A stretch of 64,000 nucleotides of DNA from Nitrospirota bacterium (GTDB lineage Bacteria; Nitrospirota; UBA9217), in NCBI GenBank assembly GCA_963836175.1, contig CAWIIS010000004.1:47480-111479 (forward strand), in the 5' to 3' direction. Position numbers and translations under genes: made by a program. The notes beneath the pieces were generated by a model that saw nothing but the letters and a program-made list of their open reading frames with translations, was not told where the DNA came from and made no database searches. Shown in pieces: positions 1 through 64,000 of the stretch. Within the stretch, counting starts at the first letter, position 1. Each line of letters starts with the position of its first letter.

Positions 1-81
1 GCCATCATCAGCAGAAACCAGGTTGACCTTTTTATCAGCGCTACCGTACTTTTTTATTCTTGGAATGAATGACCTTGAAGC

Positions 82-606
82 TTAATGGCCGAAAAGATCG
101 CGGTGGTCCGGACCGGGGGATTCAAGCGCCCGCTCCAGATCCGGATCCAGCCTGATATAGGCTCTGACAGTCCCGTTCCGCAGGGAGTAGGAAACGAACA
201 GCACATCGCTCCTTCCGAACTCCAACGGGGAATAGAGTGGCCTCACCTCATAACCGATCGTTCCGCCGGCGTCATCGATGATCCTGCGGAGCTGCGTCTG
301 GGTCGCGTGCCGGACGCTGCAACGAACAAAAGAATCAGCTTCCTTGAACGCTTGCGGTCCGGTCAGTCCTTTTTTTACCTGGTACGAAGTCGGGGTATCG
401 TAGATTTCAACGGGATACCTGCTCCCGTCTTCGAGCAGAACCGCAAGATTCTTAATGTCATCGGGATAATGACAGCCATAAAGCAGAAGGGTGTAGGCGC
501 CTTTCAGAGCGGCAGGGTCCGCCGAACCGGTGGTGAGCTGTTTGCCGGCACCGCAGGCTTGCAGCAAGAACGCGAGGAGCGGAATAAGGAACAAGGGCCT
601 GATCAT
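82..606 (-). CDS. hypothetical lipoprotein
   Basis: ORF 174 aa; N-terminal signal peptide with lipobox LLQAC-G; no recognisable catalytic motif. Confidence 0.5.
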   Translation of the reverse strand: MIRPLFLIPLLAFLLQACGAGKQLTTGSADPAALKGAYTLLLYGCHYPDDIKNLAVLLEDGSRYPVEIYDTPTSYQVKKGLTGPQAFKEADSFVRCSVRHATQTQLRRIIDDAGGTIGYEVRPLYSPLEFGRSDVLFVSYSLRNGTVRAYIRLDPDLERALESPGPDHRDLFGH

Positions 607-718
607 TTCGAGTCCTGCTTTCTTTAAGCCAGATCAAAACGTTGATCCGAAAGAATAAAAAAGGGCATGACGTTAGTCATGCCCTGTATTTTCATCCTTT
701 CGGCTGCCTCCGCTTCCG

Positions 719-988
719 TTATGCGGCTTTCTGATGGAACGAGCGGATCATCTCCGGGGTAAACTTCCCCACTTCCACGATCCTGGCTTTGCTCTGCAGG
801 AAGGTCGGAACGATCTTTACGGCATCTTCACGGGTATTGGCGTCAATGATCGCATAACCCGTATGGTCGCCTGCCATGCAGCCATAATCAAATTTCCCCA
901 GGACTTCCGGTCCTTTTGCAAGTTCCTCATCTAATGCTTTGAGGCAATCTTCCGCATTGTGCGGTGTCTGGACCAAATAGCGCTTCAT
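719..988 (-). CDS. small conserved hypothetical protein (89 aa)
   Basis: compact ORF ending with a 5-nt spacing to an upstream GGAGG-like RBS; no family motif recognised with confidence. Confidence 0.4.
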   Translation of the reverse strand: MKRYLVQTPHNAEDCLKALDEELAKGPEVLGKFDYGCMAGDHTGYAIIDANTREDAVKIVPTFLQSKARIVEVGKFTPEMIRSFHQKAA

Positions 989-1328
989 AGCATCCTCCTC
1001 TTAAAGTCCGAAGCCGCATTGCCATTAACGACCTTCGGACTGGATACAGGATATCTGCGGTCCTGTTACAATTTCACTATAGCACCCCGGAAGGACCTTG
1101 TCAAAATGAGGAGGGGAATCCTTTAGCCTCAGGTTTTTTTATTTTTGGAGCCGCGCTTTCGCCTTGTAGTAAGCACCCTGTGTGCATGACCGGAAAATCT
1201 TCAACTCCCTGCCGGACACCCGGGATACCCCAAAAATACCCCATCGAAAACCTTGCAAAGGCGGCTTGTCTACAGTAATATCGTTCAGCGAAATCATTTT
1301 TTTTCCCGGGTGCGGTGGGAGGGAGTAT

Positions 1329-2102
1329 ATGAGCGAGACAATGCCACAGAGCGCGTCGAAGGGTAAGGGCTCTCAGCAGCAGATCGTTTTGGTCGTGGAT
1401 GCCCGACCCATGCGGCAATTCTATACCAGCATCTTCCTGCAGCGGCTCAAGTACCAGGTCATTATGGCCAGGACAGCGGAGGACGCTCTGCTCTTTCTGG
1501 GGCTGACCGTTCCGCTGATCATCATCACCAATTACGACCTTCCTCAGATAACCGGGCTTGAGCTCCTGAAGCGGGTAAAGCACGACCGCCGGACGCGAAG
1601 CGTCCCGCTCATCGTCTACACGTCCAATCGGTCGCCGGAGGTCCGGCAGGTTTGCGAGGAAGCCGGGTGCTTCGCCTTCCTGCGCCATCCCTGCAGCCTC
1701 GAAATACTGTATGCAGCGGTCCAGAAGGCCACCCAGGCGAAGCCCCGTCGCTTCGTCCGCCTTACCACCGCCCTGAACGTGGTCGTGGGGAACGAGCGAC
1801 CGGCGACCGGCGCACCCGGAGAAATCATTACCGCCATCTCGGAGCGGGGGATGTTCGTGAGTGCCTCTGTCCCTCTCGCGCTCGGCAAGATCCTTCCCTT
1901 CGCGTTTTCCCTGCCGAACGCGCCGGGCTGGATCATCCGGATCGAGGGGCAGGTCCTGTTCAGCAACTTCGGCGAGAACAAGGCCATGATCCCGGGCATG
2001 GCCGTGAAGTTTTTGAAGATCGGCGATTATGAGCAGTCGCTCGTGCGGGAGTTCATCAAGCAGGAGCTGATGGAGGGGATTGTAATCCCTGAGAACTCAT
2101 AG
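1329..2102 (+). CDS. response regulator with receiver domain and C-terminal PilZ domain
   Basis: ATG at 1329 preceded by GGGAGG; receiver motifs (VLVVD...D...LP..TG..L...K) followed by PilZ-like RxxxR...D/NxSxGG-type segment. Confidence 0.75.
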   Translation: MSETMPQSASKGKGSQQQIVLVVDARPMRQFYTSIFLQRLKYQVIMARTAEDALLFLGLTVPLIIITNYDLPQITGLELLKRVKHDRRTRSVPLIVYTSNRSPEVRQVCEEAGCFAFLRHPCSLEILYAAVQKATQAKPRRFVRLTTALNVVVGNERPATGAPGEIITAISERGMFVSASVPLALGKILPFAFSLPNAPGWIIRIEGQVLFSNFGENKAMIPGMAVKFLKIGDYEQSLVREFIKQELMEGIVIPENS

Positions 2103-2162
2103 CGCGAAGTGATATTTTTTTCTGCTGCTCGAAGCTGCCCGGAAGGTGTCATAAAGACTAAT

Positions 2163-3233
2163 TCACTTGCGGGTCGTGAAGTTCCAGGAGTAATCCTTCG
2201 GCATCGCATTGCCTGCCAGGTCCCTCGCCCCCGCTTTCACCCGGGCAGTGAACTTCGTATCTTTCTTAAGAGCGCTGGACGGCGTGAAGATAGCCGTGGC
2301 ATTGCCGTCGCTGTAACTCACCGTGCCGGTAACGATAGCGCTGCCTGCATTGAGTGTAAATATGATGGTTGTCGGGTCCACCGGCTCGCTGAAAGTCACG
2401 CTTGGTGTTATGTCCACGGCCACGCGTGTGGCTCCTGCCGCAGGGGTAGTGGCCGTGACAACGGGTGGCGTGGTGTCCTCAGAGGTGACAATGGTCGAGA
2501 AGCTCCAGAAATAATCATTCGGCATCGTGTTGCCTGCCAGGTCCCTCACCCCGGCGCTGACGGTCGCCAGGTACTGGGTACCGTACGCCAGGACATTCAA
2601 CGGGGTGAAGACAGCGGTCGTGCCGCTGTAGCTCATGGCGCAGGGAACGGCAGCGCCACCGGTGCTGAGCGTGAATACGATGGTTGCAGGGTTTACCGGC
2701 TCGCTTAAGGTAATAATAATCGGTGCATTCGGCTGAACATTGACATTCCCGTTTCCCGGCGTGATGTCCGCCACGCGGGGAGGTGTCGTGTCCGATGATG
2801 CCGTCCCCGTGACGAATGAGCTGAGGTAGGGAGCGGCCAGGGGAATCCCGTACAAATCCTTTACACCGGTGTCGACAGTGATTTTATAGAGAGTCGTTGG
2901 ATTCAGGATGGATGACGGTGTGAAGACGGCGGTGGGGACACCGGCGCTGTCCTTGTACGCAATAGATCCCGGGACATTGTTTTGGCCGGTAGCAAGCGTA
3001 ATCGCCTGATCATTAATGGTTGAGGCGTCCATCTTTTCGCTGAACAGTATCGTGATGCCCTCACTCTGGTTGACCGGGACATTCACCGATCCGTTGAGAG
3101 GAATGGTGGAGTCCACCTGGGGCGGCGTCTCGTCTTGAGGCGGAAGCGGCCCCTCGCGGCCGCATGCCCCGGGCAATGATGCCAATGCGAGAACAACCGC
3201 TAATAGTATTGACGATTTTTTCATACCCTTCAC
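2163..3233 (-). CDS. lipoprotein with three tandem Ig-like (SbsA/Big_5-type) domains
   Basis: signal peptide + lipobox LPGAC; three ~100-aa repeats each ending ...TV..GV.DLAGN.M, also visible as nucleotide-level repeats. Confidence 0.6.
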   Translation of the reverse strand: MKGMKKSSILLAVVLALASLPGACGREGPLPPQDETPPQVDSTIPLNGSVNVPVNQSEGITILFSEKMDASTINDQAITLATGQNNVPGSIAYKDSAGVPTAVFTPSSILNPTTLYKITVDTGVKDLYGIPLAAPYLSSFVTGTASSDTTPPRVADITPGNGNVNVQPNAPIIITLSEPVNPATIVFTLSTGGAAVPCAMSYSGTTAVFTPLNVLAYGTQYLATVSAGVRDLAGNTMPNDYFWSFSTIVTSEDTTPPVVTATTPAAGATRVAVDITPSVTFSEPVDPTTIIFTLNAGSAIVTGTVSYSDGNATAIFTPSSALKKDTKFTARVKAGARDLAGNAMPKDYSWNFTTRK

Positions 3234-3563
3234 GCTTTTTACTTATGCCCGGTGAGGCATTGCCGATGGACATGCGTCAGATCAGCAGGAAGGTACACCA
3301 GACAACCAGGTAGTGTTCATGATTTCACTTTTAACTAATATCTAGCATAAGGCAACGGCAAAGTAAAGGCTTCGAAAAGACGTACCGAGGGAACTCTTCC
3401 GCTGTCGTCCTTTTCATTGCTACATTGGTATTAGGATCATCGTCTCGAAGTTCAACCTTCAGACCAGATACAGGACACATATTGTCTCTTTTGTAAAAGT
3501 TGTGGTATAATTGAAACTGAAAAAGGAAGAAGTTTACCGTGAAGTGAAAGTGAGGTGGCAAAA

Positions 3564-3986
3564 ATGAAAAGCATCGTATCGATAATTACCGTAATCGGGT
3601 TCGTTCTGTTTCTCGGAACGGCCTATAACGAAGCTGCTGGTTCCCTGTTGGATGCGCTCGACCCGAGCAAAGTTCCCGGCTATGTAGATCCTGAGACCGG
3701 GTTCGTTACTCCGGAGTCACAACCGTTATTCATCATCGAACGGGGGTCGGCGGCAGGCGGCATCAGCACGGAGCATGACACGTTCCTGAACTATATCGAC
3801 CCGAGCAAGGTTGCCGGTTGGGTTGAGCCGGAGACCGGGGCGGTCAGCACGGGGCAAATGACATTTGCCGCAAGCGGATCGGCGGCAGGCGGCATCAGCA
3901 TGGAGCATGACACGTTCCTGAACTATATCGTCCCGAGCAAGGAGCGCGGTTATGTTGATCCGGGCACCGGGGCTATTATTTGGTGA
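3564..3986 (+). CDS. secreted repeat protein (internal ~40-aa tandem repeats)
   Basis: ATG 3564 after GTGAGGTGG RBS (track uses GTG 3555); signal peptide; repeats SAAGGIS(T/M)EHDTFLNYI(D/V)PSK...PETG. Confidence 0.5.
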   Translation: MKSIVSIITVIGFVLFLGTAYNEAAGSLLDALDPSKVPGYVDPETGFVTPESQPLFIIERGSAAGGISTEHDTFLNYIDPSKVAGWVEPETGAVSTGQMTFAASGSAAGGISMEHDTFLNYIVPSKERGYVDPGTGAIIW

Positions 3987-4083
3987 CCCTGAGAAGGAGA
4001 TCGTAGTGCGTACCGCGGAATGAATAGCAGCCGGGCGGCCAGCACTGCTGGCCGCCCGGTTTGCTGAAAACATTCAAACGTGC

Positions 4084-4629
4084 TTACATGAAATGATAGA
4101 TGACCCCGAAGTCGACTGTTTTCACAGCGCCGTCGCTTTTAGAAGGAGTGTCAAAAGAGACCGTGGTTTTTGTCCACCCCGCATGAACAGAAAGTTCCCT
4201 GAAGAGATACAATTCGACACCGAACCCCCACTGCCCGCCGTCGCTCTTGGCCGTGGATACAGCTGTATCAATTTCATAGTGCCCATAGCCAAAAAGGAGA
4301 TAGGGCTCAACGGTCATTATCTGGGCGTTGTCAAGGCTCGTCAGGGGGAAGTTCAGCTTCAGGTCAGCCGAGAGGCCCGTGAGGTCCACGGATGGACCTC
4401 CGGTCACATCGTGACTGGTCGCGCTGTAGTTTGCCTCCAAAGCAACATATCTGTTAAAGCCCATGCCCGCGCGCAGCCCCCAGCCGGTTCCTGAGTCGAC
4501 GTCCGTGCCGGCGTCTCCTGAAATAGTGTTGGTCGGTATGAATGCCCCGAGGTAAAATCCCTCCTTCGCCATGACCGGCGAAACCATGAGTGCCAGAACA
4601 GCAGCTGCCAGCAACAAGATCCTTTTCAT
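4084..4629 (-). CDS. outer-membrane beta-barrel protein (OmpA-like TM / OmpW-like porin family)
   Basis: AAAGGAGA RBS then ATG (MKRILLLAAAVLALMVSPVMA signal peptide); alternating amphipathic strands; C-terminal aromatic YHF. Confidence 0.6.
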   Translation of the reverse strand: MKRILLLAAAVLALMVSPVMAKEGFYLGAFIPTNTISGDAGTDVDSGTGWGLRAGMGFNRYVALEANYSATSHDVTGGPSVDLTGLSADLKLNFPLTSLDNAQIMTVEPYLLFGYGHYEIDTAVSTAKSDGGQWGFGVELYLFRELSVHAGWTKTTVSFDTPSKSDGAVKTVDFGVIYHFM

Positions 4630-4731
4630 ATCAACGTCTCCTTTCAAAAATTACTCGCAATGCATCCCGCCAATAATAGCAAAACTTCCTCTGATGTCAA
4701 GCGTAATACCTGCCCTTTTCGGCCGCGCATG

Positions 4732-6780
4732 CTACGACTCCAGAACCGCCCTGATTTTTCCGGCAAGATCGACCATGCTGGCCGGCTTTGACAGAAAATT
4801 TTTTCCCTCATCCATCAGGTCCTTCTGTTCGATGACGTCGGCGGTATAGCCGCTCATAAAGATGGCCTTGATGGCCGGTTTTATTTTTTTAATTTCCTCG
4901 AGCGTCTCCCTGCCGCTCTTTTTCGGCATGATGAGGTCGCAGAGTATGAGCTGCACGCGGTCCTTGTTTTCCTGAAAGACCCTGACCGCATCTTCTCCGT
5001 CCGCCGCTTCCAGCACGGTATAGCCAAGCTCCTGGAGCATGTCCTTCGTCGCGAACCTGACGTTCGGGTTGTCCTCGACCAGAAGGATCGTTTCGGTCCC
5101 CGAAGGATGAAGGGCCTGGTCCTCCTTCGGGGCTTCGCCGCAGCCCGATGTGCGGTGAGGGGGAGGTAGATCCTGAAGCTTGTTCCGCTCCCGGGTTCGC
5201 TTTCAACTCTGACCAGGCCGTTGTGTTTTTTGATGATCCCGTAGACAATGGCCAGGCCGAGGCCCGTTCCCTTTCCAACCTCCTTCGTGGTGAAGAACGG
5301 CTCGAAGATGTGCTCCCGGGTGCTCTTGTCCATGCCGCTTCCGGTATCCGAAATAGTTATGGTTGCATAAGGTCCGCTAGCCATTTCCTCTGTATCTTCC
5401 GCCAGGGTGGTCCGCTCCGAAGTTATCGAAAGCTTCCCGCCATGGGGCATGGCATCGCGCGCATTGGTGATAAGGTTCATCAGCACCTGCTCCAGCTGCC
5501 CGGCATCCGATTGCACCATGAGCTCCCCGTTCGCGCAGGTTACGGAAAATTCCACGTCCGCGCCGATCAGCCTGCTCATCATTTTTTGAAATCCCAGGAT
5601 GATCTCGTTGATATTGACCGGCTTCAGCTCGAAGGCCTGCATTCCGGCTGAACGCGAGCAGGCTTTTGACCAGCGCCGCGCCCTGTTTCGTTGCCGTCAG
5701 AATGCGATCGACAAAATGCTTCCTTTCATCGTGAGCATCTAATTTCTTTTGCAGAATGCATGCATAGCCCATGACAGCGGCCAGGACATTATTGAAGTCG
5801 TGCGCGACGCCCCCTGCCAGGGCGCCGATCGCCTCCATCTTCTGCGCCTGCCGCAGATGTTCTTCGAGCTTTTTCTGCTCGGTTATGTCACGAAAATACC
5901 AGACCCGCCCGTAATAGTGCCCGCGGTCCCCCATGATCGCGGAAGAATACCGGTCGAAGATGCGGCCGTCCCGCAGGTGAATGAGGCCTCTGCTCGTTTC
6001 GCTTTTGTGTTCATACAGATACTTCACTTTATCAAGGAATTGCGCCGGGTCCGCGATTTTATCCAGTACGAACCTCAGCGCTCCTTCGTCGGATTTCCGG
6101 GAAATAATGTCAGCGGGAATTCCCCACATCTCGACAAAGCGTTTGTTGTAAGAGACCATGTTCCCCGTTTCATCTACGATCAGAATTCCGTCAAGAGATG
6201 TTTCCTGCTGGGTCGCAAGGATCGTGTTCCGGTAGAGGAGTTCCTTCTCGATGCGCTTTCTCTCGACGATCTCCTGCTTCAGTGCCTCGTTCGTCCGCTC
6301 CAGCTGCCCCATTTTCTTTTCGAGCTTTCGCTGCAGGGTCGCATTGTAGTCCCGGAAAAACACCCCTTCGTCCGTTTGCGGCTGTTGACCGGGCACGAGC
6401 GTGCCCGCATGTATGTCCTTCAGGACCTCATGCAGCATCCCGATCATTTCATCGGGCCGCGTCGGTTTTACGATGAACCGGTCCGCGCCAAGACTGAGGG
6501 CGAACTCCTCGTCTTTGGGTTCGGTGTAGGTGGCCGTATAGAACACAAAGGGGATTTGCTTCAGCCGCTCGTCGGCTTTCCACTGCTTGCAGAGCGAAAA
6601 TCCGTCCATGACGGGCATCAGGATATCGGTGATAATGACGTCAGGCGGGCACTTTCGTGCCAGTTCAAGGGCCTCGGCCCCGTTCACAGCCGAGCTCACT
6701 TCGTAGCCGTTCCCTTTCAGGAGCGTTTCGAGCATATACCGGTTTTCGGCGATATCATCGGCGATCAGAATGCGGGTCAT
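4732..6780 (-). pseudogene. hybrid sensor histidine kinase (REC-PAS-HisKA-HATPase-REC) interrupted by two single-base frameshifts
   Basis: three track ORFs (5377-6780, 4881-5642, 4732-5040) join into one domain series; frame changes near 5641 (LLAFSR|MQAFELKPVN) and near 5130 (C4/G4 run). Confidence 0.7.
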
Positions 6781-7172
6781 AGCGGTGTTCCTCCGGAGGG
6801 GGTCCGATGGGCGAGATGGGATTCGATCTGCATGAGAAAGGTTTCGGGATTGATCGGTTTTTCGATATACCCGGTACAGCCCGAGGCAAGCGCGCGTTCC
6901 CGGTCGCCCACCATGGCATAGGAGGTCACCGCGATGATGGGAGTATGGGCAAGGACGCTCGATTCCCGGAGTTTTTTGGCCACGTCATATCCGTCCATTC
7001 CGGGCAACTGGATATCCAGCAGAATGAGCTCCGGTTGGATGCGCGAGGCGGCCTCGATACCCTCCTGCCCGTCACGGGCCGCGATCACCTCATAGCCGTT
7101 TTTCTGCAGGAGATAGGTTATGAGATAAAGGTTCTGTTCATTGTCTTCGATATAAAGGACTTTCCTGTTCAT
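6777..7172 (-). CDS. CheY-like single-domain response regulator
   Basis: 131 aa; D-D...D...K receiver signature; ATGA overlaps with both flanking kinase genes. Confidence 0.8.
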   Translation of the reverse strand: MNRKVLYIEDNEQNLYLITYLLQKNGYEVIAARDGQEGIEAASRIQPELILLDIQLPGMDGYDVAKKLRESSVLAHTPIIAVTSYAMVGDRERALASGCTGYIEKPINPETFLMQIESHLAHRTPSGGTPL

Positions 7173-9494
7173 GACTTCCTTTCTTCCATTGGCAGCGTGA
7201 ACGAAAACGTGCTTCCCTTCCCCGGTTCGCTTTCAGCCCGGATCGTTCCGCCCAGCAGCTCCACCAGCCGCTTGCAGATCGAAAGGCCCAGCCCCGTGCC
7301 TTCGTATCTTCGCGTGATGCCGCTTTCCACCTGGTAAAAGGGCTCGAACAGCTTGGGCAGGTCCTCTTTCTTGATGCCGATCCCGGTGTCGGCGATCGTG
7401 ATCTCGATGCGATCAGCGTCGAGTTCGGAGCTATGGGTTTGTAGTTCGGGGTAAGCACTTTGCTGTTCCGAACTCCGGACTCCCGACTCCGAACTGTCTT
7501 TACTCCCGACTCCCAACTCCGTACTCCGAACTCTCAGTGCATTGATATGCACCGAGCCCCCCCCGGGCGTGTACTTGACCGCATTACTCAGCAAATTGAG
7601 AAGGACCTGCTCGACCCGCCGGTGATCGCTGGTTATCGTGCCTATGGTGTGGTCGATCTCGACCGCGATGTCCAGGCCTTTTTTTTCCGCCAGCGGGCGC
7701 ATGGTTTGCACCGTCTTCAAAACAGCCGTTCTCAGGTCAAAAGGCGTTGAAGCGACTTTCAGCTGTCCTGCTTCGATTTTTGAAATATCCAGGACATCAT
7801 TGATGAGCGCAAGAAGATGGTCCGCGCTGTTTTGGACCATTTCCAGCTGCTTTTTCTGTTCATCGTTGATGGGTCCGGGCAGGCCCTGACGCAGAATGCC
7901 CGTAAAACCGATGATGGAATTGAGGGGCGTTCGCAGTTCGTGGGACATGGTGGCCAGGAAGGCCGACTTCAGGCGGTCCGCTGCCTCGGCGCGGTCCCGG
8001 GCAACGGCAAGCTCTTCCAGCGCGGTGCGAAGTTCATTTTCAGCCCGCGACCGCTCCTCGATCTCGCTCTGCAGCTTCGCATTCGTGTCCTCGAGGGTCG
8101 TCGTCCGGTCCTTGACGAGTTCCTCAAGGTGGTCCTTATATTCCAGCAGCTCGTGCTGGGCCCGTTTGCGTGCGGTGATGTCAATGGCGCTGCCGACCAC
8201 CAGGGGAGTTCCCTCCGCATCGACCCGTCTGCCGGTAAAAAGAAAACATCTCTCCCCTTCCCGGGTATTGATCCTCGCTTCCGCTTCGACCTCGCCGGTT
8301 CTGAATGCTTCCCTGATGGAACGCGCGATGATTTCCTTGTCTTCCTCATGGATATTGCGCAAACTGCTCATGCCCTGCAGTTCCTCGGGAGCCAGTTGAT
8401 TGAGATTTTGCAGATAGCGGTTCCAGCGAACGAGGCGGCCGGCAGTGTCGATCACATAAAAGGCCCCGGGCACGCTGTCGATGATGATCTCCGCGAACGC
8501 CTTTTCCTTTCTGAGGGCCGCTTCCCGCTGCTCCATCTCCTGATTGATCTGTTTCAGTTCCCGGGTGCGCGCATCGACCCGGTGCTTCAAGACGAAGCTT
8601 CCGGCCAGGCTCATGATCAGCACCACCCCCGCCACCGGGCCGAGGATCTGCACCCATGCCGGCAATTTGAACTGCACCTCTTCGGAAGTCCATCGTTTGA
8701 GCGACGCATAATACACCGATTGATGGTCATTTTTTAAGCTCAGAAAGGTGACGGTCGATGGCGCCGAGCAATCGTTTGGGGTCGCTTTTAGGCGCCGCGA
8801 AAAAGAGCTCGGCCGGGTCGAACATGACCGCGGTATCTTCAAGTCCGGCCTTTTTTGCGTGCATCAAGCCGTAGAAACGGTTGGTGATGGCGGCGTCGGC
8901 CCTGCCTTTGGCGACCATCTCAAAGATGGTCTTGTAATCCGGTACGGAAATAAGCGTGACGCTTAATCCGAAGCTGTTTGTGAGCCGTTCAAATGTGTTC
9001 TGCTGAATCGAATGCTCCAGAACGGCAACGCGTTTTTCATTCAGGTCCAATATTGATTGGATCTTGCTGCCTTTTAAGGCATAGACCTGCGACCAGGAGG
9101 ACAGGACCGGGACCTCGTGAAAAGAGTACATCTTTTCCCGGTCCGCCGTATACGCCACATCGGGCATGAGATCGATCTCCCCTTTTGCCAGGCGGTCCAA
9201 TCCCTCCGCCCAGGTGCCGGACAAGTAGCGCAGTTCCCATCCTTCGCTTTTCGCTATGTGCTCGATGATATCGATAAAGATGCCTGAGGCTTTGCCGGAC
9301 CCGGAGGTGAAGACCTTCGGGGGATTTTCATAGACGCCGACAGTCACCGTCCGGACATCGGCTTGTGCGGGAGTGGTTGCAAAAAATGAAACAAGCAGCA
9401 GGGCGGAAAGGGTCAAAGAAAAGACGGGAAGCAGAGAAAGAATACGAAGCAGGAAAAAGGGGGGGCCCGTTCTGTGTTTATTGTTCCCCAACAT
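7169..9494 (-). pseudogene. periplasmic-binding-domain (SBP_bac_3) - TM - PAS - histidine kinase, split by a frameshift at an A6 run (~8730)
   Basis: SBP ORF 8727-9494 (start MLGNNK at 9494, AAGGA RBS) ends ELKK*; removing one A gives ELKNDHQSVYYASLKRW...TM...PAS-HisKA-HATPase of ORF 7169-8842. Confidence 0.65.
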
Positions 9495-9958
9495 GGGAGT
9501 CCTTTCAACCGAACAGTCATCGCGCAGGCCCGCTGACAAGCCGGTACCCACCATAAGACTATACCAGATAGGCTATTAGTTGCAATAAGAAATGTTTGTC
9601 GGTAATCGTGATATGAAGGCTCTGAGGCAAAACAGCCAGTTCCGATTGCCGGGCTTTTATTTTCCAGTCTTTCATTTCTGCATGAGGTGGCGACACGATA
9701 AACAGCGGCGCGATACTCTGTGCGAAGGGGCGGAACTGGCAGCAGTTTCCTTGCGATTTCGCTTACGCCCCCTCCCTTGACAGCCTTTCCGCCCGGTGCT
9801 AGCTTTAAACCACAATATTGCCGGGTTTCCTGCAGCACAGGGATTGCGGAGAGAAGAGCCGGACTGCTAAAGGATGATCTTTGGCAGCCGGTTTTTTGTT
9901 TTCAATGTAAGGAAGTAATTCCAATATGCGGCATTAGTCCGGAACAAGGAGGTGTGCC

Positions 9959-10399
9959 ATGTTAGTTCGCAAATCAACTGCAATGTGGGAAGGCGGTCTG
10001 AAAAACGGCAAGGGGACCATGAAGATCGGTTCGGGCGCATACGAAGGAAAATATTCCTTTGCCTCGCGGTTCGAACAGGGAGCGGGGACCAATCCCGAGG
10101 AACTGATCGGAGCGGCCCACGCCGGGTGCTTCTCCATGTTCCTGTCCATGGTCCTGGAGCAGGCGGGCTTCAAGCCCGAGCGCATCGACACGACCGCCCG
10201 GGTAGGTCTTGATAAATTGCCTCAAGGCTTCAAGATCACGACGATCGAGCTGGAGACCGAAGGCAGGGTGCCGGGCATTGACGAAAAGACGTTCCTGGAA
10301 AAAGCCGAAGCAGCCAAGAAGGGATGTCCTGTTTCCATGGCGTTGACCGGCGTTGAGGTCAGACTCCGGGCTCGGCTCGCACCCGCGAAAGCCGCCTGA
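9959..10399 (+). CDS. osmC: OsmC family peroxiredoxin
   Basis: 146 aa; OsmC signature AHAGCFSM and C-terminal CPVS; GGAGG RBS. Confidence 0.8.
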   Translation: MLVRKSTAMWEGGLKNGKGTMKIGSGAYEGKYSFASRFEQGAGTNPEELIGAAHAGCFSMFLSMVLEQAGFKPERIDTTARVGLDKLPQGFKITTIELETEGRVPGIDEKTFLEKAEAAKKGCPVSMALTGVEVRLRARLAPAKAA

Positions 10400-10516
10400 C
10401 GTGCTTGCGAAGCCGGAACGATGATCCGGTAAACAACAATTGGCCGCAAACCAGGAACGCAAAGATCGCCGAGAAAGATCAAGCGTCAGGTCATTGCCTG
10501 AAAGGAGTGTAGAACC

Positions 10517-10933
10517 GTGAAACAGAATACAAAAAACATAGTGATGGTCCTTGGGCTTTTCCTTGTAATGTCGATCGCGTTGTATAACTGCGGAGGAGGA
10601 GGAGGCGGTGGGGGCGGCGGCACACCGCCAACGTCCACGGTAACGGTTGTGACCTGTCCTGTGAGCGGAACCACCGACATCTCGATCGTGAACAGCACGG
10701 CTTCGGGCTTTAGTCAGGGCGGTGTGACCGTGCCGATCGATGCCACGGTGAAGTGGACCAACAGTGATTCGACACAACACACGGTGACCAGCACGACCGT
10801 GCCGTCCAATGGCACATTCAATGCCGTAGTAAACTCCGGCTCATCGGTCTGTCTGAAGTTCACCGCAGCAGGCGCGTTTAACTATCAATGTTCAATTCAC
10901 CCGGTCATGCAGGGATTGGTGACGGTACAGTAG
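10517..10933 (+). CDS. cupredoxin-like (type-1 copper, plastocyanin/azurin-like) lipoprotein with poly-Gly linker
   Basis: GTG start; lipobox LYNC-G; Gly10 tract; candidate Cu ligands H(QHTV)...C(YQC)..H(SIHP)..M(VMQG). Confidence 0.6.
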   Translation: MKQNTKNIVMVLGLFLVMSIALYNCGGGGGGGGGGTPPTSTVTVVTCPVSGTTDISIVNSTASGFSQGGVTVPIDATVKWTNSDSTQHTVTSTTVPSNGTFNAVVNSGSSVCLKFTAAGAFNYQCSIHPVMQGLVTVQ

Positions 10934-11100
10934 ACCGGGTCAGGGGGAGATAACAGATTATCAGCTCGAGGAAGTGATACGAGACGCAGAGGTTTGCAAT
11001 GGGTGGCGGATAAAGAACAAAAAGACACGGCAAGAAACGTGTAGTTTCTCGCCGCAAGACAACTTTTTTCGCTTTGCCGATGCCTTAGCCGCTTATGCTC

Positions 11101-11782
11101 CTAATCCTTAAAGAAACCTTTCCTCGGTTTCGGCTCCGGAGACGAAAAAAAACCTCTCTTCGGCTTCGGCTCCTCTTTTTGCTCGGGCTTTTGTTCCAGT
11201 TTCTGCTCAATTTTCTGCTCGATTTTTTGCTCGGCTTTCAGTTCGGGTTTTCGTTCCAACACGGGCATCCGTGCCGCTTCGCCGCCGGCACGAGTGACCT
11301 TGCCTTCCATTTTCGCCCCCTTTTGTATGCAGAGCGTCTCCTTGTAGAAGATCTCCCCCGTGCCTTTCGCGGCGGACCCGAGCTCCACGTCGTTGCTCTC
11401 AAGGCTGCCGGTAAACTCGCCGTTTATGTGGATCCTGTCCTTTGCCTGGATCTTGTTGCCGAGGAACTTGCCGGTCACCTTCACGTACCCTCCGGCGCTG
11501 ATATTCCCGCCGCTCATTTCGCCTTCGATCTCGACGCTGCCGCCCTTGGCATCGATGTTCCCCTTGTACGTGCCTTTGATGAAGATGCTTGCATTGTTCT
11601 CGGCAGTGATGTTCACCCTCGATGTCGCCGTTCATCTGCAGGTCCTGGCTGACGACCATGTTGCCGGTAATTTTGCTTCCCTTGAATATCGTGTTAATTC
11701 CCTGCTCCACGGTTTTGTCCGCGCTTGCAACGACATTCTTCTCTGCTACCCTGACCTCGATCATCTCTTCCTGTTTCAGCAT
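11101..11782 (-). pseudogene. bactofilin family cytoskeletal protein, frameshifted near 11616
   Basis: N-terminal MLKQEEMIEV...MNGDIEG (track ORF 11399-11830) continues as NITAENNASIFIKG...beta-helix repeats in ORF 11101-11616; KxEQK-repeat charged tail. Confidence 0.6.
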
Positions 11783-12340
11783 TTTTTTACCCTCCGAGAT
11801 CTGAATTTGACGGCTCCGCCGCCATATCATGCAAACTTTTGTCGCATATGAATTCTGTCTCTTCTTTCATGATGAGAATAGAACAATATGAGATAACAAT
11901 ATGTGACCGAGATCACCTATGGCCGAAAATGTTATTTGTCAGGCTCGACCGTCGCCAGGGCAGACCCCGGATGGTCTCTGCAATGACGGCAGGCAGAATC
12001 GTCTTATCTCAAAGCCATTGGGGATTTTTGTTTTCCTGGGCCGGGGAGGTGAAGACAGGATACTCTTGAGAAAAAGGACTAAATGTCAAGTTGCTTACTT
12101 CTGCAGCCTCGGTTGATTTGAATCACCAATCTGAAGCGAAGATCACTTTTATTTTTGTCCGCCGCAAGAGAACGCAGAGAGCACAAAGAAGGAGGAAGCC
12201 GCAGTGGATCCTGCCTGCAAGTAAATTTGAATAGACGTTTCTTCTTAGCAGCGCCGCTTCCGGCTGATTCGCGATCATCGCATGCTGCGCTCCTGCTAAA
12301 GGATTAGTTAGAAACGCAATTCTTTCGTGGGGCAGAATCT

Positions 12341-12460
12341 TCACTGTTCCGCGCGTGGTACACTTAAAGCAAGGATCGTTGCCCCGATTTCCAGGTCCGC
12401 ATCATGGAGTACCTCGGACTGGTCACTCCCGGTCTCATCGTGATCAACGATACCACGATA
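12341..12460. repeat. internally deleted paralogous remnant of the lipoprotein gene region at 16895-17576
   Basis: 12341-12374 matches 16895-16929 and 12386-12455 matches 17505-17576 (about 85-90% identity), i.e. both ends of the other locus juxtaposed. Confidence 0.6.
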
Positions 12461-12592
12461 GCAGCAGACCGCGTTCAAATCCTTTGCGCTGTGCGTCACG
12501 CGGAGTGCCGAGTGCAAAAGGAGATAGGACGGCCCGGTGTGCGGCATGCGCGTGCTTTCTGATTGCCGGTTCCATGGTTATGCAGGAGAACA

Positions 12593-14923
12593 ATGAAATT
12601 TTCCGAACTTGTCGACATCAGCAAATTGCGTGAGCTCTGTGAAAGCTTCACTTCCATTACGGGGGCGGGGACCGCCATGCTCGACCTTGAAGGGAATATC
12701 CTTACAGCCACCGGATGGCAGGAGATCTGCACCCGTTTTCACCGGGTCCACCCCGCAACGGCGAGGTGCTGCCGGGAAAGTGATACTGTCCTTGCCGGTA
12801 GTTTGGAGAAAGGAGAGCGCTACAAAGTTTACAAGTGCCGGAACGGTCTGATCGATGTCGCCGTGCCCATTATCATCAGCGGCAAGAAAGTCGCCAACTT
12901 CTTTACGGGCCAGTTTTTCTTTGAACCGCCGGATAAGGAATACTTTATCCGGCAGGCGGAAGAATTCGGTTTTGACAAAGAATCGTATATTGAAGCGCTG
13001 AACAGGGTCCCGATTTTTTCTGAGGACAAAATAAGCTCGATAATAAAGTTTTTTGCCATCCTGGCCCAATTGATCGGGGAACTGGGACTTGCCGCGAAGG
13101 ACCTGGAGGAGGCCAACGCGGAACTACGCAACCATCAGGAGAGCCTCGAAGAACTGGTCAGGGAACGGACGGCAGAGCTTTCAAGGATAAACACGGAATT
13201 GCAGGCGGAAGTTTCCGAGCGCAGGCGGGCGGAAGAGGACATGCGGGAATCTGAAAATCGTTACCGCACGCTGTTCAATGCGATTGACGAAGGCTTCTGT
13301 ATCATCGAAGTGATTTTTGACGAAAACGAAAAGCCGATCGACTATCGCTTTCTGGAGATCAATCCGTCGTTTGAGAAACAAACGGGACTCGCCGATGCGC
13401 TGGGTAAAAGAATGCGCGAGCTTGTCCCGATGCACGAAGAACATTGGTTTGAGACTTACGGGAAAATCGCGCTGTCCGGACAACCGGCCCGCTTTCAGAA
13501 TCGCGCCGAACAGCTGCATCGCTGGTATGACGTTTACGCATTTCGTTTCGGCCAACCGGAAAACCGGCAAGTCGCCATTCTTTTTAACGACATCACCGAG
13601 CGCAAGCTCCTGGATCAGGAGATTGCGCATATGGCGCAGCACGACGCCCTGACCGGGCTTCCGAACCGTCGGCTGTTCATCGACATTCTGCAGGTCGAGC
13701 TGGCAGAGGCCCGGCGCCGAAGAACGAAACTTGCGGTCCTGTTTCTCGACCTCGACCACTTCAAGGAGATCAACGATACGCTCGGCCACGAGGCCGGGGA
13801 CAATCTGCTGAAGGAGGTCGCCGAGCGCTTCCGGGGAACGATCCGCGAATCCGACACAGCCGCCCGGATCGGCGGGGACGAATTCAACATGGTCCTGGCC
13901 GATATCAACCATATCGAGGACGTGAGCGACATTGCGGCCAAGATCGTCGATTCCCTCAGGAAGCCGATCGTCGTCGGCGGGCATGAACTGCACGTTACAA
14001 CGAGCGTCGGGATCAGCATGTACCCGGACGACAGCGACGATAGTGAAACGCTGCTCCGCTATGCGGACATCGCCATGTACCACGCAAAGGAAAGCGGCAG
14101 GAATACGTTCCGTTTTTATAACCCCTCGATCAACGTGAAGTCCATCGAGCGGATGAGGCTGGCAGGCTGGCTGCGCCAGACGATCCGCCGCGGGGAGCTC
14201 TCGGTCCTCTATCAGCCCCAGATCGACATCAGATCGAAAAAAATATTCTACGCCGAGGCGCTGGTCCGGTGGAACCACCCGCACAGAGGGCTTCTTGAGC
14301 CGAAAGACTTCATGCCGCTTGCCGAGGAGACCGGATTCATCACGTCGATAGACGAGTGGGTACTCAGGACGGCATGCACGCAGGCCAGGGGCTGGAAGGA
14401 CACAGGTCTTGATTCCGTTTGCGTTACCGTGAACCTTTCCTCCCGCCAGTTCCAAAGCGCGAAACTGGTGAATATGATATCGACAATTCTTAAGGAAACC
14501 AGGATGCCTCCGAATTGTCTCGATCTGGAAGTGACCGAAAGCACCGCAATGAGCGATGTCGAGCAAAGCGCCTCGCAGCTCCGGGAACTGCGGGAGATCG
14601 GAGTGCATATTTCGATCGATGACTTCGGGACCGGCTATTCGTCGCTCAACTATCTCAAGAAACTGCCGATCGAGCGTCTCAAAATAGATAAATCGTTCAT
14701 TCGCGACATCGTGACGGACCAGGATGATCGGGCGATCATCGGTGCGATTACCTGCATGGCGCACAAGATGGGAATCAAGACCGTTGCCGAGGGAGTGGAG
14801 ACCGAGGAGCAGCTCGCCTTTCTGCGCGATTCGGAATGCGACGAGGCGCAGGGATTTCTGTTCAGCAGGCCGGTGCCGGCGGAGGAGTTCAGGGAGCTGG
14901 TGGAGGCGGGGAACCGCATATAA
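12593..14923 (+). CDS. PocR-sensor / PAS / GGDEF / EAL signalling protein
   Basis: ATG 12593 after AGGAGA; N-terminal Cys-containing PocR-like domain, PAS, GGDEF (RIGGDEF), EAL (EALVRW...DDFGTGYSS). Confidence 0.8.
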   Translation: MKFSELVDISKLRELCESFTSITGAGTAMLDLEGNILTATGWQEICTRFHRVHPATARCCRESDTVLAGSLEKGERYKVYKCRNGLIDVAVPIIISGKKVANFFTGQFFFEPPDKEYFIRQAEEFGFDKESYIEALNRVPIFSEDKISSIIKFFAILAQLIGELGLAAKDLEEANAELRNHQESLEELVRERTAELSRINTELQAEVSERRRAEEDMRESENRYRTLFNAIDEGFCIIEVIFDENEKPIDYRFLEINPSFEKQTGLADALGKRMRELVPMHEEHWFETYGKIALSGQPARFQNRAEQLHRWYDVYAFRFGQPENRQVAILFNDITERKLLDQEIAHMAQHDALTGLPNRRLFIDILQVELAEARRRRTKLAVLFLDLDHFKEINDTLGHEAGDNLLKEVAERFRGTIRESDTAARIGGDEFNMVLADINHIEDVSDIAAKIVDSLRKPIVVGGHELHVTTSVGISMYPDDSDDSETLLRYADIAMYHAKESGRNTFRFYNPSINVKSIERMRLAGWLRQTIRRGELSVLYQPQIDIRSKKIFYAEALVRWNHPHRGLLEPKDFMPLAEETGFITSIDEWVLRTACTQARGWKDTGLDSVCVTVNLSSRQFQSAKLVNMISTILKETRMPPNCLDLEVTESTAMSDVEQSASQLRELREIGVHISIDDFGTGYSSLNYLKKLPIERLKIDKSFIRDIVTDQDDRAIIGAITCMAHKMGIKTVAEGVETEEQLAFLRDSECDEAQGFLFSRPVPAEEFRELVEAGNRI

Positions 14924-15134
14924 GGAGTAAGAGCTTCCGCAAGCAGGGGCTCGACTGACGCTGATTCTATGAATGCTTTCAACAGACCGGCATGAACGTG
15001 ACCCCGCTCCGGATAATGCTGCGTGACCAGGGTCTTGAAAAAACCGAGGCCGGGTTCGATCTGGTCCTCATTCCCGCGCTATAGTTGATCCAGGACGCGA
15101 TCTGTGCGATGTGTGGGTATCGGAGGAAAGGCTT

Positions 15135-15944
15135 ATGAAACGGGACCTTGGTATTCTGCTTATATTTTTATTCGCCTTTGCAATTTCATGCCAGACCGTT
15201 CCCATTACCGGACGGGAACAGCTCTCTTTTGTTCCGGCGAGCCAGATTCTTCCCCTGAGCTTCAATCAGTACAAGGACTTTCTTGCCAAACACGAGGTCG
15301 TTGAACAGGGAGAGCAGGCGGAGATGGTGAAGCGCGCGGGTCTGCGGATCCAGCAGGCCGTGGAGCGGTATCTTTCCGAGCACAACATGGCGTCCCGTTT
15401 AAAAGGGTATGAGTGGGAATTCCACCTCGTGGCGGACAAGGAGGTAAACGCCTGGTGCATGCCCGGCGGAAAGGTGGTGGTCTACACGGGGCTCCTGCCT
15501 GTTGCCGGGGATGAAAACGGGCTCGCGGTGGTGATGGGGCACGAGATCGCCCATGCTGTTGCGAACCACGGGGGAGAGCGCATGAGCCAGGGTCTTCTGG
15601 TGGAAATGGGCGGTCTTACCCTTGATGCGGCGCTTTCGCAGAATTCCGGGAAGACGAATGATCTTTTCCTTGCTGCCTACGGACTGGGTACACAGGTGGG
15701 TGTCCTGCTCCCGTACGGCAGAGTGCAGGAATCCGAGGCCGATCATCTGGGGCTCATCTTCATGGCAATGGCAGGCTATGACCCGCGGGGCGCCGTGGCG
15801 TTCTGGGAGCGGATGATGGCGTCCAAGGGCGGCAAAGCGCCGCCGGAACTTTTAAGCACCCATCCCGCTGATGCAAAAAGGATCGAGAATATCAAGGGGC
15901 TCCTGCCCGAGGCGCTTGGATATTACAAGCCGGGAGCACCATAG
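15135..15944 (+). CDS. M48-family zinc metallopeptidase lipoprotein (BepA/LoiP-like)
   Basis: GGAGGAAAGG RBS; lipoprotein signal FAISC; HEIAH zinc motif and downstream E. Confidence 0.75.
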   Translation: MKRDLGILLIFLFAFAISCQTVPITGREQLSFVPASQILPLSFNQYKDFLAKHEVVEQGEQAEMVKRAGLRIQQAVERYLSEHNMASRLKGYEWEFHLVADKEVNAWCMPGGKVVVYTGLLPVAGDENGLAVVMGHEIAHAVANHGGERMSQGLLVEMGGLTLDAALSQNSGKTNDLFLAAYGLGTQVGVLLPYGRVQESEADHLGLIFMAMAGYDPRGAVAFWERMMASKGGKAPPELLSTHPADAKRIENIKGLLPEALGYYKPGAP

Positions 15945-16088
15945 GCCGGAAGGCATCTGGGGATGCGCTGAAAACCCGGGAAAGAAATTTAAATGGGAAA
16001 TACTGGAAGATTTTGTTGAAAAATTATAATAATATTGATCAAGTTGGTTTTTCTTGATTCGAAAACGGAAAATGATAGAATTGCGTTT

Positions 16089-16613
16089 ATGGAAACAACC
16101 GGTACACATGAGTCACCGCACCAGCCGGAGGAAATGCCCGCTGTAGAGTATCTCAAGACCGCGAGAGCCCATCTCCGGAGCGGCCGGCGCAAGGAAGCTT
16201 ACCGCATCCTGCTCCAGGCCAGCGCGATCTACCCAAGCCAACCCCTCATCCTCTCCTATTGCGGCTGGCTCCAGGCCGTTGTGGACAAGAAGTACAAAAG
16301 CGGCCTGGCCGCCTGCAGGAAGGCCTTTGTCCTGTTCAAGACCTCCGATCCCGAGCTCGCGGCAAGAGTCTACCCCATCATCTTCCTCAACCTCGGCAGG
16401 ACCTTCCTGGCCACGGGCAGGAAGAAGGATGCTGTCGAGAACTTCCAAAAGGGGCTGCAGTATGACAGGGGAAATGCGGAGCTTAAAAAGGAACTGCAGC
16501 TCCTCGGCACACGCAAAAATCCTCCTATCGCCTTTTTCTCCCGCTCCAACATCCTCAATCTGATCATTGGCAAATTGTTTCACGCAAAACCGCTGAGCAG
16601 GCAAGCCCGCTGA
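16089..16613 (+). CDS. hypothetical TPR-like protein
   Basis: ORF 16035-16613; TPR-like helical repeats; antisense ORF 16113-16670 looks non-coding. Confidence 0.35.
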   Translation: METTGTHESPHQPEEMPAVEYLKTARAHLRSGRRKEAYRILLQASAIYPSQPLILSYCGWLQAVVDKKYKSGLAACRKAFVLFKTSDPELAARVYPIIFLNLGRTFLATGRKKDAVENFQKGLQYDRGNAELKKELQLLGTRKNPPIAFFSRSNILNLIIGKLFHAKPLSRQAR

Positions 16614-16830
16614 TTTCACCACGCCAACTGCAAACCCTAACCCGGACAAGCCGGAACCAAAATTCGCCACGAAGACTCGAAGTCGCGAAGAAAAACGAAA
16701 ATTGCTTAAGATACTGTTTTAATAATTGGATTAAGGCCGTACTTTGTGTCTTCGTGCCTCACCGTGGTCTGTGACCATCGTGGCAAAATATTCTTGCCGT
16801 TTTGAGTAGAATTTGATTCGTAACTAACTA

Positions 16831-16862
16831 AGGCCTCCCGGCATCCGGGAGGCCTTCTTTTG
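16831..16862 (+). terminator. rho-independent terminator
   Basis: AGGCCTCCCGG-catc-CGGGAGGCCT hairpin followed by TCTTTT. Confidence 0.55.
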
Positions 16863-16974
16863 GCCAGGAGGCAGCGGACGGAGCTTTGCTCACTTCACCT
16901 TCCCGCGCGTGGTACACTTACAGTAAGAATAGTTGATGCTCTGTTATCGAGAACGGCCCCCCAGGAGGCAGAAA

Positions 16975-17625
16975 ATGAAGATTCCGGTCGTCGTACTGTT
17001 GGTCGCAACGTTGATGTTCGCAGCGTGCGGTGATAGAAACAGTTCACCGCCTGTCATTGTCACCCAGATATTAAGCGACGTAACGTACGACGGAGACATC
17101 GCCCGGGACCCCGTGTCGGGGGCGTACACAGTGACGCAGGCTTTAGACACGCAAAGCGTATTCGCCGGCATTGACCCCGCGACAAACGTGGAATACCGTG
17201 CTTTCCTGGACTTTTATCTCGGCGGGCCGGGCGGCGTTCCGCTTGATGCTGCCATTGCTTCAGCGACCCTCGATATCTTCATCGACGACATCCTTCCCAA
17301 CCCGCTGATCGGAACGATCCCGATCCGCATCGACCTCGTTTATTTCCAGCCTCCAAATCTTCGGGATACGGACTTCGACCCTTCGGTGCTGCGCGCGCTG
17401 GCTAGCCTCACCATACAACCGCCGATCTCGGAGGCTGACTTCGGCAACCACGTTCCGGTGGACGTTACTTTCCTTATGAGGGAGGCGCAGCGACTGGGGC
17501 TGCCGGATTTCCAGGTCCGCATCATGAGGACCTTCGGATCGGATTCCGGTCTCATCGTGATCAACGATACCATGGGACCGAACCGGGACCTCCTGGCGCC
17601 GTTGCTGGAGGTGAGGTATTATTGA
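16975..17625 (+). CDS. hypothetical lipoprotein
   Basis: RBS AGGAGG; MKIPVVVLLVATLMFAACG lipobox; has a decayed partial copy at 12341-12460. Confidence 0.5.
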   Translation: MKIPVVVLLVATLMFAACGDRNSSPPVIVTQILSDVTYDGDIARDPVSGAYTVTQALDTQSVFAGIDPATNVEYRAFLDFYLGGPGGVPLDAAIASATLDIFIDDILPNPLIGTIPIRIDLVYFQPPNLRDTDFDPSVLRALASLTIQPPISEADFGNHVPVDVTFLMREAQRLGLPDFQVRIMRTFGSDSGLIVINDTMGPNRDLLAPLLEVRYY

Positions 17626-17701
17626 TCCATTCGTAAATCGAGATTGCCGCGTCGCTCCACCCCATCAGAGCTGCAAACTATCTTCTCCAAAGGAGCGTGC
17701 C

Positions 17702-19549
17702 ATGATATCTCCCGAAGCAAAGGCGCTCGCGGCCCAGTGCCGCCACTATGCGATGTGTAAGATCGATTTTCTCGGAACAGGGCTCTGCCCGGCCGGATCC
17801 ACGCGCCACTACGTCGCCTATTATCCCCAGGGCAGGATGGACATCTGTCACGCCCTGGCGAACGATCTCATCCCTGTTACGGAAGGGCTCGTCGACATCG
17901 CAGGGAGCTGCACGCTCTGCGGCATCTGCGACCGCCAGTGTCACTTTGTTACGGAGATGCGGCCTCTGCGCGTCATGCGGGAGCTTAAGGAGCACGTCGA
18001 AGCCTATGTGAAGGCCGGGAACAAGGTCGAGAAAGCCCCGGAAAGCGAGCTTCTCCTGCGGCTCCGGGAGATCGTGGGCGAAGAGTGGGCAACGAGCGAC
18101 CCCGCCATCCTTGCCAGTTACTCCCACGATCCCTGTCCAGTGTCATCCGTGAAGGTGCCGCGCTGTGTGGTCCTGCCGAACTCGACGGACGAGGTGGCCC
18201 GGATCGTCCGTCTCTGCAACGATCAGGGGGTGGCCTACGCGGTCCGGGGCAACGGGTCGAGCGTCATGGGGTTTGTCCTGAGCGAAGGGGTCGTGATCGA
18301 CATGACCCGGATGAAGTCCATTGAAGTAGATCGCGAGAACTGGAGCGCCGCGATCGGGCCCGGGGTGGCTGCCTTCGAACTCCAGCAAGAGGCGTTTCAA
18401 CACAACATGCGGACGAATGTGGCCGAGCCAGCCGCGCTCGTGGCAGCGAACATCATGTGTTCCGGCATTTTCTCCACGTTCTCCCATGCCTACGGAACCG
18501 CGGCGGACAACTACATCGACGCGGAGTTCGTAGACCCGCAGGGGAATGTCTTTAACCTGAGCGAACGGGGCGCGCCGAACCTCTTCGGTTTCACGAAAAC
18601 CGAGTACATGCCCTCGCCGGGGATCTGCACCCGGCTGACCGTGAAGCTCCATCCCAGGACCGCGGACGAGGAAGGCGTCATGGTCCCCTTCCCGGACTTC
18701 GATGGCGCCCTGTCTTTTGCCCGGGAGCTCGGCATGAGGCGGATCGGGGCCGCCGTTGCGGTCCTCGGCGGGGAATATCTCTCCACGTTCCTGTCGCCGT
18801 CCAAAGACCTGGCGGACCGGCTGAAGGATTTTTTTACGGCCACGCTCGGGATCCAATACGCGGTCTTCGTCGTGGGCGACCAATACGCTCTCGACGCGGT
18901 CAAAAAGATGAAGACGCCGGTCATCGACAACCGCCTGCTGCGCATGTTCATGCTCGGGCTTCCCCGACTTGCAGGCGGCGAATGGTCCGACTTCCTCAAG
19001 GGCTTCGAAGGGGACCGCCCGCTCTACGAACTGCTCCTCCGGGAAGAGCTCTATCCCCTCATCGAGGCCGTGCTTTCGCCCTCCGCCCAGACCCTCGCCT
19101 CGGCAGTTGACGAGGACCTCCGCGACTTCTATACCCGGCTCTATACACGGCCAGAGATGACCGACATGGTCTGGATCAACATGTTCCGGATCATCAGCTC
19201 CCGCATGGGAAGGAGCAAACACGTTGTTGCCTTCATCGTCTACGTCCCCCTGGACCGGCCAGAAGCGGTCAAGGAGATCATCTCCGATTTCCGGCGGATC
19301 GCCGATAGCCGGGGCATCAAGAACGACTTCGGGTTCATCACCCCCCTTGACCTCGGAAAGCGGGGCGTCCTGGAATACGACTATTACATCGACCACACAA
19401 ACCCCCGGGAGATCGAAGCCGCGCAAGGGGCGATGGCCGAGGCCGGAGCGATGATCGAGGAGCACTCGCGAAAAACCAGGGGGGTGAGGGGCATCCGGCA
19501 CACGTTCAATCAGGGATTCAGCAGGAGCGAGTATCTCCTGTACTCATGA
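17702..19549 (+). CDS. FAD-linked oxidase (PCMH-type FAD-binding domain) with N-terminal Cys-rich putative Fe-S segment
   Basis: 615 aa; CxxCxxCxxxC motif near N-terminus; FAD-binding signature RCVVLPNSTDEVARIVRLCNDQGVAYAVRGNGSS. Confidence 0.7.
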   Translation: MISPEAKALAAQCRHYAMCKIDFLGTGLCPAGSTRHYVAYYPQGRMDICHALANDLIPVTEGLVDIAGSCTLCGICDRQCHFVTEMRPLRVMRELKEHVEAYVKAGNKVEKAPESELLLRLREIVGEEWATSDPAILASYSHDPCPVSSVKVPRCVVLPNSTDEVARIVRLCNDQGVAYAVRGNGSSVMGFVLSEGVVIDMTRMKSIEVDRENWSAAIGPGVAAFELQQEAFQHNMRTNVAEPAALVAANIMCSGIFSTFSHAYGTAADNYIDAEFVDPQGNVFNLSERGAPNLFGFTKTEYMPSPGICTRLTVKLHPRTADEEGVMVPFPDFDGALSFARELGMRRIGAAVAVLGGEYLSTFLSPSKDLADRLKDFFTATLGIQYAVFVVGDQYALDAVKKMKTPVIDNRLLRMFMLGLPRLAGGEWSDFLKGFEGDRPLYELLLREELYPLIEAVLSPSAQTLASAVDEDLRDFYTRLYTRPEMTDMVWINMFRIISSRMGRSKHVVAFIVYVPLDRPEAVKEIISDFRRIADSRGIKNDFGFITPLDLGKRGVLEYDYYIDHTNPREIEAAQGAMAEAGAMIEEHSRKTRGVRGIRHTFNQGFSRSEYLLYS

Positions 19550-20772
19550 GACGGACCGCTGAGGACATAGCAGGCAGGCGAACGGCGCGGGAGACGACCT
19601 TTCTTGTCACGGGCGGGACCGGTTTCATCGGGAGCCATATCGCCGCCAACCTGCTGGAGCAGGGGCATGCCGTCGTGCTCCTCTGCCGGGGGGCAGGCAA
19701 ACTCACAGCCCCAGAGCGGGTGGAGCGCGTTCTGGACTGGTTCGGCCGTGGCAAGGCGAAACAGGCGCGGCTCGATGTCGTCGAAGGGTCCCTTGAGAAA
19801 CCGGACCTCGGACTCGACCGGGAGCGCTATGATGCCCTCGCCAGAAAGACGGATGAGCTCATCCACTGCGCGGCCTCCACATCCTTCTCGGAACGGAAGC
19901 GGCCCGAGGCCGAGGCAGCGAACATCGAGGGCGCGAAAAACGTCCTCGCCCTGGCAGCCCGGGGCGAATGCGCATTTTTCCATCACGTGAGCACGGCCTA
20001 TGTCGCGGGAGACCGCACAGGCGAGTGCGCAGAGGAATTCGTCGAGACCACCCGCTTCCTGAACGTGTACGAGGAGACGAAGCACCGGACGGAACGGCTC
20101 GTCCTTGACGCGTGCCAAGACGCGGGCATCAGGCTGAACATATACCGGCCGTCGATCATCCACGGCGATTCGAGGACCGGCCGGAGCCTCCGGTTCAACG
20201 GCCTCTACTATCCCCTGAAATCCCTCGTGTTCCTCAAGGACCTCTACGACCGGGACCTGCGGGAAAACAACGGAGAAAAAGCCCGGGCCATGGGGGTGAC
20301 AAGGGTGAACGGCAGCCTGCACATGCCGATCAGGATCGAGAAGTCCGGGGACGGTTCCCTCAACCTCATCCCGGTCGATCATTTCGTTCAGGCCTTTACG
20401 GCGATCATGGAGGACTGCCTGGAAGGGGACATCTTCCATATCGTGAGCAAAAGGCCGAAAACGATCGAAGATCTCATCGAATTTTCAGGGCAATACTTCG
20501 GCGTCGAAGGAATACGCGCCGCAAGTCCGGAGGAGTTCGGGAGGAAGCCCAGGAGCGGTCTGGAATCGCTCTTTGGCGGATACATTTCCCTGTACCTCCC
20601 CTATATGAACGACAAGAGGACGTTTGTGAACAGAAAGGCCGCGGCCATCCTTCGGAAACGCTCCATTTCCTGTCCGGACTTCGACTATCAGGCCCTTTCC
20701 CGCTGCATGAGCTACGCATTGTCGGTCGATTGGGGAAAGAAGCTCTACACCGTGATCTCCCGCACAAAGTGA
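19546..20772 (+). CDS. fatty acyl-CoA reductase-like SDR (NAD_binding_4 / thioester-reductase family)
   Basis: TGGTGFIGSHI Rossmann motif, YxxxK catalytic pair (YEETK); ATGA overlap with upstream oxidase gene. Confidence 0.7.
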   Translation: MRRTAEDIAGRRTARETTFLVTGGTGFIGSHIAANLLEQGHAVVLLCRGAGKLTAPERVERVLDWFGRGKAKQARLDVVEGSLEKPDLGLDRERYDALARKTDELIHCAASTSFSERKRPEAEAANIEGAKNVLALAARGECAFFHHVSTAYVAGDRTGECAEEFVETTRFLNVYEETKHRTERLVLDACQDAGIRLNIYRPSIIHGDSRTGRSLRFNGLYYPLKSLVFLKDLYDRDLRENNGEKARAMGVTRVNGSLHMPIRIEKSGDGSLNLIPVDHFVQAFTAIMEDCLEGDIFHIVSKRPKTIEDLIEFSGQYFGVEGIRAASPEEFGRKPRSGLESLFGGYISLYLPYMNDKRTFVNRKAAAILRKRSISCPDFDYQALSRCMSYALSVDWGKKLYTVISRTK

Positions 20773-21176
20773 TAGGCGATCGGGTAGCCGTTCCAGCTGA
20801 GGGGGATCATCTCCGTCTCGGCCGTGAACGTCTTGCCGTTCTTTCGTACGGCGGTAAAGCGGAACGTAACGGGCCTGCTCAGGGTCGCAATATGCGTCTG
20901 GAAGTTCGATGCAACCAGATCCCGGTCCTGCGGCGCAACAAAGCCTTCCAGAAAATTCGGTACCCTGCTCCACTGCTCTACAGTCATGCCGAACATGTCG
21001 GCCAGCCGCTTGTTGCATACCTTATGGTTGTCGTCCAGATACAGATAGACCCCGTCAGGACTATGCAAAAATACCGGAGTCAACTGTTTCAAAAGCGCGG
21101 TCAGTATCTGTTCATGCTCTTTGTCCGTCCGTTTACGGGCGACATCATTATCCACTCTCACTGATTTCATTGCCAT
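20745..21176 (-). CDS. hypothetical protein (PAS-like fold possible)
   Basis: GGAGGTGG RBS then ATGGCAATG; convergent with 19546-20772 with short overlap. Confidence 0.4.
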   Translation of the reverse strand: MAMKSVRVDNDVARKRTDKEHEQILTALLKQLTPVFLHSPDGVYLYLDDNHKVCNKRLADMFGMTVEQWSRVPNFLEGFVAPQDRDLVASNFQTHIATLSRPVTFRFTAVRKNGKTFTAETEMIPLSWNGYPIAYHFVREITV

Positions 21177-21488
21177 GGATACCACCTCCCTGCACCCGAC
21201 AGGCGCTCGTGAGCGCCTGATCAGGCCGATCTCGATCAAAATGTTCTGCTTTAATTATATCTCTTTCGCTCTGGTCGGGATAAGCATGCGTACTTAAGGA
21301 TGAGATGAGAGCATCAAGGTCGGCCCATCTCTCCAGTTGAAAAAACCGCTTGAGCCTGATATCATCAATTCGTTCATAGCCCCAGAATGAAGTGAAGGAT
21401 CTGAAGCAGTTGTAAAACCGAGATTCTTCGCTACGCTCAGAGTGACCAATAGTTGGTATTTCGATTTTTTCAAGGAAAGGGATGCGCT

Positions 21489-31170: not shown

Positions 31171-31452
31171 GTGATCAAATCGTTCAAAAGTAAGGAAGCT
31201 GAAAAGTTATTTCATGGCTGGTTCTCCTCGAAATTGCCGCAAGCAATTCAACGGAGCACTGCAATAAAACTTGAACTGATTCATGCCGCGACCATGATCG
31301 AAACACTGCGAATCCCGCCGTCAAATCATCTTGAGGAATTGAAAGGTGAAAGGAAGGGGCAGCACAGCATCCGCATCAATAAACAGTGGAGGATTTGTTT
31401 CACTTGGAAAGGCAGTGATGCCTACGACGTTGAAATTGTCGATTACCATTGA
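31171..31452 (+). CDS. higB: HigB-family (RelE/ParE superfamily) toxin
   Basis: 93 aa; MIKSFK...LKGERKG...W(R)I(C)F...VDYH signature of HigB/killer protein family. Confidence 0.8.
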   Translation: MIKSFKSKEAEKLFHGWFSSKLPQAIQRSTAIKLELIHAATMIETLRIPPSNHLEELKGERKGQHSIRINKQWRICFTWKGSDAYDVEIVDYH

Positions 31453-31463
31453 AAGGAATGAAT

Positions 31464-31775
31464 ATGAAAACAAAAAAACGCGACTTTTCTCCCATCCATC
31501 CGGGCGAGATCCTGGTATCGGAATTTTTGGAGCCGATGGGTATCAGTCAATACCGCTTGGCAAAAGACATCGGTGTAACACCTCGACGCATTAACGAGAT
31601 TGTACATGGACGACGAGCTATTTCCGCAGACACGGCGTTGCGGCTGAGCCATTTTTTCGGCATGGAAGCGCAGTTTTGGCTCAACCTGCAATCAAGATAT
31701 GATATGGAAGTAGCCAGAGAGCTACTTCACGATAAAATCATCAAACAAGTCCGTCCCTTTTCCCGCGCAGCATAA
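31464..31775 (+). CDS. higA: HigA antitoxin (XRE-family HTH)
   Basis: HPGEIL...LAKDIGVTPRRINEIVHGRRAISADTALRL...FWLNLQ; immediately downstream of higB. Confidence 0.8.
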   Translation: MKTKKRDFSPIHPGEILVSEFLEPMGISQYRLAKDIGVTPRRINEIVHGRRAISADTALRLSHFFGMEAQFWLNLQSRYDMEVARELLHDKIIKQVRPFSRAA

Positions 31776-32061
31776 TATCATCATAACGAAAGGCTCGGCT
31801 TCGTCTGGGGCGATTAACCCGCCCGGCGGGTCAGCCTTGCGTTCTCGCCGTCGCTTCGCGACGCCAGAATGGGGCACCGCGCCCTCAGCCGAGCCGTTCT
31901 CCGGTCGGTCGGATAGATCAAGGGGATATTTGATGCCAGGCCCAGGGAATTTCTTTTTACACCACTTAATAAACCTTCCCCAGTAGCACTCCGCGTCACC
32001 GCAATCCCTCTCTTGCTTTTCCTCCCCTCCTGGTCTATGTTTTAATTGAGGAAACAAGCAC

Positions 32062-35000
32062 ATGCCGGAATCGAGCCTCTCACTATTTCATCCCCTCATC
32101 CAGAAGTGGTTCTCGGAGCAGGTCGGTAAACCGACCGACGTTCAGGAGAAGGCCTGGCCCGAGATCAGCCAAGGAAAACATGTGCTCGTTACCGCGCCAA
32201 CAGGCTGCGGCAAGACTTTGGCCTCTTTCCTGTGGGCCTTGAACCAGCTCATCAACGGGACCTGGTCCGGTGGCACAAGTCCGCGTTCTCTATATCTCGC
32301 CGCTTAAAGCCCTGAACAACGACGTCCAGCGAAACCTGTTGAAGCCTCTCGCGGAATTGCGGGAGACCTTCACTCGCGCGGGCACGCCTTTCCCGAACAT
32401 CACCGTTCTGACCCGGAGCGGCGACACGCCGGGCGAGGAGCGGCGGAGAATGGTCCGCAAGCCGCCGGAGATCCTGATCACGACGCCCGGAGTCCCTGAA
32501 TCTGCTGCTCACTTCCCGGAGCGGCCGCGGCATGCTCATGGGCATTGCAACGGTCATTCTCGACGAGATCCACGCGGTCGTGGGCACCAAGCGCGGGACC
32601 CATCTCATCACCGCAGTGGACCGGCTTGTTCCGCTTTCCGGCGAGTTTCAGCGCATAGCGCTTTCTGCCACGGTCAATCCGGCGGAGCGGGTGGCTGAAT
32701 TCGTGGGAGGGTTCCGGAAGACCGGCATTGGCAAGGACAGCATTTTTGAAAAGCGGCCTGTGACCCTCATTCAGTCCAGACAGGCAAAGGAATACGACAT
32801 CACCGTATCCTTCCCTGCCTGATGCGCGGGAGAAGATGGTCGAACGGCTCCTGGTGGCCGGCGCTCATCGATGCTTTCAGGGAGATCATCCAGCAGCAGC
32901 GCTCGACGCTGCTGTTCGCGAACAGCAGGAGGACGACGGAGAAGGTGACGCGGATGATCAATGAGGCCTCGCCCCTCCCCCAACCCCTCCCATCAAGGGA
33001 GGGGCTACAGCCTCTTCCTTTAAAAGAGGTTGGTTTCACGCACCCTCTCCCCTCTGTGGGAGAGGGCTGGGGTGAGGGGGCTAAAGCTCTCGCCTACGCC
33101 CACCACGGGTCGCTCTCGCGCGAGATGCGTCTGGCGGTGGAGCAGAAACTAAAGAACGGCGAGCTCAAGGCCATCGTTGCCACGAACTCCCTGGAACTCG
33201 GCATCGACATCGGCGGCCTCGACCAGGTGGTCCTGATCCAGACGCCGCGTTCGGTCTCGTCGGCCCTCCAGCGCATCGGCCGGTCCGGCCATTCCGTGGG
33301 AGAGAAAAGCCGCGGCCTGCTCTTCCCGACCCACGGACGGGACTTCATCGACGCCGCGGTCATGGCGCGGGCGGTGCCTGGACCAGGACATCGAAGAGGT
33401 CCATCCGGTTGAAGCGCCCCTCGATGTTCTGGCGCAGGTCATCCTGTCCATGACCAGCCATGGAGACGCTGGGACATCGACGAGCTGTATGCCTTCCTCA
33501 GAACCAGCTATCCCTTTCCGCGTCTGTCGCGCAAGCAGTTTGACATGGTGCTCGAAATGCTTGCCGGCCGGTATGCCGACACCCGCTTGCGGGAGCTGAA
33601 GGCGCGCGTCTCCCTCGACCGGATGGACAACACCGTCCAGGCGCACAGCGAAGTGCCCTATCTCCTCTACACGTCGGGCGGGACCATCCCCGAGCGCGGG
33701 CTACTTCGATCTGCGGCTGAAGGACACGCGTGCGAAGATCGGCGAACTGGACGAGGAGTTCGTGTGGGAGCGGTCGGTCGGCGAGACCTTCACCCTGGGG
33801 ACCCAGCTCTGGCGGATCGAGAATATCACGCATAACGACGTGGAGGTCGTGCCGGTCGCGGTCCGCAGCCGGCATCTTCCCCTTCTGGAAGGCGGAGGAG
33901 CAGAACCGGGATTTTCATCTTTCCGAGAAGATCGGCCTGTTTCTCGAACATGCGGACGACCGCGCTCGACAGCCCCGATTTCAAGCAGGAGCTCCTGCGA
34001 TCGCTACATGCATGGAAGAAGCCGCGGCCGATGAGCTGATCGCGTTCCTGAAGCTGCAGAAAGAGGCGACCGGCAGCGCGTCTCCCGCACCGGCATCATC
34101 TCTTGATCGAGCACGTCGAAGAACCGGTGCAGCCGCGGAGACTGCAAGCAGGTGATCCTCCATACCTTCTGGGGCGGCAGGGTGAACCGGCCTTTCGCCC
34201 TGGCTCTTGCCGCAGGCATGGGAGGAGAAGGAGCGAATGCCGCTCCAGATCATCGCAGGACGACGATGCGCTCCTGCTCATGCTGCCGCACGGCAGTCAG
34301 CGGCCGGCGATCTCTGGGCGCTTCTGTCTCCGGAAAACGTCGAGACCTTTCTGCAGAAAGAGGCTGGAGCAGACCGGCTTTTTCGGCGCCCGGTTCCGGG
34401 AGAACGCGGAGCGGGCGCTGCTGCTGCCGAAAGCGAGCTTCAAGCGCAGGATGCCGCTCTGGCTCATCCGGCTCCGGGCCAAGGAACTGCTGGAGGCGTG
34501 TCGTCACTACGAGGATTTCCCGATCGTGCTCGAAACCTGGCGCACCTGCCTGGAGGACGAGTTCGATCTGGAGAACCTCAGAAGCGTGCTCGAGGAGCTC
34601 CGCGACGGGCATGGTGCGCGTGAGCGAGACCGTGACCGCGCGGCCTCTCCGTTTGCAGCGCAGCCTCGTCTGGAAGCAGACGAACAAGTACATGTACGAG
34701 GACGACACGCCGATCCTCGCCAAAGAGTCGGCGCTGCGGCCGGACCTGATCAAAGAGATTCTGTTCTCGTCCCACCTGCGGCCGAAAATTCCCGCGGAGG
34801 TCATCCGCATCCTGGACGACAAGCTGAAGCGCACAGCCCCCGGCTACGCGCCGGGCCACGGCGCTGGAGCTTCTGGACTGGGTGAAGGAGCGGATGCTCA
34901 TCCCGGAACCGGAATGGAAGGAACTGGCAGGCGCGATCAGGCGCGATCTTGATGCGGACGGAGCTGCATGGCTTGCGGCCCAGGCAAAGAAGCTTTCTGG

Positions 35001-36659
35001 ATATCCTGGCCGGGAGTGAGACATCCGCTTCTGTGCGCTCTCGAAACCATGCCGAAGGTGCTCGTTGCCTTCCGGCTGCACCTGAGATGTTCTCACGCTG
35101 CGGCCTGCGGGCACTGAAGAAAAAGCGGAGACCCTTACGAAACGCGTGCTCTCCTTTTTGCGCGAACCGTCCCGAGTCTGCGAGAATAGCGGAAGAATAT
35201 GATCTCGCGAATTTCCTTTCCGAGTGGCTCTCCTTCTACGGGCCGGTCGAAAAAGAAGAGCTGGACCATCTCCTCGGCGTCACCGCGGAGCGGATCGATG
35301 AAGCGATCGAACCTTTGATCGAGTCGCAGGACCTCGTCATGGACCGCTTCGGCGAGGAGAGCCGCGGCATCGAGATCTGCGACAGCGGAAATCTCGAAGT
35401 GCTGCTTCGCATGGCGCGAAAATACCGCCAGCCGTCCTTCGAACCCCTTCCCGCTGAACAGCTTCCGCTGTTCCTTGCTGCTTATCAGGGCATTCTCCCG
35501 GCCGGACAATCCCTGGACGATCTCAAGCAAAGGCTGGAGCAGCTCTTCGGGCTTCCCGCGCCGGTGGCGGCCTGGGAGGAATACCTCCTTCCCTGCCGCA
35601 TGCGGCAGTACCGGGGCGAGTGGCTCGACCGGCTCATGAGCGAGAGCGATCTTGTCTGGTTCGGCTGCGGACAGAAGCGCATCAGCCTTGGCTTTAACCA
35701 GGACCTTGAGCTCTTCCGCCCTGCCCGGGAGCGAGAGCAGGAGCGGCGGCGAGCTCGATCAACTGATCCCCGACCGCCGCGGCAAATACAGCTTCCTCGA
35801 CATCACGGGGTTTTCCCACCTGGACACGACCCATGCAATGGAGCTTCTCTGGAAGGAGGCATGGAAGGGGAACGTGACGAGCGATTCCTTCCGCGTCATC
35901 AGAAAGGGGGTCCTGACCGGGTTCAGAGGAGAGGCCTTCGGGACTGACGAGCGGCTCATGTCCCGGCGTGCCGGCTTCAACCGGTGGAAAGTGTCGAGGC
36001 CGCTGGAGGGGCATTGGCTCAGGATCGATCCCTTGCCGCAGGAGCAGGATCTCCTCGAAACGGAAGAACTGGTTAAGGACCGCGTCAGGCAGCTGCTCAA
36101 GCGCTTCGGGGTATTGTTCCGCCCGCTGCTTGCGAACGAGCTGCCGCCCTTCCAGTGGCGCGCAGTGTTCCGGTCGCTCCGCATGATGGAGCTTTCGGGC
36201 GAGGTGCTGTCAGGCTACTTTTTTGAAGGGGTCCCGGGCCCGCAGTTCGTATCGCCTGAGGCGTTCCGCATGCTGCAGGAGCCGCTGCCGCAGGACGCCG
36301 TCTTCTGGATCAATGCAGCGGACCCCGCATCCCTTTGCGGATTGGGGCTTGCGGGAGTCCCGGGACTGCCTTCCCGGATTTCCTCGACGCAGCTTGTCTA
36401 TCACGGCAGCAGGCTGGTCATGATCGCGAAGCGGCTGGGCAAGAACATCGAGCTTCTGGTCCCGCCAGACGACGAGCGTCTTACCGAATATTTCATTCTG
36501 TTCAAGGACCTCCTCGGCCGGGAGTTCAATCCCGTCAGGAAGGTCGTGATCGAGACGATCAATGGCGAGCCGGCCATGAAGAGCCCCTATCAGGAGCCTC
36601 TCCGGCAATTCGGGTTCCGCTCTGCGAGGAATGCGCTGGAGTTGTGGCGGGAGCTTTGA
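32062..36659 (+). pseudogene. Lhr-type DEAD/DEAH-box helicase (helicase core + DEAD/H-associated domain), interrupted by at least 9 frameshifts
   Basis: motif I APTGCGKT, motif II DEIH, SAT, motif VI QRIGRSGH, Lhr C-terminal domains, spread over at least 10 track ORFs in different frames. Confidence 0.65.
32968..33082. repeat. GC-rich composite palindromic mini-element embedded in-frame in the helicase gene
   Basis: CCCCTCCC..GGGAGGGG, CCTCTTCC-tttaaaa-GAGG, CCCTCTCCC-ctctgt-GGGAGAGGG-CTGGGGTGAGGGGG; translates to SPLPQPLPSREGLQPLPLKEVGFTHPLPSVGEGWGEG. Confidence 0.55.
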
Positions 36660-36744
36660 GCAGAAGGCAGCAGGCCGTACCAAAGCTTTGGTGATATAAT
36701 TACAGAAGAGGAAGATATCCTGAAGGAAAAGAGGTGAGTCTCTA

Positions 36745-36923
36745 TGATCGTCGACCTGGATAAAAAGGAACGGGACCTGCTCGTTCACGAACTGGAGGAG
36801 ACCACGATCCCGCAGATCAGGGAGCTGGTCGCTTCGGGCATGCGGAAAAACAACCGTGATGAACTGAAAATAGACGAAGAAGCTCTGAAGAGCGTGCTCG
36901 AAAAACTGAAAAAGGCGGCCTGA
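36745..36923 (+). CDS. hypothetical small protein (59 aa, below ORF-track cutoff)
   Basis: GAGGTGA RBS 6 nt before ATG; charged helical peptide; strong terminator follows. Confidence 0.35.
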
Positions 36924-36975
36924 TCCGCCACTGCTGCGGCCCTGGGCCGCATTCCACTCCGTCGCCCGGATGCCA

Positions 36976-37013
36976 AGAGGTGCAGTGAATCTGCGCCTCT
37001 TTTTTGTTTTTTT
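36976..37013 (+). terminator. rho-independent terminator
   Basis: AGAGGTGCAG-tgaat-CTGCGCCTCT followed by TTTTTTGTTTTTTT. Confidence 0.6.
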
Positions 37014-37035
37014 ACATCCTGCTGACCCGTTCCCG

Positions 37036-37527
37036 TCAGTCAGAGGTCCTGACCTGCGTGTTCCCACCTACGCTGAACCGTTCGACGATCTCCAGATTGG
37101 CAACACCATTCGTTGAGAATTCCTGGATGTAGCGCTGCCGGATGGGCCCCTCCGCAACCTGACGCTCGCTCTCGCTCAGCGCGTTGAGGCGGTCGATCCC
37201 GCCCGCGAGCTGCACCGCGTCCCGCAGGGACAATCGGCCGATCAGCTCGTCCCAGAAGAGGTGGTCACCGAACTCGTCGAGGACGGCATGGGCCATGCTT
37301 TTTTCCTCGAATTCCGCTGTCGGGAGGTAGGCCTGCGCCTGCTCGTTATAGTTGATAAGCTGGTCGAGACCTTCGCCCCGCGCGAAGGCATAGAGCTTCT
37401 GGATAAGCGCCCGGTGCCGCATGCTGCGCATGTCCTTTTCTTTCCGGTGGCCCGATAGTATGACATCGGAGATATGCAGGATGTCGAGCAGGTCGCGGTA
37501 TTCATTATTGGAAAGATCGATATTCAT
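37036..37527 (-). CDS. hypothetical protein
   Basis: start MNIDLSNNEY at 37527 overlaps upstream stop in ATGA (translational coupling). Confidence 0.45.
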   Translation of the reverse strand: MNIDLSNNEYRDLLDILHISDVILSGHRKEKDMRSMRHRALIQKLYAFARGEGLDQLINYNEQAQAYLPTAEFEEKSMAHAVLDEFGDHLFWDELIGRLSLRDAVQLAGGIDRLNALSESERQVAEGPIRQRYIQEFSTNGVANLEIVERFSVGGNTQVRTSD

Positions 37528-38237
37528 GGCATTGGCCTTTCCATCCGGCTTCCCGGCATTCCATCGTATTCTGCGATCCATTCAGGTTTATCGCAGAAAG
37601 CAAAACTCATGTTCATGTGGTCGCGTTCATCCAGGCCGATGCGTCTGAACACATCCGCCCAGTTTGGCAGCTGTCCGCGTTCTTTCACGTGTTCATTATT
37701 GACAAGTTGTTGTTCCCACTCCGGATGCTCTTCAACAAATTGTGCGTACACGTGTTCGGCATGGTCCTCGAACTCCGCGTTGAACAGGAACGCTCTGCGA
37801 ATCCCGGCCAATGCCATTACGCGCGTGAGTACGGAATAGAAGCTGGTCATAAGAAGGGGGACAGGAAAAAACAGATACCACGGGTCCTTGATCCCATCCT
37901 CCTTCATCTTCTCGTTGACAACCAGCAAGTGCCAATATTCGCCATCCTGGGCTTCGCGGGCCCAGAGCATGATTTTGCGCGCTTCTTGTACCAGTGTCTG
38001 GTCCCGGTAACCTCGCGTCATGCGCGCATACTGACGGGTTTCCCAGGCGCGGTAGGGGATGCCGGCCAGTATCTCTATGAGCTTGACCTTGGGAAGCGTT
38101 ATTTTTTCTCCCGTCACCAGGTCCATGGATAGGAAAAAAACTTTTGCCGCAAGCGAATACCGGTATCGCGGCCTCTCGATGGAAGCTTTCTGTTCTTTCT
38201 TGAGATCAGGGGTCATAAATATAGGGGTTGTTGCCAA
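37524..38237 (-). CDS. alternative-oxidase-like di-iron carboxylate protein (AOX/PTOX family) - tentative
   Basis: spaced E...ExxH-type segments (EAQDGEYWH, EFEDHAEH, DERDH) reminiscent of AOX four-helix di-iron site; TTG start in track. Confidence 0.35.
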   Translation of the reverse strand: MATTPIFMTPDLKKEQKASIERPRYRYSLAAKVFFLSMDLVTGEKITLPKVKLIEILAGIPYRAWETRQYARMTRGYRDQTLVQEARKIMLWAREAQDGEYWHLLVVNEKMKEDGIKDPWYLFFPVPLLMTSFYSVLTRVMALAGIRRAFLFNAEFEDHAEHVYAQFVEEHPEWEQQLVNNEHVKERGQLPNWADVFRRIGLDERDHMNMSFAFCDKPEWIAEYDGMPGSRMERPMP

Positions 38238-38661
38238 AATCAGTTTTAGACGAAACTGTCATTCTGAGCGCAGCGAAGAATCTCGCATTTGCACCGTCGA
38301 AAAACGATCGAGGACATCCAGTACAATACTTTTTTCATAGCGCACCTTAGGCTAACAGCTGTTTTTCCGGAATAAAGCCCTTCCGTCTTCAACCTCAGCA
38401 CCTCAGTAGTTAGTATAATTTCTAAACCTACCACAGCAACTCCGATTGTCAAGGAGAGCGGACCAGACCGTGGAATTGATGCATACTAAAGAACGGCATG
38501 GTGGAAGACAGCGTTCTCTCGCGGGTTTCAACTCGTAGTTTGTTGAAAGAACGGGCTTGCATGTTCATGAAAAAAGTAGTAAAATCGAAAGCGTTAAAAT
38601 TTTACGTGCCGTGCATCTCATTGGGTTGAGTGCTCCGGTACTACCAACAAGGAGATTACTG

Positions 38662-39009
38662 ATGAAGAGCGCTAACGTGGTATTTGCAGCAGGTGTCTTG
38701 TTATTTGTCATGGCCAGTGGCTGTAATCCAACCAAAAAAGATGTCCCCGCGCCTGCATCTCAGTCCCAGTCCGCTCCAGATACGGCGCAGACTATTTCCG
38801 GGAAAGTGGTGGAAACGATGAATTCCGGCGGCTATACCTACGTTTCCCTTGAGAATAACGGGGAAAAGACCTGGGTCGCCGTACCGGCCATGAATGTCAA
38901 AGTCGGACAGGAGTTGAAGTGCCAGCCCGGCGTAGTGATGAATAATTTCACGAGCAAGACCATGAAACGTACGTTCGAGAGCATCATCTTCTCCGGTGGT
39001 ATTCTCTGA
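38662..39009 (+). CDS. hypothetical lipoprotein
   Basis: AAGGAG RBS; MKSANVVFAAGVLLFVMASGC lipobox. Confidence 0.5.
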   Translation: MKSANVVFAAGVLLFVMASGCNPTKKDVPAPASQSQSAPDTAQTISGKVVETMNSGGYTYVSLENNGEKTWVAVPAMNVKVGQELKCQPGVVMNNFTSKTMKRTFESIIFSGGIL

Positions 39010-39039
39010 TACGGAGTACCCGGGACGTTACAAGTCGGA

Positions 39040-39070
39040 GGCCGCTGAGTTAAACTCAGCGGCCTTTTTA
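39040..39070 (+). terminator. rho-independent terminator
   Basis: GGCCGCTGAG-ttaaa-CTCAGCGGCC + TTTTT. Confidence 0.6.
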
Positions 39071-39146
39071 ATTGACGAGGACACGAGCGCAATTGCGATC
39101 AAAGTAAAAACGGTTCCCGGAAACGGCTGTGAAGAAGGAGAAAAAC

Positions 39147-39887
39147 ATGGACACCCATAACCCAGGTGAACAGAAAAGGTACCCGTCATCGGAAGAAAAC
39201 TATCTCAGGTATCTTCTCTATCTTCCTTCCCAGTTCAATGCTTTACCTGAAAAACGGTGGCCGGTACTATGCTTCCTTCATGGAGGGGGAGAAGCAGCTA
39301 AGGACAAGGCTGAAAAAGAACAGCCCATCGAGGCGCTCATGAATCATGGGTCCCCGCCCTGGCATTGTGAAATTAATTCACCGCTGATCCAAAATTTTAT
39401 CGTCGTTTCTCCGCAGCTTCCGGCACGAGGCAAATGGAGCCAGCCGGACTTCGAGCAGATGGAAAAAATCCTGCGGACGATCTACAGCAACTACCGTGGC
39501 GACCCTCACAAGACCTGCCTGACCGGCTTCAGTTACGGCGGCAAAGGCGTCTTTGATTTTGCCCTCTGGGCGGAAGAATTATCAAAAAAGGACCCTTCGA
39601 GAAAAGTTTCGTGGGCCGCCCTCTGGCCGGTTGACGAAGCCAATGATCAAGCGCGAACTGCTTGTTCTGTAAAGCGGGTCTGGCTCCATTTTGGGACGTG
39701 GAGACCCGACCTTCAGAAAAGTACTGTTGCGAACCTGGGGCTAAAACAAGCGGGAACTTTTCGTAACGGATATCCGAAAACTGATGGTCTTTACACTGAC
39801 TACACCCGTTTTGGTTATGATCACGTTACCACGTGTGCAGTATCTTATGCAGATTGGCGGGTTTATGAGTGGCTGCTGAGCTCTTGA
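39147..39887 (+). CDS. alpha/beta-hydrolase fold esterase
   Basis: AGGAGAAAAAC RBS; oxyanion FLHGGG and nucleophile elbow GFSYGG. Confidence 0.6.
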   Translation: MDTHNPGEQKRYPSSEENYLRYLLYLPSQFNALPEKRWPVLCFLHGGGEAAKDKAEKEQPIEALMNHGSPPWHCEINSPLIQNFIVVSPQLPARGKWSQPDFEQMEKILRTIYSNYRGDPHKTCLTGFSYGGKGVFDFALWAEELSKKDPSRKVSWAALWPVDEANDQARTACSVKRVWLHFGTWRPDLQKSTVANLGLKQAGTFRNGYPKTDGLYTDYTRFGYDHVTTCAVSYADWRVYEWLLSS

Positions 39888-39952
39888 AAAGAGCGCCGGC
39901 GTTCGGGTCCATACTGTTGGACTTTTGTTCAAGCTCCTGCTAAACTCCCTTC

Positions 39953-40696
39953 ATGGCTAGACCTATCCGTAGAAAATACTCAGGCGCGGTATCTCACCGA
40001 GAAAGCTATGATCCAAAATCCAAAACGTTCCTTTGTTCCTTACTTATTGCCGCTGTTATAGTTCTTTCAATTGCCGCGTATCAGAGAAACATCATCTGGA
40101 AGGATGACGTGCGTTTGTGGGCGGATGTGGTGAGAAAATCTCCGAATAACACCAGAGGGTATAATAACATTGGTAATGCTTATAAAGATAAGGGCCTGAT
40201 CGACAAAGCTATAGAGCATTATTTGATTGCCTTAAGTTTAAAACCTGATTATGCAGATGTCCATCATAACCTTGGACTGGCCTATTATGAACAGGGAAAA
40301 TTCGAGAAGAAATTCGAGAAGGCTATCTTAGCATTTCAGACCGCACTGAAGCTGAGGCCTGACTATGCAGACACTTATAACAGCCTCGGGAGTGCTTACT
40401 ATAAGCAAGGGCGATTAGATGAGGCTATGGAGGCATTTCTGACCGCAATAAGGCTGAAACCCGATCTTTCTTCGGCTCATAACAATATGGGACTTCTCTA
40501 CGCAAGGAAGGGAATGTTGGGAGGGGCTAAGGAGGCATTTCAGACTGCAATAGGGCTGAAACCTGATTATGCAAATGCCTATTATAACTTAGCGGTGGTA
40601 TACGAAAAACAAGGATTAATAAACGAAGCAAAAAAGCACTACCGTATCGCATTAAGGCTCGAACAGGAAGATAACACGAAGGGATCATCTCTATAG
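39953..40696 (+). CDS. membrane-anchored TPR-repeat protein (paralogue of 30182-30691)
   Basis: N-terminal TM then 5-6 TPR units (YNN.G.AY...A...Y..AL.L.PDYA). Confidence 0.65.
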   Translation: MARPIRRKYSGAVSHRESYDPKSKTFLCSLLIAAVIVLSIAAYQRNIIWKDDVRLWADVVRKSPNNTRGYNNIGNAYKDKGLIDKAIEHYLIALSLKPDYADVHHNLGLAYYEQGKFEKKFEKAILAFQTALKLRPDYADTYNSLGSAYYKQGRLDEAMEAFLTAIRLKPDLSSAHNNMGLLYARKGMLGGAKEAFQTAIGLKPDYANAYYNLAVVYEKQGLINEAKKHYRIALRLEQEDNTKGSSL

Positions 40697-40809
40697 GATT
40701 CTTCAGCTAAAGGGTAATATGACGACTGTTCTCTGGATTCTCGCTGTTCGTACAACTACGACGAACTCGTAAGCCACGACAAAACCAGCCTCGACATCTT
40801 CTGGCTCAA

Positions 40810-40840
40810 GGAAAAAGGCCCGGGAATCTCCCGGGCCTTC
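40810..40840 (-). terminator. rho-independent terminator (bidirectional hairpin) for the cytochrome gene
   Basis: AAGGCCCGGGA-atc-TCCCGGGCCTT flanked by A5 on plus, T5 on minus. Confidence 0.55.
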
Positions 40841-40888
40841 GTGTTTACTCCTGCGCCTGATATACTTTTTAGGCGGTCGATCGTCAGC

Positions 40889-41890
40889 TTAAGGACCAAG
40901 AAAGGCCTTCGGTGCCCTATATTCATGGCAGGTCGCACAGATTTTTTTGGCCTGCTCATTCGATACCTTCCAGACATGGGGCTTGTGGCACTCGTTGCAT
41001 TTCATACCCGTGTCCTGAACATGGGTCTTGTGTTTGCCGATCGCCATGATATTTTTATGGCAGGAGAGGCAGTTGCCCCAGTCAGGCCGTGAGGCTTTGT
41101 GAGGCTTGTGGCATTCATAGCAGTTGAACTGCATGGGCCCGTTTTCCGGCCTGTCGATCTTGATCGCGCGGCGGATCGTTTTTTCGTCGGGTTGGAAATG
41201 GGTGACATCGAGTGTCGCGTCGGCCAGCAGTTCTTTCCGGTATTTTTCGGCGCCATGGCAGTAGAGGCACTTTTTCACCCCTGGTTTGAGGTCTTTTGTC
41301 CTGTCCGTATGGCAGTTGAGGCATGCAAGCTTCTCCATCCCTGTTCCGTGCACTTCTCTGTCCTGGTGGCACGTCAGGCAATATCGTTCCTCGAGGCTGA
41401 ACTGATGGGTCCGGTAGCCGTGGCATTTTGTACATTCGATCTTCTCGTTAAAGACATGCTTCGCATGGTATCTTGAATTGCTGATGCTTGGCGCGTCCGG
41501 GAATTTATCGTTCTTGTCCCAATGGCAGGCAAAGCATGTCTTCCACGGCACGATAACTTCACCGTGCCGGGGTGAAACCTTGTTATGACCGAGCACGACA
41601 AAATTGAAGAGCTGTCTCATCTGGTCGGCCTTGGTAGAGTGGTGGCACTCATGGCAGTTTAATCCACGATGTACACTGGTCTCCCATGCCTTGTTTGCTT
41701 CATCATGAACATGACAGGCAGAGCATGCCTTGGGATCGTTCTCGAAGTAATCGTTTACCAGGTAGGCTGCAAAGAGGGACCCGAGTGAAAACAGGACCAA
41801 GACTGCGATGATAATGATCCTGGCCCTGCTTGAAATATCCGTGCTGAACCACGCACCTATTCTTTGGAAAATTGAAAACGGACTAAACAT
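40889..41890 (-). CDS. membrane-anchored multihaem c-type cytochrome (11 CxxCH motifs)
   Basis: N-terminal TM helix; CSACH, CHECH, CFACH, CTKCH, CLTCH, CLNCH, CLYCH, CYECH, CLSCH, CNECH, CATCH. Confidence 0.8.
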   Translation of the reverse strand: MFSPFSIFQRIGAWFSTDISSRARIIIIAVLVLFSLGSLFAAYLVNDYFENDPKACSACHVHDEANKAWETSVHRGLNCHECHHSTKADQMRQLFNFVVLGHNKVSPRHGEVIVPWKTCFACHWDKNDKFPDAPSISNSRYHAKHVFNEKIECTKCHGYRTHQFSLEERYCLTCHQDREVHGTGMEKLACLNCHTDRTKDLKPGVKKCLYCHGAEKYRKELLADATLDVTHFQPDEKTIRRAIKIDRPENGPMQFNCYECHKPHKASRPDWGNCLSCHKNIMAIGKHKTHVQDTGMKCNECHKPHVWKVSNEQAKKICATCHEYRAPKAFLGP

Positions 41891-42364
41891 GGAAAAAGCC
41901 TCCCTTGAAATCTGCTGTATTTTTTATAGCGGTGCTAGTCTTTCGAACTCAGCTTAACGTTAATGGAATTTTTCGTGTCGTACTAAATAAACCACCTTGG
42001 AATAAAATGCAACTAAAATCTTAAAAATGACGATATTTGTCAGTTACGAGAAGCTAAATGATATTTTTTGCATGCATTTTGCAACAGTTGTGCCGCTAAG
42101 GGAATGGGAGGCAACTCATGAGAACTGCTTTTCAGCAGCCTGTTGGTTCACTAGGAAGGACACAAGGGCCAGAAGCGGATTGCCGATGACTTCTTGTATT
42201 TGCATTAAACGGGGAATAAGGTCAAAAATGAACAAGCGGTTTAAACCTGATGGATAGGTTCGGTTCTGGCGACGTGGTTTCACGGAAGGCCGGCAACGAT
42301 CAGCGTGAGAGTACGCTTAAAAATACGGACGATATCACGTAAGCGAATATCGTCCGTTCGACGG

Positions 42365-43039
42365 TCAGGCTGCGCGTTTTGAGCCTGCAGGTTTCAGGTT
42401 TAATCTTTCCCTGATTTTACTTGCCGGGGCACTCGTTGCATACACGGCGCTTCCTACATCGAACAATTTTGATGTGCTCAGGCTTCCGACCACAACCGGG
42501 TCAAGACCTGCCTTCTCCACGAGTTCGCTGACGATCTTTAATCCTTCCGAATCGTCGCTGGCTATCGGGACCCCGATCTTTTCACCGCGTTTGGTCGTTG
42601 TTTTTTTGAGGTCCTCGAAATAGACCGTGTTGAACGCCCTTACTATCCTTGCACCCGGCAGAAGACGGGCCACAAAGGCGCCCATACCGCCAGGTTCTTT
42701 TCTTGCCTCTTCTGCGACCGCCCCGTCTCGCTCAGGATAAGGATTGGATGTGTCAATTACGATTTTGCCCTTCAGGCCCGCCTTCACTTCTGCGCCAAGC
42801 TCCGGTATGGCCTTGAACGGAACCGACAGCACGATGACATCACCAAATGCGATCGCTTCGGCGACGGTCCCGGCGCGTGCATTGGGCCCGGAGGTCTTGA
42901 CAAGGCCCTTCAGTGTATCAGGATGTCGTGAACTATAGAGAACCTCGTATCCTGCCTTTGCGAGCAGAATTCCAAGGTTTCCCCCGATATGGCCTGATCC
43001 GATGATCCCGATTTTATGTATTTTTGTATTTATTTTCAT
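42365..43039 (-). CDS. NAD(P)-binding oxidoreductase of the F420-dependent NADP reductase / P5C-reductase-like family
   Basis: GGAGGTGG RBS, start MKINTKIHKIGIIGSGHIGG (Rossmann GxGxxG). Confidence 0.6.
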   Translation of the reverse strand: MKINTKIHKIGIIGSGHIGGNLGILLAKAGYEVLYSSRHPDTLKGLVKTSGPNARAGTVAEAIAFGDVIVLSVPFKAIPELGAEVKAGLKGKIVIDTSNPYPERDGAVAEEARKEPGGMGAFVARLLPGARIVRAFNTVYFEDLKKTTTKRGEKIGVPIASDDSEGLKIVSELVEKAGLDPVVVGSLSTSKLFDVGSAVYATSAPASKIRERLNLKPAGSKRAA

Positions 43040-43296
43040 ATCGCCACCTCCAGATATACTTCCCTCCTCTTCGCATTTCACCGCTCCGAACATGGACAGG
43101 AAAAGGAACTCCTAAATAAATTATACCACCGGCGTTTCTTTCCAACAGGCCCGGAGGATCCGCCTGCTGAAGCGGCAAATGCATGGGTATAGTTTCTCCT
43201 CCCTTTTCCTTCCGCAGTATTTTCTTGCGCCCCTTCATGCAGTAAAAAAACTGCGCCTCTTTGCGTAACCCGTTGATAAACCATGATCACTACTTC

Positions 43297-43312
43297 TGGC
43301 ACGGCCCGTGCA
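43297..43312 (+). promoter_or_regulatory. candidate sigma54 (-24/-12) promoter TGGCAC-N5-gTGCA
   Basis: GG and GC separated by exactly 10 nt, about 55 nt upstream of the USP start codon. Confidence 0.4.
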
Positions 43313-43368
43313 ATATGTCAGGCAAGGTCGCACGCAAAAAAATAAAAAATCTAAAGGGAGGTAGTGCA

Positions 43369-43800
43369 ATGAAGATCATGGTTGCTTATGACGGGACACT
43401 GCAGGCGAAGGAAGCTCTGGTATACGGTATGGACAAGGCGCGTGAAAAAGGCGGCGAAGTGGTTGCGCTCCATGTGTTCAACAGCGGGATGTTCGTTGAT
43501 TACGATGCAACGGTCGGCGCAGAGGGCGCTGCGCGGGCCGAGGCCGCACGGTTCATCGAAGAGGCAAAGACCATCATCCGCGAGAAGGGCAAGGGCGTGA
43601 AAGCAAGCCTCTTCAGCACCGAAGGGAACCCGACCGACGAGGTCGTCAGCTTTGCCAAGGCCGAGAAGGTTGACGTGCTGCTCTGCCCCCCGAAGTTCAC
43701 GAAGATCATCAACAAGTACCAGCAGGCTGTGGGGGCATCGGAACTGGCGAGCGAAGCGGCGAAGCTTCATGTCGCAGCAGTATCAACGAAAACGATGTAA
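43369..43800 (+). CDS. universal stress protein (UspA family)
   Basis: GGGAGG RBS; MKIMVAYDGT...VVALHV... single USP domain. Confidence 0.7.
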   Translation: MKIMVAYDGTLQAKEALVYGMDKAREKGGEVVALHVFNSGMFVDYDATVGAEGAARAEAARFIEEAKTIIREKGKGVKASLFSTEGNPTDEVVSFAKAEKVDVLLCPPKFTKIINKYQQAVGASELASEAAKLHVAAVSTKTM

Positions 43801-43891
43801 GAACAATGCGGGTTTTGTCAGCGGACAGGAGACGGGCCTCTGCGGCCCGTGTAGGCTGCAGCTCACAGTTCAGAAGGGATGGAGACGCGCG

Positions 43892-44095
43892 ATGGAGCTT
43901 GAACACGCATTTTTACAATCGAATTTATTTACGCTGTTCCAGATGATGTTCCTGGGATCGCTCATGGTGCCGAGCATGCTCGGCCGGCTGGACATCTACG
44001 GGAAGGCGGCCCGGACCGCAGCCACCGTGGTCGTGACCGTGGGGCCTGTCGCCATGCTCGTGTACGTCCTTTTTGAAGTGTCGCTGTTGAACTAA
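43892..44095 (+). CDS. hypothetical small membrane protein (67 aa)
   Basis: GGATGGAG RBS; two hydrophobic helices; part of track ORF 43652-44095. Confidence 0.3.
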   Translation: MELEHAFLQSNLFTLFQMMFLGSLMVPSMLGRLDIYGKAARTAATVVVTVGPVAMLVYVLFEVSLLN

Positions 44096-44109
44096 GGGGA
44101 CGGCAGGCT

Positions 44110-44325
44110 TCAGGGTTCAAAATCGCTCATGTCGATCTCCCAGAACTTTCCTGACTTATGGTTGGGCTTGTTCGGCTTTTTCCAAAAAAGCGGAGCCTTG
44201 AGCGTCTTCCAGATCCGAAGCAGCTCCTGCTGGAGCCGGGGAGAATTTCCGGCAAGCGTAAGGGCCATCAAGAACTGAACCAGCAGTACATTTCTGAGCG
44301 CTATCATTATTGCGTCGGGTTGCAT
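44110..44325 (-). CDS. hypothetical small protein (71 aa)
   Basis: track ORF; hydrophobic N-terminal segment; weak support. Confidence 0.2.
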   Translation of the reverse strand: MQPDAIMIALRNVLLVQFLMALTLAGNSPRLQQELLRIWKTLKAPLFWKKPNKPNHKSGKFWEIDMSDFEP

Positions 44326-44348
44326 GGTTGCCTCCTCTATCAGGCTAT

Positions 44349-44483
44349 CTAAGCAGCATGGATGCGGACCGGTTCGGCGGTCCGGGGCTGCTGCTCAAGC
44401 GACAGCGGGGCCTCATAGATGCCTTCTTCTGCAAAGGCAATTGCTACCCAAAGATCTTCAAACATCATGGCGAACTTTTTCAT
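44349..44483 (-). CDS. hypothetical small protein (44 aa)
   Basis: GGAGG RBS 6 nt before ATG (MKKFAMMFEDLW...); followed 24 nt later by ORF 44110-44325. Confidence 0.2.
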   Translation of the reverse strand: MKKFAMMFEDLWVAIAFAEEGIYEAPLSLEQQPRTAEPVRIHAA

Positions 44484-44760
44484 TATGGCCTCCGTTGGAT
44501 TTGATGCATGGTTTTTGGTCGCGTTCTTGAGCTTGATATTGCAATGACAATGCCTGTTTGTAAGTAATTGAATTAATGGCACATATAAAATGCAAACATT
44601 GCTAGGTGCAATTTATTATTGCATGACATTTCGGTTTTTGGCGTTATAGCGGTAGTAGCTTCTGCCAAAGCAGTTAATTGCTAGTGCAGTTAAATGTTGC
44701 GTTAATTTTTTATGTTGCACTTGTTGTTTCTCTTGAGATAAAATGATCCTGGAGGTTGCT

Positions 44761-45557
44761 ATGAAGATCCTGACTATTTATGACGGAACGCTCCAGTCCA
44801 AGACCGCCCTTCGATATGGGCTTCGGAAGACAAAGGAAAAAGCAGGCGAGTTGCTCGTGCTGCAGGTATTTCAGAGCAGCCTCTTCGTGGATTATGACGC
44901 CGGACCGCGGGCAGAGGAGATCGCCCGTGCAGAAGCAGCGAGGCATCAGCGGGATGCAGAGACCATTATCAACGAGGCCGGACGACATGATCTTCGCGTA
45001 CGTGTACTGTCCGAAGAAGGCGAAACCGTCGAGGAGGCCCTGCGCGTTTCAGCAGCTGAGAAGGCGGACCTGGTCCTTGCCTCGCCCCGCTACAAGGCCA
45101 TTGCGAAGAAGGCTTCCTGCCCGGTGTACATCATGCCCGGCCTGATCCTGGTGCCGGTGGACAACTCGGAAATGCCTCTCCTGGACCGGGAGAACTGGTC
45201 CTTGCAGAGGCCCGGGCCACAGGCTCGAAGATCCTGCTGCTCGGCATCGTTCCCATACATCTCTACAACGCAGCGGAGAAAAAAGAACTTGAGCAGGTGA
45301 GCAAGGGAACCGCTGCAATGCTGAAGCTCATGAAAGCATCACTGGCCGGGAAGGGAGTCGAGGTATCTGAAGTGCTCCGGTCCGGGTATCCTGACGAGGA
45401 GATCCTGAAGGCAGCTGATGAATATGCGGCATCGCTCATCATGCTTCCTGCGGGTGGCAAGACGCCGTCGGAGCTGACCAAAGCGGCTTCGATCCTGCTC
45501 GACGAGCCCGAACGGGCGCGCATGCCGATCGAGCTTATGCAGACAGCTGAAGCGTGA
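44761..45557 (+). pseudogene. tandem-domain universal stress protein, frameshifted near 45192 (G-run)
   Basis: GGAGGT RBS; USP domain 1 (ORF 44743-45300) and USP domain 2 (ORF 45297-45557) rejoin as ...DRGELVLAEARATGSKILLLGIV... if one G is added. Confidence 0.6.
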
Positions 45558-45623
45558 TGCTTTTAATTCCGCCTCTTCCGTGTTCAAATGCTGTTTTTAT
45601 CGCGCTGCTCCTGACTTGTCCAA

Positions 45624-45656
45624 ATAAAAAGGCCCCTTGTTACGGGGCCTTTTTCT
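45624..45656. terminator. bidirectional rho-independent terminator (USP gene / cysK)
   Basis: AAAAAGGCCCC-ttgttac-GGGGCCTTTTT. Confidence 0.7.
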
Positions 45657-45683
45657 GCTACCAATCTGGTCATCCTATCCGTA

Positions 45684-46616
45684 TTATTTGGTGTACTCCT
45701 GAAACAGCCAGGTCGACAGATAGCGCTCCCCGGTATCAGGAAGCACGACCACGATGAGCTTCTGCGCGTTCTCCGGACGCCGGGCCACCTCGAGCGCGGC
45801 CCAGAGCGCCGCGCCTGAAGAGATCCCGGCAAGAATGCCTTCCTGTTTTGCAAGCTGCTTCGCAGTTTCTCCTGCCGCTTCGTTCGTCACCTGGATGATC
45901 TCATCGATAAGCTCGCTCTTCAGCACGCCGGGAACGAAGCCCGCGCCGATGCCCTGGATCTTATGCGGGCCCGCGCTGCCGCCTGACAGCACGGGCGAGT
46001 CCCGGGGTTCGACCGCGATCGCCTTGAACGACGGCTTTCTTTTTTTCAGCACGTCTGCCACGCCGGTGAGCGTGCCGCCCGTGCCAACGCCGGCCACGAC
46101 CATGTCCACCTTGCCGTCCGTGTCCGTCCAGATCTCCTGGGCAGTCGTTCTGCGATGCGCCTCGGGATTGGCCGGGTTCTGGAACTGCATGGGGACAAAA
46201 CTGTTCCTGTGCTCGACGGAAAGCTCTTCCGCTTTGGCGATGGCGCCTTTCATGCCTTTTGCCCCTTCAGTGAGGACCAGTTCAGCGCCGAAGAGCCGCA
46301 GCAAGGCGCGGCGTTCCATGCTCATGGTGTCGGGCATGGTCAGGACCAGTCGGTAGCCTTTTGCGGCACAGCAAAAGGCGAGCGCAATGCCGGTATTGCC
46401 GCTCGTGGGTTCGATGATCACGGTTTCTTTGTCGATCAGGCCGGCCGCTTCCGCCGCTTCGATCATGGCCACGCCGATGCGGTCCTTGACGCTCGACAAG
46501 GGATTGAAACTTTCCAGCTTTGCAACGACCTCGCCGGCCGCGCCCTGTGCCATACGATTGATCCTGACGAGCGGTGTGTTGCCTACGGTCTTTGTGACAT
46601 CGGAAAAAATTCTCAT
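45684..46616 (-). CDS. cysK: cysteine synthase A (O-acetylserine sulfhydrylase)
   Basis: 310 aa; PLP lysine motif SVKDR, GNTG loop, full-length CysK-like sequence. Confidence 0.9.
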
Positions 46617-46911
46617 GCTGTTCTCTCCCTCGTTGCGGTCCGCGACTACTTCCGGGTGTAGTGCCCGACCTGTTCGTTTTTCGCGAGCGGCGGGTTCACA
46701 TCATCGCCGTCGCAGGTGTATCGGGAAGGAATAGGACCGTTCATGCTGAATGCCGGACTCGTTATCTTCAGCGTGTTCATAACCGTCTTTGCACCCGGTG
46801 CAGGATTTGTACGCTGAGCGCAATGAAGAATATGGATTTTGCAACTAATTCAGATCCAAGGCATGAAAAAATAATATCAGGTTTGGACTTGAATGTCCAT
46901 CCGAAGGAGAA

Positions 46912-46946
46912 TAAAAAAGGAACGTACGCTTTTAGCGTATGTCCCT
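46912..46946 (-). terminator. rho-independent terminator for 46990-48000
   Basis: minus strand GGGACATACGC-taaaa-GCGTACGTTCC + TTTTTT (one mismatch). Confidence 0.5.
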
Positions 46947-46989
46947 TATCAAGGCAGGATCTATTATTACCACTGGGTAGGACCCTCTC

Positions 46990-48000
46990 TTACTGGCGGA
47001 ACAGCTCCTTATCCAGGTATTTGTTCCTGCCGCCGACGCTCTGTTGGATGTAGGAGCCGCTCAGCGTTTTACCGTTCTCTGACATGGTCAGGTCGTAGGT
47101 CTCGGTCTTCCAGTAGGCCGGCATGGTCTTCATCTTCCATTTGATCTGCACTTTGAGGGTCTTTTCCGTGATTTCAAACTCCCGCACCGTACCGACATTA
47201 TTCTCGCCCCGGTTCGGGGGAAGGACGCTCAGTTCACCGTTGTTGTTCACGATCTCGAAACCCTGAACGACCGTATCTTCCGTGCCACGGAGCTCCTTAA
47301 AGGACCAGCTCCCGACAAAGCTCGGTATCTTTGACTTCTTGTCCTGGGGCAGCTTGACCACCTTCAGCGGCAGGTCTTTCTCGATGTCAAGCTCCGGCTT
47401 GGTGCTCATCATCGGCGCCGGTTTGGAAACCGTCACACCCGGAGCAGCGGCTGACGGAGCGGCGGCTGTTTCGGGAATTGCCGCAGAGCTCGTTTCCTGC
47501 GCTTCCTCAACAGTCGCTTCAAGCATATAGATCTGGTTTCTCACTTCCCGGATGTTCTTTGCGCGCGGGTTTGCCAGCAGATAAAGTTTGAGGCTCCTGA
47601 TCGCCTCTTTGTACATCGCTGCTTTTTCCTGCGCCACGCCGAGATTATAGTATGCCTTGTCGAGCCAGGGCGCGGCATTGGTTGCAGCCTCGAATTCGAC
47701 AATGGCTTTTTCATAACCGGCGTTGTCCGTTGCTTTGGTAAAGAAAACGACTCCGCGCGCCATGTTGCGTTCGGCTTCCTCGGGAACCGCGGGCGCGGGC
47801 TTCATGGTCAGTGCAAACTTGATGATCTTTTCGCGCAGGGCCTTGTCGCCCGGATTTTTCTGAAGGTCTGCAACATACTGGTCGAACGTTTCCGCAGGTG
47901 CGCCGGAGGCCTTTTTGGGTGCCGCCGAAGCAACGGTCGGAAGAAAGCACGCGAGGAGCAGCATCGCGATAAATACCCTGGTTTGTATCACAAAGGACAT
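46990..48000 (-). CDS. secreted protein with N-terminal TPR-like region
   Basis: AAGGAGA RBS; signal peptide MSFVIQTRVFIAMLLLACFLPTVASA. Confidence 0.5.
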   Translation of the reverse strand: MSFVIQTRVFIAMLLLACFLPTVASAAPKKASGAPAETFDQYVADLQKNPGDKALREKIIKFALTMKPAPAVPEEAERNMARGVVFFTKATDNAGYEKAIVEFEAATNAAPWLDKAYYNLGVAQEKAAMYKEAIRSLKLYLLANPRAKNIREVRNQIYMLEATVEEAQETSSAAIPETAAAPSAAAPGVTVSKPAPMMSTKPELDIEKDLPLKVVKLPQDKKSKIPSFVGSWSFKELRGTEDTVVQGFEIVNNNGELSVLPPNRGENNVGTVREFEITEKTLKVQIKWKMKTMPAYWKTETYDLTMSENGKTLSGSYIQQSVGGRNKYLDKELFRQ

Positions 48001-48397
48001 ATTTTTCTCCTTAATCTTTAAACAGTTGTATCTCGCGCAGGCCGCTATGCAAAAGTATGAACCTGTGCAATAAAAGACAGGCAAGCCCGCTACTTACGCG
48101 GCGAGCTTCGTAACCTGCTGATATTATGGATCAATTTTTATCGCGTCTCATATATTAACTGAAATGCACGGGAGAGTCAAGAGGTGTTTTTCAAAGATGA
48201 TCGACAGACTTCTGAGAAATGGCATTTGAGAAGGGTAAAATCTGATAACAATCGGATAACTATGGATTTTATTTGATTGTTTCAGCCTTTTGGATAGAAC
48301 TGTTTTTTGTTATTATCCGTGTAAATCCGCTTCGATATCACATGGCTCACAACCACCAGGCGCGGAAGCGCGGGCTTCGCGACCGCAGAAAGCGCGC

Positions 48398-51268
48398 CTA
48401 CCCCTTCATGGGCGTGCCGGACTCGATCCAGATATCGACGGCAGCAGGGTCCATGGCCCGGGAGAAGAGGAATCCCTGCCCGAACTGACACTGGAGGTCC
48501 TTGATGCTCGAGAGCTGGTGGTCGAGCTCGATCCCTTCGGCAATGACCTCCAGGTTCAGGCTTTTGGCCAGCGTAACGATGGAAGTAATGATGGCATCGT
48601 TCTCGCCGCTCGCCAGAAGCTTTGCGACAAAAGCGCGGTCGATCTTGAGCGCCGTGATCGGGAAACGGTGCAGATGGCTCAGCGAGGAATAGCCGGTGCC
48701 GAAGTCGTCTATGTGGATCTGAACGCCCATTGTGCGCAGGCGGCCCATGGTCTCGATGGCGCTCTCAATGTCCCCCATGATCATGCTCTCCGTGATCTCG
48801 AGGGCCAGGCACTCCGGTTTGAGGCCGGTTTCGAGCAGGATCCGCGTTACGATCTCGGCCAGGTCGGAGCGGGAGAACTGCTTTCCCGATATGTTCATGC
48901 TCATTTTGAGCGGCGGGTCCTGGGGGTACCGTTTTTGCCACAGTTTGAGGCGGCGGCAGGCCTCGAACAACACCCACTCTCCGAGCGGGCCGATCAGGCC
49001 GGTCTCCTCAGCGAGCGGAATGAACTCCATGGGGTAGATCAGTCCCTGACGCGGGTGGTTCCACCGGATCAGGGCTTCGAAGCCGATAAGCCGGGAGGCA
49101 TGCAGATCCATGATGGGCTGATAGTGCAGGACGAACTCCTGCTGGTCCACGGCCCTGCGCAGGTCCGCTTCGAGCTGAAGGCGGGCGATGACCCCGGCGT
49201 GCATCTGTGAGTCGTAGATCTCATAGCAGGACCCGCCCCGCGCCTTGGCCTGATACATGGCGATGTCGGCATCGCGCAGCACCTGCTCGGGCCGCTCATA
49301 GCCGGGGGCGCTCGGGGCGATGCCGATGCTGACGCCGGTAAAGACGCTGTTCCCGGCGAGGAGGATGGGGAGCGCCAGCTCCAGGCGGATCCGTTCGGCG
49401 ATGTCAACGGCGTCGCTGACCGTGCTGATGTTCTCGAGCAGGATCGCGAATTCATCGCCGCCGAGACGCGCCACGGTATCGCCCGGCCGCAGACAGCCGG
49501 ACACTTTTTTGCCGACTGCGATGAGCAGCTGGTCGCCGGCAAGGTGGCCCAGGCTGTCATTGATGACCTTGAAGCGGTCCATGTCGAGGAATAGAACGGC
49601 AAAGAGCGCGTCCCCGCGGCGCTTGGTGCTGTCGATGAGGTGCTGCAGCCGGTCCATGAACAGCGCCCGGTTCGGCAGCCCCGTAAGCGCATCGTGGAAA
49701 GCGTCGTACAACAGCTGCGCCTCGGCGCGCTTCCGCGTCGTAATGTCGGTCTGGGACCCTGCCATGCGGTAGGCCCGTCCGGTCTTGCCGCGAACAGCTA
49801 TCCCGCGGTTCAGCACCCAGCCGTAGGCGCCGTCCTTGTGGCGGATGCGGAACTCTCCCTCGAAAGGCTGATTATCACCGATGACGTGGGAGGCGATCAT
49901 CGCCTCCAGCGCGACCCGGTCGTCGGGATGGACCCTGCCGAGCCATTCCTCGGGTGCGTTCGATATTTCCATGTCGCTGAAGCCCAGCATGTTTTTCCAG
50001 CGGGGTGAGTAGTGGATCGTATTGGCCCGCAGGTCCCAGTCCCAGAGGCCGTCGTTGGCGCCGCGTGCGGCGAGGGCGTAGCGCTCCTCGCTTTCACGGA
50101 GCGCCTCTTCGGTCTTCTTGCGCTCCGTGATGTCGCGGGTATATTCGACCACGTGCGAGATCCGCCCGTCCTGGGAAATAAGAGGGTATGTATAGATCTC
50201 AAGCCACATCCTGTGGCCGTCGGGGGTGCTCACGAGCTTCTCCTTTGCGCAGGAGTCGCCTGATAAAAAGGTCTTCTGGACGATGCAGTTGTTGCAATGC
50301 GCCGTCCGGTCGTAGAGCACGTCGTAGCATTTGTTGTTGACCAGCCCGGAAAGCTGCACGTGCTTCAGCTCTGCATAGGCTTCGTTCGCCCGGACGATCC
50401 GGTAGTCGCGGTCGAAGATGCAGAACGGGTCGTGGATGCTGTTAAAGATGTTGTTCAGGAACGACTCGGAGCCCATGAGGGCGGCTTCGGTCTGCCTGCG
50501 CTCGGCAATCTCGTTCTTAAGCTTGGCGTAGCCGTTCTTCAGCGCCGCGCTCATGGTGTTAAAGTTGGAGGAGAGTTCGCCGAATTCCGTCTTGTCGGAG
50601 ACCACAACCTGGTATCCCAGTTCGCCGGCCGTGATCCGGCGCGTGGCCTCCACCAGGATGCCGATCGGCCGCGTAATGGCAGCGGTCAACTGCAGGGCGA
50701 CGGCGGCTCCGAAGGCAAAGGTGGCGATCATCATGCCGAAAATGATCATCCCTGTCCTTTTGATCTTGCCCATGACGTCGCGTGTCATGGTTTCGAGCCG
50801 GCGGCTGGCCTGGATGGACATCTTCTCGGTCTCCATCAGCAGTTTGTTGCCGGTTACCGCGGCTTGCATCTTCAGCTTCAGGATGTGCGGATTGTTGGCT
50901 GATGCGGTTATGTAATAGCTCAGGTCTCCCTCATAGGCGAGGACCATGGACCGGATCATGTTGAGCTGCGCGGTGATCTCGGGCGAGTGATGACAGGTTA
51001 TGCAGTTTGACGACGCTTTGTCCAGGCGGTTGACCCTGTCCGAGATCTCGTCGAGCTGGCTGCCCAGGGCGGTGTTAACGGTGTAGAGGTCGGACTGGAC
51101 CGCCTGGATGGACATGATGAGGTCCTTCCGGAGGTCTTCGATCTGGTGGAGCGTGACCAGGCGGCTGAGCGTGCCGGTGGTGTTGACGATATACAGCGAG
51201 GCGAAGCCCGCGCTCAGGACCGTGAAGAGAAACAGGGCGAGCAAATACAGCAGGATCTTTCGTTTCAT
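48398..51268 (-). CDS. membrane sensor GGDEF/EAL protein with periplasmic haem-c (CxxCH) helical sensor, HAMP and two PAS domains
   Basis: TM1, periplasmic ~140 aa with NCITCHH, TM2-HAMP, PAS x2, GGDEF (RLGGDEF), EAL (EALIRW...DDFGTGYSS). Confidence 0.8.
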   Translation of the reverse strand: MKRKILLYLLALFLFTVLSAGFASLYIVNTTGTLSRLVTLHQIEDLRKDLIMSIQAVQSDLYTVNTALGSQLDEISDRVNRLDKASSNCITCHHSPEITAQLNMIRSMVLAYEGDLSYYITASANNPHILKLKMQAAVTGNKLLMETEKMSIQASRRLETMTRDVMGKIKRTGMIIFGMMIATFAFGAAVALQLTAAITRPIGILVEATRRITAGELGYQVVVSDKTEFGELSSNFNTMSAALKNGYAKLKNEIAERRQTEAALMGSESFLNNIFNSIHDPFCIFDRDYRIVRANEAYAELKHVQLSGLVNNKCYDVLYDRTAHCNNCIVQKTFLSGDSCAKEKLVSTPDGHRMWLEIYTYPLISQDGRISHVVEYTRDITERKKTEEALRESEERYALAARGANDGLWDWDLRANTIHYSPRWKNMLGFSDMEISNAPEEWLGRVHPDDRVALEAMIASHVIGDNQPFEGEFRIRHKDGAYGWVLNRGIAVRGKTGRAYRMAGSQTDITTRKRAEAQLLYDAFHDALTGLPNRALFMDRLQHLIDSTKRRGDALFAVLFLDMDRFKVINDSLGHLAGDQLLIAVGKKVSGCLRPGDTVARLGGDEFAILLENISTVSDAVDIAERIRLELALPILLAGNSVFTGVSIGIAPSAPGYERPEQVLRDADIAMYQAKARGGSCYEIYDSQMHAGVIARLQLEADLRRAVDQQEFVLHYQPIMDLHASRLIGFEALIRWNHPRQGLIYPMEFIPLAEETGLIGPLGEWVLFEACRRLKLWQKRYPQDPPLKMSMNISGKQFSRSDLAEIVTRILLETGLKPECLALEITESMIMGDIESAIETMGRLRTMGVQIHIDDFGTGYSSLSHLHRFPITALKIDRAFVAKLLASGENDAIITSIVTLAKSLNLEVIAEGIELDHQLSSIKDLQCQFGQGFLFSRAMDPAAVDIWIESGTPMKG

Positions 51269-51328
51269 AAAGAATCAGCTCCTGCTGCTATAGCGGCCCC
51301 GGCTGCACAGAGGCGACGCCCCTGCCCG

Positions 51329-52222
51329 TTATTTGTTCCGGTAGTCATATTGTTTTATATCGATCCCCGCTTTTTTGGCCATATCATAAACCGGCTGGTA
51401 GTCGCTGACGTTCGTACCTATGAACCGGAGAGCGCCGAACTGCTGCAGCACGGCGGCCCCCTCGGGGTCCTTGTCCAGGCCCAGGAGTGCCTGCTTGAGT
51501 TTCCGCTTCAGACCTTCATCGAGCCCCTTGCGCACGCACAGCCCGTTCGAAGGCACCCAGGGCGATTCGGCAATGATGACCAGATCTCGGGCCACGCGCG
51601 AATCGTCCGCTTTCATCCTGTCGTAGATGCTGTGCTTTGCCGCGCCGATATCGGCCTGGCCTTCCAGCACCGCATAGATGGCCGCATCATGGCTTCCTGC
51701 AAAATAGGTGCTGCTGAAGAAATGGTCCATGTCCTTGATGCCGCGTTCATTAAGATAGGCGAGCGGAAAGAGGTAGCCGGCGGTTGTCGCCTTTTCAACA
51801 AAGACCATTTTCCTGCCTTTCATGCCGCGGACATCACGGATCTTGCTGTCCTTGCGCACGAAGAGGTACCCGCGGTACGAGGCAGTGCCGTCGAGGTTCA
51901 CCGGACGGGCAAGAGGGACGACCCCCAGTTTCTCGATGGCCAGTGCGCCGGTAAAGGAGCCGAAAAAAACACCGTCCATGTTCTCGGACGTAAACCGGTC
52001 GATGATGTTGCCGTAGCGGCTCAGGATGGTGAATTTGACTTTCACGCCGGTATTTTTTGAGAGATAGTCTCCAAGCAGGCGGAAGCGCTCCTTCTGCTTG
52101 AATACGTTCATCTCCGGAATGAGGCCGATGAGGAGCATTTGCTGGGAAGCCTGGGGAAAGGCGAGGAGTGGGACAAGCGCGAGGATCGAAATAAAGAAAA
52201 CCGAACGTACGATCCGTTTCAT
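51329..52222 (-). CDS. PhnD/SsuA-type (phosphonate-binding family) periplasmic substrate-binding protein
   Basis: GGAGGT RBS; signal peptide; Phosphonate-bd-like sequence; directly upstream of and co-directional with the haem-sensor GGDEF/EAL gene. Confidence 0.65.
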   Translation of the reverse strand: MKRIVRSVFFISILALVPLLAFPQASQQMLLIGLIPEMNVFKQKERFRLLGDYLSKNTGVKVKFTILSRYGNIIDRFTSENMDGVFFGSFTGALAIEKLGVVPLARPVNLDGTASYRGYLFVRKDSKIRDVRGMKGRKMVFVEKATTAGYLFPLAYLNERGIKDMDHFFSSTYFAGSHDAAIYAVLEGQADIGAAKHSIYDRMKADDSRVARDLVIIAESPWVPSNGLCVRKGLDEGLKRKLKQALLGLDKDPEGAAVLQQFGALRFIGTNVSDYQPVYDMAKKAGIDIKQYDYRNK

Positions 52223-52562
52223 CATTACCTCCATCAGCGTCCGCAAAAAATAAGGATTTACAGCTTCGGTATTGTAATATAATGCGACTGAAAGTCAACA
52301 ATTATGTGCTTTGTTTTGGTTGTACAAAACTAATTGTGTGGTTGCCGGAAAAGGACGACGTCGGCCACGGAGGAACAGCAGACTTCGCGCCTGGCGTCTC
52401 AGCGGTTAAAATCGACTTCCAGCGGGCCCGCCAATTTTAATGCGGCTCTGATAGGAACAGGTCTCCGTCAAGGTTTTCCAATTGCCCCAGATGCGATAAC
52501 CGGTTATACTGGTACCCGTGAGCATGATAGGCTTGCGACCCGACTGTAGAGCAAAGGACCAA

Positions 52563-52954
52563 ATGTCAAAGATCGAAACCATGGTTTGGCGTCGTGCCAC
52601 GCTGTTCCGCGTTCTGCTGGTCATCGCGCTGGCGGCAATATCATTCCTGGCACACCGCCACCATCCCGGTTGCCGGAGAATATGAACGACAAGGCCGGCC
52701 ACCTGATGGCTTTTTTTGTGCTCGCCCTGCTGGTCGATCGTTCTTTTCCTGCGTGGACCTTCAGGACCAAAGTGCTTGTGCTGATCGTCTACGGACTTTC
52801 CATCGAGATCGCGCAGGCCTATCTGCCCTATCGCAGTTGTTCGCTCTTTGACCTTGGAGCCGATGCCGCAGGTTTGGCCCTCTACGGCATCTGTCAGCCG
52901 GCGCTCAGATATTTGCCTCTGCTCGGGAACGTACCTGAGGAAACGAACAGGTAA
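52563..52954 (+). pseudogene. VanZ-like family membrane protein, probable frameshift near 52650
   Basis: N-terminal TM helix in frame of ATG 52563 stops at 52683; VanZ-like body (DKAGHLMAFFVLALL...EIAQAYLPYRSCSLFD) in ORF 52586-52954. Confidence 0.35.
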
Positions 52955-53059
52955 CCCATAGCGCGCGGCCTGAAGGCCGCAGCCAAGATTTGCACTAGTG
53001 CAGGGGCGCATCGCAATGCGCCCCTGCTTTTTAGGAAAAATACGCCTGGAGGTCCTTCC

Positions 53060-54131
53060 ATGAAAAAAAGTTCAGCGGTCCTGATCATCGCCCTGCTGTT
53101 CTCAGGCGGCTGCATGTCCCGCCACGACAGGGAAGCAGGAAGCGTGCCCCGCTTCGAGGACCGGCAGATGGAGAACGTGACCAGGCTTACCAATGACGGC
53201 GACAACGGCGAGGCCTACTTTTCCCAGGACGGGAGGAAGCTTATTTTCCAGTCGAGCCGCGGGGGCTATGCCTGCGACAAGATCTGGACCATGAACATCG
53301 ACGGTTCGGACAAGCGGATGGTGAGCCCGGACCACGGGGCCAATACGTGCTCATTCTTCTTTCCCGATGGACGGATCGTATTTGCCTCCACGAACCACCA
53401 GTCCCGGCGACTGTCCTCCCCGGCCCGAGGCGCCCAAAGGCGTCCGCTACGTCTGGCCGCTCTATCCCTACGATATTTTCACGGCAGACGCCGACGGCTC
53501 GAACCTCAGGAAGATCACCGATAATCCGAAATACGATGCCGAACCGGTGGTCTCCTCCGACGGGAAGCAGATCGTGTTCGGGTCCCAGCGGGAAGGCGAT
53601 TTCGACATCTATCTCATGAACGCCGACGGCACGAACGTGCGGCGGCTCACGGAGCGGGTGGGCTATGACGGCGGACCCTGGTTCTCGCCCGACAACACAA
53701 AGATCGTCTGGCGCGCCTGGTATCCCGGGACGGATGAAGAAAAGGCCCGATGGCAGGACGCCATGGACAAGGACTACATCATCGCCGTGCCGCTGGACCT
53801 CTGGGTCATGGACGTTGACGGGTCGAACAAGAGGATGGTCCTGCATAACGGGGCAACCAACTGGGCGCCGTCATGGCATCCTGACGGCAGAAGGCTCATC
53901 TTTTCGAGCAACATGGACGACTGGCGCGAGGACATCAAACAGTATGGCCACAACTTCGAACTCTATTTCATCAATATTGACGGCACGAAGCTTACGCGGC
54001 TCACCTTCAACACCACCTTCGACAGCTTCCCCCTGTTCTCGCCTGATGGAAAGAAGCTGGTTTTCGCTTCGAACCGGGACCCGCAGAAGCCGCGGCAGAC
54101 GGATATCTTCATAGCGGACTGGGTGGATTGA
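53060..54131 (+). pseudogene. TolB-like periplasmic beta-propeller (PD40 repeat) lipoprotein, frameshifted near 53410 (C-run)
   Basis: lipobox LFSGGC; PD40 repeats (S.DG..i.F.S.R.G...i) in ORFs 53060-53524 and 53367-54131. Confidence 0.6.
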
Positions 54132-54345
54132 TACTTTTCTGCTGTCAGCGTGTCAGGGAAGGCGATCAATCCCGGGTGTACTGCTCCAGGAAAGAAACCA
54201 GCGGCAGCGAAGGATATTTTCCCGCCGGCCCGCCCCAATTCAGTTGCAACCAACTTTTTGCGCTTTTCTGCTATACTATTGCTTAAATATTACATGACAG
54301 TACCTGAGTAAATCCTGAGCTATTTGCGTGGTCGGGAGTGCAGGC

Positions 54346-57141
54346 ATGGCGGATAAAAAGAAACCAACCGAAGGGAAAAAGGCGAAAACGAAGAGTTCCA
54401 GGAAGAAGGCCGCATCTTCCCGGTCCCGGACCGCAGGCCCCGCCAAACCAGCTGGTCACGAACGCAAACAGACGGAGGAAGCGCTGCGCCGAAGTGAGAA
54501 GAACCTCAAGAAAGCTGAAAAGATCGCCAAGATCGGAAATTGGGAGTGGAACATCCTCACGAACGAGCTTGTCTGGTCCGAGGAGGTGTACCGGATCTAT
54601 GGCGCTGATCCGCTCAAGGATAAGCCTTCTTACGATATTGTTGTGAAGACCGTTGCACCCGAGTGCCGGGACCGGTTCGTCAAGGCAGTGGAGGACGCCG
54701 TCAGACTCGACAAGCACTTCGAAGGCGAGTACCGGATGATCGGTTTGGATGGCAGGGAGCGCTTTACCCATACGAGCGGAGAGGTCGTCCGCGACCGCGA
54801 CAATCGGCCCGTGTCGATGTTCGGAATCGTGCAGGACATCACCGAGCGCAAACGTGCGGAGGAAGCGCTGCAGGAAAACGAAGACAAGTTCCGGTCCATA
54901 TTCGAACAGGCAATCGACGGGATCATGATAGCCGATCCCGCGCAGAGAAGGAACATCGAGGCGAACAGGGCCATCTGCGCCATGCTCGGATACACCCGCG
55001 ACGAGCTCATCGCACTCAGTGTTGAGGAGACGCATCCGAAAAAAGACCTGCCGCGCGTCCTGGACCTTTTCGAGCGCCAGGTGCGGGGAGAGATATCGAT
55101 GGCGCCGGACGTCCCTATGGTGCGGAAGGACGGCTCCGTTTTCTATGCAGACGTCAACGCCAGGCCGGTGATCATCGGCGGGAAACAGTGCCTCATCGGG
55201 GTCTTCCGCGACATCACCGAACGCAAGCAGGCCGATGAAGCATTGCGCGAGCGCGAGAAGCAGCTTGCCGAATCACAGCGCATCGCGCACATCGGCAGCT
55301 GGGAGCACAACCTGACGACCGGCAGGGTGTTCTGGTCTGACGAACTGTTCCGTCTTATGGGGCTTGATCCCCGGAAGGACCCGGCCGACTTTACGATGTT
55401 CTTCAACATGATCCATCCCGACGACCAGCCTGTCCTGAAAAAGGGAATTGAAGAGACGGTGAAGACCGGAAAACAGTTCAGCGTTGATTATCGATTCATC
55501 CTCAAGGACGGCACGACCAGGATCCTGCATGCCCAGGCGGAGCTCAAGCGCGACGAGACCGGCACCCAGGCCATCCTGAGCGGGACCGGGCAGGACATCA
55601 CCGAGCGCAAAGAGGCCGAGAAAAAGATCCGGCAGAACGAGGAGTTTATCAGGAGCATCCTCGACACCGTGGACGAAGGGTTCATCGTCATAGACCGCGG
55701 CTACCGCATCCTGACCGCCAACAGGGCCTACTGCGGCCAGGTTGCGCGGTCGTGCGACGACATCATCGGCAGGCACTGCTTCGAGATATCGCACAACAAC
55801 AGCCGGCCATGCTTCGAAGAGGGAGAGGAGTGCGCCGTCCGGCAGGTCTTTGCGACCGGGAAGCATCACGGAGTGCTCCATAAGCATCGTGATCATGAGG
55901 GGAACGTGCTTTATGTGGAAACGAAAGGATTCCCCATCAAGGACGCCGAAGGCAACGTTACCTCGGTGATCGAGACGGTCAATAATATCACGGAGAAGCA
56001 TCTCCTCGAGGAAGAGCGGCTCAAGACCCAGAAACTCGAATCCATCGGCATGCTGGCCGGCGGGATTGCCCATGACTTCAACAACCTGTTGCAGGGCATT
56101 TTCGGCTACATCTCCATGGCAATAATGAGCTATGATCAGAAAGAAAAGTCGCTCGCCATGCTCGGGCAGGCGGAAAAGGCGCTCCACCAGTCGGTGAACC
56201 TCACGACCCAGCTCCTGACCTTCTCCAAGGGAGGCAAGCCGGTCAAGAAGCCGATGTCCCTGGAACCCGTGGTCGAGAATGCCGTAAAGTTCGCGCTCAG
56301 CGGTTCGCGCACCGGGTACCAGTTGAATATCGACCACGGGCTGTGGCACGTGAACGGCGACGCAGGCCAGCTGGGTCAGGTGATCCAGAACATCGTGCTG
56401 AACGCAGACCAGGCCATGCCGAAGGGCGGCGTGGTGAAGATCGTTGCGAGGAATGTTGCCGCCAACGACAGGTCGCTGCCGTCCACGCTTGCAGCGGGCA
56501 ACTATGTCGCTCTCACGATCGAGGACAATGGTGTCGGCATACCGGAGGCCTATCTGAACAATATATTCGACCCCTATTTTACCACCAAGGAAAAGGGCAG
56601 CGGATTGGGGCTGGCTACATCCTATTCGATCATCCGGAACCACCAGGGACAGCTTCTGGTCGAATCAGAGGCCGGCAAAGGGAGCCTGTTCTCACTTTTT
56701 ATTCCCGCATTTACGACCAGGACTGCGGCTGAGACCATCAGTCAGATGACGCCTGCAGTCGTACCGAAATCGAGGATCCTGGTGATGGACGACGAAGAAA
56801 TGATCAGGGGTCTCGCCATGGAATTGTTGCGCGAGCTCGGGCATGAGGTGGAGGTTGCAGCGGACGGCGAATCGACAGTGGCCCTCTATAAGGAAGCGGT
56901 TGCAGCGGGCAAGCCCTTCGACATCGTCATCCTCGACCTTACGGTCCGCGGCGGCATGGGAGGGGCGGAGACGATCCAGAAGCTGCGCGAGATCGATCCA
57001 CAGGTCAGGGCTGTGGTATCGAGCGGCTATTCAGACGGCGCGGACGTTTCCGAATATCGGCAACAGGGATTCCGGGCATATTTAAAGAAGCCCTATGATA
57101 TCGCGGAATTAAATAACGCACTGCAGACGGTATTAGCTTGA
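54346..57141 (+). CDS. hybrid sensor histidine kinase with four PAS domains, HisKA, HATPase_c and C-terminal receiver
   Basis: GGGAG RBS; PAS x4; H-box AHDFNNLLQ; N/G boxes; REC with D...D...K. Confidence 0.8.
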   Translation: MADKKKPTEGKKAKTKSSRKKAASSRSRTAGPAKPAGHERKQTEEALRRSEKNLKKAEKIAKIGNWEWNILTNELVWSEEVYRIYGADPLKDKPSYDIVVKTVAPECRDRFVKAVEDAVRLDKHFEGEYRMIGLDGRERFTHTSGEVVRDRDNRPVSMFGIVQDITERKRAEEALQENEDKFRSIFEQAIDGIMIADPAQRRNIEANRAICAMLGYTRDELIALSVEETHPKKDLPRVLDLFERQVRGEISMAPDVPMVRKDGSVFYADVNARPVIIGGKQCLIGVFRDITERKQADEALREREKQLAESQRIAHIGSWEHNLTTGRVFWSDELFRLMGLDPRKDPADFTMFFNMIHPDDQPVLKKGIEETVKTGKQFSVDYRFILKDGTTRILHAQAELKRDETGTQAILSGTGQDITERKEAEKKIRQNEEFIRSILDTVDEGFIVIDRGYRILTANRAYCGQVARSCDDIIGRHCFEISHNNSRPCFEEGEECAVRQVFATGKHHGVLHKHRDHEGNVLYVETKGFPIKDAEGNVTSVIETVNNITEKHLLEEERLKTQKLESIGMLAGGIAHDFNNLLQGIFGYISMAIMSYDQKEKSLAMLGQAEKALHQSVNLTTQLLTFSKGGKPVKKPMSLEPVVENAVKFALSGSRTGYQLNIDHGLWHVNGDAGQLGQVIQNIVLNADQAMPKGGVVKIVARNVAANDRSLPSTLAAGNYVALTIEDNGVGIPEAYLNNIFDPYFTTKEKGSGLGLATSYSIIRNHQGQLLVESEAGKGSLFSLFIPAFTTRTAAETISQMTPAVVPKSRILVMDDEEMIRGLAMELLRELGHEVEVAADGESTVALYKEAVAAGKPFDIVILDLTVRGGMGGAETIQKLREIDPQVRAVVSSGYSDGADVSEYRQQGFRAYLKKPYDIAELNNALQTVLA

Positions 57142-57190
57142 ACTTCGCGAGGATGAGGATTCTTATGGTCGGCATCGGCAATCGTGTTTT

Positions 57191-60100
57191 ATGAGGCATA
57201 CCATCCCGATCCGCTTTTTGCTATATGCTGTACTGGCTGGTCTGATACCGCTGTCCGGACAGGCCTTTGGACGTGACGCTCACATCCACCACGACCTCAA
57301 GGTCACGCTCCAGCCTGCCGCGCACCGCCTGAGCGTCATCGACACGATCACGCTGCCTGCCGGCACTCCGGATGAGATCATCGTTGTACTGCATGCCGGT
57401 CTCAAGCCCCGGTCAACGACACCGGGGGTAAAAATCACGAAAGAGGCGAGCATCACCCGTACCGTTCCCGTCGAGGTCTATCGGGTGCGGCTTCCGGCCG
57501 CGGTTCGCGCCTTCACGCTCCGGTATGGCGGTGTCATCGACCATCCGCTTGAGGCCGCAGGCGCGGAGCAGGCGCGGGGGTTCCAGGATTCGCCGGGGCT
57601 GATCACCAGCGACGGCGTGGTCCTGTCGGGGAGCACGAACTGGTATCCCGATCCCGGCCCAGGCCTCACGACCTTTGATCTCGAGGTCGCGCTGCCGGAA
57701 GCATGGGACGCCGTGAGCCAGGGCGAACGGACGCTCCACGAGCTGCAGAAAAAAAAGTCCACGGTCCGCTGGCAATCTTCGGAGCCGCAGGAGGAGATCT
57801 ACCTTGTGGCGGCGAAGTTCATTGAATACGACAAGCCCGCCGGCCCCGCCCGCGCCATGGTGTTTTTGCGCACGGCCGATCCCGGCCTGGCCGGCAAGTA
57901 TCTCGACGCCACGGCACGCTACCTCGCCCTGTACGACAAGCTCATCGGGCACTATCCCTACAAGAAGTTCGCGCTGGTCGAGAACTTCTGGGAAACGGGC
58001 TTCGGCATGCCGTCGTTCACGCTGCTCGGGCCGAAGATCATCCGTTTGCCCTTCATCATCAACACTTCCTATCCTCACGAGATCCTGCACAACTGGTGGG
58101 GCAACAGCGTGTTCCCGGAGTATGAGAACGGCAACTGGTCCGAAGGCCTCACCGCCTATCTTGCCGACCATTTGATGAAGGAGCAGCAGGTCGGCGGGGC
58201 CGAGTACCGGTTGAACACCCTCCAGAAGTACGCCGACTACGTGGTCGGCAACAGGGACTTTCCGCTCACCGGGTTCCGTTCGCGCCACAGTTCGTCCTCC
58301 GAAGCGATCGGGTACGGCAAGTCGCTCATGTTCTTCCACATGCTGCGGCTCATGCTGGGCGATGAGGTCTTCCGGCAGGGGCTTCAGGGTTTTTATCAGA
58401 GCTACCGGTTCCGTTCTGCAGGCTTTGACGATCTCCGCGCGAGCTTCGAAGCCGTCTCGAAAAAAGATCTGGCGCGGGAATTCGAGCAATGGGTCGCGCG
58501 AACAGGCGCCCCCATCCTCAAGGTAAGCGGGGCCAGTGCGCTGGCTGTGCAGGACGGGTTCCTGCTCACGGCCCGGATCGAACAGACGCAACCGGGCGAA
58601 GCCTATCTTCTTCGCGTTCCCGTGGCGATAACCATGGGCGGCAAGGACAAGGCATTCCAGACGGTCGTCACCATGTCGGAGAAAAAGCAGGACCTGGAAC
58701 TTCGCGTCCCCGGCCGTCCGGTGAGGCTCGATGTGGACCCCGAGTTCGACCTGTTCCGCAGGCTCGATATTTCTGAAATGCCGCCCGCTCTGTCACAGGC
58801 GTTCGGCGCAAAAAAGATGCTGGTCCTTTTGCCGTCGTCCGCGCCAGAGGAACTGCTTCAGGCCTACCGCGAGCTTGCCGCGTCCCTCGGCAGGTCCGGG
58901 CCGGATGAGATCGAGATCAAGCTTGATGCGGAGGTCGCGGCTTTCCCGACTGACCGGGCCGTGACCGTTCTCGGCTGGGAGAACCGGTTTCTGAACGAGA
59001 CCACGGCCGCCCTGGCAGGATACGATGTGCTCGTAAACCCGCAGGCCGTCCGCATCAACCAGACCGAGCTGGACCGGAGCGGACATGCGTTCGTCTTTTC
59101 CGCACGGCTTCCGAAGAACAAGGACCTCGCCCTGCTGTTCATTGCAGCGGACCGCGCAGACGCCCTGCCCGGCCTCGGCCGGAAGCTGCCGCACTATCAC
59201 AAGTACAGCTATCTTGCCTTCGAGGGAGCAGAACCTGCCAATGTGGCAAAAGGCAGATGGACGGTCGCAGATTCCCCCCTCACCGTGCTGCTGCCTGATG
59301 TCGATGGAAAGGTGCGCAGGGTCGAGATGGCCAAACTGGCTGCGCGGGAGCCGCTGGCTGTGCTGCCCGCGGGTTTCTTGAAAGAAGCGATGAGCGAGAC
59401 AGTGCACTACCTGTCGGGCAGGGAGCTCGAAGGCCGCGGCGGCACGCGCGGGCTTGACAAGGCAGCTGATTATATTGCAGAGCAGTTCAAGCTGGCCGGG
59501 CTGCTGCCGGCAGGCGATCAGGACACCTGGTTCCAGGCATGGGAGGAAAGCGGCGGAGAGCCGATGCGCAAAGCAGTCATGAAGAACGTGATCGGCATCA
59601 TCCCGGGAAAGGACCCGGCCATGGCCGGCCAGAGCGTCGTGGTCGGTGCGCATTACGACCACCTGGGGCTCGCGCAGGAAGGCAGAAAGGGAACGGTCCA
59701 TCCCGGAGCGGACGACAACGCAAGCGGCGTGGCTGTGCTGATAGAGCTTGCGCGCGTGCTGGCAAAAGCGCCGCCCCCGGATCGCACCATTGTTTTCATC
59801 GCCTTTACCGGCGAGGAAGCGGGAAAGCGCGGCTCGCAGTTTTACGTGCTGAACGAAAAGAAGTACCCGGCAGCCAAATGCATCGGCATGGTGAACCTCG
59901 ACACCGTCGGCAGGCTCGGCAAGGGGAAGCTCCTGGTGCTCGGCGCAGGTTCGGCAAAAGAGTGGGTCCATATCTTCCGGGGGGCGGGTTTCGTGACAGG
60001 CGTTGATATCGAAACCGTGTCGCAAGAGCTGGATTCCAGCGACCAGATGAGCTTTCAGGAAAAGGGGGTGCCCGCGGTCCAGCTCTTCTCGGGCCCCCAT

Positions 60101-60532
60101 CCTGATTATCATCGCGCAACGGACACCTTCGACAAGATCGATGCGGACGGGCTCGTGAAAGTGGCGGCTGTTGCCAAAGAAGTTGTTGAGTATCTTGCGG
60201 GCAGGCCGGAACCGCTGACCGGATCGGGTGCAGCCCCGGCCGGCGCCGGGGCTTCAGCGAAAACGGAACGGAAAGTGAGCCTCGGCACGATCCCGGATTT
60301 TGCGTATCAGGGCAAAGGATTCAGGCTTTCCGGCATGATGTCCGGCTCTCCGGCGGAAGCCGCGGGGATGCAGGAGGGCGACGTGATCGTCAGGATCAAC
60401 GCTGTCCCGATCAGCGGGCTCAAAGACTTTTCCGATCTCCTGAAGACCTTGAAGCCGGAGGACCGGGTGGGCGTTCTGTTCCTGCGGGATGGCAGGGAGA
60501 TGAAGGTCGAAGCAGTGGTGAAAGAGCGGTAG
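57191..60532 (+). CDS. secreted multidomain peptidase: M1-like (HEILH...E) + M28 aminopeptidase + C-terminal PDZ
   Basis: signal peptide; HEILHNWWGN...NWSEGLTAY gluzincin motif; M28 motifs HYDH / DDNASGVA / EE; PDZ GMQEGDVIVRINAV. Confidence 0.75.
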   Translation: MRHTIPIRFLLYAVLAGLIPLSGQAFGRDAHIHHDLKVTLQPAAHRLSVIDTITLPAGTPDEIIVVLHAGLKPRSTTPGVKITKEASITRTVPVEVYRVRLPAAVRAFTLRYGGVIDHPLEAAGAEQARGFQDSPGLITSDGVVLSGSTNWYPDPGPGLTTFDLEVALPEAWDAVSQGERTLHELQKKKSTVRWQSSEPQEEIYLVAAKFIEYDKPAGPARAMVFLRTADPGLAGKYLDATARYLALYDKLIGHYPYKKFALVENFWETGFGMPSFTLLGPKIIRLPFIINTSYPHEILHNWWGNSVFPEYENGNWSEGLTAYLADHLMKEQQVGGAEYRLNTLQKYADYVVGNRDFPLTGFRSRHSSSSEAIGYGKSLMFFHMLRLMLGDEVFRQGLQGFYQSYRFRSAGFDDLRASFEAVSKKDLAREFEQWVARTGAPILKVSGASALAVQDGFLLTARIEQTQPGEAYLLRVPVAITMGGKDKAFQTVVTMSEKKQDLELRVPGRPVRLDVDPEFDLFRRLDISEMPPALSQAFGAKKMLVLLPSSAPEELLQAYRELAASLGRSGPDEIEIKLDAEVAAFPTDRAVTVLGWENRFLNETTAALAGYDVLVNPQAVRINQTELDRSGHAFVFSARLPKNKDLALLFIAADRADALPGLGRKLPHYHKYSYLAFEGAEPANVAKGRWTVADSPLTVLLPDVDGKVRRVEMAKLAAREPLAVLPAGFLKEAMSETVHYLSGRELEGRGGTRGLDKAADYIAEQFKLAGLLPAGDQDTWFQAWEESGGEPMRKAVMKNVIGIIPGKDPAMAGQSVVVGAHYDHLGLAQEGRKGTVHPGADDNASGVAVLIELARVLAKAPPPDRTIVFIAFTGEEAGKRGSQFYVLNEKKYPAAKCIGMVNLDTVGRLGKGKLLVLGAGSAKEWVHIFRGAGFVTGVDIETVSQELDSSDQMSFQEKGVPAVQLFSGPHPDYHRATDTFDKIDADGLVKVAAVAKEVVEYLAGRPEPLTGSGAAPAGAGASAKTERKVSLGTIPDFAYQGKGFRLSGMMSGSPAEAAGMQEGDVIVRINAVPISGLKDFSDLLKTLKPEDRVGVLFLRDGREMKVEAVVKER

Positions 60533-60882
60533 GATTACCCTGTTTGGATTATTCGTTTGTCCGGGAACAGAAAGGGAGCCCTCGTGTTCAGGTTATAGGA
60601 CAGCACACGTACCTCCCGGGGCAACCCCGTGCGTTGAGTTGCGCATCTCTATACATTTTTGAATACCCTGAATATACCCCGCCCGGGCGATATGCAATGC
60701 CCCCCTCTTCATATATACTGCACTCACCTGCCAGCCGCATGCCCGACCAGAGACGAATAGATGAAGCAAGGACGCAACAGGCTCGCCCGAAAATTCCCCT
60801 GTCAGCATGGTCAAGCTGGTGCGGCGGCTTTGCGCGCCTGCCGGTTCAGAAAAAATATCCGGTTGCGGCCGGAGGCCGCGAT

Positions 60883-63800
60883 ATGAAAAGGAAAGTCACT
60901 CCCCTCGCCAAAATTGCCCGCCCGAAACTCTCCAAAATATTCGGACGCGACCGGCTCTTCCGTCTTCTGGATACGGAAACACGGAAACCCGTTGTCTGGG
61001 TGTCGGCGCCTGCCGGCTCCGGCAAGACGACCCTCATCGCCAGTTGGCTCGATTCCCGCAAAATTCCCTGCCTCTGGTACCAAATTGACGAAGGCGACGG
61101 CGACATCGCATCGTTCTTCTACTATATGGGCATGGCCACGCTGAGGGCTGCGCCACGCCAGAAGAAGCCGCTCCCCCTCCTCACCCCCGAATACCTCATG
61201 GGAATTCCCGTTTTCACCCGGCGCTATTTTGAAGAGCTTTTCCGCCGCCTCAAACCGCCGTCCATCGTCGTCCTCGACAATTATCAGGACGCGCCGCTCG
61301 CGTCCCACTTCCACGACATGATTGTCCACGGGCTCGATGCGGTCCCCGAAGGGATCACGGTCGTCATTCTGAGCCGCACTGCCCCCCCGGCCCAGCTCGC
61401 CCGGCTCCAGGCGAACAGCCGGCTCCATCTGATCGGGTGGGACGAGGTCCGTTTTACCCGGGAAGAGTCACGGGGTCTGCTGGAGGCGCACGGCCACGGC
61501 AAACCGTCGCCAGACGCGCTGGAGCTGCTGCACAACAAAACGGAAGGATGGGCCGCGGGCCTGATCCTCCTGACCGCGGGGGCTGGTTCGTCCGTGCCCG
61601 CATCACAGCCGCTTGACGTCGTTACGGCAGGCGGACTGTTCGACTACTTCGCGAGCGAGATATTCAGCAAGACCGATTCTTCCATCCAGGATGTCCTGCT
61701 CAAGACGTCATTCTTTCAGAAAATAGACCCCGTGGCTGCGGAAAAGCTTACCGATAACGGGGCGGCCGGACAGATCCTGGAGCGCATGAGCCGCGACCAC
61801 TATTTCACCCAGAAGTACGGCAAGACCTACCAGTATCACCCGCTCTTCCGGGAATTTTTGCAGACCCGCGCGAAAAACGGATTTTCACGATCCGACGCTG
61901 TTGCCGTTCAGCGAAAAGCGGCGGAACTCCTGGAGCAATCGGGGAGCGGAGAAGAGGCAGCCGGGCTCTATATAGACGCGTGCGATTGGATCGGGGCGGA
62001 GCGTGTAATTCTCAACCAGGCGCCGATTCTCATGTCGCAGGGCAGAAGCAATACCCTCGAAGGATTTCTGAACAGGCTTCCCCGGGAGCTGATTGACGGC
62101 GCACCCTGGCTCCTTTACTGGCGGGGAATATGCCGGATGGGTTTCGATCCGCGCGAGAGCCGGGAATGGCTCGAAAAGTCATTCGAGAAGTTCAGAACCG
62201 ACAACGACATGACCGGCGCGTTTCTTTCATGGTCGAGCATCGTCGACACCTTCGTCTATGAATGGGGAGACTTTTCCCCCACGGACCGCTGGATCGCCGT
62301 TCTGAACGAGCTTCTTGCAGCAGAGCCCGTATTTCCGTCTCCTGAAATTGAAGCGCGGGTGGCCGCCGGCATGTTCAGCATATTAATATGGAGGCAGCCG
62401 CGGCATCCCGAACTCCCGGCATGGGAAGAAAAGGTGATGAGGATCGCTTCCAACAACAGTTACGGTATCCAGCTTCGCATGACGCTCGGAAATTCTCTTG
62501 TCTTTTATTATCTCTGGATAGGCGACTTGCCCAAAGCCGCCGTGCTTATCAACACGCTGCGCCAGGCAAGCCGTTTATCGGGGCATGATCCCCTGACACG
62601 GCAGATGTGGCTGGTGATGGAGGCGATGCATTCCTGGTTCATGGCTGATCAAAAGACCTGTCTTGCCGCCGTCACCGAGGGTGCCGCGCTTGCCGAATCC
62701 AGCGGCGTTCACCTCCTGGACCTATTTCAGACCGCACAGGGAGTATACGGAGACCTGACCCTCGGTAATCCCGCGCACGCAAAAGCGTTGTTGCGGACGA
62801 TGGCGGGTTTCAACACTTCGCGCCCGATGGACGGCTCCCTTTATCACTATATGGCTGCCTCGGAGCTATGGTACGCCGGAGATCTTCAACGCGCGGTCGA
62901 ACATGGAGAAGTAGCTTTGAAACTGGCCGATGCGACCGGTTCGCCGGTGTCTATCGCCCTGTGTCAACTGGAACTGGCGATGACGCTTTTCGATCTCGGG
63001 CGGCATAACGAGGCCGCACTTCTTCTGGATAAGGCTGGGGACACGAGCCGCGGCATGAAACATCTGGCGTACCTGTGCGATCTTCAGGGCGCCAGGTTCG
63101 CCCTGGAGCAGGGGTATGAAAAAAACGGATTGAAACTGCTTCGCCAGGCGTTGCGTACGGCCGCGGAGCAGGGATATGTAAACTTCACGCGATGGCATTC
63201 AACGGTCATGTCACGTCTTTGCGCAAAGGCATTGGAACACGGCATCGAAACGGAGTATGTGCGCAGGCTTATCAAGGTCCGGGGCCTGGCGCCTCCGGAA
63301 AATATGACGGCTTGCGACAACTGGCTCTACCCGGTCATTATCCACACCCTCGGCAGGTTTGAACTGGTCAAGGATGGAGCGCTCATTGCATTCACGGGCA
63401 AGGTGCAGACAGAAGCCGCTCGCACTTCTGAAGGCATTGATCGTCTTCGGCGGAAAGGACGTTGCCGAAGAGCGAATCACGGACGAGTTGTGGCCCGATG
63501 CCGACGGCGACCTTGCGCACCGGTCCTTCGAGATGGCCGTGCATCGTTTGAGAAAACTGATCGGACTTGATGGGCTCGTTCAGCTTCAGGAACGACGCCT
63601 GACCCTGAATACAAACATCTGTTGGGTGGACGCCTGGGCGTTTGAACACCTGCAGCGCGACGGGGAGAAGAGAACTACGGGAGAAGAAACCCTCCGGAAG
63701 CATGCGAGGGCGATCGATATCTATAAAGGACATTTTCTGCCAGGTGACTCCGCATACCCATGGGTGCTTTCCTGTCGCGAGCGATTGCGGAGCAAGTTCA

Positions 63801-64000
63801 TGGGCCTTGTCGTCGCGTTGGGAAATCACCGTGAGGAGACGAAGCAGTGGGCAGCATCGGCCGATATATTTCTAAAAGGACTTGAAGTGGACGACTGCGC
63901 CGAGGAATTCTATCAGCATCTCATCATTTGCCATCTGCAACTCGGCCATCGGGACGAAGCTATAAAACAGTATAATCGCTGCTGCTCATTTTTATCCTCC
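60883..64000 (+). pseudogene. STAND-type P-loop NTPase regulator with C-terminal OmpR/PhoB-type wHTH + BTAD (SARP-like) domains; frameshift near 63408; continues beyond window end
   Basis: GGAGG RBS, ATG 60883; Walker A SAPAGSGKTT; TPR-like middle; ...GKVQ|QKPLALLKALIVFGGKDVAEERITDELW...BTAD in +1 frame. Confidence 0.55.

Follow-up and report, generated by a model that had tools for sequence, protein, structure and literature searches.

A binding-protein gene and a sensor/effector gene in tandem

Positions 48398-52222 of the window, by which we mean the whole 64-kb stretch of DNA that was analysed, harbour two real ORFs on the minus strand (Table 1). The upstream one encodes an orphan periplasmic solute-binding protein; its start is MKRIV, with a GGAGG located 5 nt upstream of this ATG. 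A second in-frame ATG is present at 52225. The sensor/effector gene follows on the same strand after 60 bp. A putative promoter upstream of the binding-protein gene, with 10/12 consensus matches, is the best site in the region, while no comparable promoter-like site was found in the 60-bp spacer between the genes, which fits a single bicistronic transcript.

Table 1. Features of the two-gene locus (positions refer to the window; residues are those of the sensor protein)
Feature	Position	Strand	Basis or description
Sensor/effector gene	48398..51268	-	956 aa; TM1, CxxCHH four-helix domain, TM2, HAMP, PAS, PAS, GGDEF, EAL
EAL phosphodiesterase domain, residues 701-937	48458..49168	-	PF00563, 4e-74
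GGDEF diguanylate cyclase domain, residues 523-679	49232..49702	-	PF00990, 8e-46
Second PAS (PAS_3), residues 418-504	49757..50017	-	PF08447, 2e-22
First cytoplasmic PAS, residues 270-384	50117..50461	-	PAS_9 and PAS_4 (Pfam)
HAMP, residues 195-244	50537..50686	-	PF00672, 9.7e-11
TM2, residues 173-194	50687..50752	-	Hydrophobic stretch, extends helix 4 in the model; HAMP directly after
Periplasmic four-helix-bundle sensor domain (predicted), residues 28-172	50753..51187	-	AlphaFold2 and Foldseek
C89-I-T-C92-H93-H94, putative covalent haem c site, helix 2-3 loop	50987..51004	-	Conservation
H41-x2-E44-x2-R47, helix 1	51128..51148	-	Conservation; helix register puts it at the height of the CxxCHH loop
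TM1, residues 5-27	51188..51256	-	Sequence, after MKRK (positive-inside); continuous helix 2-63 in the model
Orphan periplasmic solute-binding protein gene, PhnD/PtxB/AioX family	51329..52222	-	297 aa; N-terminal signal peptide MKRIVRSVFFISILALVPLLAFPQA
Sigma-70-like promoter (putative), TTGACT / 16-nt spacer / TACAAT	52271..52298	-	Consensus match only; upstream of the binding-protein gene

The two hydrophobic stretches of the sensor protein are followed by a cytoplasmic HAMP domain, which places the 145 residues between them in the periplasm. HAMP was found in 50/50 genome homologues. The first PAS domain contains a Cys cluster (C314-x10-C325-x2-C328-x11-C340); this domain exists only in forms of approximately 957 aa, in which the cluster Cys are conserved. 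In the translation, all motifs of the GGDEF domain (GGDEF, the RxxD I-site as RPGD, LDMDRFKVIND and GHLAGD) and of the EAL domain (EALIR, the N in MNISG, EITES, DDFGTGYSS, KID and AEGIE) are there and, judged by motifs alone, both domains may be catalytically active. The best partial NCBIfam matches are c-di-GMP phosphodiesterases, all under the equivalog cut-offs. The ORF translation and the Pfam matches bear out the order TM-periplasmic-TM-HAMP-PAS-PAS-GGDEF-EAL given by an earlier, sequence-only reading of this DNA, and its PhnD-like gene immediately upstream on the same strand is confirmed as well.

An invariant CxxCH motif in the periplasmic domain

The motif NCITCHH (residues 88-94) contains the sole CxxCH of the whole sensor protein. 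We found C89, C92 and H93 in 108/108 aligned full-length members of the family and H94 in 107/108, although the median identity of the periplasmic domains of these 108 proteins is 30%. Exactly two periplasmic Cys are present in 106/108. Among the matches listed from an exhaustive profile search, CxxCH was found in 147/147 proteins, nearly always at residue 89, and CxxCHH in 145/147, while chance alone would give an expected count of about 2.4e-4 for a domain of this kind. Since it is invariant across divergent relatives and far above expectation, NCITCHH is not a chance occurrence. Lack of conservation of the two Cys and the His in orthologues had been named beforehand as evidence against a haem site; all three turned out to be invariant.

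Further conserved residues are present in helix 1, namely H41 (102/106 members), E44 (92 members) and R47 (101/107); H94, H41 and R47 are each conserved in at least 94%. We consider H41 a candidate distal haem ligand and R47 a candidate partner of a haem propionate or of an anion, with the nearness of H41, R47 and also M150 to the loop taken from helix boundaries and register of a structural model which carries no cofactor. A second conserved patch of the sensor domain is located at its membrane-distal tip.

Predicted fold of the sensor domain

Residues 1-194 have no Pfam match, and for the periplasmic domain there was none even at E<=10. It is without a Pfam or NCBIfam model; no cytochrome family model matches, and the Pfam search revealed neither PF11845 (Cache_heme) nor CZB or another metal-domain model. 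AlphaFold2 (82-sequence alignment) modelled the sensor region with pLDDT 92 and pTM 0.78 as all-helical, with helices at 2-63, 72-89, 96-121 and 126-197. According to Foldseek, the best match of this model is 4k0d, the Adeh_2942 sensor (target TM-score 0.81, rmsd 2.4 A, 14% identity), and the fold corresponds to that of the haem-free four-helix sensors Adeh_2942, PcaY, NarQ and Tar. Thus, the domain is predicted to be a Tar/NarQ-type four-helix bundle. In the model the CxxCHH motif is placed in the membrane-proximal α2-α3 loop; the corresponding turn of such haem-free sensors faces the membrane (PMC3831638).

Two other identities were considered and rejected. Known haem-c sensors have a PAS/Cache fold, and this does not agree with the four-helix model and its Foldseek matches. 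A cytochrome c' was rejected as well, since the motif is located in the α2-α3 loop and PF01322 does not match; neither cytochrome c' nor native b562 was among the 50 Foldseek matches listed in each search. The sequence-only reading had described an all-helical periplasmic domain of roughly 140 aa with a single NCITCHH, which agrees well with the 145 aa and four helices of the model. Its analogy to the Geobacter haem sensors stands at the level of function, but not at the level of fold, which is Tar/NarQ-like instead of PAS/Cache.

The binding protein and its pairing with the sensor

The binding protein matches PF12974 (Phosphonate-bd) at 2e-64 and also TIGR01098. Its best relatives in the PDB are the phosphonate/phosphite binders 7s6g and 5o2j (about 1e-23), followed by ArrX and AioX (about 1e-14). 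The ligand class is an extrapolation from relatives that share about 25-30% identity. Across 52 orthologues, conservation reaches at least 98% for 43 residues, among them Y70, T146 and G-S-H 176-178, while D179 is 80-95% conserved; residues of the pocket type are near-invariant. In one histidine-kinase-linked orthologue, Y replaces the pocket His.

The sensor family comprises at least 184 clusters at 50% identity and is without a domain model. The combination, rarely annotated according to the earlier reading, is not a peculiarity of a single gene. Members were found in Nitrospirota, in Geobacteraceae (among them Pelotalea chapellei), in other Desulfobacterota such as Desulfuromonadales and Desulfobacterales, and in Binatia, which are cytochrome-rich anaerobe lineages. 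The binding-protein gene adjoins the sensor gene in 53 of the 61 informative loci, in 52 of them immediately upstream on the same strand and in one immediately downstream. This pairing exists with GGDEF-EAL and histidine-kinase outputs alike, and in one histidine-kinase member the two genes overlap by 4 bp. No gene family other than those of the sensor and the binding protein is common to the loci, and ABC permease or ATPase genes were not seen in any locus inspected. In the other eight loci, which have enough flank, there is no adjacent binding-protein gene and both conserved patches of the sensor domain are kept; therefore, the tip patch cannot be attributed specifically to the binding protein. 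The mean identity is 61% for the binding protein versus 50% for the sensor domain. The distance matrices of the two correlate with r=0.68, for which co-inheritance alone may account.

Haem as the probable cofactor

What bacterial cytochrome c maturation systems recognise in an exported segment is CxxCH, with its His immediately behind the second Cys, and they need little else. Cytochrome c maturation genes were not identified within the 64-kb window. The window encodes, however, a c3/c7-type cytochrome with 11 CxxCH motifs (11-haem), and this implies that the organism matures c-type cytochromes. Haem-c periplasmic sensors have precedents (PMC8396549, PMC12889525). In our opinion, the locus is best read as encoding a four-helix sensor with haem c plus a binding protein that serves it as a dedicated co-sensor, and we have reasonable though not high confidence in it. 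Such a sensor would probably report both a small anion and the redox or gas state. All parts of the sequence-only reading that can be tested computationally held, so that its observation is confirmed and its interpretation supported.

It is conceivable, though we regard it as somewhat unlikely, that the haem is real but five-coordinate and serves as a gas sensor, chiefly for NO, and not as a redox reporter, with H41, R47 and H94 shaping the distal pocket. Indeed, conserved polar distal residues such as H41, E44 and R47 are typical of ligand-discriminating pockets, and signalling-fused periplasmic Cache domains with CxxCH are reported to show properties of NO sensors and not of O2 sensors (PMC12889525). 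These properties are, however, not simply transferable, because the fold differs; moreover, the near-invariant His on the facing helix suits bis-His low-spin coordination equally well, and sequence cannot tell five- from six-coordinate haem.

Without haem, the CxxCHH loop and H41 could bind a metal (Zn, Cu or Fe), in which case the bundle would be a periplasmic counterpart of the zinc-binding four-helix sensor domains, or the CxxC could switch between thiol and disulfide with the redox state. The conserved Cys pair together with H93, H94 and H41 could make a Cys2His2-type site, and both the haem-free nearest solved structures and the missing match to cytochrome family models are in line with this. 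We nevertheless consider it unlikely, given the strict C-x2-C-H spacing of the maturation signal in an exported segment, the multihaem cytochromes of the host, the cytochrome-rich lineages in which the family occurs and the lack of a match to metal-domain models.

The better conservation of the binding protein and its pairing with every output type raise the question whether it is the sole real input, and whether the CxxCHH site, with haem or metal, only holds the α2-α3 turn together and senses nothing, since a covalent cofactor could merely stabilise a short bundle. This is in our view quite improbable: the related four-helix sensors fold without a cofactor (Foldseek matches; PMC3831638), the invariant site would, according to the model, adjoin the helices through which the signal reaches the membrane, and all characterised periplasmic haem-c sensor domains use haem for sensing (PMC8396549). 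Finally, although most PF12974 proteins are ABC-transporter subunits and eight family members are without an adjacent copy, a transport or unrelated role of a binding protein which is merely co-transcribed, with no physical coupling, is very unlikely in light of the missing permease and ATPase genes, the adjacency across phyla and output types, sometimes with stop/start overlaps, and the PF12974 members AioX and ArrX, which are established kinase co-sensors (PMC8050422).

Proposed mechanism

We propose that the two genes act together as a single sensory cassette. The sensor would be a dimeric inner-membrane protein in which the short, membrane-proximal helix 2-3 loop has acquired CxxCHH. After Sec insertion, a cytochrome c maturation system would attach one haem per protomer at this motif, with H93 as the proximal ligand and the H41/E44/R47 face of helix 1, possibly plus H94 or M150, on the distal side. 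The haem would lie against the stalk of helices 1 and 4, which runs into TM1 and TM2, at a height of about 15-20 residues from the membrane. If the haem changed its oxidation state or axial ligation, because it exchanges electrons with periplasmic cytochromes or because NO, O2 or another small molecule binds to it, this stalk would shift, and the shift would be transmitted by TM2, HAMP and the PAS domains, altering how synthesis by GGDEF is balanced against hydrolysis by EAL. The PhnD-type protein would be no transport component but a co-sensor, comparable to the binding proteins of AioX-AioS or NspS-MbaA; it may capture a small oxyanion of phosphonate-like geometry and dock on the sensor, most plausibly with the conserved tip patch as its docking site. 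If this is true, c-di-GMP turnover answers jointly to a chemical ligand and to the redox or gas state.

Comparison with known systems

Geobacter GSU0582, GSU0935 and GSU0303 and Desulfovibrio DcrA have one periplasmic CxxCH haem site between two TMs, as is proposed for our sensor, and likewise come from anaerobic, cytochrome-rich bacteria. Those chemoreceptor domains were proposed to read the redox state or small ligands (PMC8396549; PMC3831638). However, they are PAS-like/Cache alpha-beta domains with chemotaxis output, whereas the sensor described here is an all-helical bundle (predicted), feeds c-di-GMP enzymes or histidine kinases and has a dedicated binding protein. With the NO-binding Cache_heme domains (DUF3365/Tll0287) it shares an already existing extracytoplasmic sensor scaffold with a short family-wide CxxCH element and several outputs (PMC12889525), but there the motif is on an inserted helix of the Cache scaffold and not in the α2-α3 turn of a Tar-like bundle.

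Long helices 1 and 4 running into the TMs and shorter helices 2 and 3 are predicted as in Adeh_2942 (4k0d), Tar, NarQ/NarX and PcaY, to which no sequence similarity was detectable by Pfam or phmmer; in contrast to our sensor, these proteins bind ligands directly and have no cofactor motif. A (here predicted) four-helix bundle for one haem is also found in class II cytochromes c (cytochrome c') and cytochrome b562. Cytochrome c' carries its CxxCH in helix 4, close to the C-terminus, as opposed to the α2-α3 loop of our sensor.

An orphan PhnD-family binding protein beside a membrane sensor, without a transporter, is known from AioX-AioS and ArrX-ArrS, and PF12974 proteins and other binding proteins can be co-sensors (PMC8050422). 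AioS is, however, sCache-like and has no haem motif, unlike the four-helix CxxCHH domain, and our binding protein is nearer to the phosphonate/phosphite binders than to AioX/ArrX. The locus further resembles Vibrio cholerae NspS-MbaA, where a periplasmic binding protein is encoded beside a membrane GGDEF-EAL enzyme. NspS, a PotD-type binder of polyamines, belongs to another binding-protein family, and MbaA has another periplasmic domain and no cofactor motif. The periplasmic domain of MbaA is thought to be contacted by NspS, and this pair is the sole such c-di-GMP case that a review lists (PMC8050422).

Organization of the two-gene cassette

The sequence-only reading had described a periplasmic sensor with a single NCITCHH motif, followed by HAMP, PAS, PAS, GGDEF and EAL domains and accompanied by a PhnD-type gene on the same strand. 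ORF translation and Pfam analysis showed this description and its coordinates to be accurate. A putative sigma-70-like promoter with 10/12 consensus matches is located just upstream of the binding-protein gene, and nothing comparable was found in the spacer between this gene and the sensor gene. The exact-sequence database look-up of the window sensor protein gave zero records. The deposited annotations of its family, by which we mean the proteins sharing its periplasmic four-helix domain with CxxCHH, are generic (‘HAMP domain-containing protein’, ‘signal transduction histidine kinase’, ‘diguanylate cyclase/PAS’).

Features of the cassette and of its surroundings in the window (residue numbers are those of the window sensor)
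Feature	Position	Strand	Basis or remark
Sensor gene, 956 aa	48398-51268	-	ORF translation
Binding-protein gene, 297 aa	51329-52222	-	ORF translation; 60 bp from sensor gene
NCITCHH	sensor residues 88-94; DNA 51007-50987	-	CITCH at residues 89-93
HAMP	sensor residues 195-244		Pfam
PAS (first)	sensor residues 270-384; DNA 50117-50461	-	Pfam
PAS_3	sensor residues 418-504		Pfam
GGDEF	sensor residues 523-679		Pfam, strong score
EAL	sensor residues 701-937		Pfam, strong score
Low-GC stretch	24001-32000		
Multi-CxxCH ORF, 333 aa	40889-41890	-	
364-aa protein	46990-48084	-	directly downstream of sensor
Beta-propeller ORFs	53060-53524 and 53367-54131	+	overlapping, in different frames
Hybrid histidine kinase, 937 aa	54328-57141	+	
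Peptidase protein, 1113 aa	57191-60532	+	

The N-terminus of the sensor consists of MKRK, a hydrophobic stretch (residues 5-27, TM1), 145 mostly polar residues and a second hydrophobic stretch (residues 173-194, TM2) leading into HAMP. The MKRK sequence, the two hydrophobic stretches and the cytoplasmic HAMP domain together predict that residues 28-172 are periplasmic, a topology which would place the CxxCH motif on the periplasmic side of the membrane. No Pfam family, including PAS, Cache and DUF3365, matched residues 1-194, and the NCBIfam matches of the sensor were partial and below threshold, to c-di-GMP phosphodiesterases and cyclases. In the translated output domains the motifs are intact, namely GGDEF, the RxxD I-site, DxLT..NR and LDMDRFKVIND (LDxDxFKxxND) in the GGDEF domain, and EALIR (EALxR), N, EITES (ExTE), DDFGTGYSS, KID (KxD) and EGIE (EGxE) in the EAL domain. 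With both motif sets complete, the sensor is predicted to belong to the bifunctional GGDEF-EAL c-di-GMP enzymes.

The first PAS domain contains a cysteine cluster (C314-x10-C325-x2-C328-x11-C340, plus C283). This extra domain is confined to family forms of about 957 aa, in which C314, C325 and C328 are conserved (15 sequences) and C340 is found in 11. It may bind a metal or an Fe-S cluster, and the sensor would then have a further redox input on the cytoplasmic side. A Cys pattern resembling this one (RHCFEISHNNSRPCFEEGEECAV) is present in the third of the three PAS regions of the hybrid histidine kinase (HisKA, HATPase, receiver), which is encoded in the opposite direction approximately 2 kb upstream of the cassette.

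The 364-aa protein belongs to no Pfam family; its N-terminal hydrophobic stretch is a putative signal peptide, its only similarity is a faint, TPR-like one to MamA, and its gene has promoter-like sites of its own. According to the ORF clustering, this gene is not conserved beside the cassette in other loci. The two overlapping plus-strand ORFs resemble the parts of a single PD40/Tricorn-type beta-propeller gene interrupted by a frameshift, reflecting either a sequencing error or a pseudogene; the syntenic counterpart in L002, the locus of the closest metagenome relative, is intact (383 aa). In L002 the sensor gene (6001-6705) is shortened to 234 aa and the neighbouring phosphorylase gene is in four pieces. 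These breaks likely come from assembly frameshifts and not from real truncation, which would also explain why many database relatives are fragments. In the 1113-aa protein, domains of the peptidase M1, peptidase M28 and PDZ types occur together, and in L001, another locus with a family member, an M28 peptidase gene is likewise located downstream of the cassette. Parts of the low-GC stretch have a GC content of 0.42-0.47, compared to 0.54-0.63 over most of the remaining window, and this stretch may be a foreign island.

Conservation of the CxxCHH motif

CITCH is the sole CxxCH of the sensor protein, and the number expected from composition in such a domain is approximately 2.4e-4. When the N-terminal 198 residues were used as query, a word-indexed search yielded 18 relatives, mostly gene fragments, and C-x2-C-H is kept in every one of them that spans the motif region. 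An exhaustive search with a profile, covering 1.84 billion cluster representatives (E<=1e-30), resulted in at least 184 proteins. Among the matches listed, all 147 newly listed proteins contain CxxCH, 145/147 contain CxxCHH, and the motif is almost always at residue 89.

For conservation analysis, 108 full-length members were aligned, the periplasmic domains of which have a median identity of 30% (minimum 11%). The sequence-only reading had staked the haem on conservation of the two cysteines and the histidine in orthologues, and C89, C92 and H93 are invariant (108/108). H94 is almost as strictly kept (107/108), followed by H41 (102/106) and R47 (101/107), while M150 is present in 86/108 members and replaced by I, L, V or A in the remaining ones. 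We consider covalent haem attachment at CxxCHH likely.

The host would be equipped for this, since the 333-aa ORF in the window, with 11 CxxCH motifs and matches to the cytochrome c3 and c7 families, implies a cytochrome c maturation system; ccm or ccs genes were not identified within the 64-kb window. The nearest genome match of the sensor (90% identity in the N-domain) belongs to a Nitrospirota MAG. Further members were found in other Nitrospirota, Geobacteraceae including the cultured Pelotalea chapellei DSM 13688, Desulfuromonadales, Desulfobacterales and Binatia.

Even with a haem in place, its task could be gas (NO) sensing instead of redox reporting, as in signalling-coupled Cache_heme proteins (PMC12889525); we see this as a possible, rather unlikely function. 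Exactly two cysteines are present in 106/108 aligned periplasmic domains. Foremost among the rival readings is a metal site or a disulfide switch formed by the Cys2-His cluster; we regard it as improbable, and covalent haem remains our preferred reading of the motif.

Fold of the periplasmic domain

AlphaFold2 gave a moderate model with 17 sequences (pLDDT 76) and a confident one with 82 sequences (pLDDT 92, pTM 0.78). The latter contains four helices (2-63, 72-89, 96-121 and 126-197) and no strands, in line with the all-helical domain that had been read from the sequence. The domain is thus modelled as an up-down four-helix bundle, the first and last helices of which continue into TM1 and TM2. 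The top Foldseek match in the PDB was a haem-free domain, the periplasmic sensor of Adeh_2942, a histidine kinase from Anaeromyxobacter (4k0d; target TM-score 0.81, rmsd 2.4 A, 14% identity), and the next matches were the sensor domains of PcaY, NarQ and Tar. In the published description of 4k0d, helices 1 and 4 are likewise long and helices 2 and 3 shorter (PMC3831638). At the sequence level, the periplasmic domains of four family members had zero Pfam matches at E<=10, and comparison of the N-terminal domain with PDB sequences gave no meaningful match.

The sequence-only reading had also drawn an analogy to the periplasmic haem sensors of Geobacter, and its fold part had to be given up. The PAS-like/Cache class of haem-c sensors (GSU0582, GSU0935, DcrA, DUF3365) was rejected because the model is all-helical and the Foldseek matches are helical bundles. 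With the fold analogy corrected in this way, the proposed haem-based and ligand-based input into c-di-GMP turnover was supported by every computational test that could be applied.

In the AlphaFold2 model CxxCHH is located in the short α2-α3 turn, which in a four-helix up-down topology is predicted to be the membrane-proximal end. Judged by helix register, the loop should be level with H41, E44 and R47 of helix 1 and M150 and A154 of helix 4. Nearly all of the most strongly conserved residues would converge at this level, beside the stalk entering the membrane. A second group (Q55, Q58, Y62, T63, T66, Y112, S117, T121, A124, N125 and G140) is placed by the same register at the membrane-distal tip. 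With the motif positioned next to the stalk, a haem of merely structural importance seems quite improbable to us.

The PhnD-type binding protein and its pairing with the sensor

The binding protein carries a signal peptide and passes the gathering score of PF12974 (217.7 bits, cut-off 27) as well as the cut-off of TIGR01098 (179 bits, cut-off 112). It is not PhnD itself, since its score against the PhnD equivalog (173.6) is under the cut-off of 261. The nearest solved relatives are the phosphonate/phosphite binders 7s6g and PtxB 5o2j (~1e-23), then PhnD, and after it the arsenate/arsenite co-sensors ArrX and AioX (~1e-14). In 52 orthologues Y70, T146 and G176-S177-H178 are kept in at least 98%, Y115 in at least 95% and D179 in 80-95%; these are the putative counterparts of the PhnD anion pocket. 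The residues aligned with anion-binding positions of the relatives are mostly near-invariant. Known ligands of PF12974 domains are phosphonates, phosphite, arsenite and arsenate, with tetrathionate and thiosulfate as probable ones (PMC8050422; PMC5408782), which suggests ‘small oxyanion’ as the ligand class.

How regularly the two genes occur together was determined by tblastn with the window binding protein against 63 family loci (2 from metagenome contigs and 61 from genomes). An orthologue was found directly upstream on the same strand in 52 loci and directly downstream in one; eight loci have no adjacent binding-protein gene, the upstream regions of these exceptions having been looked at individually, and two are too short in the flank, so that adjacency amounts to 53/61 informative loci. 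The pairing extends to a histidine kinase of 484 aa whose sensor domain is only about 25-30% identical: the kinase gene has a gene for a 53%-identical binding protein before it, with a 4-bp overlap, and one for a response regulator after it. HAMP is present in all 50 full-length genome members, of which 41 have a GGDEF-EAL output and eight are histidine kinases (5/8 with a receiver domain).

In the family locus L065, genes for a HAMP-GAF histidine kinase without CxxCH, a PF12974 binding protein, the CxxCHH histidine kinase and a response regulator lie on one strand (2977-8968). The first three overlap, and a gap of 55 bp precedes the regulator gene. The L065 binding protein has a putative lipobox-like signal sequence, and its pocket His is replaced by Tyr (FAGSYD).

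All-against-all ORF clustering of the 63 loci revealed no third common gene, be it for a transporter, cytochrome, reductase or response regulator; besides sensor and binding protein it gave only shadow ORFs and lineage-specific synteny. ABC permease or ATPase genes were found neither in the window neighbourhood nor in the related loci inspected, and in this respect the binding protein resembles the orphan co-sensors AioX and ArrX. Given the adjacency statistics and the absence of transporter genes, we regard a binding protein unrelated to signalling as very improbable. In its gene adjacency the system agrees with the binding-protein-coupled receptors (AioX-AioS, NspS-MbaA, TorT-TorS type), and a co-sensor role of the binding protein is probable.

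Mean pairwise identity is 61% for the binding protein and 50% for the sensor domain, and their distance matrices correlate with r=0.68, a value which is compatible with co-inheritance alone and which we left out of the evidence for contact. The tip patch was considered as docking site, but members without an adjacent binding-protein gene retain both conserved patches, including the membrane-distal tip. Thus, the test for its loss gave no support, and the tip patch is not yet attributable to docking.

Proposed mechanism and its implications

The mechanism proposed here is based on the conserved two-gene cassette, the four-helix periplasmic domain, the invariant CxxCHH motif beside the transmembrane stalk, the intact HAMP, PAS, GGDEF and EAL domains and the orphan binding protein. 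CxxCHH would receive a covalent haem with H93 as proximal and H41 (or H94 or M150) as distal ligand. Its oxidation state or the binding of a ligand would move helices 1 and 4, and hence TM2 and HAMP. The ligand-loaded binding protein may dock on the sensor, possibly at the tip patch, comparable to AioX, TorT, LuxP and NspS, and both inputs would jointly fix the GGDEF/EAL balance. We consider this combination of haem-c sensing and binding-protein co-sensing reasonably plausible as a whole.

It is tempting to speculate, although we regard this as improbable, that the cassette detects the coincidence of two signals in a new way, with the PhnD-type protein capturing a redox-active oxyanion and presenting it to the haem-bearing bundle. 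The oxyanion would be one respired or oxidised by these anaerobes (phosphite, arsenite/arsenate, thiosulfate, tetrathionate or sulfite), and the haem would either react directly with the delivered ligand or serve as a readout of how charged the pool of periplasmic multihaem cytochromes is. If so, substrate availability and respiratory electron flow would together set c-di-GMP, which would thereby govern biofilm formation or attachment to minerals and electrodes. In cytochrome c3, the second His of CxxCHH ligates between neighbouring haems. By analogy, H94 of one protomer might ligate the haem of the other, which would couple redox state to dimer geometry.

In Geobacter relatives and subsurface Nitrospirota, multihaem cytochromes fill the periplasm, and biofilms matter for metal reduction and growth on electrodes. 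With such hosts, the system could tie c-di-GMP directly to respiratory electron flow and to an environmental oxyanion. It represents a sizeable unannotated sensor family of environmentally important anaerobes; that extracytoplasmic sensor scaffolds acquire cofactors has only just been recognised. The domain is currently invisible to annotation because a Pfam or NCBIfam model is absent, and P. chapellei as a cultured host makes the system testable.

Comparison with known systems

Class II cytochromes (c'/b562) carry their haem site in helix 4, near the C-terminus. They were rejected for the sensor domain, which has its motif in the α2-α3 loop and no match to PF01322 or other Pfam families; neither cytochrome c' nor native b562 was among the best 50 Foldseek matches listed per search, and the GPCR-bRIL matches were generic helical ones. 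The CZB-type zinc-binding four-helix sensors were rejected as well, on account of zero Pfam match and a different His/Cys spacing (CxxCHH and a His 48 residues upstream). In fold, the domain agrees with the Tar/NarX/4HB_MCP-type bundles, its helices 1 and 4 running on into the TM segments, but it matches none of the Tar-type sequence models (TarH, 4HB_MCP_1, PilJ, HBM and similar).

The periplasmic haem-c sensor domains covered in reviews are exclusively PAS-like/Cache, i.e. DcrA, GSU0303/0582/0935 and Tll0287/DUF3365 (PMC8396549; PMC12889525), and c-type haem goes unmentioned in a census of sensory inputs to c-di-GMP from 2022 (PMC8846402). A review of binding-protein signalling cites AioX-AioS as its case of a PF12974 protein and NspS-MbaA as the sole case with a GGDEF-EAL protein (PMC8050422). 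The full-text literature searched describes neither a haem-c four-helix sensor nor the pairing of a PhnD-type protein with a GGDEF-EAL enzyme. With this family, a cytochrome-type motif would have been gained independently for a second time by a classical scaffold for ligand binding, here the Tar/NarQ bundle. As far as we found, the family would also provide the first sensor domain with a cofactor that has a binding-protein co-sensor as its regular partner. The system is not categorically new: in behaviour it resembles each of these reviewed systems in one respect, and it is best described as a putative haem-c sensor that uses a four-helix bundle as scaffold and is regularly coupled to a PhnD-type co-sensor.
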